From assembly GCA_000934665.2 (NCBI GenBank), contig KZ538312.1, positions 1 to 64,000 of the forward strand: a DNA stretch of 64,000 bases, read 5' to 3'. Shown piece by piece: positions 1 to 64,000 of this stretch (within the stretch, counting starts at the first letter, position 1; every line of letters starts with the position of its first letter). The notes under the pieces are model-generated. The model was not told the DNA's origin, ran no database searches, and saw only the letters and a list, made by a program, of their open reading frames with translations. The DNA is from Catajapyx aquilonaris (taxonomy: Eukaryota). A program made the position numbers and the translations under genes.

Positions 1-138
1 CACCACCGGGGTGGGTCATCGTGGCTCCACGTCCAGATATGATCGGAAGTGTCCAAAGGACAAGTGTACCGAGTTTCATACTTTTGTCGCAAAATGCAAA
101 GTATGGGTCAAATTTGTCATCCCTTAGCACCTGGACTA
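1..138. mobile_element. Terminal segment of an Academ-like DNA transposon, cut by the window edge
   Basis: Ends ...TAGCACCTGGACTA (reverse complement begins TAG) after an 'AGTTTCATACTTTTGTCGCAAAATGCA' subterminal motif resembling Academ ends. Recognition from memory only. Confidence 0.4.
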
Positions 139-508
139 TACACACTGTAATTACTCGTAATTGACCTGGAATCTCAACAGGGAAGAATTTATTGAGGGAT
201 AATTAAGGTTCTTTATTAGCAAGCTTTTTTATGTTTTTTTCCGATCCACAGATAATATGGGCACAACAAGCATTATATTTAAAAAGTTAATCTGCATAAT
301 CGCACATAGATGTAGATTCTGCTAGGTATGATGGCGATGATGGTCCTGCAATATTCCTTCGAGCGTTCTTCTCTGCATTATTTCTTGCTCCTCCTATTCC
401 AGGCGGTATATGTGAACAGTGTCCTGCATCTGAGGAAGAGAACAGATAGATGTGAAACTATTGGCCATCACTTGGCCATCACTCACTTTATAGAGACAGA
501 GACATTAA

Positions 509-830
509 CTCCTCCCACCCAATAAAATGCCCCTCCCACTATCGTACAAGTTCCTCCCACTTTATTCAAGCCCGTCCCACTGGGTTTTAGCTCCTCCCAC
601 CCAATGCAATGCCCATCCCATTTATAGACAAGTTCCTCCCACTTTATTCAAGCCCGTCCCACTGGGTTTTAGCTCCACCCATCCAATACAATGCCCCTCC
701 CATCGTCGTACAAGTTCCTCCCACTTTATTCAAGCCCGTCCCACTGGGTTTTAGCTCCTCCCACCCAATGCAATGCCCCTCCCACTTTCGTACAAGTTCC
801 CCTAATTTTATCCCAGCCCCTCCCACTTGC
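509..830. repeat. Minisatellite, ~82 bp unit, ~4 copies
   Basis: Unit CTCCTCCCACCCAATGCAATGCCCCTCCC...TACAAGTTCCTCCCACTTTATTCAAGCCCGTCCCACTGGGTTTTAG recurs at ~509, 591, 673 and 755. Confidence 0.9.
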
Positions 831-1797
831 TCTTAAGCCCCTCCCACGACCCGCATATGCTCCGCCCTCTCATCCGACCGGAGTCTTGCAACGAAATGAG
901 AAACTCTGCGATTCCCGAGTTACGGTATCTCTCACCGAATCCGCTGTAGATGACGACGTCATATCCTGCTTCCTGGCCGGAATTCATTCCGACATTGTCT
1001 TATCAGCAGGCCAGCTCTGGAGGAAATTGGACGCCCCTTGACACCCCGTATGCAACAAACATTCCGCATACTCTCTTCTGCCTCGTCGACTACTGTAAAA
1101 TCCGGATGCGAGAAAAACCTTTGCCGCTAATTATGGGCCTCTGCTAATTACACAATGCGCCGGATATTTTTCTTGCCTCGGGTACTACAAGTATAAAAAA
1201 AGAGTAGCTAGTGTTTCGTCCACTGCTCTATACAGGTGTGTGTGTATAAAGAGCGAGGGGTCGTCCACCTCTGGCAGCCAGAAAATGTGGTCTTGATAAG
1301 AAGCCTGGGGGGCCGCCACACTTTTGCGATTGACCAACCAGGAAGCAGACCCTTAACTTGCCTCCATAAGTATTCCGGAGGCAGGTTTGTGGGGACGATA
1401 AGGGCGTTGACGTATGTGCAGGGGTTGCTGTTATCAGGTCTAAGGGGTCGGGGACAAGTTGAAAGCTATAGTTGAAGGCCCTGTGTGTCGCTTATTGGCA
1501 CCAAGAGATCAGACCAATGAGGTCCAACTGACCAATAAGCTAGGTCAGCGCTACGGTTATCGTGATTTGAGTATCATCTACTAATCCGCTTATTCTCTCT
1601 GTCCACAATCAGGGAGCATATATACTACATGAGAGGCGCAAACATTCGATTTCTGTGTCTCTCTGTTTGGGGCGTTGCCCACACTTCAAAATGGCCGCCA
1701 GCCTTGGCAACGGCCCCAAACAGAGAGACGCGAACATCAGAGGCGCCGACAGAAGTTTGCGCCTCTTACGTATAGTATAATTATGCTCCCTGCCACA

Positions 1798-2055
1798 AGT
1801 TTGTCCGAGTTAACTCATCGCCTACCAGTTACCATAGTTTTCACTTTCCCCATTCAACAATAATTGTGGAATGGGGAAAGTGAAGACTGTGGTAACTGGT
1901 AGGTGATGAGTCAACACGGACAAAGTCCACTGAAGTGGGTCCCATCCTCTCCGACCACTACATGTTCTATAATAATAATTATTAGAGAACATGTAGCGGT
2001 CCGAGAGGGTGGGACCCACTTCAATGGACTTTGTCCGCACAGTGACTCATCACCA
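1798..2055. repeat. Two overlapping long inverted repeats (fold-back/MITE-like)
   Basis: Stem 1 spans ~1798-1926 and stem 2 spans ~1902-2055. They share the GGTGATGAGTCAACACGGACAAAG segment. Confidence 0.8.
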
Positions 2056-2800
2056 ACGTGCATGTTGTACAACTTTCGCCCTGAGAGTGGCAGTAGTGTG
2101 CAGAGGGAGAGCCTGGTATGCGCCAACTGGTAGTGGCCTATACGCCCAAGTTGGGTGGGGTCAAAGTTTAACATGAACCTGATCAACATGTTGTCGCTGT
2201 TCCTGGTTGGTCGATTCGTATCACGTGATCAGCAGGGATGCCAACAGTGCAGGTTGGATTTGGTTGAAGACAACTTCCTCCATCTGTGGTCAAACCTGGG
2301 GACTAATCCTCGTGTACAGCAATGCAACTGAATTCTGATTCATTTCCAAGCATGATTACATTTCTGAATTGAAGCGAATAAATAATTCATCCGGGGAAAT
2401 ATGCTTGATCTTGACTATCAGTGTCAAGCCAGAGTCGGAAGTACAAGGAATGCAACGAGATGGTCAACGGAGCGGGGACGAGGCTGCAGCGGTTGGGACG
2501 TGTCATGCAGAGGGAGAACGGAGGTGGCTGCCATCCCGTCAGCAACCAGGTGGTGGTCGACTACTTCAGGCAGACCGGAAATGCATACCACCTTCGTACC
2601 TTCGTACAGTTAATGTGGCATGTAGCCATAATTAGCGTGAACCTGCCTACCATTTTTTCCTTCCTGAGAAACACCTGCGCAGTACTCCAGTCATCAAGTC
2701 CAATCCGTAGCATCTGATACCAAAGGTCCGCTGGCGGAGATCAACCTGAAAGTGAAGTCGTATCAAACGGAAGCCTGCAAAATTCAGTCTTAATCAGGTA

Positions 2801-2896
2801 TTTTTGCCTGAGTACGAGTACTTGTAGTAATTACGCATTTTTTTTTTAAATAAAAAAAATGCGTAATTACTACAAGTACTCGTACTCAGGCAAAAA
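2801..2896. repeat. Near-perfect inverted repeat (hairpin)
   Basis: TTTTTGCCTGAGTACGAGTACTTGTAGTAATTACGCATTTT...AAAATGCGTAATTACTACAAGTACTCGTACTCAGGCAAAAA. Confidence 0.9.
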
Positions 2897-3297
2897 AAAA
2901 CTATATTACAAAAATGCAAGCTAAATTTGGTCAAAAAATTCTCATCTACCGTTGCTTACAAACATGTAAAATTAGTTGTTCTCACCTGTTTATTCCATAT
3001 CTTTCGTAAGATTGTGTGTTGGCAGTAACATTTTGCTTAATAATTAAAATGACTGCAATTGTGCAATGGAAGGGGGAAAAAAAACCATTTCTGGGGCCTT
3101 GAAATCAACAAATGGAATAAAAGTGGTACACAAACTGTCATCTCTTAGAAGGTTTATTATTAAATTACAATGAACTTCGCCTTCCCTAATAGAGTCGGCG
3201 CACTTGGCTTTAACATAAAAGTCTGCTAATTTCATATTGTAATTAACATGCGACTGCATAAATTTTTCAAACCTGCAGTAGGTTTAACGCAAATTAT

Positions 3298-5085
3298 TCA
3301 TATTGTGACTGTTTCATCCGTCGCTTTATGCAAACCTTGCGTATGATTTGTTAAATCAGATTCACTCGCAAAAGTCGCACCGCAAGATCCGCATTTAAAC
3401 AACTTGTCATTGTGCTTCTTTACGTGTTGACAGTAGTAGCGATAGTCTTTAAAGGACTTTTCGCATACATCGCATTTGTGCAACCCTTTCTTGTGAACCA
3501 CCCGAATGTGGACCCCCAAATAGCTTTCAGACGATAGGATTTTGCTACAAATGTGGCACTTGTACGGAGAATCGTCTGAGTGTTCAGCTTTGAAATGCTC
3601 CACCAAACGCCTGCTCTGAACGAACGACTTGTGGCACTCGCTGCACGAATATGGCTTCTTTGTATGAGTCGATTCGTGCGCTTCCAAACCGGCCTGAAAT
3701 TCAAAGCACTTTCCGCATACGTCACATGCGTAGGACTTCTCGACATGTTTGCGCTGATGGCTGGCAAGGTCGCAAGGGCGGAAGAACTGCTTGTCGCAGT
3801 AGTCGCACGTGTACGGATTCTCCCGATGGCGTGTCCGCAAGTGACTCTTCAACCACTCGTCCTTGGCAAACGTCTGATCGCACCGGCTGCAAGCAAACGG
3901 CTTAATCTTCTGCGCACTATGCGTAATCACATGCATGGTCAGGCTGCTCTTTTGGCTAAACGATCGACCGCATATGTCGCACGTGAAGGGCTTCTCCCCC
4001 GTATGACTCCGCATGTGCCGCGCCAAGTGGCCGAAGCAGCTGAAGGTCTTTGCGCACAGTTCGCATCTTGCCATGCTCAAATCCGGATGTCGTGTCCGCA
4101 TATGCTGGGTCAGCCATTGTTCGGTTGCGAATTTGGCTTGGCAATACTTACACGGGTGGAGCGTACCGTGGTTCGTACTCTCAGGCTGCTTATCCGGATG
4201 CGCTGTCTTAATGTGATGCGACAACCAAGCCTCGGTCGTGAAGCAGGAGTCGCAGTACTCACACTGGTGCGTGTCGCTACTTCCTGGGTTCGTATCGAGC
4301 GGATCTGTCGCTTCCGTCGTGTCGAAAGTGGCCTCAATTTCCTCCTCCTCCATCTTCACCTGTACGTCGCACTCTGCCGTCTCCTCTTCTGCAGGTTGCG
4401 GGGCATGTTCCTCCTTGATTTGACCCGCAGTTGACCCGGAGTTGACCTCCATTTCCCATGTCTCTTCAGCGGAACAAGTGTCTTCAACCTTGACATCCAT
4501 CGCAGGCTGATCTGTAGAGAAAGTAGTTAACACCAATCGCAATCTCACGTATCTGCACATACCCACAGCTGCTGGGGATCGCCCTTATGCCATTGAGGGT
4601 ACTAATTGAGCCCCGGGGCGAACAAGCCCGGGCAAAAACACCAGAGAAAACACAGGGGCCAGAATCGAACGTTTCACAGAAGGTAACAGCGCTATTGACA
4701 GATGCGGCCAAAATTCGAACTAAAAAGCAAAGCTGCTGCTAATAACGGTTATCGAACATAGCCGCTACTTAAGCCAGTTCAAAAGTAACGTTACATGCTA
4801 TTCGGCTATTTATTGCGCCAATTATGTATTTTAATTACCGTTTTCCTCAATTAGGGTTGCGGTGCTGCTGGCGGGTGAGCGGCCGTGCTTCTTGAGCACG
4901 TTTGTGACGGTGGAGCGGTTGAGGTTGAGCGCCAGGGCGGCCCTCTCCCTGGCGGAGGAGAACGGGGCGAGAGGGCGTCCCACGGCCTTCTCGGCGTCGA
5001 AGAAGGAGCAGACGTTCAGTATGAGCCGCTGCGCCTGGTGTCCGAATCTCTCCCCCTTGAACTGCCCGCCGGACGACCTCGACAT
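3298..5085 (-). CDS. C2H2 zinc-finger protein (11 fingers) with an N-terminal HTH-like exon, ~486 aa
   Basis: Exons 5085-4839 (MSRSSGGQF...IEEN, donor G|GTAATT) and 4511-3298 (acceptor TTTCTCTACAG|AT). The phase-1 join G+AT gives Asp in frame. There are 11 CxxC...HxxxH fingers including a TGEKPF linker, preceded by an acidic spacer. The ZnF exon is secure; the upstream exon link is inferred. Confidence 0.85.
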
Positions 5086-5469
5086 TGTTCCCAAAGAAAG
5101 ACGACAACAACCACAGAGAGCGAAGGAAGAAAATTTTGGGAGTGACGTCAGTCGGACCTTTTTCCGAGATGGCGGCTGCAGCAGAGTTGCCAACAGGACG
5201 AATACTTTTATTTTCCTTTCCAAAAATGACCATGCAAAAAAAAAAAATGCTGCAATTTCTCTCGAAATCAAAATGAATTTGGTTGACCATTTGAAGAAAT
5301 TGTTATGAAGGAAAAAATGCGTTACGAGGATTTTTCCAGCCGTCCGAATGCACCCAAAATCAATAAAATATGGCGGGTCTTTTGAATCTCGTTTTTGTTT
5401 GCGGATTTCTCTGATTCGCACTGTTTTTTTGGCGAGGCGAATGTTTGCCGAAATTCTGTCCTAAAGGTT

Positions 5470-5747
5470 CCTAATAATAACTAATAATTCCTAATAATAA
5501 CTAATAATAATAACTAATAATAATAACTAATAATAATAATTCCTAATAATAACTAATAATTCCTAATAACTAATAATAATAACTAATAATTCCTAATAAT
5601 AACTAATACTAATAACTAATAATTCCTAATAATTAATAATAACTAATAATTCCTCATAATAACTAATAATAATAACTAATAATAACTAATAATTCCTCAT
5701 AATAATAATAACTAATAATTCCTAATAATAACTAATAATTCCTAATA
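5470..5747. repeat. AT-rich low-complexity tandem repeat (TAATAAC/TAATTCC units)
   Basis: Direct inspection. Confidence 0.9.
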
Positions 5748-6020
5748 AGTCACATCTTATAAGTGCTTGTGTTGCTGTAGCCTTTTGGAGTGACCGCACC
5801 AGTACAACTCATCGGGAAAGGAGTAGTACCAATGATAAGGAAAAGCCACTCAAATCCGACTATAAATGAGGAAATTGTTTCGAGACTCCCTCAGGATCAA
5901 ACTGTCACTTATTTATTCTTATATGTGCGGACACATTGTTGTGCCAAGCGGCTTTTGAGAGACATTGTAACCTTCTCTGAGACAATAAAAAAACAGGGCT
6001 GTGATTTCTATCAAAATTAA

Positions 6021-6152
6021 CCTCCTGAGACCCCCTAGTACACCTTTCAATCACCTTTGTTTGTTTGTTGTTTTTTTTTACGCGTTTGAGTTAGTCAGAA
6101 GGTGCTGGAAAAAAACAAAGGTACAGTATACTGTACCAGGGGTCTCAGGAGG
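6021..6152. mobile_element. piggyBac-like MITE
   Basis: TIRs CCTCCTGAGACCCC / GGGGTCTCAGGAGG, with TTAA on both sides (6017-6020 and 6153-6156). Confidence 0.75.
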
Positions 6153-6535
6153 TTAAAGGTATTTGGAGCCATTTGAGGAAATGTTATGAGAGACAAGTTA
6201 TATTATATTTCTTTGTATACTAAATAAATTGCAATCCTATATTGGAAATTTAATAATATATATTTTCCTCAACGCTTTTTTTCTTCTTCAATATTTAAAA
6301 CCAATTTTACAGCTTGAATACAGGTGGTTTTAATGACAATCTGCTGCGAAATTTAATTAGTGTATTAGATTAAAATATGCAGCCAATTTTTAACGAGCAT
6401 ATTTGCATTCATAAATGTACACTTAATTAATATAGTAACTAACATATATTATTCTTGCTAGTCTTGCAGTGATGGGGGGGGGGGGGGGGGGGGGNCTTTA
6501 CAATAAGTACCGGTACATAACGGGAGTATCGAAGT

Positions 6536-6608
6536 AGCGCAGTGGTCCAGTGGCTAAGCCGCTGTCTTCGTAACCTGAAGGTTGAAGGATCGAATCATTT
6601 CGTCTGTG
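6536..6608 (+). mobile_element. Degenerate tRNA-like sequence (SINE head or pseudo-tRNA)
   Basis: A-box-like TGGTCCAGTGG and B-box-like GGATCGAATC. The stems pair poorly. Confidence 0.45.
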
Positions 6609-6711
6609 ATCATGCAAAACCTCGTATTTTCCATTGGTTTTTGCAGGAGATATGAGGTTTTGCATGATCATTGACGATTTGTAACTTCAATTTCATTTAA
6701 TGGGGGGGGGG

Positions 6712-6793
6712 AAAAAAAAATCGCTCCAGTCTGGGCTGGAACCTGGGACCTTACAATTACCAGGCGGTGACCCTAACCATTCGCCTACAAGCT
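6712..6793 (-). mobile_element. Degenerate tRNA-like sequence followed by a poly-T run
   Basis: The minus strand reads GCTTGTAGGCGAATGGTTAGG...AAGGTCCCAGGTTCCAGCCCAGACTGGAGCGA then T9 (A box, B box, Pol III terminator-like). Confidence 0.45.
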
Positions 6794-8035
6794 AAGAGTA
6801 GATATCAACCTCTCTTGGAAGTTGTAGTTCCACTACAGGATTATGAGGCTGTTCTTTGTCTAACAGAAAAGAAACCATGTTAGCAACTGTTTATTAGCAA
6901 AACTCTGCCCATTGCGCCATCACATTACAAAATAATTTCTGCACATGCAGCTGCTTTTAAGTTGTGCCAATTTAGTCATATCCATTTACAAGTTACATGC
7001 TCCTCGTCAGCTCAGGAACAGCACGGAAAATGCCATAGCGATGCAGCAGGCAGCCACCCAAGGGCTCTTCCTCTCACCGATGCGGGCGCACTTCCAGAAA
7101 GTGCCGGAAAACCTGCGAAGGTCAACGACAGCGGTTTTTCATTCCGCAACGTACTTGTACGCATCATACTGAATTGTCGTGGGCTTAATTAGGATTTCAA
7201 CCTGAATTCCCTTCTCACCCAGTTTTGTTCCTGTCGATGATGCTGGGCGCAATGGAGCGTACGTAAGCGCAGGTGCAGATGAGCAGCAGGACCACGCACA
7301 GCAAGCTTTGGAAGTTGAAAAGGGCCGACTGCACGGTACAAACAAAAACATAAGTTGCAGATGAACCACTGGAATCAAGTCTAATTAAATTTCTCACCAT
7401 TTTTCAGCAAAAAAAAATTAATAATTATTCATCACGCCGCCATCTTGGAATCGCCGAGCCGATTACACCGCAGCTGCTGCAAAATCGCCGCTACTTGAAA
7501 ATAACGGCTACCTTTAAATCGCGGCTACTTGTAACCAGTTATTCGGCTAAATTAATATTTTTTAAAAAAATGCGCAGTTTCAGTAATTGTGTTTACCTTG
7601 AACGTATTTAATGTTTTTAAAGTTAATAATGACCATATTTTGGTGTTTAAAAAAACTGGAGCTGTCCACATTGGAGCGGGTGAGGTCGTGACGTCACATG
7701 TGCAGACGACAAACTGGGTTTAATTAGTTTAACCTGGATTTAATCCTAATTGAGCGTTAATTACGGCGCGTTGTTTAATTGCGACGTGGCATTATATTTA
7801 TGAAGGTCGATTTTTTTTTTGATTATAATTCAGTAGGCGAAAGGGTGGAGCCGCCATGTTGACTCCGCCCTGTTGACTCTCTTCAGCAAGGAGTCTGCTG
7901 CACTAGTTTTTTCCCCCCTTCGTTTTTTTTTTTAAATTACTCCCCCCCACAGTTTAATTAACTGTCGTGTACTGCTTGTAATGACTTTTGTATGTTTTGC
8001 ACATCACACGTGAGAAGCAGCAGGCATCCGTCAGC

Positions 8036-10090
8036 ATGGTTCAGTCAGGCGGGGCTGGCAACGCCGGCCGTACGGGTATCCGTGTCTTCAAGATCGTCGT
8101 GCTGGGAGAAGGAGGCGTCGGAAAGTCCGGTCAGCAAATACCCCCTAATTAACCCGACTAATTAACAAACGCGTATTTAACAGCACTGCCCGTCATCAGT
8201 CACATGATCAGACTAGCCAATCACTGCTGCGTGACGTCAATTGTTGGCGGGATATTTGAATACTGTGACCTCACAGTTGTTGGCAGTGCTGTTTAATTAA
8301 GCTACTAATTAGTCGAGCCAGAAATTGGCCAAAAAAACACTGGGTTTGTGTGCAGTTGGCCAGTCACATGATCAGATCTGGCCAATCACAGCTGGTTAGC
8401 TCCACATTTCAAACTGAGCTGTTGGCTGTATAGTGTATATATTGTGCCGGAATATTTAATTAACCAACTAATTAGTCGCTTAAAATAGGTCAAAAGCAAT
8501 ATTTAATACCCAAGTACACGAATCACCCTGGAATATCCAGTGGATATCCAAATATCCAGTGGCGATTCAGTGGATATCTGGATATACATGGGATATTCCA
8601 GGGCGATTCGTGCTACTTGGGAAGCAGTTGGCAGCACTGACAGTCACATGATCAAGCTAGCCAATCACAGCTGCGTGATGTCACCGTTGGCAACATTGTG
8701 CCATGATATTTAATTAAGCATGTAATTAGTCGAATTAGTCACTGTTGTGCCATGATATTTAATTAAGCATGCAATTAATCAGCTGAAATTGGCCAAAAAA
8801 ATCCCAATTGAGTTGGCAGCAATGTCAGTCACATGATTAGGGTAGCCAATCACATGTGCGTGACGTCACTGTTGTCGCCGTAATTATATGAAATGTTATG
8901 ACGTCACTATAGTCGCCATATATGAAATGTGATGACGTCACCATTGGCAATATTATGGCGATAATTGTTTAATTAGTCGCCAGAAATTGGCAAGCATTTT
9001 GTGGCCCCTAATTAACACGTCTAATTGGCGCAAATTAGCATAAAGTTGGCAGCACTGCCTGAAGTCACATGATCAGGGTAGCCAATCACAGCTGCGTGAC
9101 GTCACTGCTGGCGCCATGTTTGAATTGATGACGTATCACAGGCTGTGTGACGTCACTGTTGGCGCCATGTTTGAATTGATGACGTCACTGCCATTGGCAA
9201 TATTGTTGCGCCACGTTGGCAACACTGTGGCGGGACATTTCAAATTGCGCTGAATGTTAATTATTATTATTGATATGTTGCGATTGGATTTGCAGCTCTG
9301 ACGTTGCAGTTCGTGAGCCATCGCTTTCTGGAGTACCACGATCCGACCATAGGTAAATGAGCGATTGCGCTTTCCGTGCCCGTTGCTTTACACCTGCGCT
9401 TTTCCAGAGGATGCGTACCAGCAGCAGGCGGTGATCGACGGAGAGGCGGCCAAGCTGGACATACTGGACACTGCAGGTCAGGTGGAGTTCACGGCCATGC
9501 GTGACCAGTACATGCGATGCGGCGAGGGCTTCGTACTCTGCTACTCCATCACGGACCGGCGTAGCTTCGAGGAGGTGCAGGAGTACAGGCGGCTCATATC
9601 CAAAGTCAGAGCGTGCGACGACATTCCGCTGGTGCTGGTCGGAAACAAGTTTGATCTAGCCGAAGGAAGAAAGGTCAGTTCGATGCGAGGTCGCTCACCT
9701 GGTTTGACCCCATTTAATCTGTAGGTGTCGAGCGAGGAGGGTCAGACGCTGGCTGGCCAGTTCGGCTGCCCTTTCTTCGAGACGTCGGCCGCTTTGCGCC
9801 ACTATGTCGACGATGCTTTTTACGCACTGGTCAGGGAGATAAGGCAGCGGGAGGTCAAGAAGCCAGGCGGAAGTGCGGGAAAGGTCAAGTCAAGCAGCAA
9901 GTCCAAGCTGATCGGCCACACTTCGTCGGCGCAGTCACCCGCTACGTCCTCGTCGGCCTCGTCCGCACCACCGTCGCCGACCGGCGTTGGGGAGGCCATG
10001 ACGGCGCAGAAGCACAGCCGGTGGCGCCGGTTCCGGAACATATTCGCGTTTATATTCAGGCGGAAACAGAACCGCGCAATTGACAAGTGA
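8036..10090 (+). CDS. Ric: Ras-like GTPase of the Rit/Rin/Ric subfamily, ~260 aa
   Basis: Exons 8036-8129, 9296-9352, 9408-9673 and 9725-10090, all GT-AG and in phase. Motifs: G1 GEGGVGKS, Rit/Ric-type effector HDPTIEDAY, DTAGQ, NKFD, ETSA. Polybasic C-terminus without a CAAX box. Confidence 0.93.
8180..9230. repeat. Degenerate repeat array in Ric intron 1 with E-box, CCAAT and CRE motifs
   Basis: AGTCACATGAT...GCCAATCAC occurs at ~8197, 8361, 8641, 8826 and 9063. TGACGTCA occurs at 8232, 8861, 8899, 8933, 9097, 9148 and 9180. Confidence 0.75.
8508..8621. mobile_element. Small fold-back MITE
   Basis: CCCAAGTACACGAATCACCCTGGAATATCC ... GGATATTCCAGGGCGATTCGTGCTACTTGGG inverted ends. Confidence 0.65.
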
Positions 10091-11569
10091 GCAGCAAATG
10101 TACAGGGTGACACAATAGAGCGTCAATCCGGCCAGATTGCGCTTAATTACCATCAACAGTACAAGCACAACCCGGCCGGATACGTCTCATCAGGTTTCAA
10201 ATCGGATTGTACTGTTGCATGATCCCCCGCAATTGTTGGCAACAATTAACCTCGAGCATACCACTGACTAGAAGCTCCCCAGTTAAGATAATTAGCAACA
10301 ACGATTAAACCGCATGCAAATTATGTGCCACCCTGCTTGCAAAAAAATAAATAGTAGTTACATTCAGGCGTACTTCAACCGAACAACGAGCATTACAATG
10401 TACGCAACTCAGCGACGAGATAAAAATACTGACAATACCTCCACGCAAAATAAAATAATTGAATTTTGAAGGAGGGTAGCGTACAGTGTGACCCTCTGTA
10501 CCAAAATGTTTTTAAAACTAATGAGTACATATGCATTGAGATGTAAATATTGTAATGGTTTTAATTAGAATTAGACATCGCATATTACCAACTAGTCGAG
10601 TGCAGGGATAATTTTTTAATTTATTTTTTAATTGTTGTATCCGATGCAAATGTTTTAATTTCTGTTGTTTTTTTTGGGTATGGGATGAACACTATATGTT
10701 TTCGCCACTGGAAATATTTTATTTTAATTTTTTTCTGTTGTTAAATTACAGCACTTGTTCAATTCCGCATTGTATAATTACGAAATAAGCCTGTTATTTT
10801 AACATAATGTCTGTATTAACACAAGTAAACACAAAGAAAAAGACGGCAGCTAAACTTTCTTCCGAAAAATTAACCAAAGAACGTGCCAATTATTCCCCCA
10901 AGCTTGTAAATCAGTCTGTGTAAAACTGTACATAAAAAGTGTATCGTTACGTAGAAAAAAATATGGGTCAGCAATCGCAGGAAATTACATTTTTCCCTCT
11001 TCCCACCCCCCCTGCGACGAGGGTGGAAGTGTCAGTCGATTCCGAGTCGGCTACGACAAAAAATGTTTTTTTTCCCCCCCTCCCACCCGATACATGCGCT
11101 TTGTAAACATGTAATTGGACATCAATAAAAAATAAATCAGTTACGCTTTCTTGCGTGTATCATCTGCATAATGCTTTAAGTAAATTATTATCATGACATG
11201 ATTCGTCCTTAATCTCGTTGGCAATGCTGCCAAATCATCATAATCACTACACATAACCTGATTACCAGAAAATCCGGGTCAGCATTTCAATAGTTATGAT
11301 TCGCACATTAAAACAGTACATTTTGATACATCAATTAATTAATTGATCGGATATTAATAAGTAATCCGGCTCAGAATTTCAACAGTTATGAATTGTCCAG
11401 TAATTAAACTAATAACATTTAAGTAACAGTACATTATTTTGATACAGCATTTAATCAATTGTTCATGTACAGTTTATCAATTAAAAAATTTACCAAATTC
11501 ATCAATAATTGAATTATCAAATGTAGTTTATCAATTAATAATTAATGGAATTATCAAATAATAATTAAT

Positions 11570-11740
11570 TGATTTATCAAAATAATGTACTGTTTATTAA
11601 TTAATTGATCAAAATAATGTACTGTTTATTAATTAATTGATCAAAATAATGTACTGTTTATGAATTAATTGATCAAAATAATGTACTGTTTATTAATTAA
11701 TTGGTCAAAATAATGCACTGCTAATTAATTAATTGAATTA
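11570..11740. repeat. AT-rich minisatellite, 32 bp unit, ~5 copies
   Basis: Unit ATCAAAATAATGTACTGTTTATTAATTAATTG. Confidence 0.85.
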
Positions 11741-11997
11741 TCATATGTACTGTTTTATCAATTATTAATCTCAGGTAATGAGAAATCTGGCTCATTATTT
11801 TAATAGAATCATCCAGTAAATGAAGCAGTACATTCGATACATCAATATTAATGTAACGATAGAAATACTGAGCCAGTTTTTTTCTGGTAATAGGTTACAT
11901 TTTATGAATTAGTCGAACATGATTGTCCTGAATATGAATAACGTAAAAAAAAATGCATCGTCAAGTCTGGTGAGAGCGTTTCGGCCACGGAATCAGT

Positions 11998-13238
11998 TCA
12001 CCACGAGTCGTCCGAGGTGTCCTCCATCGTCTTTTGAAAATGTTCCTCTGCCGTTGCCCTGTCGCACTTGTGGATTTTCCCCATCGCGTACACGAGTGCC
12101 TGTCGATGGAAAGTAACGTAAGGAAAAGCTCGACATTATTTTGTTGGACATTAAAGCAAGAAACGAACCTCTGGCACCCATACGTTCATCACGTAATCCT
12201 GTGCCCTCAGCTGTATGTCTGCGGACAGTTTCTTCTGCCGCTTGAAAAGGTCAGTGAGATGGTCTACCACGGTCATCATTTGGTCGTCTTCTTCGATCGG
12301 GCCCAGCTGCCACCCGCCACTGAGGAGCATATCCTTCTTACTCATCTTGCCCTGCCTGTATAGAAGGTAATTCTTGTGGCGTTGCGACTCCACCCGTTCA
12401 CGCCAGATGTCCTTCACATGTTTCACAAGTCCAGGGCAGAAGGTGACCAGTTTCACTAGCCTCAGGGCCAGCTTGCGTTTGTTCTCCAGCGCCTCTTGTT
12501 GTTCGGGCGTGAGCGACGGAGGCGGAGGGGTCGGAGACGGCGGGGGGATGCTGGGCTCGTCATGGTCGCTGGGCTCGTCATGGTTGCTGGGCTCGTCATG
12601 GTCGCTTGGTTCATCCAACTGCGGAGCTGCGATGGGTTGATCATTATTCCAGTAGCCGTACGTCACATCTGGAAGATCAGTCGGTTAATGGTGGTACATC
12701 TTTAATGCAGCATAAAATACAACCTGCATCATACGCGATGAACTTCAATGCATCTATGTTCCGCTCCGATGTGACGGACAGGTACTGATGCATACGTAAC
12801 CACGCTTTGTCAAGAGTCTTCATCAACAATGGATGACACTGCCTCACCTCGGCCTATTAAAAATTAATACATCACGTAATTAACTGCTGCGTATGTCCGC
12901 TCATACGTACCTTAAATCCTTCGCAGTTGTCGTAAGTATTTTCATGGAGGTACTGCAGCGGGACCTTCATGGGCTTCTGTGTCGATGGCCAGAGTATCTT
13001 GAAGATATCCGCCTTCTGTACGCTCTTGAATAATTTGATGACCACGCAGGGCCAGGGTGGGCCTTTATATTTAACCCACATTATCTTGCCTTCCTTGATG
13101 GGCCCTTGAACACAACAAATGCGTTAAAATACATACCACGTTAATAATGACTTTTTAAGTACCTGGCCCCGGAGGAGGTGGGATGACTGGAATGTCACTC
13201 AAGTCCAGGAGCAAGTCGTCATCGTCATTGCCGCCCAT
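11998..13238 (-). CDS. PWWP-domain protein, MUM1/PWWP3A-B (EXPAND1)-like, ~333 aa
   Basis: Exons 13238-13163, 13104-12911, 12853-12724, 12668-12169 and 12099-11998, all GT-AG and in phase. PWWP-type motif EGKIMWVKYKGPPWPCVV. The C-terminal NVWVPEALVYAMGKIHKCDRATAEEHF resembles the MUM1 C-terminal helical motif (PEAII.AI...D..TAEEKY). Confidence 0.78.
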
Positions 13239-13774
13239 CAATCTGGAGAAAATGATAGCGTTAAATGATAGCGAGGATGAATTTAAGACACTGACAAACG
13301 CACACAGATTTACGTAATTGTTTCGTTACGAAACGGTGCAAATCCATGCCCACAAACATACCAAGCCACAACACCCAGGTGAATTAAAACAACAAGCGAA
13401 GCATTAAATCGCCAGTGAACAAGTCAACAACACGTAATCGCACTGACCCTTGCAGCACAGTATGTTTGATCAGCCGGATGTACGACTTCCCGGCAAATCC
13501 GATCCTTGCAACCCGATACACAGGATGTTTTTCTCCTCAGCTATCAAGTAGCTCCTGTTGACCTTGGAATAATAATATTGCGCTTGACTTCTACTCGTAC
13601 GTCTCTCACATTCAAAAAACACAATTTGTGGCTCAAGTTCCAAAAAAAAAACAAAAAACACATTCTCCCCCCAAAAAATGAGGCACGCATGATCCCCACA
13701 CATGTGGCCATAAATATTTCTTACAGTTCGTTAGTCCACTACCAATTAAATCACCTTTTAATTTTTACCCATTT

Positions 13775-14450
13775 TCATTAGTTCGTTTAAGTTATTTTTA
13801 TTATTTTAGTTGCAGCTAGTTCAGTCTTGGCTATTTTTATTAGTTTCGTTGCAGCAAGTTCAGTTATTTTTATTAGTTTAGTCGTAGCTAGTGGTTATTT
13901 TTATTAGTTCAGTTGTGGCTAGTGGTTATTTTTATTAGTTTAATTGCAAGTAGTGCAGTTATTTTTATTGGTTTATTTGAAGCTAATTCAGTTATTTTTA
14001 TTAGTTTAGTTGTAGCCAGTGGTTATTTTTATTAGTTTAATTGTAGCTAATCCAGTTATTTTTATTGGTTCATTTGTAGCTAATTCAGTTATTTTTATTA
14101 GTTTAGTTGTAGCTAATCCAGTTATTTTTATTTTAGCTAGAGGTTATTTTTATTTTCATTGTAGCTAATCCAGTTATTTTTATTAGTTTATTTGTAGCTA
14201 ATTCAGCTATTTTTATTAGTTCAGTTGTAACTAGTGCAGTTATTTTTATTAGTTTAGTTGTAGCTAATCCAGTTATTTTTATTTTAGCTAGTGGTTATTT
14301 TTATTAGTTCATTTGTAGCTAATTCAGCTATTTTTATTAGTTCAGTTGAAGCTATTTCAGTTATTTTTATTAGTTTAGTCACATCTAGTTCAGTCTTAGT
14401 TGATTAGTTACTTTTAGTTCAACGGACTTAGTTTTAGTTAATTATTAGTT
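13775..14450. repeat. Degenerate AT-rich minisatellite, ~30-35 bp unit
   Basis: Repeats of CAGTTATTTTTATTAGTTTAGTTGTAGCTAAT. Confidence 0.9.
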
Positions 14451-14565
14451 TTTAAATCGGGGATTGCGCATGTCCTCAAAATTTCGACAAATTCCGGTGG
14501 ACAAGTTCCGACGTTGACGACCCTCGCTCGTTACGTTCCATAACGAGCGAGACCTGTCCTGACCT

Positions 14566-14776
14566 GGGCAATTCCACGAAAGGCGGCCATATTGTCCGTA
14601 CGTAACGCAGGTTTTGCAGACATGTACTAGCGTATTTTATTGTAACAATACCCACACATTACATGAAATGGATTAAGCATGCAGTGCATGCATCCTGGCA
14701 TTGTTATAATAAAATACTCTTGTGCACGTAGGCAACACTTGCGTTACGTACGGACGGCTGCGCCATGGAATTGCCC
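14566..14776. mobile_element. PIF/Harbinger-like MITE
   Basis: Ends GGGCAATTCCA / TGGAATTGCCC, with subterminal inverted GTCCGTACGTAACGCA. Confidence 0.6.
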
Positions 14777-14907
14777 ACCTATCACGAGACAGCCCATTCA
14801 TTAATTATTGTAATTATTATTAATACTAACCCTCAGGCGTGTGACGTGGGCACTTTTTGTGTCAAAACTATGGTTAGCCTTGGGTCACCAAAAGTGACCA
14901 CGTCACC

Positions 14908-15065
14908 GGAATCGAACCGAAGATGTCCTCCAAATCTGAAGCTCTTGTAAAGTGCTCCATATTTTCTAATGTCATATCAAAACTGTTTTTTGATATGACA
15001 TTTTAAAAAATATGGAAGCACTTTACGAGAGCTTCACATTTTGAGGACATCATCGGTTCGATTCC
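14908..15065. mobile_element. Fold-back (palindromic) MITE-like element
   Basis: GGAATCGAACCGAAGATGTCCTC...ATGTCATATCAAAA / TTTTGATATGACAT...GAGGACATCATCGGTTCGATTCC, with ~75 bp arms. Confidence 0.65.
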
Positions 15066-16001
15066 TTCCGCGGGGGCTTACAAGTTTAAATTTTTGGAGC
15101 GAATAGTATACGACCAGGAAAGAATTAATCTTGCAACCGATGCAATTGGAGCCATACGGGGGGGCCAAGAATGAGTCGCAGATGGCTTACCAGAGGAGGA
15201 CCCTGAGTCGTAGTGATTCATGATCATGGGGAAATTAATTAGCCTGGCCCATCACGAGACAGCCTATTATTATTGTTATTTATTATTAATTATTACTACT
15301 ACTTTAATTATTCTGCCCCATTATTCTCACCCTTCTGGTTCTGGTAGGGCCATCGCCCCTTGTTCTCCTCCTCCTCCTGCCCCTCCTTCACCAGCAGGGC
15401 CTTCTTCAGCCCGCACCGTCGCCCTCCGGCCCTTCTTGGTCCATCTGCTGACCCACCCTCGTCTTCTGGACCTCTCCTTTCCCATCCTGATGCCAAAGCG
15501 ATTCGCAAAATAAAGGAAAGAGTGCGAAATGTGGGGGGGCTTTAAAAACAGCGAAAAGAAAGACAATGACAAAAAAAAAAAATCGAACGAAAAGTTCTGC
15601 TGCTTTCTTCAAAGGCGACGCCAGCGACACTCACAAACAACAGCGGACGGAATCTGAACTAAAAAGTTTCAACCAAGCGGCCGCTAGAGGCGCCTTTACC
15701 CATCTCGCTCGGAACAGCGCCAAAATTCAAAAAGCTTCAAATAAACGATTTTTTTTTTTTTAAATATAAAATTAATTGCTTCTGTTGGAACACATATTAA
15801 TAGTTGGACTACGTGTTTGTAATTAGCAGGTGGAACATGCACAACACATGCGCTACACAGACAACAGGGCCAATTAACTCCTCGCCGCTTTAAATCGCAA
15901 CAATTACAACGGCGAGTCGTTGAACGCACATTGTTTGAACACCTTAAAAGACAATTAGCAGGACAGAAGCCATAATTAGTCAATCAGCCAATTAATTTAA
16001 A

Positions 16002-16150
16002 AGGGCCGGGTTTGCACCGGCTACCGGGGGAATGTCTGGCCCGAAGTTGTTGCTCATTGTTGTCGACAATCCCGTCCAAACAATGAACGACAAACTATCC
16101 TGGCGCTTCTTCGGCCAGACAATTTCTTGGGAGCCGGTGCAACCCGGGTC
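16002..16150. mobile_element. PIF/Harbinger-like MITE, family copy 1
   Basis: GGCCGGGTTTGCACCGGCT ... AGCCGGTGCAACCCGGG ends. The internal sequence is homologous to 20944-21106. Confidence 0.7.
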
Positions 16151-17572
16151 TAATAAGAAGGGTAGAGAAAAAGCCCACCGCTACAGAGGGTTTTTAGGTG
16201 TTATTGCAGGTCATACGTATTGAGTCATGCATTGCAATTATTAGGCAGGGGGGGGGTCACAAGGGGGGTACAAAGGACAACTAACTACGTGAGCCTACCT
16301 GCCGCAACAAAGGCCGCCAAATGCTCTTCCTTCTATGAACAAAAAGTACTGACAAGATTCTAATCGAACTACAAGTACGAACAAGACGGTTTTTCAAAAA
16401 AAATAATAAGATCGTACACAAGTAATATTTAAAACACTCTTATTTATCCACTGCTGCAATGACATTAAAAAAAAACAGTACATGACATCAATTGTCTGTT
16501 GTTGTTTTTTTTTTTCAACTTCCATCGTTTTTCATATATAATGTAATAATGAAATATACCTATTATATATTGAGATACATATACATCGGTTCAATATTTA
16601 AAAAAAAAATTTCACACTTTCACCATTTACGCAAGGAAAAAAAAAATAATTAAAAAAAAAAAGTGCAGTAGAATCCATTGTGCAAAGACATTTGTTCGTC
16701 GCAATAAAAATTTGTGCTATTTTTCTTAAGCTTTGTACTGACGACTTGGTCAATTAATTAATTAATCAGCGTAGGATTCTACTGCGACCACTGAACACCA
16801 GGCGAGTCATAAATGCAAATTGGATCGCTAATTGCCAGCTGCTCATTAATTTCTTTTGACGACAATGTTTAAACGAGATTACGACTAATCCAATTGTTGC
16901 CCACTAGTTCCAACCCCCCCGCATATTTATAGTATTTAAAAAAAAATTGTGTTTTAATTTGGAGCAATTCGTTATTTTATTTTTTTCATGGCGACAATGT
17001 GCAGCCAAAATTTTTAACGAGATTACGACTCACCCAACAATTGTTGCCCGTTAGTCCCCACACATATATTTGTTATATATATATATTTTAAAATTTATTT
17101 GAATTCGGGGCAATATTTCACATATAAAAATCACATGCACACTCACATTCACACGCTTTCAAAAAAATTCACAAATAAAGTGCAGCGTACTTGTCGAAAA
17201 AAAAGGGGGTAACGTCACAATTAACTATGTGAACAAACCAGCAAATTAACACCTATCAATTATTACAATAAGCACCTAAAAACCACTTTGAGGGTACAGT
17301 ACTTTTTCCAATTTATGTCTTCAAATTGGCAGGGAGGGGGGGAAAAAAAATTGGCTACAAAAAACACAGGTGCGATTATGTACACAGAATTAAAAATAAA
17401 TTTTGCACACACCTAAAAAAAAAAAAAAACACGAGTACACGAAATGTACAAAAAAACCACCACCCTTCAAGTCGACACCTAGTGGTTACCACGATTGCGG
17501 CTATGCACCCCAAAATATTAGTGTCCACATTTTAAAATCGTGTGCAGTTTCCATCGGTTTTTAAAATACACT

Positions 17573-19795
17573 CTACCTTTCGTCCGCATCGACTAACTTG
17601 GCCCGCTTCGTTTCCTGCGAGTCGTCGTCCGCCTTACGTTTCTCCGCTTCCTTCGGAGCCTCGGAGTAAGCGTGGTCCACAATGACGGCTGAGGCGTCCG
17701 GTCTGTCCGGCTCGGGCAACCGTGCGGCGGCGGCGGCTAGAGCGACGGCCACAATGTCCTCACCCTTTTCAGCCGCAGCCGGAGCCGGTGCAGCTTCCGG
17801 ATTACCGGCCGCCACTTCACGCGGATCAATCGCCAGAATTATGTTGCCCATCTCGTCCGTCGTGAGCGAGGACGGGTCGATGTACAGCATACGGGTGGTC
17901 GATCCGTCCGGCGCGCCTGACCCGGACGCGGTTCCAGAAGCAGCTCCGGCCGCACCGGGAAACTGCGCTGCACCCGATTCGTCAATTGTCACCAGCACAT
18001 ATGTTGTGCCTGATGCGTCGGTATGCAGTACCGCATTGCTGGTCAGTTCTGTGGCTACGGACGGCTCGGACGCTTTCGCCGACTCGTCCGCGTCTGACTT
18101 TGGGGTCGGTTCCACCGCGAGTTCCGCCACAGGTTCCTCAGCAGGTTCAGCCGCAGGTTCCTCGGTGGTGTCAGTTTCTGTCGGTCCCTCAGGTTCGGCC
18201 GGTTCAGCTTCGGGTGTGTCCGTATGGGTAGCGGGTATGTCCGGAAGTGATGGGACGGTTGTTTCCGCCAGAAGTGCCTCGAACGCCTTGTTAAGCAACG
18301 CGGGATCCGGCTTCGGCTCATTTTTCCTATCCAACTCCGGCTCCTCTTCGGACTCTGACTCCTCCTCCTCCAGTTCGTCCGACTTGGGCTTCTCAGCGGG
18401 TGCAACTTCGGTCTCGTCCTCATCCTTTTTCTTAATCTCGCCCTTTTCCTCCTCAGAATTCTCCTCGTCGTCCCAGTCCGCAAGCAGCTTCGTGGTGTCC
18501 GGCATTTCCTTCTTCTTGTCCACCTTACTGGACTTCTTCGCCTCGCTTTTGGCTGCTGTCTTGGTGCTAGTTGCGGACTTGGATGGACTTGCCCGTGGCT
18601 TCCGACTTGGCTTCTTCTTCTGGCTGGACCCCACCACCACGACTTTAGCGCTGCTCTGGCCGCCACCGACGACCCGGTCGACCAAACGGCGCTTGGCCGC
18701 CTCCTTCGTGGCTGCCACCGCCCTCTTGCTGGCCTGCGACTGCCTCTGCCCTTGGCCCGATTTGTCACTATGAGTCTTGCTGTGTAGCACAATCACGTTA
18801 AGTCGGGTCGAGGTGAAGTCACACGTGTGACACTTGTACTGGCCAGGAGTTCCGGTGGGGGTCGAACCAGCTCTGTCTGATCCCTGGCTTGAACTTGGGC
18901 TGCTCCCGTTGTTTGAGGACATGCTGGGCTGCTGGCGTATCCGGATTTCATGATCCGATGCGTACAGGAAGCGAGGATGGGTAATGACAGGCGTACGACG
19001 TGCTCCGGATGGGGACGATCGGACTCCATTCGATGTGGACTTTGACCCAGACAGCGAATCCTTCTTCTTCTTCTTCGACTCGTTTGGATCGCCGAATATG
19101 TCCTGCAAATCACACACATTAGTACATTGCAGCTTCATTTTACCCATGAGTTACCTTATAGCTGACTGTGGATTTCTGCGGGGAAAATTGCGGCCTGGCC
19201 AGAATGTTGGGGTCGCCTCCGGTGACCTTCTCCGCCCGCATCACATCCTCGGGGAACTTCTTCATAGCCGAAGAGCCTTCCTTCACCCGGTTCCTGTATT
19301 TCGATAGGGCCTTGCGTATGAACTCCTCCTTGCGTTCGCAATTGTACGCCACAATCGACGAGGGATCACGCACAAACTCGCTGCAAAACAACGTATTAAT
19401 TCGACGACCAACGAAGCATCGCAGGGTACTCACTAGGCGTCCTCGTCAAAAAACTTGACGAACGCAATGGGCATCTTCTTGTAGTCGGCCCTGTAATCCC
19501 GCAGGACCTCCTCCGGCACGTTCTTGGGGCTCTTGACTTCGGCTGGCCACCAACACTGCTTCCACTTGACCCACACCACGTTGCCATCCTCGAACATTTG
19601 CTCTCCCCAATCGTCCTGTTCGTCACCGGATGGAGATGGTGCTGGGGACAAGGGAGGGGGAACTGGGGAGACGGCTTCAGTCTTTTCCGCAGGTTCAGGT
19701 TGGCTCTCTTCGGGCACAGGCCCGTTGTCTTCGCTCATCTGGACCGGATCGCTGTTGCTCATGCTGTTGTCCTCCTTTGCATCAGGCTCTGCCAT
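17573..19795 (-). CDS. PWWP-domain + single C2H2 finger chromatin protein with a long acidic tail, ~705 aa
   Basis: Exons 19795-19434, 19380-19155 and 19102-17573, GT-AG and in phase. PWWP motif GNVVWVKWKQCWWPAEV...FVKFFDEDAYEFV, C2H2 finger YKCHTCDFTSTRLNVIVLHSKTH, Lys-rich NLS-like tracts and a Glu/Pro-rich tail. An acceptor at ~19813 implies an upstream non-coding exon. Confidence 0.88.
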
Positions 19796-20094
19796 TTTTG
19801 ACTGCGAAACTGCTGGAAGATAACAAGAGTAAATGAAACCACATCCATCTGTAAGGAGTTGAGGTTATCTGCCCTCTAATGTTACGACAATCATGTCTTC
19901 AGACACGTTATGCTGAGCAAATGGCAATGTCACAGTGATTCAAACTGGTGGTAGGCAGCCATGCATTACACACACATTTACATAACGGAAAGCAGCTATA
20001 CACCCTGACAGATGGGGCTTGAAATTAACAATTTACTGAGCATCACTAGCACATGATTTAATTGAAACCCGGATTGCTTTTCATCAAAATTGTG

Positions 20095-21340
20095 CAGCTA
20101 ATGCTAACAAATTAGCAGTGCCGTTAACATTAACCAGTTAGCAGTGCCGTTAACTAACCAGTTAGCAGTGTCGTTAATATTAACCCGTTAGCAGTGTTCT
20201 AATGGTTGCCAAGTCATCAGTGCTGCCAACAGTAGAACTAGTTCTGAGTTAACATTAGCCATTAGGAGTGCTGCCAACACAAACATGTTAGCAGTGCTGA
20301 CAACAGTAACAAACAGTGTGTTACCAACACGTTGGCAGTGTTCTAAAAGTAACAAGTTAGCAGCGTTCTTAACAGTGACCAGTTGGCAGTGTTCTAAAAG
20401 GAACAAGCTACACGTGTTAACATTAACAAGTCAGCAGCGTTGCCAACGCCAGCCAGTTAGCAGTGTCACACTCGCAACAAGCTTTCAGTGTTGCCAACAG
20501 TAACACTTGTTATCCGAGTTAACATTTTAGCCAGTTGGAAGTGCTGCCAACAGCAGCTGGTTAGACGTGTTGCCAACACGCACAAGTTATCTGAGTTAGC
20601 ATTAACCAGTTGGAAATGCTGCCAACATGAACAAGTTATTGGAGTTATCATTAACCAGTTAGAAGTGTTGCCAACATGAACAAGTTAGCGATTGTTGCCA
20701 ACATGAACAAGTTATTGGAGTTATCATTAACCAGTTAGAAGTGTTGCCAACATGAACAAGTTACCATTTCTGCCAACATGAACAAGTTATTGGAGTTATC
20801 ATTAACCAGTTAGAAGTGTTGCCAACATGAACAAGTTACCATTTCTGCCAACATGAACAAGTTATTGGAGTTATCATTAACCAGTTAGAAGTGTTGCCAA
20901 CAGTAGGTAGTTGGCGTTGTTGCCAACATGACCCGAGTTCTAAGTCCGGGTTGGACCGGCTCCCGGAAAGTTTATCTGGCCAAAGAAGAGCCACAATAGA
21001 TTGTTATTCATTGTTGACAGAATTATTGCTGACAACAATGAATGACAATCTATCCCGGCCTCTTCTGCGGCCAGATAAACTTTCCCGGAGCCGGTGCAAC
21101 CCGGCCTGAGAGGTACAAGTTAGCATTGTTATTCTCCAGTTGGCGCTGTTGCCAACGATTGACAAGTAGTTATCCGAGTTAACAATTCAACCAGCTGGAA
21201 GTGTTGCCAACAGTATCTACTATAATCAGTGTTGCCAACCTGCACAAGTGACCAGAGAGTTATAAAAGTTTTTAAAAAGAAGGTTAGCAGCGTTCTTAAC
21301 AGTAACTGGTTGGCAAGTGTTTTCAACATGAACAAGTGGA
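20095..21340. repeat. Degenerate tandem repeat built on GTGTTGCCAACATGAACAAGTTA...TTAACCAGTTAG
   Basis: Near-exact ~71 bp higher-order units at 20620-20900, with diverged flanking copies. Confidence 0.85.
20944..21106. mobile_element. PIF/Harbinger-like MITE, family copy 2
   Basis: TAA-GTCCGGGTTGGACCGGCTCCCGGAAAGTTTATCTGGCC ... GGCCAGATAAACTTTCCCGGAGCCGGTGCAACCCGGCC-TGA. Confidence 0.75.
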
Positions 21341-22033
21341 TGCCACCATGCCCAAGAACCACCTTTTGAGGGAACAATCCAGGGTTCAAAGACCTGTTTC
21401 CATGACTCTCCCTCCCTCCCCGGTAGGGGGGAAGGGGGGGGGGTTTGTTCTTTTTCCCGCGGACCGCACCCGCCCCACTGCTTCACCCTCCGCGCACAGC
21501 TCCTTTTTTTTGCATTACCCCTGGGCTCCTTTTTATTTTCCCCTTCTTCTTCTTCTTCTTTTCAGGTGTCCCCGATGAGGCCGATGATGGCCGTGGGTGA
21601 GCCGTCCCCTGTCCCTTTTGGACCCAGCTCAGGACCAAGGGAAGGTAGCAGCACCAGAGGAGAGGGGACGCCGAGCACTCGATGCAGGAACAGCCCACCG
21701 CCCAGGCCACGCCATCTTGTTTTCCAGGCAAACCCTCTTTCCACACAACACAGACCATTCACATCCAGACTGGTAGGACCACACCGCTTGAGAAAGTGGC
21801 GCCGCCTATTGCCACCGTGGTCAACATAAGGCAAAGTAACGGCTATCGGTGCATAAGCTTACTTGCTAGTACACAGCTTCATCACACAATACGTTGTGTG
21901 TACTGTAGGCACGGTTAGTATTTAGCCCACCTTGTAGTGCGCAGCCAAGTCAAACTAACCGTTTTGGACCACCCGAAAGGCTTCACAGTATGACTTAAAT
22001 CCAGCTAATATTTGTAGCTATTAGTATCAACAA

Positions 22034-22332
22034 CTACCGAAGCAGGTTGGCGTAGTGGATAAGGCGACCGACTGCTAATCGGGAGGTCCTGGGTTCGAAT
22101 CCCGGGGCCGGCAACTCTGACCGTGGTTTTCTGTGGTTTCCCACGGTCCTTCCAGGGAAATTCCGGAGTTGTTTCCGTAATTAACAGGCCACAGCCGCTT
22201 CCTTCCGTCCCTATCCCATCCCAAAAAGTGCAGTAAAATGAAAGCAAAGAGTTCCAGGCAAAAGAAAACTTCCCCCCTAAAGAGCCGAAAAAGGCTGATA
22301 ACGGGGTAAGAATTATTATTATTATGAATTAT
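22034..22332 (+). mobile_element. tRNA-derived SINE with target-site duplication
   Basis: A box TGGCGTAGTGG and B box GGTTCGAATCC. The body GGTTTTCTGTGGTTTCCC...AGGCCACAGCCGCTTCCTTCC resembles polyneopteran SINE bodies. (ATT)n tail and a 15 bp direct repeat TATTAGTATCAACAA at 22019-22033 and 22333-22347. Confidence 0.85.
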
Positions 22333-22608
22333 TATTAGTATCAACAAGATAACCGCTACTTTGACATACACTGGCATGGCAGCCTCACTGCCCCCCCCCC
22401 CATCATGGCAGACACTCACCCACTCTAATCGTGCAGATCATTGTGAGTGAGCGCTGAACGTAGCATAGCAGCTACATTAGAAGCTATATGCGCACAAACC
22501 GCGACCACGGGGTACAGGGTGAATCATAACCGCAGTACAAATGCCTTTATTTTTCCAGAGTTTACAACACACATTGCAAGCAGGAACGTTGTGACACTTG
22601 CTCATACA

Positions 22609-23089
22609 CATAGCTGGGCAAGCTAACCGAGCTTTTAGCTCAGCTAACTTCCGCTAACAGCTAATTCGGTTAGTAAACTATGGGCGGCGCTAAATTGCTA
22701 ATGATAAACAGCTAGAATAATTAGGGGGATTTCCACTAACCAGAGCTGAGCAAGCTGGCCGAATTTTTAGCTCAGCTAACTTCCGCTAACAGCTAATGCG
22801 GTTAGTAAACCATGGGCGGCGCTAAATTGCTAATGATAAACAGCTAGAATGATTAGGGGGATTTCCACTAACCAGAGCTGAGCAAGCTGGCCGAATTTTT
22901 AGCTCAGCTAACTTCCGCTAACAGCTAATGCGGTTAGTAAACCATGGGCGGCGCTAAATTGCTAATGATAAACAGCTAGAATATGATTAGGGGGGGGGGG
23001 GGGTTTCCACTAACTAACCCTTCTAGCCGTTAAGCATGGTTTTTCTGCGCAAGTTAGCTGTTATCGAAAGTTAGCTGTGCCCACCTCCG
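22609..23089. mobile_element. hAT-like non-autonomous element made of three 132 bp tandem units
   Basis: Units start at 22609, 22741 and 22873. The ends CATAGCTGGGCAAGCTAAC and GTTAGCTGTGCCCACCTCCG are imperfect inverted repeats. Confidence 0.6.
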
Positions 23090-25103
23090 CGTCATACAAT
23101 GTGTTACGTACGTTATAATAATTTTTGCGAAGAAATCAAGACAACTACAAGTCTACAACAGCAGTTATGAAGGCACAATAAAGCACCGAGTTCTTGGGAG
23201 TGGCCATTCAAATGAACAGAAGCCACCAAGTCACGATTCACGAAAATGCCAAAATTAGTGTGCTTTTAAACTGGCACATTGTGTAACATGTCCACATCAA
23301 CAATGAATGGCAAGTCTAGTGCGCTGCCTGTCCTTCTCCAAACAAATCAAATATGCGTATGCACATGATAAAACCGTGTAATGTCCTCCACGGGTTTGTC
23401 GGGTTGGCCGCTTGGGGGTGACGTCACAAGGCTGAGATTTTGAATGCGGAACCTACGGCTACGGATTCTCGTCTCTCGACCAGGCACAGGCAGTCGCAGT
23501 CAACGGTCAAAAGGTGTGTGGAGCCGGTCGGCGTAGGTCTCTCTCTCTCGAAGGAAGGAAGCTGAACGAAGTGGTACACCGCTCCACGTTGGAAGGAAGG
23601 GGACTCTCTCTTTACACTTCAAGATGGGGGACGGTCCGCTGGTGGAGGAGGCGCTCAAGAAGTGCGAAGAGTGATCTGGTCCAGCGTCGGGTACCCGAAG
23701 GAGGCCCAGGAACAGAAGGGGGCCAAGCTGAGGGACGCTCTCAGGGTGAGGAGAGGAGGAGGAGGCCTCCAGGGGATTGGATTGGAGGGGGTTAAATGAA
23801 TAGTGGAAGCGGTACAACAGGAAAAACGGGTCATATGACTGCAAAATCTTGCAGAAAGCAAGCCACTTTGCACAAACATTCCATAGACCAATACGATCAA
23901 TTTGACCCGCAGCACCCTGACCTTGTGGGGTCAAATGGGGGCCATTTTTTTTTTTAAAAATTGTCATTTATTTTTTGTAAATTCCAAATTGCCTCTCCAT
24001 GGCAATGCTGGTGTCATTTCCGCATATTTCGAGGTCGACAAGTCGATTGGTAATATGAAGGAGGTCATAAGGTCACTACTTCGTGACCTGTGACCTCTAT
24101 TTTGAAATTACCCTACTGGGCTATGTCTAATGGCATTTGCGACTAAAAGGTGGCATGTGAGGTATCATTTAGATATAATTTGATGTCACTGAAACCGAAA
24201 ACGGCAATAAAAATTCGGAATAATGCATCCGGTGACCAGTGGGGCGCCATATTGGGTTTCAACTTAACCCCTTTGGTGGGGATATCCACCCGTAAGCGAA
24301 TAGTGAGACGTGTGTTTGGTATCCTTGTAGCATAATTCGAGGTCGCTAAGACGATGGGTCATATTCAGATGGTCCGAAGGTCACTAGTTTGTGACCTATG
24401 GCCGCCACTTTGAGATTATCATACCTGAAAATGTCTAAAGGTATTTGCATATGAATGATATTATGATGTGTGGCTTGTGAGGTGTCGATTACATATAATT
24501 TGCTGTCACTGAAACCAAATATGACGCTAAAATCTCGAATCATGCTTTCTGGGACCAGACAAGCACCATATTGGATTTCAACTGAAGCCCTTAGGTGGGG
24601 ATATGCACCCGTAAGAGAATAGTACACGTTCTTGGTGTCCTTACCACATTCCTTGCGATCGCTGCAGCCAGAAATGATACGTACCGTTACTTTGTACGTG
24701 ATGTCAAGTTTATTGATTTTAGGTTAGATAAACTTAATATTTCTTCTCTTTTCCTTGGTGAAATTGGTGTTTCTGGTCTCCACCGCTTAGAGCTAATTTT
24801 CTTCAACTCCTGAATATCTTGTACTGAAAAAATAATTGCTGTTACATTAGAATCTGAGAAGTCGCACAAAAAGTGCATGATATGCACTAAGATTTGACTT
24901 GCCTCTTGTTGCTGCATTCTCCTTTGCATTTCTTACAATATATTGAGAGTGCATGGCATTATGGCAATGACTTCCTCATGCAAATGCAGCGCATTGTGTC
25001 GCATTCTGAGGCGCATCCGCACCTATCGAGGGCTCAACAAACTGGCCAGATCTCGTCCTTATCGGACCACACAGGCGTCCATGTAGCTCCAGTACGTATC
25101 CAA

Positions 25104-25955
25104 CAAAAGCGGTACATAGCCGTCCACTCAATTGCTACGATGCTGGGACACAGGAAATGTGATGCTCTCAGTGCTTCCACGTGTTTAGTGGCTGCGATAC
25201 AATGTCTTTCTTCAGCTCCCGAGGGAAGAAGTCTGCATGGTGGAACGCGTGGATGGATGATAAGACCACTGATGCATTTGTGTCAATATTGTTACCAGGA
25301 TCTGCTCCGAATCAAGCTGTAATCCATGCTTTCGTGAGATATACAGTGCACATGTACGGCACCATAGACACTGGCGTTTCGGATGTGAATGCGGCACGCA
25401 AACATCTCTTCGCCACCGAAAACAAGCCAGTGACCCTTCCCACTGCAGCTGCTCTGAAGCAACATCAGGGTCTCAACTTTTTTGTCCGAACAATTATCGG
25501 AAATATTGCACTAAGCTGCTAATTTTTTTACCAGTGACTTGCAACCAGTGATGCCTCCCTGGCTTTATCAGTTGAGGGATGTGCCAGGAATAATGTTGGG
25601 GCATATTCTGGCTACATAGCTAGAAGATACATAAGCTTTTCCGATAACTGTTCGGACAAAAAAGTTGAGACACCGTGTATATTGAGAGCTGCATACCAAG
25701 CCGGTCATATTTGGGGCAGGGCAGACAGTCTTGACGCAGCAGGTCCACCGTCACCGGAGCACTGGGGTTGGATACGTACTGGAGCTACATGGACGCCTGT
25801 GTGGTCCGATAAGGACGACGAGATCTGGCCAGTTTGTCGAGCCCTCGATAGGTGCGGATGCGCCTCAGAATGCGACACAATGCGCTGCATTTGCATGAGG
25901 AAGTCATTGCCATAATGCCATGCACTCTCAATATATTGTAAGAAATGCAAAGGAG
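25104..25955 (+). pseudogene. Academ-type transposase C-terminal relic
   Basis: Motifs across frames: RYIAVHSIATMLG..KCDAL, FHVFSGCDTMSFFSSRGKKSAW, LPTAAALKQH/LRAAYQAGHIW, PSPEHWGW...WTPVW and the Cys-rich CGCASECDTMRCICMRKSLP. Frameshifted, has a stop, and is interrupted by a MITE. Confidence 0.8.
25466..25677. mobile_element. Tc1/mariner-like MITE inserted in the transposase relic
   Basis: TIRs CAGGGTCTCAACTTTTTTGTCCGAACA / TGTTCGGACAAAAAAGTTGAGACACCGTG. It splits the KQH|ILRAAYQ motif. Confidence 0.75.
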
Positions 25956-26462
25956 AATGCAGCAACAAGAGGCAAGTCAAATCTTAGTGCATATCATGCA
26001 CTTTTTGTGCGACTTCTCAGATTCTAATGTAACAGCAATTATTTTTTCAGTACAAGATATTCAGGAGTTGAAGAAAATTAGCTCTAAGCGGTGGAGACCA
26101 GAAACACCAATTTCACCAAGGAAAAGAACAGAAATATTAAGTTTATCTAACCTAAAATCAATAACATGACATCACGTACAAAGTAACGGTACGTATCATT
26201 TCTGGATGCAGCGATCGCAAGGAATGTGGTAAGGACACCAAGCACGTGTACTATTCTCTTACGGGTGCATATCCCCACCTAAGGGCTTCAGTTGAAATCC
26301 AATATGGTGATTGTGTGGTCTCAGAAAGCATGATTCGAGATTCTTAATGTCATTTTTGGTTTCAGTGACAGCAAATTATATGTAATCGACACCTCACAAG
26401 CCACACATCATATGCAAATACCTTTAGACATTTTCAGGTATGACAATTTCACAGTGGCGGCC

Positions 26463-26786
26463 GTGTCACGAGGTCTGGGTTGGCCGTGCCCAAGGACGGC
26501 CTTCGTCACCTGTCTTTTTACGGAGTTCAATACCTTCTTTCTGCTTAGCGGCAGACAAGGTATTATCAGTCCTAAACGCTTAGATGATTGAACTTATGTT
26601 GGACTGATGACTGGTGGTCTGAATGATTGACCTTGTGGTGGACTGGTGGTCTGGATGATTGGTGGCAGCCTGGTTGATGTTTTTCTTTTGTATTGGTTGT
26701 GTTGTTAATGTTGAATGAATGTTAATGTTGAATGAATGGGCTGTTGGGCCTTATATGGGCATGGTTGGTACAATAAATTCCGAATA
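26463..26786 (+). mobile_element. Insertion with a 10 bp TSD, probably a non-LTR retroelement 3' fragment
   Basis: AGTGGCGGCC is duplicated at 26453-26462 and 26787-26796. The insert is absent from the left arm and has AATAAA near its 3' end. Confidence 0.65.
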
Positions 26787-27604
26787 AGTGGCGGCCATAG
26801 GTCACAAACTAGTGACCTTAGGACCTTCTGAATATGACCCATCGTCTTAGCGACCTCGAATTATGCTACAAGGATACCAAACACGTCTACTATTCGCTTA
26901 CGGGTGGATATCCCCACCAAAGGGTTTAAGTTGAAACCCAATATGGCGCCCCACAGGTCACCGGATGCATTATTCCGAATTTTTATTGTCGTTTTCGGTT
27001 TCAGTGACATCAAATTATATCTAAACGATACCTCACATGCCACCTTTAATCAGAGGTTGTGTCTATCAATGTGGGTGTCGCCCATTTTATGAAAGTATCC
27101 AGTGGTGCTGGGATTGTAGCCAGCTTCACTTGGAGGAAGATCTATTTTTTTGCTACAGGTCATGTAATCAATAACTGCATTTGATTTCAGCATATGGTTG
27201 TAGTACTTTCGTGGCTCAAGTTAAAAAAAAAACAACATTGCCAGTAATAACTTGATACAATGAAACCTGTCCTTGACAGACTCTGATTATGGCGGAAACT
27301 TGTCCGCTGCGGATTTATTTCTGGGAACAGGCATAGGACATGCAATGTATTTTTTGACAGATAAAGCAGAAACTTTTTCCATTATGGAAATTTTGTTTAT
27401 TCCCACGTGATTCTACTATACACAGGCTTCACAGTATTTACCAGTGAGAAACATGACAGTCTGCGTACAAATAAGAGTCAGTTTGGTACTGGAGCGACAG
27501 TGAAATTTGACTCGGATGCTGCATAGCTGATCACATCAGTTGTCATCATTTTAAAAATGGTGCCTATTATTCAAATACAGTTCAAGTGTTTACAATAGTT
27601 AATA

Positions 27605-27845
27605 GCCGGCGCCGGTGGACTGGTGGTTAGTGCGCTCACCTCTGGTCCCAAAGTTGTGGGTTCGAACCCGGCCTAGGTCGGTGACTTTTCTCCGGGTGGT
27701 AGAAAAGTGAGAGTGCGACTTCCTTTGGAGGGGAAGTAAAGCCGTCGGTCCTGTGTGCTTGTGACATTGCACGAGTGCACGTTAAAGATCCCCAGAGTGG
27801 CCAAATTTCCAGGAGGAGGATAGTGCACTGAATGATGATGATGAT
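27605..27845 (+). mobile_element. tRNA-derived SINE, second family
   Basis: A-box-like TGGACTGGTGG and B box GGTTCGAACCC. Body GGAGGGGAAGTAAAGCCGTCGGTCC...CACGTTAAAGATCCCC as seen in arthropod SINEs. (TGA)n tail. Confidence 0.75.
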
Positions 27846-28455
27846 AACATAATCATCACCATTGTCATTAATATTAACCTTACCGTTTCTGTGCAGATTC
27901 TCGTCGATGAATTTGTGGCAGACACTCGCCGAGAGAAGGAGCAGATCGAAGAGAACATAGAGCACATGGGCCAGGCCATTACAAGATTGGAATGTGAACT
28001 TGGGCTGGAGAACTTTCAGGCGCGTGGGTTAACCTTGCTGGAGCGGCAGGATGAATTGCAGCATTACCAGGGTGTACTGCATGAAAAGAGGAAGAAGCTG
28101 CAGGTATCACATTTTGTCCTGTTTTGGATAAGTGTTGTGAAGTTAGAGAATTTGTTAATTTCAATTCGGTATAAATTCTTACGAATTCATTAATTTAGAT
28201 TACCACAATTTATTGCATAGAGAAAACTGGACACAGGCAAAGTTGTAAACTATTATCAAGCTAAATAGCCATTAAAACCATAAAAAATGCCAACCTCAAG
28301 TTCAGGTTAGAAAAATTATTTTCAATGCCATAAGAGAGTTTATGTATCACCTTGAAAGCAGATAAAAATGGTAGTGATGAAAATTTTAAGAATGAGCATT
28401 TAATGACTGCAACAGCATGCCAATACAGTACCCTGCATCAATGGCTATGCACAGA

Positions 28456-28792
28456 CATCGCCACCTGGCGGGATTGAGCGGAACTAGGCATCGGTGGGCT
28501 GTGTCCAAAATACTTTGATCTCAAGACTGCTCACGAGACCGCTCTAGACGGCTCAAGATATCGCGGTGGAGGCATTCGCGTGGTCCATGTAATAACTGGT
28601 TCACAACCTCAATACATTGATAGGAATCGCAATGGCCTTATAATTCATCCCGCATAATTATATATCTGTGATACGCTGTGATCCACCTTTGTAGCAAGAG
28701 TTTGAATCCACCGCAGTATCTTGGACTGTCCAAGTATTTTGGACACAGCCCACGGACGCCTAATTCCACTCGTTCTCGGACAGGTGGCGATA
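28456..28792. mobile_element. MITE with ~60 bp imperfect TIRs
   Basis: ATCGCCACCTG...GTGGGCTGTGTCCAAAATACTT and AAGTATTTTGGACACAGCCCAC...CAGGTGGCGAT. Confidence 0.7.
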
Positions 28793-29235
28793 TATGGAAA
28801 GGTCTGCACTTACACATCCAAGTTGTTGACAATCAATTTCCAAATCAAGTGCCATATGACAGTTTTTTAGACAGTGATGAACTCCATTGTTCACCACTGA
28901 ATTTTGGATGATAACCAGATTCCTCTCCTTTGTGTGTAAAATTTAGACAACACAAAATATGTTGGTGACACTTCATTGCAGGCACATCTTGCATTATAAA
29001 TTGCTTATTGGCTGGGTGTTCACATATTTGTAGAATGATACCGATGGTTTTTCTTTGCTTTGTAGGAGGAATCAGACGCTCTGCAAAAGGAGGAGTCCCG
29101 GTTGTATGCTCGCCTCTCTGGAGAGAACCACACTTGGATCCAGACCTGGACAACAGCATACCCCCTAAAGACAGGGCGTGAGTTGGCTGCCCTTCGTGAG
29201 AGGGTGGCTGCCCTCCATGCAGAAATCCTGAGGTA

Positions 29236-29824
29236 CAGTAAAACTTCTATAAGTCGAACTTCTCTATAAGTCGGAGAAAATTATGAGCTTGCTTGGTCAC
29301 AATGTAAAATAACAATAGGAAATAAACTTCCCTAACTCGAATTTCTATAACTGGAAGTTCTCTATAACTCGAAGTGCAGGCAGGGCCTTACGATGGGATA
29401 TCAATGCATTTTCAGTCTCCCTAAGTCGAAGTTCATGTTGGCGAGTATGGAAAATTTTCTCATTTCCCAGCCGAAGGGTCGAGAGTAGGCCACATGTACA
29501 GGAAGGCTCAATTTCCTGATCTCCGTCTACCAGGCGTACCAAAAGAAGTGTTTGACTCGATTGCGACAATTGAATCCTTGAATCTAAGAGTAGGCAAATG
29601 TCCATAACGGAGATTTCTTTTGCAACAAAGCAACGAGGAACCTTGTAAGTTTGATAGTGACAGTTATTTTTAAGTTTTGAACACCTTTTGTCCCTGGATA
29701 TAAAGGTAGACTTCCCTATAGTGTTATGTGCTTTAAAAAATTCCATACTTCTCTAACGCGAATCTTCTATAACTCGAGGTTTTTTTCCGGTCCCATGGAG
29801 ATTCGACTTATAGAAGTTTTACTG
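29236..29824. mobile_element. pogo/Tigger-like MITE
   Basis: TA-CAGTAAAACTTCTATAAGTCGAA ... TTCGACTTATAGAAGTTTTACTG-TA, with internal CTATAACTCGAA-type subterminal repeats. Confidence 0.85.
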
Positions 29825-31108
29825 TATTCTTAAATTAGTCTGAACTCGCAATTGCACAGTAATTGAAATGGTTTGTTATACTGTGGTAATAAGTGTAGAT
29901 TGACCTAACCGGCTATTACAGGTCAAGCTGGAACAAGAACAAGAGGAAAACAGGCGGCAAGTGGGCATTCTTTGGACCAAGCTGGAACGAATGTGGAGCC
30001 GACTTGGTCAGGAGCAACCATTGAAGTAAGCTGGAATTGAAGCAAGCTGGAACAAGAACAAGAGGAAAACAGGCGGCAAGTGGGCATTTTTTGGACCAAG
30101 CTGGAACGAATGTGGAGCCGACTTGGTCAGGAGCAACCATTGAAGCAAGAGGAAGTTGGTAATGGTCCGTCTGCCATTGGGCACTTGAAGCATGAGGTCA
30201 ATGCCCGTCTGCCCGATTTGCTCGAGAGTCGTTTAGAGGAAATTAATCGTCTGGCCAATGAGGCTTGCCTTGGAGATGAGCACCGGCCCTCATTCTTAGG
30301 TCGAAATGAGCCAACTCCCTCTGAGGGCTTACTGGCTGAATATGAAGCACACGTGACGCATCTGACAACATACTTGGAGAAATCGGCTCCCATTCGTGCA
30401 CTGATACGTAGCCATGAGGCTGCCTTCAACCCAGCAAGCCAACTTGAAGAGAGTGCTGCAGATCCTCAACGACTGTTTCAGAACCGCCGTGGTGAGCTCC
30501 TGGCTGAAGAAAAAGAGAGGAACCGAATCCAGAAGGAAGTGGCCCAAGTTGAGGGCTGAATTAGAGTCTGCCCTCAAGAAATGGGAGGAGGCGACAGGGG
30601 AGCCACTGAAGATCTGGGGGGAAGGTATGCTTCCATGGCATTGGATTTGATGTACCGAAAATTAGAGGAGGGAAAGGAGAACCGGAAGAGGGAGAGGCAG
30701 GTGGCTCAGCAGAGGCAGCTGGAGCAGGAGTCAAGGATGGGAACCACCCACTTGACGCCAGGTGTGAAGAGGGCTGCACAGGGAGCACCTTGGACTGACC
30801 AGCAGGTCAAGAGGAGAAGGGCTGATGTGACCAAGGCACCCAAATTGTAGCCTCCAGTAGGTTCTTTTCATCAATGTTAGGAGTTTTCGTCCAAAGCATG
30901 GGGTTTTTAAAAGGGTAAGTGCACTGCCCATTTGATGGCATCTAGCATGGTACTTTTTTATTTGCTCATAGTTGTACAAGCTTGTTGGTCCTTTTCCAAA
31001 ATGCCAGGTACTGCGAGCGAAGGAAGATTTTTTTGGGAGGGGAAAGGTGCAGATGCGAGGGAATGTCGTTTTGTGCAGTCCCCTGCGTGTTAATCGAGTG
31101 GAGATCCA

Positions 31109-32274
31109 CTCTTCACACCTGGCGTCAAGTTGGTGGTTCCCATCCTTGACCCCTGCTCCAGCTGCCTCTGCTGAGCCACCTGCCTCTCCCTCTTCCGGTT
31201 CTCCTCTAATTTTCGGTACATCAAATCCAATGCCATGGAAGCATACCTTCCCCCCAGATCTTCAGTGGCTCCCCTGTCGCCTCCTCCCATTTCTTGAGGG
31301 CAGACTCTAATTCAGCCCTCAACTTGGGCACTTCCTTCTGCATTCGGTTCCTCTCTTTTTCTTCAGCCAGGAGCTCACCAGGGCGGTTCTGAAACAGTCG
31401 TTGAGGATCTGCAGCACTCTCTTCAAGTTGGCTTGCTGGGTTGAAGGCAGCCTCATGGCGACGTATCAGTGCACGAATGGGAGCCGATTTCTCCAAGTAT
31501 GTCGTTGTCAGATGCGTCACGTGTGCTTCATATTCAGCCAGTAAGCCCTCAGAGGGAGTTGGCTCATTTCGACCTAAGAATGAGGGCCGGTGCTCATCTC
31601 CAAGGCAAGCCTCATTGGCCAGACGATTAATTTCATCTAAACAAGTCTCGAGCAAATCGGGCAGACGGGCATTGACCTCATGCTTCAAGTGCCCAATGGC
31701 AGACGGACCATTACCAACTTCCTCTTGCTTCAATGGTTGCTCCTGACCAAGTCGGCTCCACATTCGTTCCAGCTTGGTCCCCCCCTGATGGTATCTCCAC
31801 CTTATCGTGGTGGTGGGGTTTGCGTTTCTCCCGTGATCCCAAGAGCTATGCCGGCGGTAGCTTCGTCTACTGGTAGGGCCACCCATGCCGGACAGGTCTT
31901 TGGGATAGGAGACAGACTAAGAGAGATGCCAGTCTTTCCTCTCTTCTTTTTCCTCTTCGTTTCTCTCTCCATCTGTCCCACCTTTGCTTCTTCTTACAGC
32001 CAGATAGCCACAGTTGCTTTGGCTTCTTCCAAATAAACCAAACCTAACCAGCTTGGTCCAAAGAATGCCCACTTGCCGCCTGTTTTCCTCTTGTTCTTGT
32101 TCCAGCTTGACCTGTAATAGCCGGTTAGGTCAATCTACACTTATTACCACAGTATAACAAGCCATTTCAATTACTGTGCAATTGCGAGTTCAGACTAATT
32201 TAAGAATACAGTAAAACTTCTATGTCGAATCTCTATGGGACCGGAAAAAAACCTCGAGTTAGAGAAGTATGGAA
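31109..32274 (-). pseudogene. PRC1: Inverted duplicate of the PRC1 3' exon plus intron and MITE end
   Basis: Reverse complement of ~29741-30771 with the same peptide motifs. It carries its own 267 bp insertion and lacks the tandem duplication. Confidence 0.88.
31781..32047 (+). mobile_element. Short non-autonomous RTE-derived retroposon
   Basis: 12 bp TSD CCAGCTTGGTCC at 31769-31780 and 32048-32059. The 5' part CCACCTTATCGTGGTGGTGGGGTTTGCG...GAGCTATGCC...AGGGCCACCCATGCCGGACAGGTC resembles RTE/BovB 5' UTRs. The tail is AAATAAACCAAACCTAA. Confidence 0.7.
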
Positions 32275-33068
32275 TGCCAAGTTAACCCGACGGGGACTGT
32301 ACCAAATGACACCACCTACATAATCCACGTATATTGGCAGAAAGCCTGGGGTTGCATATGTGGTTGTGCCTTAGTGAATTTATAAATCTTCTATTGATCC
32401 AGCTTATTGTAAAGATCATTGTCATGCTTCAGTGTCTGCAGACACTGAAGCATGACAACCATGGTTCTGTCATTTTTCACCTTCCTTTTCTTTCTCTGTA
32501 ATAAAACTTCTATGGGTTCTTTGCAATGCCATTACAAATGTTGCTTCTTGCCTTTCCTTCCACTTCGTAGTTTTTCCAACACTTTTTGCCACAATCTCCT
32601 GCTTATGCATTGGTGAGTGTATATTGTTCCATGTACATTTCTTACTTTCCCTTTGAAAACTTGCCTGAAGAGAAAAAACCGATCAGGCGATCATGTTCCT
32701 GTTTCCAACCTCAGCTGTCAGTTCACGAGCAGCAACACGCACTGGGAATGCTTCTGCTAGGGGCCACTCTCCACGATTCTAGGCCTAATAATGTAAGATG
32801 AAAAACTGACACTTAGTTTTAATTTGCTATCTACATCCAGTATTGCAGATATCTACATTTGAAGTTTTCAATTTTTCTTATTAAAAATCACCACTTGTGA
32901 TGCCAGTAACATAGGTCAGGTCATTTTTGTTTAATTTTATCTATTCATCCATATGAAAACGAACAACGGTCATAGAGCAAATTTCTGGATGGGTTTGTCC
33001 TGACATACCGGGGGTATTCAACTAGTTTATGACAAGGTCCAGTATTTACCTCTCCTGGGCCATTGAAG

Positions 33069-34852
33069 CATAGCCCAGATCATCGAGACGCGGACGGAGG
33101 ACCCGAACATCCGGGAGAAGGTGCGGCAGGTGATGGACGTGACCAGCAAGTCTGAGGACGAGGTGTGCGCTGCCCTGCACGACTGCGACGGAGACGCCAC
33201 GACGGCCATCAACATGCTGCTGGAAGGAGACGGGCAGCAGGGAGAGTGGGAGCAGTCCAGGAGGCGGCGGAACAAGAACAGGGCCGCAAACTCCACCTCT
33301 GGTGCTGGCGGAGGAGCGGCCAAAGCTGGAGGAGGCACAAACACCAGCGATGCATCCTCGAACCAGGTAAGACCGGAAGAAATAACCGCTTCTGTCGTTT
33401 ACTGAACTTTTGCCTTTTGAGGCCACGCAGGTCAATTCCAACCACGCGGTGCCAACGCCACAGACTAACCACAACAGCAAGGAGGAGAGCTGGGATTCGG
33501 ACGACGGCGGCTCATCTGCCCCGGTGGCCGCACCTGTAGCGCCCGCTGCTTCGTCCACAGCTGAGAGGCATCATGTGAACGAGAGGGACCGTCCCGAGAG
33601 GAGTCGGAGCAGGGGAGGTGGTCCGCCTCGGATGAGGGGAAGAGGCGGCGGAGGTGGAGGAGGCGGCGGGGCCAACCAAGGATGTGAGTAAATTGCTGCA
33701 CTCTCCAGGTCACACTCTGTTTAAAATGTTTCAAGCTACGTGATGATTATCCAACAACCATTAACCGACTTTCGTTCATCTGAATCTTGTGTGATTTGTT
33801 CCTTCTCCCCTGTTGTTGCTAGACAACTGGGGAGATGACTTTCCATCTCCGGAAGACTGGGACAACGAGGAATACACCTGTCGCAAAGCATCGACTTGGC
33901 GGCCCTGCTGCAGAAGGGGGCAGCCCCGCCACCGCAGCCTTACGCCACCACCCTGCAGACGCTCAGCCAAGCGACGGATGCCCTCAAGGTACGCTGCGAT
34001 TAGCACCGGATCATCCAAAGTTGAGCTGCCACATGATGATTTCACGACAAAATAACCGACTTTCGTTCATCAGAGTCGCTGTGATCGAAATTGAAAATCT
34101 GATGGCATTAACAGCAATTGTGTCCTTGCTATGTGCTACGTACCGGAATTGATTGTAACCCAGCTTTTCCTTTTCAAGGCGGCGGTTGGCGTCGGGACAT
34201 CGTCGTTAGGCGGAAGCAACCTACCTGCGGCCACCTCCGTCAGCAGTACCTCTTCGTCTGGCCACCACAACGCAGTGTTCAATACGGCGACGTTTGCCAA
34301 CTCGTCTGTGACCTACCCCGGTGGGTTCGCGACCCAGAAGTTGAGCTCCTCCATCGTCCTTCCCAGTGGTCAGCGACCGAAGGCTCAAAGGGCGAGGGTC
34401 CCGCCGCCGTCAAAGATTCCGTCCTTGGCTGTCGAGATGCCCGACGATGCCGCAATATCGGGACTGGATGTGCAATTCGGCGCACTCGACTTTGGTGCCG
34501 ACATTCCGACGACCGCCCCGCCAAAGGTGGACTTTGGTGTGGACAAGTACGTGGCCTCCACGGCGCCTGTGTCGGTCTCAGCCACGACGACGGTTAGTGA
34601 AGCGGCCGTGACAATCGGGAAGTCTGTGCCGACCCTTGACGTGTACTCGGCGGCGCCGGTGGTGTCGTCGTCCACACAGCCGCAGGGTGTTGTGAGCGTG
34701 GCGAAGGATGTGGCGTCTCTTCCGCCAGGACTCTCGACGAAGGTTGGTTCACAGCTTTCTTTTGCCAATGAATGCGAAACTAACAATCATGTGCTGTAGC
34801 CTTTGCAGATGGGCATTTCCGACGGCGTTGCGTATGCAGCGGTGTCAAGCAG
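33069..34852 (+). pseudogene. lig: lingerer (UBAP2/UBAP2L family) truncated, internally deleted copy
   Basis: UBA-like KVRQVMDVTSKSEDEVCAALHDCDGDATTAINMLLEG, RGG segment, FPSPEDWDNEEYT and [18 protein letters not shown]...[11 protein letters not shown]. Exon blocks at ~33069-33366, 33422-33683, 33823-33988, 34179-34742 and 34810-34852. No start exon, a frameshifting deletion after EEYT, and no C-terminal half. Confidence 0.82.
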
Positions 34853-35662
34853 GTCAAGCAGTCTTGGAAAAAATAAATCCTGAAATTACATGTTTCTGTA
34901 AGTTGGTCATCTTTGAGGTCATTTTTCTCAAAAAGGAACTGGACCGATTTTAAAGTTACACGTCTTGAAAGAAGCGTCTCTCCATGCATGACCCTGAGAT
35001 ATAAGAATGGTTCGTGCCCCCTAAGCGGTCCACCCGCAGCAAATTTTTAAATACAGCTCAACGTAACACGGATTATACTGGGATTTCGTATGCTCCTCAT
35101 TGTTAAACATATGCTAAGAGTGTGAAATTCATGTGGTACGTACGTGCACTACGTGGTCATCTGGTCACTACTACTGTAGAAGAACAACATCTCAAGTCAA
35201 ACAGTCTTGGAAATAATAATAAATCCCACTTTCACATGATTGGGTCATCTTTGAGGTCATTTTTCTCAATAGAGGACTGCACCGATTTTAAAGGTACATA
35301 TTACCATGGAGTACTATTACTATGTCATCATTACTTTAGGATTACTACTACTACTACTACTACTACACGGTAAAAATATTACAGTACTGCTATTATTATT
35401 ATTATCATCATCATCATCTAATACATATTTCCAAACGTATGTGTGCATGTTCCCGATGCAATAATCAATATGGAAGCCTTGCCTCAGGAGGATCATTAGG
35501 GATAGTTTTTAACGGGGAAGGTTTTTAGCACATTGGACTTGACCTCTGAGGTCATCCTTGGCCGCAGGAGGCGAAGTGGCAGAAAAGTAGGAACCCAGGA
35601 TGTAGCATGGATACATCGAGTCATTCAAAGAATTTCATAACCTGAGCGACACCTGGTATCCT

Positions 35663-35663
35663 G

Positions 35664-35696
<33 letters not shown>

Positions 35697-35890
35697 GTTA
35701 TTATTATTATTTATTATTATTATTATTTATTATTATTATTATTTATTATTATTATTATTATTTATTATTATTATTATTTATTATTATTATTTATTATTAT
35801 TATTTATTATTATTATTATTATTATGATTATTATTATTATTATGATTATTATTATTATGATTATTATTATTATGATTATTATTATTATCA
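35663..35890. repeat. (ATT)n microsatellite
   Basis: Direct inspection. Confidence 0.95.
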
Positions 35891-38800
35891 TCTTTGGGTG
35901 GAAATTTTCATCCCACTGCTAGTTACTGCTAACATAGCAGTACCATTGCCAACACTGGTGCTGCTAAGTTGGCAGTGAGTAGCTGTGGGATAAAAATCGA
36001 ACCCGATCGGACCCATTATTATTATTATTATTACATACACTGCTATTGTTATCATTATTACAGAACTAGGGGCCTATTATTATTGTTGTTGTTATTATCA
36101 TTACACTAATATATTATTACAGTTCCGCTATTGTTGTTGTCTTCATTATAATCATAATTAAAATACACTAAAATATTAACACAATGTTGCTATTGCTATT
36201 ATTACAATCATCATCATCATCATTGCAGTACTATTATTACAATCATCATCATTGTAACTGTTGGGACATTGTTGCAGGGGAGGATCAAAAATAAGCGGCT
36301 CCATTTTTATAAGAAAAATCATTTAATGAAAATGGCATAATAACAACGTGGTATACATCAATAAAGGGGTGGGTGGGGAGGGAGGTAGGGGAGATGGGAG
36401 GGGGGATAATCATACGCGATGATCTGAACAATGACACATTAACAATACTGTACACGAGGGGAAGGATTGGGGTACGAGAAAAATAACTGGGGGGGGGAGG
36501 GAAAGCACAACAATGACAAGTTCGGGAAGGGGGGGTAGCAATATACATTACATATGTGGAAACTGGAAAAATGGGCACATACACCTAATAATATATATCT
36601 ATATATATATTTTTTTGTATTTACTATGGAAAAAAAAGAAAGAAATTAGCCTGACCATTGTTGCCACTTTTCAGCCAACTATAAACGCCCTGGAACCAGC
36701 CCATTTAATAGTCCCTCCCCCGAAAAAATCCTTCTGTGTTTTAAAGTTTCAAAAAATATGGCAACAACAACGGCCAGTTTTCGACAAAAATCAAAACGTA
36801 TCCATTACCCATCCCAAACGAAGCACCATCGACAACAATGACTTATTAATTATTATAATTTTATTTTTTATTCATTTTTTTTTGTAAAAGGAGGACAAAG
36901 AGTTAGGTCATTGTTTGGAGGAGAGAAAAAAAAAACAACCCAATCTAACTCTTCTCCCTACCGTTAACAACCAGCCAATAAAAGCGCTCCATCAGGTAAA
37001 AATCGTGTGTTAACATCCAACCGTTGTGTGCACATGACGTAGACTCCAGATAACAAAATTAACAAAAAAAAAAAATTATCAACAGACGGACTAGTTAACG
37101 AGTTGCCCAATTTGTCATTACTCGCAGTACTGGTTAATTTAATTTAAAAATACGCATGAATTTTGCTTCGCGGGCCAACCGTATGTGGACATTGTTGCAA
37201 ATAAATCGCTATGAAACAACAACTTGACATATTTGCACTGTCCGTGTAAGGTTGACGTACTTGTTAAACATGTTAATTAGATATATATAAAACGCTCCAA
37301 TACAATAATGCGAATGGCGACAAATTAACACGTTCATTAACATGAACTGTCCGTTACAGGGGGGGGGGGAATAGACATAGTGTTGCCACCTCAAATACTT
37401 CCATATACACTTTTTTAAAAAATTAATTACACAACAGCAGGTAACGAATGTTATTTACATGCATATCTCTCAAGTACAGTTTATCCCGATTGACTCTCAC
37501 AACTCTTTACTTTTTTTTTTTAAAGGAAGCAGGGGGGGGGATTCCGGTAATTAAATTCAAATTTACATGATCATTAAAAGGCAATTTACACCTTTCTAAA
37601 TCACTGGTTAACCTACACTTTTTTTTTTTCCCCAAACATGAGGGGAAAGGGAGGGTGGGATTGTCTTAAAAAACCAGCATAGCCTTAACAGTTAAAATTA
37701 CAATTAATTAATAATTTGCAATACAAACACTACTTGGCAAAAAACAACTACCCCCCCCCCCAAAAAAAAAAAAATAATTACGACACCCGCTTTACAATTA
37801 TTTGGGGGGAGGGGGTATTTTGAAATTCGACGATGGCCCAACAAAGGTGGCCAAAATTTGCTGCACATCATTTAAAAGTCGAGAGACTAACCTCTTTTTT
37901 TAAAAAAATGCAATTGGCGCCTAATTAATCAACATGTTAGAAACCTGGCAATTAGTCGGATTTATTGTGAGCAGAAAAAAAATAATTAATGTGACCAAGA
38001 ATACGCTTTTAAAACCTTTGTACCGCAATCAAATCGATTTTCCGTCTTACGATTGTGACACTACCGAGTCGTACTTTTCACCGTTAAAAGCCTAGTAAAT
38101 ATGCGATGAGATCATTACAAAATATTGCAGTAAACTGTCAAAAAAAATTTCAAGGCTTGGAAACATCACTTTTAAAATAATATGCAAGCAAAAAATGTGC
38201 TACCCTGAAATTTCTCTTACGATATATACTTGTTAAAAAAAAACTAAAAAAAACCTTTCCTTCCCTATGACTTCATTACAAGTGTGCATGTGCATGGCAT
38301 TTTATTTAATAATTGTTTAAATATTTAATGTGTCAACTATGACACTACTCATCTCATGAATTTCATGTGGAAGCATAAAACAGGTTTGGATCTGGGGATG
38401 GGGGTAGGTTTCGAGTACTACATATACATAACAATGAACGTTTTCCGATCATTGAGAGACTTTTGTGAAGAAGTTTTAAAGGGAGAAGGTTTATATTTAA
38501 AAAAATTTAAACGGCATTAATTAATGGTCACTGTCAAATGCATTGTTTTTTGTCACTTTTTTTCTTCTTTTTAAACACGTTATTTTTACATCTGTGAAAA
38601 TTGTGCGTTGCTCCGAGACAATTGTTTTTTAAAATTACGTCTATGAAATCGGATTTATTGGGGGGGAGGGGAGGGAGAAAAATTGCAGCATTTATTTTAA
38701 AATATTGCACTTAAAAAAAAACAACAACACATGCATGCATTTTTTAACTACCTCACCTAATCTGTGTTTCGATTTCTTTATTTAAAAAAAATTGGCCTAT

Positions 38801-41450
38801 TTTTGCAGTTGCTGTTGAACAATTTTTGGGAACAATTTTATGTACGATTGTACGTCCTATCAACTAATATTGTGAAGCCTTCGAAACAAAATGTGGTCAA
38901 CGATTAAAATTGAAGTACTTGCTAGTTAAGTAACAAATTGTGAAATTAACCGAAACGGAAGTCGAGGCGCACACTTTTTCGTACAAGGAAAAAAATTGCA
39001 TTCGTTTCCAGGAATTTGTTGCAATTTGCGTGTAATATTCATATTGACAGAAATGCAAAAATTACATCAAATTGTTGCAATGGAAAAAAAAATTGGCTTC
39101 GAGTTCCGTTTCCGAGTGATAACAAATAAGAAGAGCACCATTCAACAGCACCGCCATTCGGTCGTTACTTAAAAAAAAAAAATTCCTCGGATTTTGTATC
39201 GACAATGGGAGTAAGGTCTCAAATATCTTTGGCACAATATCGCTCCCGCAAAAAAACATTTTCCGGATGTTCAGTTGCGACTCTTTTTTTTTCTTCCATA
39301 AATGTGACATTATCAGGAGTGGAATAGTGGGCATGAGGAATCGACAAAGGAAATTTTTAAAAACTTCCGATGGATACGACAATTATCACTACGAAAAAAA
39401 ATACTGTGAACAGGATAACAAAGCTACATTATGTACAGCATCTTTTTTTTTCTTCCACGTCTTCTTTGCAAATATATCTAAAAAATGGGGTAGATAAAGG
39501 TGTGAGAGGGGGGGCGGCAGGGGTTCGGGAGCTGGACTTTTCGCAATTAAAAAAAAAAAAAAAAAAAAAAGATGGGGAGTGGGCAAAGATCTTTTGTGAT
39601 GTCCTTTTTATATATATATATATATAGTTATATATTTCTTTAAAAAAATTTCCTCAATAACAATATTGAAACATTCACAAACAAATTTGTGATGGATAAA
39701 CACCCAAATAATGCAACAAAAAAAAATCTCATATATGTATATATAATTATATTATGTTCATTATTTATATATAATAATATTTATAGATATATCCGTTTTC
39801 TTTTAAAACCGTGCTGATTTTTTTTTTAGATCCCCCGCGTATATATTTTTTCTTTAAAAGACCTTTTTTTTAAATATTTGGTGGTTAGAAATTTGAACTT
39901 TGAATCGCTTTTTAACAAGTGGATGTGTGAGGGGCTTTTGGTAAGGGTTGAGACAGATACGAGGTGAGAGAGAAAGAGAGAGACGGAGACAGAGAGAGAG
40001 AGAGAAAAAAAAATATTGTGTCACATTTTTCTTAACATGTGGTTGCTGTTGGTTGTAAACTTTTTGTAAAAAGTATCAAACTAACTCACCAACCAACCAT
40101 GCCATGAACACTTTGCAGCAATAACAGATGGATTCCACTTTTTTTTTTTTTTTAAATTTGGTTGGAAATCCGGGTTTTTTATTTATTTAAATAAGTGGCG
40201 AGGGTGGGCTACCGTTTTTTGTATTTTTTTCGCAATATATTATGTGTGTGTTTTTTTTAAAATTTTATCTATGGGATGGGGGGGGTTTGTGTGACATGTC
40301 TCCAACGGCGCAGGAAAAAATTAAAAACGTGATCGATATTTAACAGGGGCGGGGAGATAAAAATAGAGAACAAGATGATGATGATTAGTGGGGGAGGGGG
40401 AAATAGAGAGATTTAAAAAATGTAAAATTTGCTGTGGATTGCATGTCTTTTTTTTTAATTATTTTTAAAACTCGGCTTTTCTTTATAGAAAATCAACAAC
40501 CTCTCGTTAACTTTTTTAAAATCGGCGTTTGATTTGAAATTGACTACGCATCCTGGATGAAAAGTACTGCCATCCTAGATTTCAATCGGTCATGGCGGAA
40601 ACATAAAACACGCTGCATTAGATTCTACCGAAATATTATTGCACTGCAGCATAAATATTGAACGGAACTGTATTCGCTTAAGTTCTAGGTTACAACAATG
40701 CCGCTGTATGAAACGAACCTGTTTTTTTTAAAAAAAAATTCACCTAATCGCAATTGCATGCTAAAAGTCAATAAATAACACCCTGCGGAATACACAAATT
40801 GCATTTTTTTAGCCACACTGATTCGGTAATAATAAAAACAGCAAATTAAAAAAAATCCTTTGATTTTCATTGTGTTTGTACTTAAAATATTTACGAGTTC
40901 AAATGCACTTGCGAATAAATAATGCAGGCTAGCAGTACTGTTCCAACCAGGTTCTATCGTGTAACTATTAACCTGTAGATAATCATAATCAGTATCCACT
41001 GACACCTCATGAGCTCACAAAAAATTATTATATATTTAAAAAAACCATTGGGGGTAGATATGAAACAAAAATAATTACTCCAGCACAAAGTGCGTAATGT
41101 CGATAAGTGTTGTACATTGAGTTCTACGCTCAATGACGATACGAAAAAAAATGAACGTCATTTACCACTTTCCTTCTCTTTCAAAATAAAAAAAGGATTT
41201 TTCACGTTTGATGTAACAAAAAAAAATGGGCGAAAAATTACCATTCAACCCAACAAAAACCACACATCCCAAAAGTGGGCGAGGGAGAAACAGTAACAAA
41301 GCCGCATATATGACAACGATGAAGTGTAAGGTTTGGGATGGGCAGGGAAAAGGGGCTGTGGAACTCTTGGGAGAGAGAGAGAGAGAGAGGAAAAAAAAAT
41401 ATTTAACACACACTAAAAACAAATAAAGTGTTGGCATGATGCAATAGTCA

Positions 41451-44400
41451 CTACAAACGGTCTAGCCTGAAGTTGTCCTCTGTGGATGGGTCAGTGACAA
41501 CCGTCATGTCTGGATCGGTGAGCATCTGGAGGCCGTCAAAGTCGATGGGATCGAGACCCTCCTTCAGACTCTCGTCCGAAGTGAAGAGGTCCGTGGCATC
41601 AAACGACCCGGAGAGCGACCCGGAGAGAGCCCCAGACAAAGCCATTGCATTGCTCACTTCTCTCACAAGCTCCGAGCCACTCGACGATGAAAAATCTGAA
41701 TTTAAGAGGGTTTAGTTGTAAAGAAGGCATGTGACATATCTTGCAGATTACTACATTACAATTTGACAGCGTTACAGGCAATCACAAGTACTTAACTATC
41801 GCACTACTTATCAACTTTACTAGTGATACGCACAAAAAACTACATTACACATCAATAAATTCGGTGGCTCCATTTTCATTCGATCACATGTGAGGGGTCC
41901 ATCATGTCGACCATTAACTAATGAAGTTATCCTTTTCTAAATGATCTAACAGCATGCGTTGTCCTGCTCGGCTGAACCCCATGCATGAAGACACTGATTC
42001 ACTCTCTCTCGCACACTTCCCTGAGTCAAGCTAAGCCTTTTGCTACAGCCACGGATGGCTGGGTCGCCGTAACGCTGACACAACCACGGCTCTACAGAAC
42101 CTGTGTGAGCTTACGTATTGTATGCTGAATGTACAAAGCATTGCTTTCAGTATGAGTAAATCTCCTACGGCATGCGACGATGCATCCCCATGCGATAACC
42201 ATTCATTCCCCCACCACACACACTCCCCCAATTAATCCTCCTTCCCCCTTACAAGCGTGAATGTCGTTCCAGAGTCCGGAGGAAGCCCCGGTTGTCTGGA
42301 GCACGGCTGCCCCGGTCTCACCCGTCAGGATTATGTCTGGTATGCTCGAAGGGGTCTGCGGGGTCTGAGGAGACGGCTGCTGTTGTTGCTGTTGCTGCTG
42401 CCCACTCTGAGTCGTGGCCGTGCTGCTTGTGGTGGTGTTGCCTCCAGTGCCACCCCCGTAGAGTATGGGTGAGGGGGAGAAGTAGCCCTGGTCGGCAGCA
42501 AGGTCCGTGCCTCCCACACTCGAGGGACTCCCACCACTGCTGCCTTGGCTCACAGCTGATGAGTCATGCGGAGATGACAGGAGGGGCTGGGTTCGTCAAA
42601 AAGGGGGGGAAAAAGGAGAAAGATAAAATCACGGTGGTGAGTACCAACGAAACCCCCCAAGTTCCACAATCCCTATACATTTCATCCAGAAGCACGTGGT
42701 GTTGACCTATAAATAGAAAGTTGCAATGCCGACCAGTCCGCTGGGCTGAAGGTTAATGCTGATTAGCTCACCTAGCTATATAGAAACTAATTCACAAAAC
42801 AAAAATTTTAACAAATTCACTTACCAAGCTCTTTTACATAACGTTCTGTCATCATGGGCGCAATGCATTTATATAACGTAATGATGGATTAGTTGCACCA
42901 AATAATTTATCATGTAATGCAAATCGTAGCCGTTGCCAGATAAACCTACGTGTGGCAAGTCCGTACAACAGGAATTTACTATGAACCATACAATTGCACT
43001 TTTTACACACCTAAAGTGCAGAATTAACTGACCTGAAATTAAATACGCTTAAAAGTGATCACAATGCCAAACACAATGTGTGATGATAAGTGAACAATGT
43101 GCTGAGAATAAAAATTTGGTAATATTTGAACATGAGGTGAAACATTTTTGGCAACACTTGACATGCCCTTATTACCTCCCACTTAAAAAATACGGTTGTG
43201 TGCAAAGAAATTAAATTCAGCAACTGAAACTGCTGTAAGTCATCGGGAAGTGTTGGGGGGTGAAGGATAGCATTGTTACGGAGGGGGGAAAAAAAAGTGC
43301 CGACATTCAGACTTAAAAAAAAGTTTGGGCGCCTAAAAATTTGCAGAAAGATAAATCCCCAGAGCCTCGTTATTATCACACTCTCTTTTTCTTTTGCGTA
43401 TACTTTTTTTTTTCTCTCATTTTTCTTTCCTGCACATTCACCAAAAAAACCAACTATGCTTCGTTTTGAGTAAAACGTATGTATAATAGGCAAGACTATA
43501 AGAGTGGTGGTTAGTAATTAAAAAAGAGAGAGGAAGTCATTAGTCTTATAGCTGGGGCTGCACTCACCTGTGAATACTGCACATTGTGGTTGTACCGTGA
43601 GCCAAGATAATTGTTGAGGCTGGATGACACTGGGGGATTATCCGTCTGAGGGTTGGAAACAAAAGCAGAAACTATAATCTATTTGCCTGGATTTTTTTGG
43701 GGGGTTTTTGTCTTTTTTTTTTGCTGTCTCTGATTAGAAGATTTAAAAAATTAATTTGAACAAAAACAAGGTAAGGATCATAACTGCAAGGATTCAGAAG
43801 GAAAAAAAAAAAGGCGAGAAGACCACACACAAAAAAAAATGAACAGGCAGGAAGAGTAACAAAATTGCAAAGCCAAATAAATCTTTCCCATCCTGTATAT
43901 TAATTCGATCGTAATTTCCTGTAACGATAGTGGCTACGGAAGAACCACTATTGCGACGTAAATGCTAGGATGATCCCTAGCCTAGATGTGGAAGCCCAGT
44001 GTTTTTTCGACATTTGTGTTGTACTCACCACTCTGAATTGCTCAAAGTGTTGCTGCAGAGCATTAGTCTGCGCCTGGGAGACATAGAACCCAGATTGGTC
44101 GGAGAAAGGGCTTTTCGGAGCTGGGCCGATCCCAGGGCTGCTCACAGGTGAGAGGGACTGCGACACAGGACTCTGAGGAGCAGAACAGCTCGTCTCTGCT
44201 GGACTCCCACTTCTGTAGCCCAGTGGACTCGTCTGGTCGATCCGCAGGTGGTGGCGACGGAAAGAACGTTCATTAGTCTCTTACATATTCCATCACAACA
44301 GTACACCAAAGCATTTAGAATACACCAAGAAGCACAACGGGATTCTAAAGCGAGAAAAGTAAAACAAAACCAACCTGCAAGCTGAGTCCCGGAGAGCCAA

Positions 44401-47400
44401 CCGGGGTGGGCCTGAGCTGAGGTAAGGTTGGGTTGCGATACGAGGAGGGACCCATCTAGATATGAGGCGGAGGGGGTCAACATGTACTACTGTACTACAA
44501 ATTTTCATGCTTCTCTTTTTTTTTTTACACTGAGACAAAACACCCAATCTACCTACAACGGGTGACATATTCAAGCATTTAGAAGCCAGAGTCCACACAG
44601 AGATTGTGCTCCACCATGCGAAGAGCTTCAATTACGGTTTCAGCCAGAGCCTAAATATGAGTGAATGAAATGGTAAAGCTGTTGTGTGTATGTGTGTGTA
44701 CAGGTCTTCAATAAGCTCTGTGGACGGAAATGGGAGTTTTTTTTTACTGTAACTGTGGGGACATCCTCTAATTCGTGGGGACATTTTGGTCCCCACAGTT
44801 TAACCGGTGGGGCGTCCTCCAATTCGTGGGGACATTTGTCCCCACAGTTTAACCTGTGGGGCATCCTCCAATTCGTGGGGACATTTTGGTCCCCCACTTT
44901 AAACTGTGGGGACATCCACCAAATTGGGGGGACAATTTGGTCCCCAGTTTAAACTGTGGGGCGTCCTCCAATTCGTGGGGACATTTTGGTCCCCAATTGA
45001 ACCTGTGGGGACATCCTCCAATTCGTGATGACATTTTGGTCCCCACAGTTTAACCTGTGGGGGCATCCTCCAATTCGTGGGGACAATTTGGTGCCCAGTT
45101 TAAACTGTGGGGACATTCTCCTATTCGTGGGGACATTTTGGTCCCCAGTTTAACCTGTGGGGACATCCTCCAATTCGTGGGGACAATTTGGTCCCCACAG
45201 TTACACCTGTGGGGACATCCTCCAATTTGTGGGGACATTTTGGTCCCCCCAGTTTAACCTGTGGGGACATCCTCCGATTAGTGGGAACATTTTGATCCCC
45301 ACAGTTTAAACTGGGGGGACCAAAATGTCCCCACAAATTGGATGTCCCCACAGGTGTAACTGTGGGGACCAAATTGTTTAACCTGTTTACCAGTTACCTG
45401 TTACCTGTTAACCAGTTTAACCTGTGGGGACATCCTCCGATTAGTGGGAACATTTTGGTCCCCACAGTTTAAACTGGGGGGACGTCCTCCAATTCGTGGG
45501 GACAATTTGGTCCCCACAGTTACACCTGCGTGGACATCCTCCAATTTGTGGGGACAATTTGGTCCCCACAGTCTAAACTGTGGGGAACCAATTGGGGATT
45601 CAATTGCTGCATTTTACGACTTGCTAAATGTACTTTCAACAATGATTAACGCTGTGTGGACACTGGCATATGAACAAACTACGGTACATTGAAGTGCTTG
45701 GTAGTGGCACAAAGCTACCTAACACACCATGGATTTACAAAATGTGAAGAAATGCGAACTCACAGAGTTGATTCCTTGCGAATTTGGCATCATGGAAGAG
45801 GAGGGGCTCCCTCCCCCTACTCCGCTCCCGTTTGTCCCTTGCTGCTGCTGGACGTAGCTGAGGAGAGGCCTCTGCTGCTGGACACCGAACCCCTCCAACT
45901 GGAGACCAGATGTGTCCACCGCCACACCCTGACGCAGCAAGTGTAAAAATTAATCAAGAGCATAAAACAGGTCGAAACAGCCTTCAGTTTCAAACTTGCC
46001 TTGGAACCCAGGTGGGCTACGTAAATCAATTGTTTCTGTCCATAGTTAATTGTTATACGTTCCAGTCATGTTAAGTACAGGTGACTTTAAAACTTGAAAG
46101 CAGTGACGTCTCATTGCATAAGACAGTGATGTATTCAGGACAATATAAATTACCAAAGCCGTCGTTGCTTCCAAGCAGATGCAAAAACTTCCCGAGTTCC
46201 AATCGGCACAAAAAAAATAAGCAACTTTTGTATGACAAAGGGTATGGTGACAATTAAAAAAACATGACAATGCAGAATGATGATTAAAAAGGTTCAAAGA
46301 AGCCCACAAGTCCACAATCCAAAATGCTGCAGCCGAGCACAAATACAAATGCAACATACCCATCCATAAAAAAACAATTAACTGAAACACAAGAATATCT
46401 TTTTAATTCTCTCTTTTTCCACACACACTTACCAGAGTTGGAGGGGGTTATTGTCGGAATTTGGTAAAGATTTCAAGGATTTTTTTAAAAAAATCAGGAG
46501 GGATAAAAAATCAGAATTTAGGGAACGAAAAATATTTTTTAAAAAAAGATCCACCTTCGTACTGAATATAACCTGAATATTTTTTTTTTTAAATAAAAAA
46601 ATGATAAACGACCCAATTTTGTTCTGTTGGATTCAGGGAAAGGAAAAAATTAACTAACCTTGCAGGTATGAAGGAACCTGGAGTTAACTACGGGAGGAGG
46701 CACTGAAAGGTGATTCTGTAAAACGAAAAAACATAGGGGGAAAGATGCAAAAAAAACAAACCACATGAAAGTGCACTAGAATTAACGGGAAAAAAACGAT
46801 AATAAACATAATACAAACTAAAAATTAAAACACGAACAATCGACAGCATTAAAAAAAACAACACCTAATCATAACACTTAATGCATTATGAGTAAAGCAA
46901 GCACATATTTAAAAAACATTCCTTGTATTTTATATTCATGCAAACCACTTTAAAAAAAAGTGCAAAAAACCATCACCAAACGGGTAAGTTGGTGACAATA
47001 TTAATTTCACAAGCACAAGTTTTTATGATATGGCAATACGTTCACTTTCCATTCGTGCGTTGAAGTCGTACATCATATTTTTTTAAATACTAATAATGCA
47101 ATTTGCAAGGTGCAGAATTTTTTCCCTCGCTTCTTCGTACGCAACTGACACTAAGGAAAGATGTCGCAGGATTACTTTCCATTATACAGCATTGAATAGG
47201 TGCATCAGTCTCACTATTCTGAACCGCTAAATTACTTTTGTCACATTTTTATACGCAGGAGACATGTACTAAAAAAAGGAGCAACGTGTTTCAAATGAAC
47301 TGGTGTGTTCAACCAATTGTGAAATTACGGAACAATTAAAATTCAAAACACACAGGGTTGTGCACTGCCCAAGAGAGCGGAAGATGGAGAAGGTACGCAT

Positions 47401-50400
47401 TGTTTACTCCAACAACCGGTTTAAACTGCTGTGGCCAATGCCTAGTTCTTGGAATTAAAAAATTTGCGACTTCTCTAACTTCCATCTTGTTAAGTCCGGG
47501 TTGTGCGTCCTCCAAATTCCCATCCGGGAAAGAGCCAGATTCTTCGTTGGAGTCTGTAACAATCTTTGACGACTCTTTTCCAGCTGTGAAAGGATCAGTT
47601 TTGCAGTGTTCCGCAATAATCTTTTTAAATTGGAAGTTGTCGCTCATTATATGAAAACGTGAAACTCAGTTGTTAAATAATAATATCCGACCCCCTGAAC
47701 TGTGAAAACCTGGGCTTAACAGTTGAGTATTTTGAGGAACAACTTCCAATACAAATTATTGCGGAACACTGCAAAAATCAATCCTTTTCCTGGAGGCAGT
47801 GCAACCGGACCTTACAGTTCGGGCTTTTGCACCACCGTGTATACTCATGCAATCCGAGAAAACGGATGAACTAAAGAAATAATCTTTAACTAAATAATGG
47901 AGGTAATGGGGGGATGGATGGATTGGAAACGCAAAAATAACACAAAACTTACGGTGGACTGCGACATTGGGACCAGATTCTGCAGGTGGTGTTGGTGTTG
48001 GAAGCGCCGTCGGCCTGAGGAAGGGGAATTAATGGATGGCGGAGAGTGTGGGGAATGGGGAGAATGGGGGTGGGCCAAGGGCGAGGGCGGATGCGGAGAG
48101 TGCGGGTGCGGAGAGTGCGGGTGCGGAGAGTGCGGGTGTGGCGAGTGGGGGCCTCCCATGCCGTGGGGAGAGTGGGGTGAGGTAGAGAGAGGCGAATGGG
48201 GAGATCCCATCGGAGAGTGAGGGAGCGGAAGCGGAGATGAAGACGGAGGGCGGTGTGGCATCATGGGAGGAGGAGGGGTGGTGGAGGGGTAGCCTCCTCC
48301 ACCCCCACTTCCAGGACCACCCCCTGGGATGGGGGAGATTGAGGACGGGGACAAGGTGGAAGGACTGGCACCTTGGGAACTCTGGAAGTATACAGAGAAT
48401 ACGTCTCGGAAATGCTCTCTCTCTCTAACCCATACCGGGCGTTTCTGAAGAAAGTTCGGAGGCGTTCAAATCATTTCCTGGAAATCCACTGCCACTTTAG
48501 CTAGTCTTACAGGGATTCAAATGAAAATCAAATACTGTGCGCCACAAGACAGAACGGCAACAGTTTGTTGAGAATATTTTGGATTATTTTATGCAACAAT
48601 GTGTCAATCCACAAAAAATGAACGTGTACGCCAAGGATCGTTCTTCATTCAGTTAACATCAATCTGGCGAAATATGACCGAAAAGGACACGGAATATTCA
48701 AATCCCTTTTTTTTTCTTCTTCAAAACTGTTCTCATGTGCGTTGACTCATTATTGCGCGACACTGTCCATTTTAGCAAAGATAACTGTCATTAAAACAGT
48801 GAGTAAGCGGCGTGCTACACCAGTGTGAAATATTATTTTTAGAACCTGCTTTTTCCCACTGGTCTGCACATGCTAGAAAGGGCCGAAGATAAAATGCACG
48901 ACAGTGGCGACGGAACAAAATTTGCAGGAAATAATCTGAAGACCCGCATGCGGACGAACTTCATTCACAAACACCGGATTCTGTCCGGGTTGTATAACAA
49001 GCACAAATGCATGTATGCCTGTGTATGCCTTGATAAGGGGCAAAATTCTTCCAATTTTTAGCAGATGTTATGCTATTATGTGCATTAAAAAATTTACTTG
49101 CATGGCCAAATTTCGATGTTTATAAATTAAGAAAGTTTGTCCGTATGTCCCGGGCCTATCTAACACACTTTCGGACTACTGAGAGTCCTGACATTTATCA
49201 CGCTGATGGCTCATTGAGTTGCTGATCGAGGGAAAAGTTCGGAACCCGCACTTTGTCAATTATAAGCATTCGGCCCCTTCGCAAGGCGTGCCAGATAACT
49301 GAAGAACTGGACACACAGGCATAACTACGCTCTGGTCGACAATGCTTCTGGGGTGAAAAAGTCGGTTCCCAAGGTCTGCCAAGGTAGGCAATTAAATTTA
49401 ATTACAGTGCGCTTGGGCGTGTAATAAAATGAGAGGGGGGGAGCGGGGGGATGTCCCACTTGTTTCGGAAGATTCTAGATTCTCGGGTGCATCCATACAG
49501 ATTTCTCTCCCACATAATAAAAAGAGGCATGATTACTCACTGTACTATAGGGCGAACTGCTATGATCTTCCGCGTCGATCGGCGTCTGAAGCGGTGGTGG
49601 GAAGTGGAAGGTGGTCAGGTCAGGTAGCGAGCCAGTGTTGTTGCTTATGGGGATCTGGATGGTGCCCGGCTCTTGCTGGGATGGGAACACACTGAAAGAA
49701 CAGATAAAAATTACTATCCAACTCTCAACACGCTGCGTTCCAAGCATGTTCTAACAAAATTAATCAATCATATTCGCTTTGACTGTGACCCATTATTCAA
49801 AATAAATTATGCAGTTGACTCGGGATATAACAGACTCGAAAGCCCGCCAGAAGGGCCTGTGTATTTTTACTGCTGATGTAACAGAGTCATTTTCACTTCA
49901 TCTCGGGTATAACCGACCGTTTCTGGGCCTCTCGGCAGGAAAATGTGCTGTTATTAATTATTCAACTTCCCTTTCCCACTCGCATTCTTACCTGCCTTCT
50001 GTCCACTAACTTAAATACTCACTTGATTCCTGGTACCCTTGGCACATCACAGCACGACTTCGGCCTTCCTTCCTGAAGACCAGCAATCTGCCTCTTTGAT
50101 GCATCCAGGCTGTCTGGAAGAGCCAGGGCTCCCTGGTGTCCATCCAGAACTTAAAAAAACGAAAGCACTTGATTAGATTATGCAATTGTTTAAATTATTT
50201 TTCGGACCTGCGCGCTATAAGGAAGCGATTTATGATACCCAACTGTCGAGCGTAAGAACTGCGTCAGTATTGTACCTTGTTGAAGTGTCCCCCTCCTCGG
50301 TGGCGTGGGGGAACCTGAGTTGTGCAGGGTTGGCTCAGGAGGTCCCTGCGCATTCTGGTGTAGGGCTGAGTCTGAGTTGGCTCTCCTCCAGTTTGTGTCC

Positions 50401-53400
50401 GGTGGAGGTGACAGGTAGGCCCCGTACCTGTCCGCCCCGTACGGGGAAGTGTCCAGTCGTTGGCGCGCACGTACAGGCCCACCACCCCTCCCTCTGTCTC
50501 TCGGGAACATCATTTGGGGTGAGGTCGACTGCGGAGAAACGGAGGGAGGGTCTCCTCTCACCCCACCGCTCATTCCCATCCCCATGTCGCCTCCTCCCAT
50601 GCTGCCCATCCCACTGTTTCCTCCACCACCCATGCCACCACCCATGCTTTCCGCCGCAGCAATCTCCTCCATGGTGGGAGGCTGGAGAAAAAAAGCAACG
50701 AAACATCAGTATCGCAGGTAAAACCAAGCCTTCACCATATCTAGTCGAACCATTCACACTTTTAACCTACATTTTCGGTTCCTTCTGAAAATACTAAATG
50801 CAACAATGACATTAAAAAAAAAAATTATACACAAAAAAGTATCACTGTATCACCATGCAAAATGAGTCACTGTGCGGCTAATGAAGCAGCCTGAGATGTT
50901 CATGTCTGCGATGATGCTCACAGAGCATGATATATCTCGTGAAATTACTTCAACTGCGAACAAAAATTTAATAACTTAAGTGTAGGAATGGGATCGGAGG
51001 TCAATATGCGACAAAATAAGTCCAAATGATTTCGAAAAACTAAAATCTGAAGCAACGGCTTGCCTGCAATTGTATTAGAACTACTCGCAAGTGTTATGGC
51101 TTTTTTTTTCTTTGGAGTTATTGGCTCCAGAAAAAGAAAGGTGCTTATAAAAACCTGCTCAGGTTACTTCTTGCATTACATTTTTACAGCACAAACTCTC
51201 TGTATGTCACACGCTATGCATATGCAGGTGTGGAAAAATTGCACAGTAATGAACCTCATGTAAACAGTGTTACATAACAATAACCGTAACATACAATTTC
51301 ACAAAACATTTGCGTCCTTGAAAATGCTCTTCGTTTAATGAACAGGCGAATATTTTAGATAATAATTTATCATGGTCAGTTTTCAGTTCTACGAAATCTG
51401 TGCATTTGAATCGTATGAACTTTGCGACGTTGTATACAAATTTGCATTATTTTCTAGTTAACTTGCATCGTTCGCCAACTATTCCTTGCGTACGGAAATG
51501 TCATGGTTGCTGTTTTTGTTATTCTACAGACTAATCTTATTTCTGCAAAAAAAAAGCGTTCGCTGCACAAGGTATATAAGGCAGGCTATTTTTAGCCTCT
51601 CAAAAGAATTAATACCCAACTGATCATGAAGCCCTACACAATCCCTCTTTTGTCGCAAATACTCTGAGTGGGAAAAAAAAGGTCTCCCTTTTGTATACCA
51701 GGATTAGCAGCAAAGCCTACTCTCATATTGTGGACATGGGACTTTTTTCCACGCACGGATACAAAATGTACGTTAAAACAAAATAATACTTATTTCTAAA
51801 AATGTCCGCACCAATCGCACGTTTAGCACCTTTCACACGAAAATAACGGCAGGTTTTAGCAAACAACATTTAATTAATATCAGGCGCTTCTTACGATGCA
51901 AAGTTGATGTACTTAGGGAATAATACAACTTCATATGTTGTAGGTCACACAATACGTTGAACATCATTCCCAATTGTGTCATAACAAGCCATACAAACAT
52001 GACAATATTGGTTACATAACAGGCCAAACATATAAAAAAACAACATTGCGGTAAAGGTGGAGGGGAAAAAATGAGTTACATTCATGCCTGACAGAACGAG
52101 ATGAAGGTTAAACCTACTTCCACGTCGCATTGTTATTATCACTATGTGTGCGCATGAACGCAAAATTTGGTGGAGAAAGCAGTGCAAAAATCTTCATGCA
52201 GTTTTTTTTTTTCTAAGCATGTTGTGCGAATAATCATTACAACATGCTCTCGAATCACAAATCACAATACAGCACACTTCCTGCTTCCCTTCGAATTATT
52301 AAAAAAAAAAGTCATGCCCTATAATCGCATCCATTTATGGTTTCCGACACAATGTATATGGTGCGGCAAGCTTTTAATCGCAACCATTGACTTTTCAGTA
52401 TCTTAAATTTAGAGTGTATTTCCATAAATAGGCAAGCGCAAAAAAAAAAAAATCTGCGTTAACCTTGAGCATATCTTTTTCTCTGTATGCCGTAAGTGTA
52501 GCCACGAACGGGGAGGAGCGAAAAATCCCTGCAGATCCTCTCAACCATGAGCCACCTTTTGCACGGTCGCAATCTTTTCTTTTTACCAAACACCGAGTGA
52601 ACGTCGAAGCGAGACAGACACCTGATGGTCTGGTTAGTAAAGGGCACCAAAAGGGGTTGCACAACTAAGAAGTGGGCAAGCAAAAAAAAAAAACAGGAAT
52701 GGCAAGGCAAAGGGAGGCGGAATATCACTAAAGCCCACCCCAAGGCCAACTATTTTTTACGCAGAGACTCCTCACTTATTCTCCATATCCTAAATATCGC
52801 TGGCTCATTGCAAAAATTGTGAATTTTACAGGATAATAATGACTACGCAATTTCCTTTCGCTGGGTACCAGTTGGGGCAAAACCAGCCGTGTAATGCAGG
52901 AAGTTCAAAGACCTTCAAGTATTTACTGGCTGTTATTTGGCAGGCGAAAAAATTGATAAGCCGCATGAAATCTCCCTCTGAAACAGCCAGGGAATCCCCC
53001 TGGCAAACCTGTGGCCATGGAAGACCTGCTTAGTTAGCTCCAGGCAAAACTGGCCACTTGTATTTTTTTGCAGCATAGTCCAGCTAACTGGTTCTCTACT
53101 TGACCCTCAGACGTAACAAACAAAGCTGAAACACAGTGGATAAAAATGCCAACCTTCAAATGAATGAGCAGGTGCAACATGGACATGACTTATTAATTTG
53201 CACGTAAATACTAAAAACCGCAGCGACAAGGTGACACTTCACATCTTCTTGTTACAGGCTACAAATTGATATGTTGCCAACAGTGCGTACATGTAGCTTT
53301 GCATAATGTTGCGAACTACAATTCTCAGAAGGGGGGGCAGGCGGGTGGGAGAATACTCGTGTTGTTGGGGGGCTAATGACTACCTCGAGACGACTCATCA

Positions 53401-56400
53401 GGCATTGCAAAATATGCCTTTTACTTGCCCTCCACTCGTTCAGATTTTTTTTCCTGCATAACAGCTATCCGCAGCTCCGAGAATATCGGCAAAAAAAAAA
53501 TCCTGCTGTTCCCCATGGCAATAGACAAAATAAAAAGGTAAACACTTTTACCCTTGCAAGCCCATGCAGTTGATATTTCGCATGCAAAGCACAGAGTCAT
53601 GCAACAACAAAAAGCCAAGCCAAACAGCATTTCTTGGCACCATGCAGCATCCAGCTCCTTTGTTTTGATCGCTTTTTTTTTCTTCCCCCCCTCCCTTTCC
53701 TTTTCTAGCTAAACACCTCGGCTTCTTTTTTTTTTTTGCATTAAGTTTTTACCTTGCGGTCAATGGAATTAGTGGCAATCTGGTTGACATTGGGAAGAGA
53801 ACCTCCTCGGTAAGAGCCCAGGTTCTGGGAGATGTGCAGGTGATGCTTGTTAACCGTGTTCACGGGGCTCACCTCCTTCACCTGCAAGAGCATGCCAGGG
53901 GTTTTTTCCAAAGCTCCAAAAAACACACACCCATCACCAGATACAAAACCAAATTCAAAGAAGAAGAAAAAAACGGCAGAACACCAAGAGACAAGAAGAA
54001 GAAAGCTCCCAATTTTTATCGATTTCAAAGAAACGCAGGTTAAACCACAGCATGATCTGATAATTGCAAAGAATGTCGACTACGGCTGGAAATTTTTTTG
54101 TTAGCTGATTAGATGAAAGAAGAAGCGAAAAACAACCTGAGTCGTGATGCAGTTTAAACCGCATTTCACAGTAATTAATAATTATTTTTTAAAAAAATCT
54201 TAGATCTAGATCTAAACTGATATTCCCGTAAAATCCGTAGGCAAGGAAAGAAGCAATACGTCCTTTAAAAAAAAAAAGTAATACACTGTTATAAACCTCT
54301 GCCACATAACAATCCGCACATAAAAGGTGTAAAATGAAGACTGTAAATCAATATCTGATTTCATTACGGCTGAGTGCCCTGAGAAGGTAAAGCAGCTTAG
54401 GAAGCAGCTCGTAAATGGCTGCTTATCATGACAAACGGCTAAGAACATCAACAAATATAATAAGCCCACTACAAGCTAAATGATACGGACTTCAGCAGAA
54501 GCTTGTCCGTCAATAAAAGGATTTTAGTTCGGCACAAAATCGCATTATTTTCCAGAATAAAAATTGCACTAATAGGCGCTATTGTTATGAAAATATTATT
54601 TTTTTAAAAATGTGGTTAACTCCGACTGGTGTACATTATTGTTGATTGGAAAAGGACACACAGCTTACGGGTTAGCCACTTCATATCGCATTCACATCAT
54701 GCCATAAGCAAAAGTAATGTACGGCTCCTAAATATATTTAAAAAAAATATAAATTTCATTCGAATACAGAAGGAGTAAAAGCGTGCCCTACATACCCATT
54801 TATGTGCTCATACTTTGCGAGCAGCGTAAACATTGCGTAAGCACAGTACAAAGATAAGCAAGAATTTAGCTTGTTTGCAAGTTCCATTGACGGAATGTCA
54901 ACAGGCGTGAAGGCTGTTTCTCATCATAATCCGTGTAACGATCAGCACCAATTAAAAAAAAAATACATGCAATTACATGGGTTTTTAATTATTCTCAGAT
55001 GCATATGTCTCATGAGTCATGCACATATTTATATAAAATATTTTTATTAATACCGCCTCTCCATTCAAAAACTGACATGCCATTTGCATAAATGCATTTC
55101 ATGCCATAAATCTTTTTGTACACACAACAAAAATTATGCTGCTCCTAATCGCCACACAAGCAAATGCATGGCATCGCAACAATTATTGTAGTGCAGCGTC
55201 TGACAGTAGATAAGATTTAAAAAAAAAAAATTATCAAGCAGCCGGGGATGTACCTTATTTCTCCACTCGCAACAGGTTCAAAAGCCAAACGCTCATGTAC
55301 GTACTCGTAAAATCTATTTTAAAAATAATAATAATTAAACGATGCCACTTACAACCGAGATTTCGGTGATAAATTTCCTATCATAATGCGGCGATTCGTT
55401 AACATAAAAATCATGCTAGGTACTTGATCATGCACTTTCACCCCTTAAATCTTATCATAATTTGACCATTCCTCTCACACAACATCATAATCTGCAAAGT
55501 GTAACCTTTGCCAACTACAGCCACCTCCACTTCAACGGCCAGACAGGATGTTACCAGTAGGTGACCATCCCGAGATATGGAAACACGGGAAAGTAAATCT
55601 AGTTCGGTCAATAAAATCACGTAATGTGACGAGAAATAATTGAGCGCATTTCAAGGTTACCGGATTGCCGGTTACAGGCGCAGGGGTTAATTACTCGTGT
55701 TATCACGTCCTATATTCACATGTAATCGGGAAGAGGGCTTCCCCCCGGTGATGCCTAATGGATAATGATTATTCCCAAGTATTCATAAGCAGGTGTACAC
55801 TTGAAAGCGACTCAACACCTCAGGCATGCAGAGACACGACTCACATAATTACAAAATTATTGTATTTATTATTGCGGTTTTATAGCAGAATTTTCAACAA
55901 TGCGTCAGCAACAGATGCGGACAGTTATGTCAAATTCTCTCGGATGGAATCTGCCTAGTCATTAACGGTTCTCAACTTGCGGCTGACGTGTGTCTATCAA
56001 ATTCCAGATTCATGCCGCATCGTCTAATACATATCAGTAACATCATCTCTGCATGACTTGACTGCCCTCCGAACCTTCACTGACGTACAGAATGGAAATA
56101 GTTGTCGACCAATGCAAAATTGCAATCGCTTCGGAAAGGCAATTACGGCCATCCAACGGTACGCCACAATTAATGTCAAATTGTCAGCTGCACATTTTAT
56201 GCATTACGATATTATTATTGAACATTTTATTGAACGGCTGGCTCGGTTTAAAAAAAAAAAATGTGCTGATGAAATGGTACGCAACTACTTGTTGCTTTGC
56301 ATAGTTCGGCTGCATGACTTTTAAATGAACTTCTCTGACCCTTTACATTCACGTAGCCTCATTAGTGTCAAAATCGCTTCTCCTCCGCAAAAAAATGCAT

Positions 56401-58422
56401 CCTAGAAATTCCTGTATCTGTAATATCCGTGTCTGTGATATGAAATTAGCATTGACATGCTCTGGAGCGTTAAACCAGAAGGAATTTAATATGTGCATGT
56501 TTCAAGTCTTAACCCGGATGAATATATGGATTGTAGTCGCCTGCTATTACTTGTCGAATTGCCCGCAAGTGGTGAATGGGTACAGAAATAATAATGTGCA
56601 ATATAAATATCAAACTCCAACCCGTAGTAATAATTGTAAACACGGCTGGGGTACGAAACGTGACTATTGTTATGTTAATCCGAATATGATGCAGCTGTCA
56701 GAAGTGGTCGTGAATGCAACAGCGTGAAACCTAGCCCATTTCAACCGTAAGACAATGTCATTGAATACCATTACTGGCGCCGGTAATATTTACGATATCA
56801 GACAACAATGCTGCCGTAAACTACCTTCAATTTGTTGCCGCACCTACTATGTCCCACCCTACAAATATCACTACCGTCAATAATTTCATCACATGCGACA
56901 GCTGCAACAAGCAGAGAGGTGAGTGACCACTCAAACTGCCAGATTCTCGTAAGCAAAACACCTTCAAACAAATCGAGGTATGCAGCATGCACACACTTAA
57001 GAAGTACAACTTTCAATAGGTCCATCACACTAACTGCATGTGTCGGTATACAAGTGCAACATTAAATGTCGTTACCAAATGTGCACAGTACATCACATGA
57101 AATACGCTGCATGTGTTGGTACAAGTACACATGCACCGTACACTACACTGCATGTTACGAGTGTCACATGTAATGTACATGCGTTATGTAGCTACAAGTG
57201 CATAACATGTAATTATCATTACAAGCGTGTATGAGTACATCACACTGTGTCGCTACAAGTGCGTACAGGCATGTAGTTAAAAGTGCATACCAGCGAATGA
57301 GTATGCCACATGTAACGTACAAGTGCGTACCGCTGCGTCACATAGCTACAAACCACATGTAACACACACATGTAATGTACGAGTACGCCGCATGTGTAAC
57401 GTCGCTACCAGTACGTACCAGTATGCACAATATAACATACATTATGCTGCATGTGTACGAGCATGTCACATGTACACTATGCTGTGTGTTACAAGTATGT
57501 CACATGTAACGTACACTACTCTGCATGTACTACAAGTGCGTACCGCTGTCACATATAACACACACATCTAACGTAGCTACAAGTGCACACAATTACGCTG
57601 CATGTACCAGTATGCACCATGTAACATACATTACGCTGAATGTAACGTACATTACGCTGAATGTAACGTACATTACGCTGAATGTAACGTACATTACGCT
57701 GAATGCAACGTACACACGTACCACTATGCAACGTACATTACGCTGAATGCAACGTAAACACGTACCACTATGCAACGTACATTACGCTGAATGTAACGTA
57801 AACACGTACCACTATGCAACGTACATTACGCTGAATGTAACGTACATTACGCTGAATGCAACGTACATTACGCTGAATGTAATGTACACATGTACCACTA
57901 TGTAACGTACATTATGCTGAATGCAATGTACACACGTACCACTATGTAACGTACATTACGCTGAATGTAACGTACATTACGCTGAATGTAACGTACATTA
58001 CGCTGAATGCAATGTACACACGTACCACTATGTAACGTACATTACGCTGAATGCAACGTACACACATACCACTATGTAAGGTACATTACGCTGAATGCAA
58101 CGTACACACGCACCACTATGTAACGTACATTACGCTGCATGTACATGCGTACCACTGTGCAACGTAGCTACGAGTGCGTACCAGTACATCGCACGTACCA
58201 TAATGCGGTGCCACATGCACTGTACACTGTGTGCGTTCCATGATGCGTACCAATGTTGTGCTCATGCCAACCATCCCCTTTTCCCAAAAACAATCCTTCC
58301 TTCCTCACCCTGCTGGTGGCGTCCGAGACCTCCCGCATGATCTGCTCGAACGCCGCCGTCTCCTCCGCCTGCTTCTGGTTGTGCAGCGCGATCTTCTCGC
58401 TGAACTTCCGAGGCGTCGCCAT
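41451..58422 (-). CDS. Crtc: CREB-regulated transcription coactivator (CRTC/TORC)
   Basis: Exons 58422-58309, 53881-53753, 50681-50276, 50149-50023, 49691-49541, 48381-47953, 46715-46659, 45928-45764, 44455-44375, 44232-44029, 43645-43568, 42586-42322 and 41695-41451, GT-AG and in phase (small middle exons less certain). Motifs: [64 protein letters not shown] and the C-terminal GLQMLTD...EDNFRLDRL. Confidence 0.95.
44750..45590. repeat. Intronic minisatellite, ~52 bp unit, with an internally inverted block
   Basis: Unit TGTGGGGACATCCTCCAATTCGTGGGGACATTTTGGTCCCCACAGTTTAACC. Orientation is reversed at ~45305-45375. Confidence 0.9.
47494..47811. mobile_element. PIF/Harbinger-like MITE in a CRTC intron
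   Basis: TAA-GTCCGGGTTG ... GCAACCGGACC-TTA ends, with internal inverted TTTTGCAGTGTTCCGCAATAAT / ATTATTGCGGAACACTGCAAAA. Confidence 0.6.
57030..58255. repeat. Tandem repeat, 21 bp core (AACGTACATTACGCTGAATGT) with degenerate flanks, in CRTC intron 1
   Basis: Homogeneous units at ~57620-58140. Confidence 0.9.
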
Positions 58423-59003
58423 TCTCTCTCCCGAAACACACAAACACTCTGCTGCACAATCACTTTTTCTTCATATACATTTAAAAAAAGAAGAAGAAGT
58501 GTTCCGTCGTCGTCGTCCCCCCCACTTCTTCTCAGCTCCTTTTCTTACACCGAGCCCCCGCCATCAAGGGGGGTCTGTGTAGCTACACACTGTGGAATTA
58601 TTTGTTGCACTTTTTAGCTAGTGTTGTAATAAGGGAGGGGGGATCGTGTCTAGGGCAGCAGGACAGGTGATGGAGGCAGGAGGTGGGGGAGCACCACTGT
58701 TGTGCAGCGGGCGGAGGATGGAACGCAAATGGATGTTCCAAAATGGCCGATTAGCTGCTGGGGACCAATCAGATCGGGGGTGTGTGTCTTCAGAGATGCG
58801 CTTCGTGCAGCGTCCGGAAGGGGCGCGGGTACGCACCCCGGGGTTCTAAAAAAAAAGTTCTAAGAAAAACGCCCCGAAGAACACACAACAGAACACTTTT
58901 TTTAAAAAAAATCCGAATCCGGTCACCAAGTTCAAATTGAGCGCGCTTATTATTAGTCTGGTTCATCCACAATCGCATAGCTGCTGCTAAGTCGAAATCC
59001 AAG
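58423..59003. promoter_or_regulatory. Putative bidirectional promoter between Crtc and MAIP1
   Basis: The divergent start codons are separated by 581 bp. YY1/Pho-like AAAATGGCCG at ~58740, CCAAT at ~58765, and AAGATGGCGGC overlapping the MAIP1 ATG. Confidence 0.6.
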
Positions 59004-60484
59004 ATGGCGGCCTGCAGAGTCCTGCTGTTGAATCGCTGCCTTCCTTTTCGAACGTGTTTGGCCCCGGGGTTGGCCCCGGGGTGGTGGCCCGGGGGCAGAA
59101 GGTACGTGCATGATGAGCAGCCCAAGAGGAGGACGCTGCCGGCGATGATGGAGTTTCCGGAGGTGCTGTGGCCCAGCTTCATTAACAGCGTGCGGAACTG
59201 GGTGCTGGCCACTTTCATCATCAGGCCTTACTTCGACAGGGATTTCAGCGTGTCTGAGTTCGTCAGGGGAGCTAAACATGTGAGGGGAAATGGGCATTGG
59301 CATCAGGAAAAGGGGTTGAACATGCAGCTGTACCGAGGGGTAAATCACTCGGCAGTTGAGCGTACAACGGACTTGTAAAGAGCCCGACTTGGCCGGACAT
59401 GGTCGGACTTGTCGGACTTGGGACGGACTTGTCGGGCTTGGGACGGGCTTGTCGGGCTTGGGACAGACTTGTCGGACTTGTCCCCGGACTTGGTCGGACT
59501 TGGGCCGGACTTGGGCCGGACTTGAGCCGGACTTGGGCCGGACTTGTCGGACTTGAGCCCGGACTTGGTCGGACTTGGGCCGGACTTGGTCGGACTTGGG
59601 CCGGACTTGGTCGGACTTGGGCCGGACTTGGTTGGACTTGGGCCGGACTTGTCGGACTTGAGCCCGGACTTGGTCGGACTTGGCGCCAATCGTACAACGG
59701 ACTTGACGAGTGATTTACCCCTTGAGCTGTACACTGTAAACTGCAAGCCATTAAAAGAACATTACCAATGAATCGCCCATGGAGCACCTTTTAGTTCAAC
59801 AAAATAGCATTCAGTGGGACACTAGCGATGCTCTTTTAATGGTTTGCAGGTGTATACATAAGCATTTGTGTTGCGTGTGGCGTACTGGTACGCACCTGAA
59901 GCGACAAATGTAGAATAATGTTAACACGTAGCGACGTACGTAGCCTGTACGTTACATGTGACAGCAATTAAAATTATTAATAATATTGCATTGTTCTCTA
60001 GGCGCTGGTGTACGTATCGGAGCGATTGGCTGAAGGCGACTTTGCGTCGTTGGAAGGACGGGTTGAATCCACTGCGCTACGGCAGGTCAAATCTGCAGTC
60101 TCCACCTTCTCGATGCAGCAGCGGCAGTCCCTGTCAGTCCGGATTGAGGATGTATACTTCGCTTTCCCATACCAAATTGGGGTCATATTCGACGAGCAGC
60201 GACCACAGGAACAGCAGAGATACGTCGAGATTACAATGTGCTACCATGTGTTCAGAGGACTTGGCGAGATGAGGAAGCGGGGAGACCAGCCGTCCGCCTA
60301 CCTTCTTGGGGACGTATCGGCCGGACGGAGGGGAGGCGACGATGATCAGGAGGATCTGGAGAAGGCGAAGGAGCGGATCATGGTCTGCAACTACAGGTTC
60401 ATCCGGGAGTTCACCAAAGGAGTGCAGGGAGATTGGTTGATTAATGTGGTGTCGCATTTTAAGCCAAACGAGGTCTTTGCTTGA
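59004..60484 (+). CDS. MAIP1: m-AAA protease-interacting protein 1 (C2orf47-like), mitochondrial, ~252 aa
   Basis: Exons 59004-59279 and 60002-60484 (phase 0). Arg/Leu-rich presequence, IIRPYFDRDFSVSEFVRGAKHALVYVS..LAEGDF and C-terminal VCNYRFIREFTKGVQGDWLINVVSHF. Confidence 0.85.
59336..59722. mobile_element. MITE-like element filled with ~10-11 bp GGACTT(G) tandem repeats, in the MAIP1 intron
   Basis: TIR GGGGTAAATCACTCG / CGAGTGATTTACCCC, with internal CGGACTTGGGC / CGGACTTGGT repeats. Confidence 0.7.
59742..59850. mobile_element. Small MITE-like inverted repeat
   Basis: CTGCAAGCCATTAAAAGAACAT / ATGCTCTTTTAATGGTTTGCAG. Confidence 0.5.
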
Positions 60485-62568
60485 TTTCGGTACTGATTTT
60501 GGTAGGGATTTGAAGCCTGATTGTAACGGGCATGATTGGATAGCTTGGCCGCAAATGTTGCCAAAAATATATATGCGTTTTAACTGGGAGGTTGCAACAA
60601 AACAGTGTTCAAAGTGGATTTTGGACAACCATGCATTGTACGTCTTACATGTAAAGGGCATGTGACGATTGCAATGGCAGTAGCATATAGTGGACATGTT
60701 GATCGCATCTTCACAATTTGGCAAATGGCCATGCCTCATTAAGAGCAGCTTTTCTTGCAATTCTTTCTCGTCATGATAAATACACGTAGTTACAAACCAA
60801 ACAGATTTTTACGCCTTGTGCATGACCACAATCGTACGCTATGAATATTTTAATGTACAAAATGTCTTTCTGGCCGCTACGTTTATCTTATGCTAGTCCT
60901 CCTCCTGTCCTGGTAGTCAAATGCTATCTGGTTCATCTCCGTAAATTTTATAATTGCCAAAATCCACTTCTGGCAATGTTTGTTTCTGTCAAATGAACAA
61001 GGGTGTACGTACCATTGTGAATATTGTAACTATAGGATAATAAATATGCTTTCTTGTACTGTGTTTTATGGAATAATTTGGACTCATCTGAAATACTCTT
61101 TGCAACTAAATACATGACATTAAACTTATAAATTTATTATATTTATTTCATATGTATCAATATTGTATTGATTTATTTCATATGTATGAATATTTACTGT
61201 ATTGATTTATTTCATATTAATATTTATTAACCATTAAGTAGCGATTTATCAATTTATTTAATAATAATTGTGTAGTTATTAATTTGTTTAATATTCATTA
61301 CGTATACAGTAGTTGTTTTACAATAATAACATTAATTGCATATGGTAGTTCTATTAATATTCATTACATTCCTGATTTACTTTTATCAATATTAAAATGC
61401 TATTTATTGAGAATAAATGCTCTTTATTATTTCCTTAGATGTATATTATTTGAGTTACAATTTTCATATTCATTTTACGTGTATTTTATTCGCTAAAATT
61501 TATTTTGTTATATTAATTTAAATTTGCATTTAATATTTACGTTATGTTTATATTTGCATTTAATATTTACGTTATATTAATTTATATTTGCATTTAGTAT
61601 TTATGTTATGTTTATATTATGGATTTAATATTTATTTCACATTTATTTTATCGCTGAATATTCACTAAAATTAGTGACTTATATTAAATGCAATTAACTA
61701 ATATTAATGAACATTCAGTAATTTTATCAAAATAATATGAATCGTTATTTACTGTCAATACACTGCTTCGCACTGCTTCTTAAGTATGGTAACATTGATT
61801 TAATGTTATTCTGTTTTTTTAAAGTTACATGTTATTTATGTACCTATTATTTATTACCGAATGTTCTTTTAAGTATATTATTATTAAAATACTGCAATTA
61901 ATATGCTGCTGTCATTTCCAAAGTGCAAATAACGGCTACAAGTAACCGCTACTTCCCCCCAGAAAAAGTAGCGGCTATTCCTCCCCCCTACCTACTAGCA
62001 AGTGTTGCCAGACACCCGGCACCATGGCCACCGAATTTCTTGTTGTTGACAACATTGTTGGGCTCTGTTTGCAACCCTTTCCCATCTTATCAACCTAGTC
62101 AGGGGCCAATCCCCGACGGGGTTCGCCCTCGTTCCACAAAAAATATTAATATATATTTTATATATAAAAAAAGATTTTACCATTTCCCCCCCCCCCCCCT
62201 CCCTCCCCTTCCCCTCGCCACCACCACCAGCCAGGGATGAAAAAAGCTTGAGCTGGTTCCACTTGAGTGACGTCACGCCAGCAGCAGCGCCATTGGCCCT
62301 AGGTGCGGAGGATTCTCCCATCATTCGAGTTCGGGTCGCGTCAGGAGGAGGATCGAACGTTTTTGCAAGTGAGAGAGAGGTGAGGTGGACTCTTACTTCA
62401 CCCTAGGCTCTCTTTGTGTGTGTGCGTGTGGATTGTGTGGAGCCTTGTGCTGTTGTTGTTTCCAGCGCAGTGTATAAAGTGGGGTGCAGCCCAGAGACAA
62501 AAGAGGAGGATACACACGCACAAACAAAAAAAGAGCTGAGAGATTCAGATAGAGAGAGAGAGAGGATT

Positions 62569-62751
62569 ATGTCGGGGGCGGGTCAGCCGTCGAGCAGCGC
62601 TCTGAGGGCGCTGGCCCTGGAGTACAAGGGAGTTCAGGAGGAGCCAGTCGAGGGCTTCCGGGTCAGGCTCATCTCGGAGGAGAACCTGTTCGAGTGGGAG
62701 GTGGCCATCTTCGGACCTCCAGACACCCTCTACCAAGGAGGATACTTCAAG
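62569..62751 (+). CDS. UBE2R2: Ubiquitin-conjugating enzyme E2 R (Cdc34/UBE2R2), first coding exon
   Basis: MSGAGQPSSSALRALALEYKGVQEEPVEGFRVRLISEENLFEWEVAIFGPPDTLYQGGYFK followed by the donor AAG|GTATTG. The rest of the gene lies outside the window. Confidence 0.92.
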
Positions 62752-62939
62752 GTATTGTATATATCTACCGGATGAGAAAGAAAGAAAGGGGGGAAAAAAA
62801 AGAAAGGGAGGAGGGGGGGTTGGTAAAACTGGGGACTGTTGGCTGCACTGGGGGGTATAGTTGGAGCCACACTTACCTTTAAAAAAGGCCAGTTGGCACC
62901 CCTGTGGTTGGAAGGACTGGTGAGAGTACTGTTGGCTAT

Positions 62940-63207
62940 NNNNNNNNNNNNNNNNNNNNNNNNNNNNNNNNNNNNNNNNNNNNNNNNNNNNNNNNNNNNN
63001 NNNNNNNNNNNNNNNNNNNNNNNNNNNNNNNNNNNNNNNNNNNNNNNNNNNNNNNNNNNNNNNNNNNNNNNNNNNNNNNNNNNNNNNNNNNNNNNNNNNN
63101 NNNNNNNNNNNNNNNNNNNNNNNNNNNNNNNNNNNNNNNNNNNNNNNNNNNNNNNNNNNNNNNNNNNNNNNNNNNNNNNNNNNNNNNNNNNNNNNNNNNN
63201 NNNNNNN
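62940..63207. other. Assembly gap (N run)
   Basis: Run of N bases. Confidence 1.
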
Positions 63208-63249
63208 GGGGGGGGATATAGTTGGAGAGTTGGACAAAAAAAAGTCTGA

Positions 63250-63960
63250 AGTGTTTGTTTTTTTGTTTGTCCAGGTTTGGTTGCCATTTCCTGGTGATAC
63301 AAGAGGACGAACAAAGGAGCAGATGAAACTTGAATTTTGTCTATTGTTATAAAAGACTTTGTCCACGGTTTGGTGTGTCGTACCTGCTTAGTTAGTACTC
63401 ATGCAAGAGGAGGAACAATCATTGCCTTCTATTTCATGGCCATATGAAGACAAACAAACAAACAAACAAACAAACAAACAAACAAACAAACAGTACCATC
63501 TCTTCATAACACTGGACAGTGCAGCAAGTTTCCGCTGCATCGAGCAATGGCTGGACTGAGGTTGTGCCTAATTTGTTTGTTTGTTTGTCCAGGTTTCACG
63601 ACTGCTTCATACTCAATACATGAGGACGAACAAACATTGCCTTTTAAAACAGCTCGTGGCCAAACAAAGAAACATACCGTCTTTTGTAACGCTAGGCAAT
63701 ATTACAATCGGACAACGGCTGTACTATGAAATTGTGCCTAATTTGTTTCTTTGTTTGTCCAGGGTTGGTTTTATGCACATGTCGTACCCATTTATACAGA
63801 GCACAAACAGGCAGACAAATGGTAAAGCCGTTGCCCGATGCAGCGGAAACTTAATATTGTCTTAGTGTTATAAAAAACGGTATGTTTCTTTGTTTGTCCA
63901 GGATTTTTTTCTGCACGCTTTGTACCTATTCCATGCTCATGCACAGGACAAACAAATGCA
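63250..63960. repeat. Degenerate repeat with TTTGTTTGTCCAGG motifs and an (AAAC)n tract
   Basis: The motif recurs at ~63261, 63580, 63750 and 63889. (AAAC)n spans 63451-63492. Confidence 0.6.
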
Positions 63961-64000
63961 GCATAATTTTCCATGACATATGCGCGTGTAACATGTCGAG

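Follow-up and report, generated by a model that had tools for sequence, protein, structure and literature searches.

A transposase-derived helix-turn-helix exon as a candidate first exon of an 11-finger C2H2 gene in Catajapyx aquilonaris

The DNA analyzed here is a stretch of 64,000 nucleotides from Catajapyx aquilonaris (assembly GCA_000934665.2, contig KZ538312.1, positions 1 to 64,000; hereafter referred to as the window), and the locus of interest lies on its minus strand. A zinc-finger exon (exon 2, 4511-3298) encodes an acidic linker and 11 C2H2 fingers (about 4263-3328), with a TGA stop codon at 3300-3298; Pfam recognized 11 zf-C2H2 stretches in this exon (E 1.6e-44). It is followed by a 3' UTR (3297-3140) with AATAAA at 3158-3153, and an internal ATG at 4500-4498 may be the start of a finger-only protein. 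Upstream, an ATG at 5085-5083, in the context GGGAACAATGTCG, starts an ORF of 82 full codons (5085-4840) with one further base, a G at 4839. This coding part of exon 1a (5085-4839, phase 1; hereafter referred to as exon 1) encodes a helix-turn-helix (HTH) domain that appears to be derived from a transposase, and the upper end of a contig at 5114 suggests a 5' UTR at 5114-5086. The sequence GTAATT, directly after G 4839 (4838-4833), is the putative donor of a proposed intron of 327 nt (4838-4512; GC 0.45), the acceptor tract of which (...CTTTCTCTACAG) ends at 4512, with AT at 4511-4510 opening exon 2. A scan for sigma-70 promoters and terminators was set aside as not meaningful for an animal gene.

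In a stop-to-stop listing, the two exons appear as separate ORFs (4831-5460 and 3298-4584), as the sequence-only reading had remarked in calling them unrelated. The same reading had set the locus against finger genes beginning with ZAD or BTB, and this contrast was borne out up to position 9400: neither ZAD (PF07776) nor BTB was present among the 18 Pfam rows for exon 2 or in the 21 minus-strand ORFs at 5325-9387. These ORFs contained only DUF1242, which belongs to another gene and the exon of which (7218-7403) is the first domain-bearing minus-strand ORF upstream of exon 1. Exon 1 and the finger array each occur only once within the window. A search with the finger protein retrieved 721 proteins at E≤1e-20, all of them generic finger proteins, with a best identity of 43% among the 120 listed and no orthologue.

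Positions 3050-5350 were contained in a single public run (hereafter referred to as X1), available as contigs only, with kind and library unrecorded. Contig 4 of this run follows 4691-4563 and then 4511-3803, skipping 51 nt with CT..AC ends on the plus strand, equivalent to GT..AG on the minus strand. The skipped piece (4562-4512) has the features of a mini-intron, with a GTATGT donor and TTAAC about 17 nt before AG, and its acceptor is that of the proposed fusion splice. X1 thus joins acceptor 4512 to a donor at 4562, giving a finger-only reading frame preceded by an alternative leader (“exon 1b”, at least 4691-4563), the lower-end donor of which is joined to exon 2. This leader is unlikely to be coding, because X1 and the window differ in it by a 1-nt deletion and eight substitutions in 129 nt; it also contains a TAA at 4587-4585 in the finger frame. 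Contig 5 spans 5114-4854 with no differences from the window, and depth on exon 1 (7.9) approaches that on exon 2 (10.4-11.9). The contigs end at 5114 and at 3140, the latter 13 nt past AATAAA, and there is no cover at 4853-4692, above 5114 or below 3140. The contig ends, the GT..AG skip and the cover of exon 1 fit the pattern expected of mRNA, and we infer that the X1 contigs are of this nature, the kind of run not being on record. The junction between 4839 and 4511 that the sequence-only reading had proposed to look for in RNA was not seen: exon 1 is covered and the acceptor is used, but the acceptor is joined to the donor at 4562. X1 is uninformative as to the splice partner of exon 1, because the exon-1 contig ends at 4854, 15 nt before the putative donor.

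The geometry of the proposed join was as claimed in that reading. Exon 1 (247 nt) and exon 2 (1214 nt), joined by script, gave 1461 nt, corresponding to 486 codons with no internal stop; the junction codon, G plus AT, is GAT (Asp), and the frame is then open to the TGA at 3300-3298. The 486-residue product contains 11 matches to C-x2-4-C-x12-H-x3-5-H. With phase 1 on both sides, GT at 4838 and AG at 4512, the locus displays separate exons, compatible canonical splice sites and a single open frame, as in the geometry of host-transposase fusion genes sensu Cosby et al. The putative donor conforms to the consensus at seven of nine positions and is sited exactly where the frame ends, although an in-frame fit between donor and acceptor is by itself a one-in-three chance event. 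The sequence is thus compatible with in-frame splicing of a transposase-derived exon onto the 11-finger gene, making this locus a plausible candidate fusion.

The exon-1 peptide is almost certainly of transposase origin, judging from its sequence relationships. A phmmer search against 1.84 billion representatives yielded five matches at E≤1e-3, the best with an E value of 1.6e-5 and 47% identity. An alignment-based profile search then retrieved 20 longer proteins at E≤0.01, 15 of which carry PF13358 (DDE_3) and seven a precomputed PF27940 assignment; on rescanning of six relatives with Pfam, DDE_3 was above the cut-off in three, below it in two and absent from one. BLASTP aligned the peptide with residues 8-57 and 3-56 of two full-length relatives (E 1e-11 each; 42% identity over 50 residues and 41% over 54, respectively). 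In tblastn searches, 10 of 25 family proteins matched 5058-4888 at E≤9e-5, the next-best match in the window having an E value of 0.09. A hidden Markov model built from 20 insect full-length transposases, with the exon-1 peptide left out, had a sole match in the six frames of the window, at 5055-4882 (profile positions 5-62 of 381; i-E 1.9e-9). The Tc1/IS630-like (DDE_3) identity put forward in the sequence-only reading is thus supported, and the source lineage can be refined to Sailor (DD82E), within the IS630-Tc1-mariner group. This assignment is based on the D-D-82-E spacing of the relatives and on DDE_3: of 16 relatives, 11 had a D-to-E spacing of 82 and two a spacing of 81, the pattern being unmatched in the other three, and a spacing of 82 is the signature of the Sailor superfamily (PMC8533490). 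With one relative, the tblastn alignment crossed the donor and three stops and ended at 4768; this extension was rejected as a chance match because the family profile stops at 4882.

Profile positions 63-381 had no match in the six frames of the window at E≤10, and the second HTH, DDE catalytic core and terminal inverted repeats expected of an autonomous Sailor element were absent from the window. No pair of inverted repeats was found to bracket exon 1. Positions 35, 37 and 40 of the peptide, which lie in a loop and hardly vary within the family, are occupied by other residues, and none of the curated Pfam models for transposase HTH domains reached its gathering score, HTH_Tnp_Tc3_2_like coming to 12.9 bits (E 0.12) for a cut-off of 27.2. 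The five first phmmer matches contained no Pfam family in four cases and sub-threshold HTH rows only in the fifth. Used alone against longer proteins, the peptide gave 305 candidates, none at E≤1; a metagenome scan returned 594 pattern matches, none of them relatives; and a sequence search of the PDB returned five rows at chance level (E 0.16-1.2), each of them an oligopeptide-binding protein. No orthologue of exon 1 or of the fusion was found in the protein and metagenome databases searched, nor was any protein combining this HTH with C2H2 fingers, C2H2 being present in none of the 20 profile matches. Taken with the single copy in the window, these results do not bear out the lineage-specific zinc-finger family that had been envisaged. 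In a protein atlas, the clusters nearest to the peptide were unnamed arthropod proteins (0.94 and 0.93), with IS630 HTH clusters at 0.75-0.76; we regard these as leads only.

The AF2 model of the exon-1 peptide has helices at residues 16-35, 45-52 and 57-66 (mean pLDDT 70.8). Structure searching, which had been suggested as a check on the transposase identity, provided no specific transposase match: Foldseek gave no match at E≤1e-3, and VIA retrieved generic HTH regulators only (Z 4.6-7.4, all below 8), with the Tc3 transposase 1u78 at rank 50 (Z 4.6). The homodimer model of the HTH had a score of 0.75, versus 0.00 for the best of three controls, with a contact agreement between runs of at least 80% and a partner pLDDT of at least 71. 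The dimer mark was reached by 21 of 30 one-chain pairs and none of 23 single chains in the microbial calibration, and by 17 of 29 pairs (7 of 16 from animals) and none of 30 single chains in the eukaryote calibration, but by only one of seven eukaryotic pairs lacking an older solved relative. Dimerization of the HTH is a tentative prediction to which we give somewhat less than an even chance; the support for the dimerization module proposed in the sequence-only reading comes from this model.

Exon 1 looks like a genuine coding exon. Its GC content at codon positions 1, 2 and 3 is 0.56, 0.51 and 0.87, respectively, for flanks of 0.27-0.45, and the excess of G+C at third positions (87%, versus 54% at positions 1 and 2; Fisher p 2e-7) ends abruptly, the G+C content dropping to 0.32 immediately past the donor. 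The GC3 of other coding stretches in the window ranges from 0.60 to 0.83. Reading from the start codon of the element itself, the frame stays intact through the entire homologous stretch. We consider it likely that exon 1 is translated now, or was so until recently, and it is this codon-position composition that points to domestication, although a source element itself rich in G+C could in principle have passed on a high GC3. X1 and the window showed no differences over 261 nt at exon 1 and 10 over 1232 nt at exon 2 (eight synonymous and two nonsynonymous in the main haplotype), a disparity that was not significant (P about 0.12), the differences being too few.

In the explanation that we favor, a C2H2 zinc-finger gene would once have received a Sailor (DD82E) transposon at its 5' end. 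Of the element, only the start codon, the first HTH (about 60 residues) and a short linker would have remained, and this remnant would now constitute a coding first exon (5085-4839) rich in G+C at third positions. Exon 1 would most likely be an alternative first exon, spliced from donor 4838 to acceptor 4512, which previously served the 51-nt leader intron. The fusion product would consist of 486 residues (HTH, acidic linker and 11 fingers), and the older finger-only form, starting at ATG 4500, would persist beside it. We hold the existence of an HTH-finger fusion isoform to be an evenly balanced question, and judge in the same way the broader proposal of a young host-transposase fusion accompanying the parental finger-only isoform. 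In insect proteins of the ZAD-C2H2 type, a small N-terminal module encoded by its own exon precedes a linker and a tandem C2H2 array, the ZAD being a dimerization domain with a zinc-binding Cys4 fold. The HTH of the fusion may likewise act as a dimerizing head, as an additional DNA-binding head, or as both; the likeness to ZAD-C2H2 proteins would be one of architecture and, as far as the dimer model indicates, possibly of role, not of descent.

The main rival to this fusion is that the HTH frame is translated but remains unfused, which we consider unlikely, albeit less so than the other alternatives. Read without splicing, the frame of exon 1 ends at TAA 4833-4831, two codons past the donor, yielding a protein of 84 residues, and AATAAA (4814-4809) follows within the proposed intron, 17 nt past this stop; a separate 84-residue product fits the same boundaries because both signals come after the donor. 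Such a protein might have its own tiny mRNA, terminated through this AATAAA, or be encoded by an upstream cistron of the finger mRNA. The latter would arise, for example, if exon 1a were joined to a candidate alternative acceptor, with a strong pyrimidine tract and an AG ending at 4720, so as to include the leader (4719-4563); the resulting 247 + 157 nt would leave the fingers out of frame in the allele of the window. It is also from 4691-4563, and not from exon 1, that the X1 contig reaches exon 2; the GC3 marks exon 1 as coding but is silent on its splice partner; and HTH-only domestication has been published, for Drosophila CG4570 (PMC13548663). Against a separate product, two coincidences would be required, namely a donor matching seven of nine consensus positions at the very end of the frame and a phase match to a proven acceptor 327 nt away. 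Furthermore, X1 has no cover of 4853-4692, where one would expect a 3' UTR or retained sequence, and the leader at 4691-4563 is, as noted above, unlikely to be coding.

Transposon fragments are common near genes, and exon 1 could be no more than the inert 5' remains of a dead Sailor copy, lying by chance in the promoter or leader region of the finger gene, its frame, GT and phase having arisen by chance and the finger-only protein being the sole product. We regard this as improbable. The loss of the remainder of the element, with no pair of terminal inverted repeats around exon 1, the finger-only nature of the assembled X1 isoform and the replacement of three nearly invariant family residues are all in keeping with a dead copy. 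However, an inert stub would account poorly for a third-position G+C excess confined to 5085-4840 between flanks of 27-45% G+C, for the intactness of the frame from the element's start codon over all the homologous stretch, and for the X1 cover of exon 1, which is nearly as deep as that of exon 2 and identical to the window over 261 nt. Nor is exon 1 an obvious recent copy, since no relative exceeds 47% identity among representatives of about 15 billion proteins. Finally, X1 could be a DNA run in which the 51 nt are missing through a deletion in one genomic allele; such an allele would lack the acceptor, and the fusion could not be essential. We hold this to be very improbable: the unrecorded kind and library of the run and the divergent haplotypes of the sample, with further indels of 8 nt (at 3713) and 1 nt (at 4609), leave room for it, but the skipped piece is GT..AG on the gene strand, as about one random deletion in 256 would be, and has a branch-like TTAAC, the cover ends 13 nt past AATAAA and at 5114 with none at 4853-4692 or on either flank, and the X1 contigs sum to only 32 million letters.

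The proposed fusion has counterparts among known genes. The Caenorhabditis F-box A2 family (for example, FBXA-215) has captured a Tc1/mariner (Mos1-like) HTH, which stands N-terminal to a multicopy host domain (PMC12062965). As in that family, a transposase HTH, here predicted to be tri-helical, lies on one exon, N-terminal to the domain of a host multigene family, with no transposon ends remaining around the HTH exon; the HTH of the F-box A2 family has been proposed to mediate protein-protein contacts, not transcription (PMC12062965). The two cases differ in host domain (C2H2 rather than F-box/FTH), in source (Sailor/DD82E rather than mariner) and in number, the present case being a single locus with a putative splice and not a family. 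KRABINER, other KRAB-transposase fusions and SETMAR also arose when a transposon inserted next to or inside a host gene and was captured through alternative splicing, with retention of the transposase DNA-binding domain, and parental and fusion transcripts coexist in 18 of 33 young host-transposase fusions (bioRxiv 10.1101/2020.05.07.082677). In these vertebrate fusions, the transposase lies downstream and brought the acceptor in eight of nine cases examined (bioRxiv 10.1101/2020.05.07.082677), whereas here the transposase-derived segment would be the first exon, supplying the start codon and a putative donor. Unlike the KRAB and SET effector partners, the host partner here is itself a DNA-binding array.

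CG4570 of Drosophila is derived from Tc1/mariner and retains the HTH DNA-binding domain only (PMC13548663). It resembles the present case as an insect gene in which the N-terminal IS630-Tc1-mariner HTH alone has been kept, and its similarity to transposases is comparably weak (tblastn E 2e-10, versus E 1e-11 to 1.9e-9 here). It differs in being a stand-alone protein of 225 residues with orthologues and measured constraint, the part of that account drawn on here reporting no finger fusion (PMC13548663), and provides a model for an unfused HTH. Sailor elements are common in arthropods, and the relatives of exon 1 share their D-82-E spacing and DDE_3 core (PMC8533490). Unlike such elements, the window keeps about 58 of 381 profile positions, as would a derived fragment with no second HTH, core or inverted repeats. 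The portion of the Sailor description drawn on here mentions domestication only in general terms (PMC8533490), and no paper on a Sailor-derived host gene was found in the literature searched. It is conceivable, though doubtful, that the locus is at once the first host gene built from a Sailor transposase, a young insect fusion with coexisting isoforms, and a case of an HTH serving as a ZAD-like head, perhaps targeting relic Sailor ends.

It is well established that new regulators can arise when host genes capture the DNA-binding domains of transposases; most of the documented cases are KRAB fusions in vertebrates, F-box genes in nematodes and a small number of genes in Drosophila. Should the junction prove false, what lies beside an ordinary finger gene is either a commonplace transposon remnant or a small gene for an HTH protein. 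If it is real, it would add an insect C2H2 gene to the hosts and Sailor to the source superfamilies, together with a first exon supplied by the element (start codon and donor) and spliced onto the pre-existing acceptor of a leader intron. It would then also offer a small, tractable system for studying whether a transposase HTH can replace ZAD as the pairing module of insect finger proteins.

The zinc-finger gene and its candidate first exon lie on the minus strand of the window. Exon 1 opens with an ATG at 5085-5083 (-) and comprises 82 full codons (5085-4840) plus a single base, G, at 4839, directly followed by a putative GTAATT donor. Before the finger ORF (exon 2, 4511-3298) lies a stretch of pyrimidines closed by an AG at 4512 (-). 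An Asp codon is made across the join (G from exon 1, AT from exon 2), and the frame continues to the TGA at 3300-3298; when both stretches were joined by script, the product measured 1461 nt and read through 486 codons without a stop, with 11 C2H2 motifs among them, and Pfam identified 11 zf-C2H2 stretches in exon 2. Re-reading of the sequence and the scripted join thus bore out the sequence-only reading in its coordinates, its numbers of codons and fingers, and its splice motifs. The exon-1 frame stays open for 125 further codons 5' of the ATG (ORF 4831-5460), and the G+C content of this extension, 0.41/0.42/0.39 over codon positions 1/2/3, is flat and low, which marks it as non-coding. The Pfam scan detected neither ZAD nor BTB in exon 2, and among the 21 ORFs on the minus strand from 5325 to 9387 a single one had a Pfam match, a DUF1242 exon at 7218-7403 (-) (E 7.8e-15) that belongs to another gene. 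Exon 1 therefore occupies the place expected of the first exon of the finger gene. Two Ras-family exons are present at 9353-10087 (+) (Pfam E 1e-27 and 5.6e-6).

The transposase origin of exon 1 was confirmed. No curated Pfam model exceeded its threshold for the peptide of the 82 codons (P0001), the top transposase-type row being HTH_Tnp_Tc3_2_like (12.9 bits versus a cut-off of 27.2). A phmmer search of 1.84 billion representatives yielded five proteins at E≤1e-3 (top match: E 1.6e-5, 47% identity, residues 10-66); those with names were short gene models from beetles, and the source of one cluster mate labels it "Transposase". The alignment of these five matches (A1) pulled in 20 longer proteins (314-452 aa, E 2.4e-32 to 7.5e-23), the named ones from beetles and moths, of which 15 carry PF13358 (DDE_3). 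In a Pfam rescan of six of them, DDE_3 was over the cut-off in three, under it in two and absent from one. P0001 aligned with the extreme N-terminus of two longer relatives (E 1e-11; 42% over 50 aa and 41% over 54 aa). As a fair test, a profile built from the 20 long proteins only, with P0001 left out, was run on the window in six-frame translation, stops being masked; it gave a single match, at 5055-4882 (profile positions 5-62 of 381, i-E 1.9e-9), and the remainder of the transposase (second HTH and catalytic core) was absent from these frames. No inverted-repeat pair brackets exon 1. Among 16 relatives, a D-to-E spacing of 82, counted from the second catalytic Asp, occurred in 11 and one of 81 in two, the pattern being unmatched in three. 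DD82E is described, in the available text of PMC8533490, as the defining mark of the Sailor superfamily of the IS630-Tc1-mariner group, common in invertebrates, including arthropods, with none found in vertebrates. The relatives of exon 1 would thus belong to Sailor by D-to-E spacing. The P0001-free profile match and the DD82E spacing therefore uphold the transposase HTH proposed in the sequence-only reading and sharpen it to Sailor; its suggestion of a new zinc-finger family found no support, as none of the 20 longer relatives carries a C2H2 family. Precomputed Pfam data place PF27940 on seven of the 20 (P0012, P0014, P0016, P0017, P0021, P0023 and P0024), and this may be a model of the very N-terminal region shared with exon 1; the rescan, made with a Pfam set lacking this family, did not show it on P0014, P0016 and P0024.

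AlphaFold2, with the family alignment A2, modelled P0001 with helices at residues 16-35, 45-52 and 57-66 (mean pLDDT 70.8) and both tails disordered. At loop positions 35, 37 and 40, which are nearly invariant in A2, P0001 is unlike its family. The Foldseek comparison proposed at the outset gave nothing in the PDB at E≤1e-3; its weak rows were HTH proteins (among them Fis, homeodomains and an IS transposase HTH). In the VIA structure search the matches were generic HTH regulators (Z 4.6-7.4); the Tc3 transposase DNA-binding domain came in at rank 50 (Z 4.6). Such matches are under the level that would mean more than a common arrangement. A two-copy P0001 complex model passed its controls (score 0.75 versus 0.00 for the best of three controls), with contact agreement between runs of at least 80% and a partner pLDDT of at least 71, and supports predicted pairing through helices 1 and 2. 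The pairing mark was reached by 21 of 30 same-chain pairs and 0 of 23 single chains from microbes, and by 17 of 29 pairs (animals 7/16) and 0 of 30 single chains from eukaryotes, but by only one of seven eukaryote pairs without an older solved relative; the score of P0001 may reflect likeness to solved HTH dimers.

The G+C content of exon 1 at codon positions 1, 2 and 3 is 0.56, 0.51 and 0.87 (G or C at 71 of the 82 third positions; Fisher p 2e-7 for third versus first and second). The G+C-rich block matches 5085-4840, with 60-base windows at 0.63-0.73 inside, 0.32 just after the donor and 0.27-0.42 upstream. The GC3 of other coding stretches in the window is 0.60-0.83; exon 1 resembles these and not its surroundings, and therefore bears a host coding signature, which argues against a long-dead relic. 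Inheritance of this GC3 from a G+C-rich source element is possible.

The public run X1, the record of which does not give its kind, is very probably mRNA-derived. It contains 62% of the sampled words of the locus, and five of its contigs were placed on 3050-5350. They cover 3140-4511, continue through a joint omitting 4512-4562 into 4563-4691, and, in a separate contig, cover 4854-5114; none covers 4692-4853 or the parts above 5114 and below 3140. Read on the strand of the gene, the omitted 51 nt run from GT to AG, with TTAAC about 17 nt before the AG, and at its lower end the cover ceases 13 nt beyond the sole AATAAA of the 3' region. By this joint the acceptor at 4512 proves real, and exon 1 is present at a depth (7.9) close to that of exon 2 (10.4-11.9). 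Of the junction anticipated in the sequence-only reading, the acceptor is used, but the assembled path enters exon 2 from the leader 4563-4691. This leader carries a TAA (4587-4585) in the finger frame, so its isoform must start at the ATG at 4500-4498 and encode the fingers only; over its 129 nt, X1 departs from the window by eight substitutions and one deletion of 1 nt, so this leader can hardly be coding. Four of the eight differences lie within 31 nt of the ends of the piece. The exon-1 contig stops 15 nt before the donor, and the 4839/4511 junction is therefore beyond its reach, either way. In exon 2, eight of the 10 sites differing in the main X1 haplotype are synonymous, as expected of a constrained gene. 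Two contigs span 3633-3832 of the finger exon (depths 4.3 and 3.8), one identical to the window and the other with 11 substitutions (seven non-synonymous, four synonymous) and a deletion of 8 nt at 3713 that would put the part past about the seventh finger out of frame; possible explanations for the latter contig are a broken allele, an expressed paralogue or an assembly chimera between finger repeats.

We give about an even chance to exon 1 being an alternative first exon fused to the finger exon. The donor consensus is MAG|GTRAGT, which the exon-1 donor matches by count at seven of nine positions; its position coincides with the end of both the homology and the G+C3 signal, and its phase fits the proven acceptor. 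The fusion would coexist with the parental finger-only transcript, and, in the available text of bioRxiv 10.1101/2020.05.07.082677, 18 of 33 young host-transposase fusions (under 100 My) do so. The captured module proposed earlier thus stands as to its transposase-derived exon and in-frame geometry, with the HTH-finger fusion itself plausible but unproven. An unfused 84-aa HTH product of the exon-1 frame is distinctly less probable, though the same boundaries suit it about equally: two codons past the donor the unspliced frame meets a stop, an AATAAA follows at 4814-4809, and an HTH-only domesticate is on record in Drosophila (available text of PMC13548663). A variant of this product would include 4719-4563 by use of 4720, a strong candidate acceptor, leaving the finger frame out of phase in the window allele (247+157 nt). 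At 4609 X1 is one base short of the window, and its allele (247+156 nt) would be in phase with the fingers; in the window, that in-phase frame contains the TAA at 4587-4585. That exon 1 is an inert relic is improbable, being disfavoured by both its composition and its X1 cover. A deletion allele in the DNA as the source of the 51-nt skip, which overlaps with the other readings, is very improbable.

Several repeats and motifs flank the gene. At 2801-2896, about 250 nt past the poly(A) site and transcript end near 3140, an inverted repeat of two perfect 45-nt arms around a 6-nt loop looks like a hairpin or MITE. An A+T-rich minisatellite (5471-5748; period 10, about 28 copies, 76% matches) is found some 360 nt upstream of where the exon-1 contig ends at 5114. 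Nearer to that end, at a distance of about 50-60 nt upstream, a 15-nt motif with GCCGCCATCT (5162-5176), which resembles a YY1/Pho-type core-promoter site, recurs inverted at 7436-7450, just upstream of the DUF1242 exon; a 14/15 match in 5 kb is within chance. Two 18-nt sequences, 6017-6034 and 6139-6156, form a perfect inverted pair with 104 nt between them, possibly a miniature element.

Host-transposase fusions and domesticated transposase HTHs are both known phenomena, and this locus is a candidate for the former or at least for the latter. In the nematode F-box A2 family, as here, a single-exon N-terminal transposase HTH precedes a host multigene domain (available text of PMC12062965). 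Literature searches on Sailor and on its domestication listed no paper on a Sailor-derived host gene; supplements might list comparable fusions, and the available text of the Sailor paper (PMC8533490) treats domestication in general terms only. What would be distinctive in Catajapyx aquilonaris is the Sailor source and the C2H2 host partner, together with an element giving a start codon and a donor to a pre-existing leader-intron acceptor.
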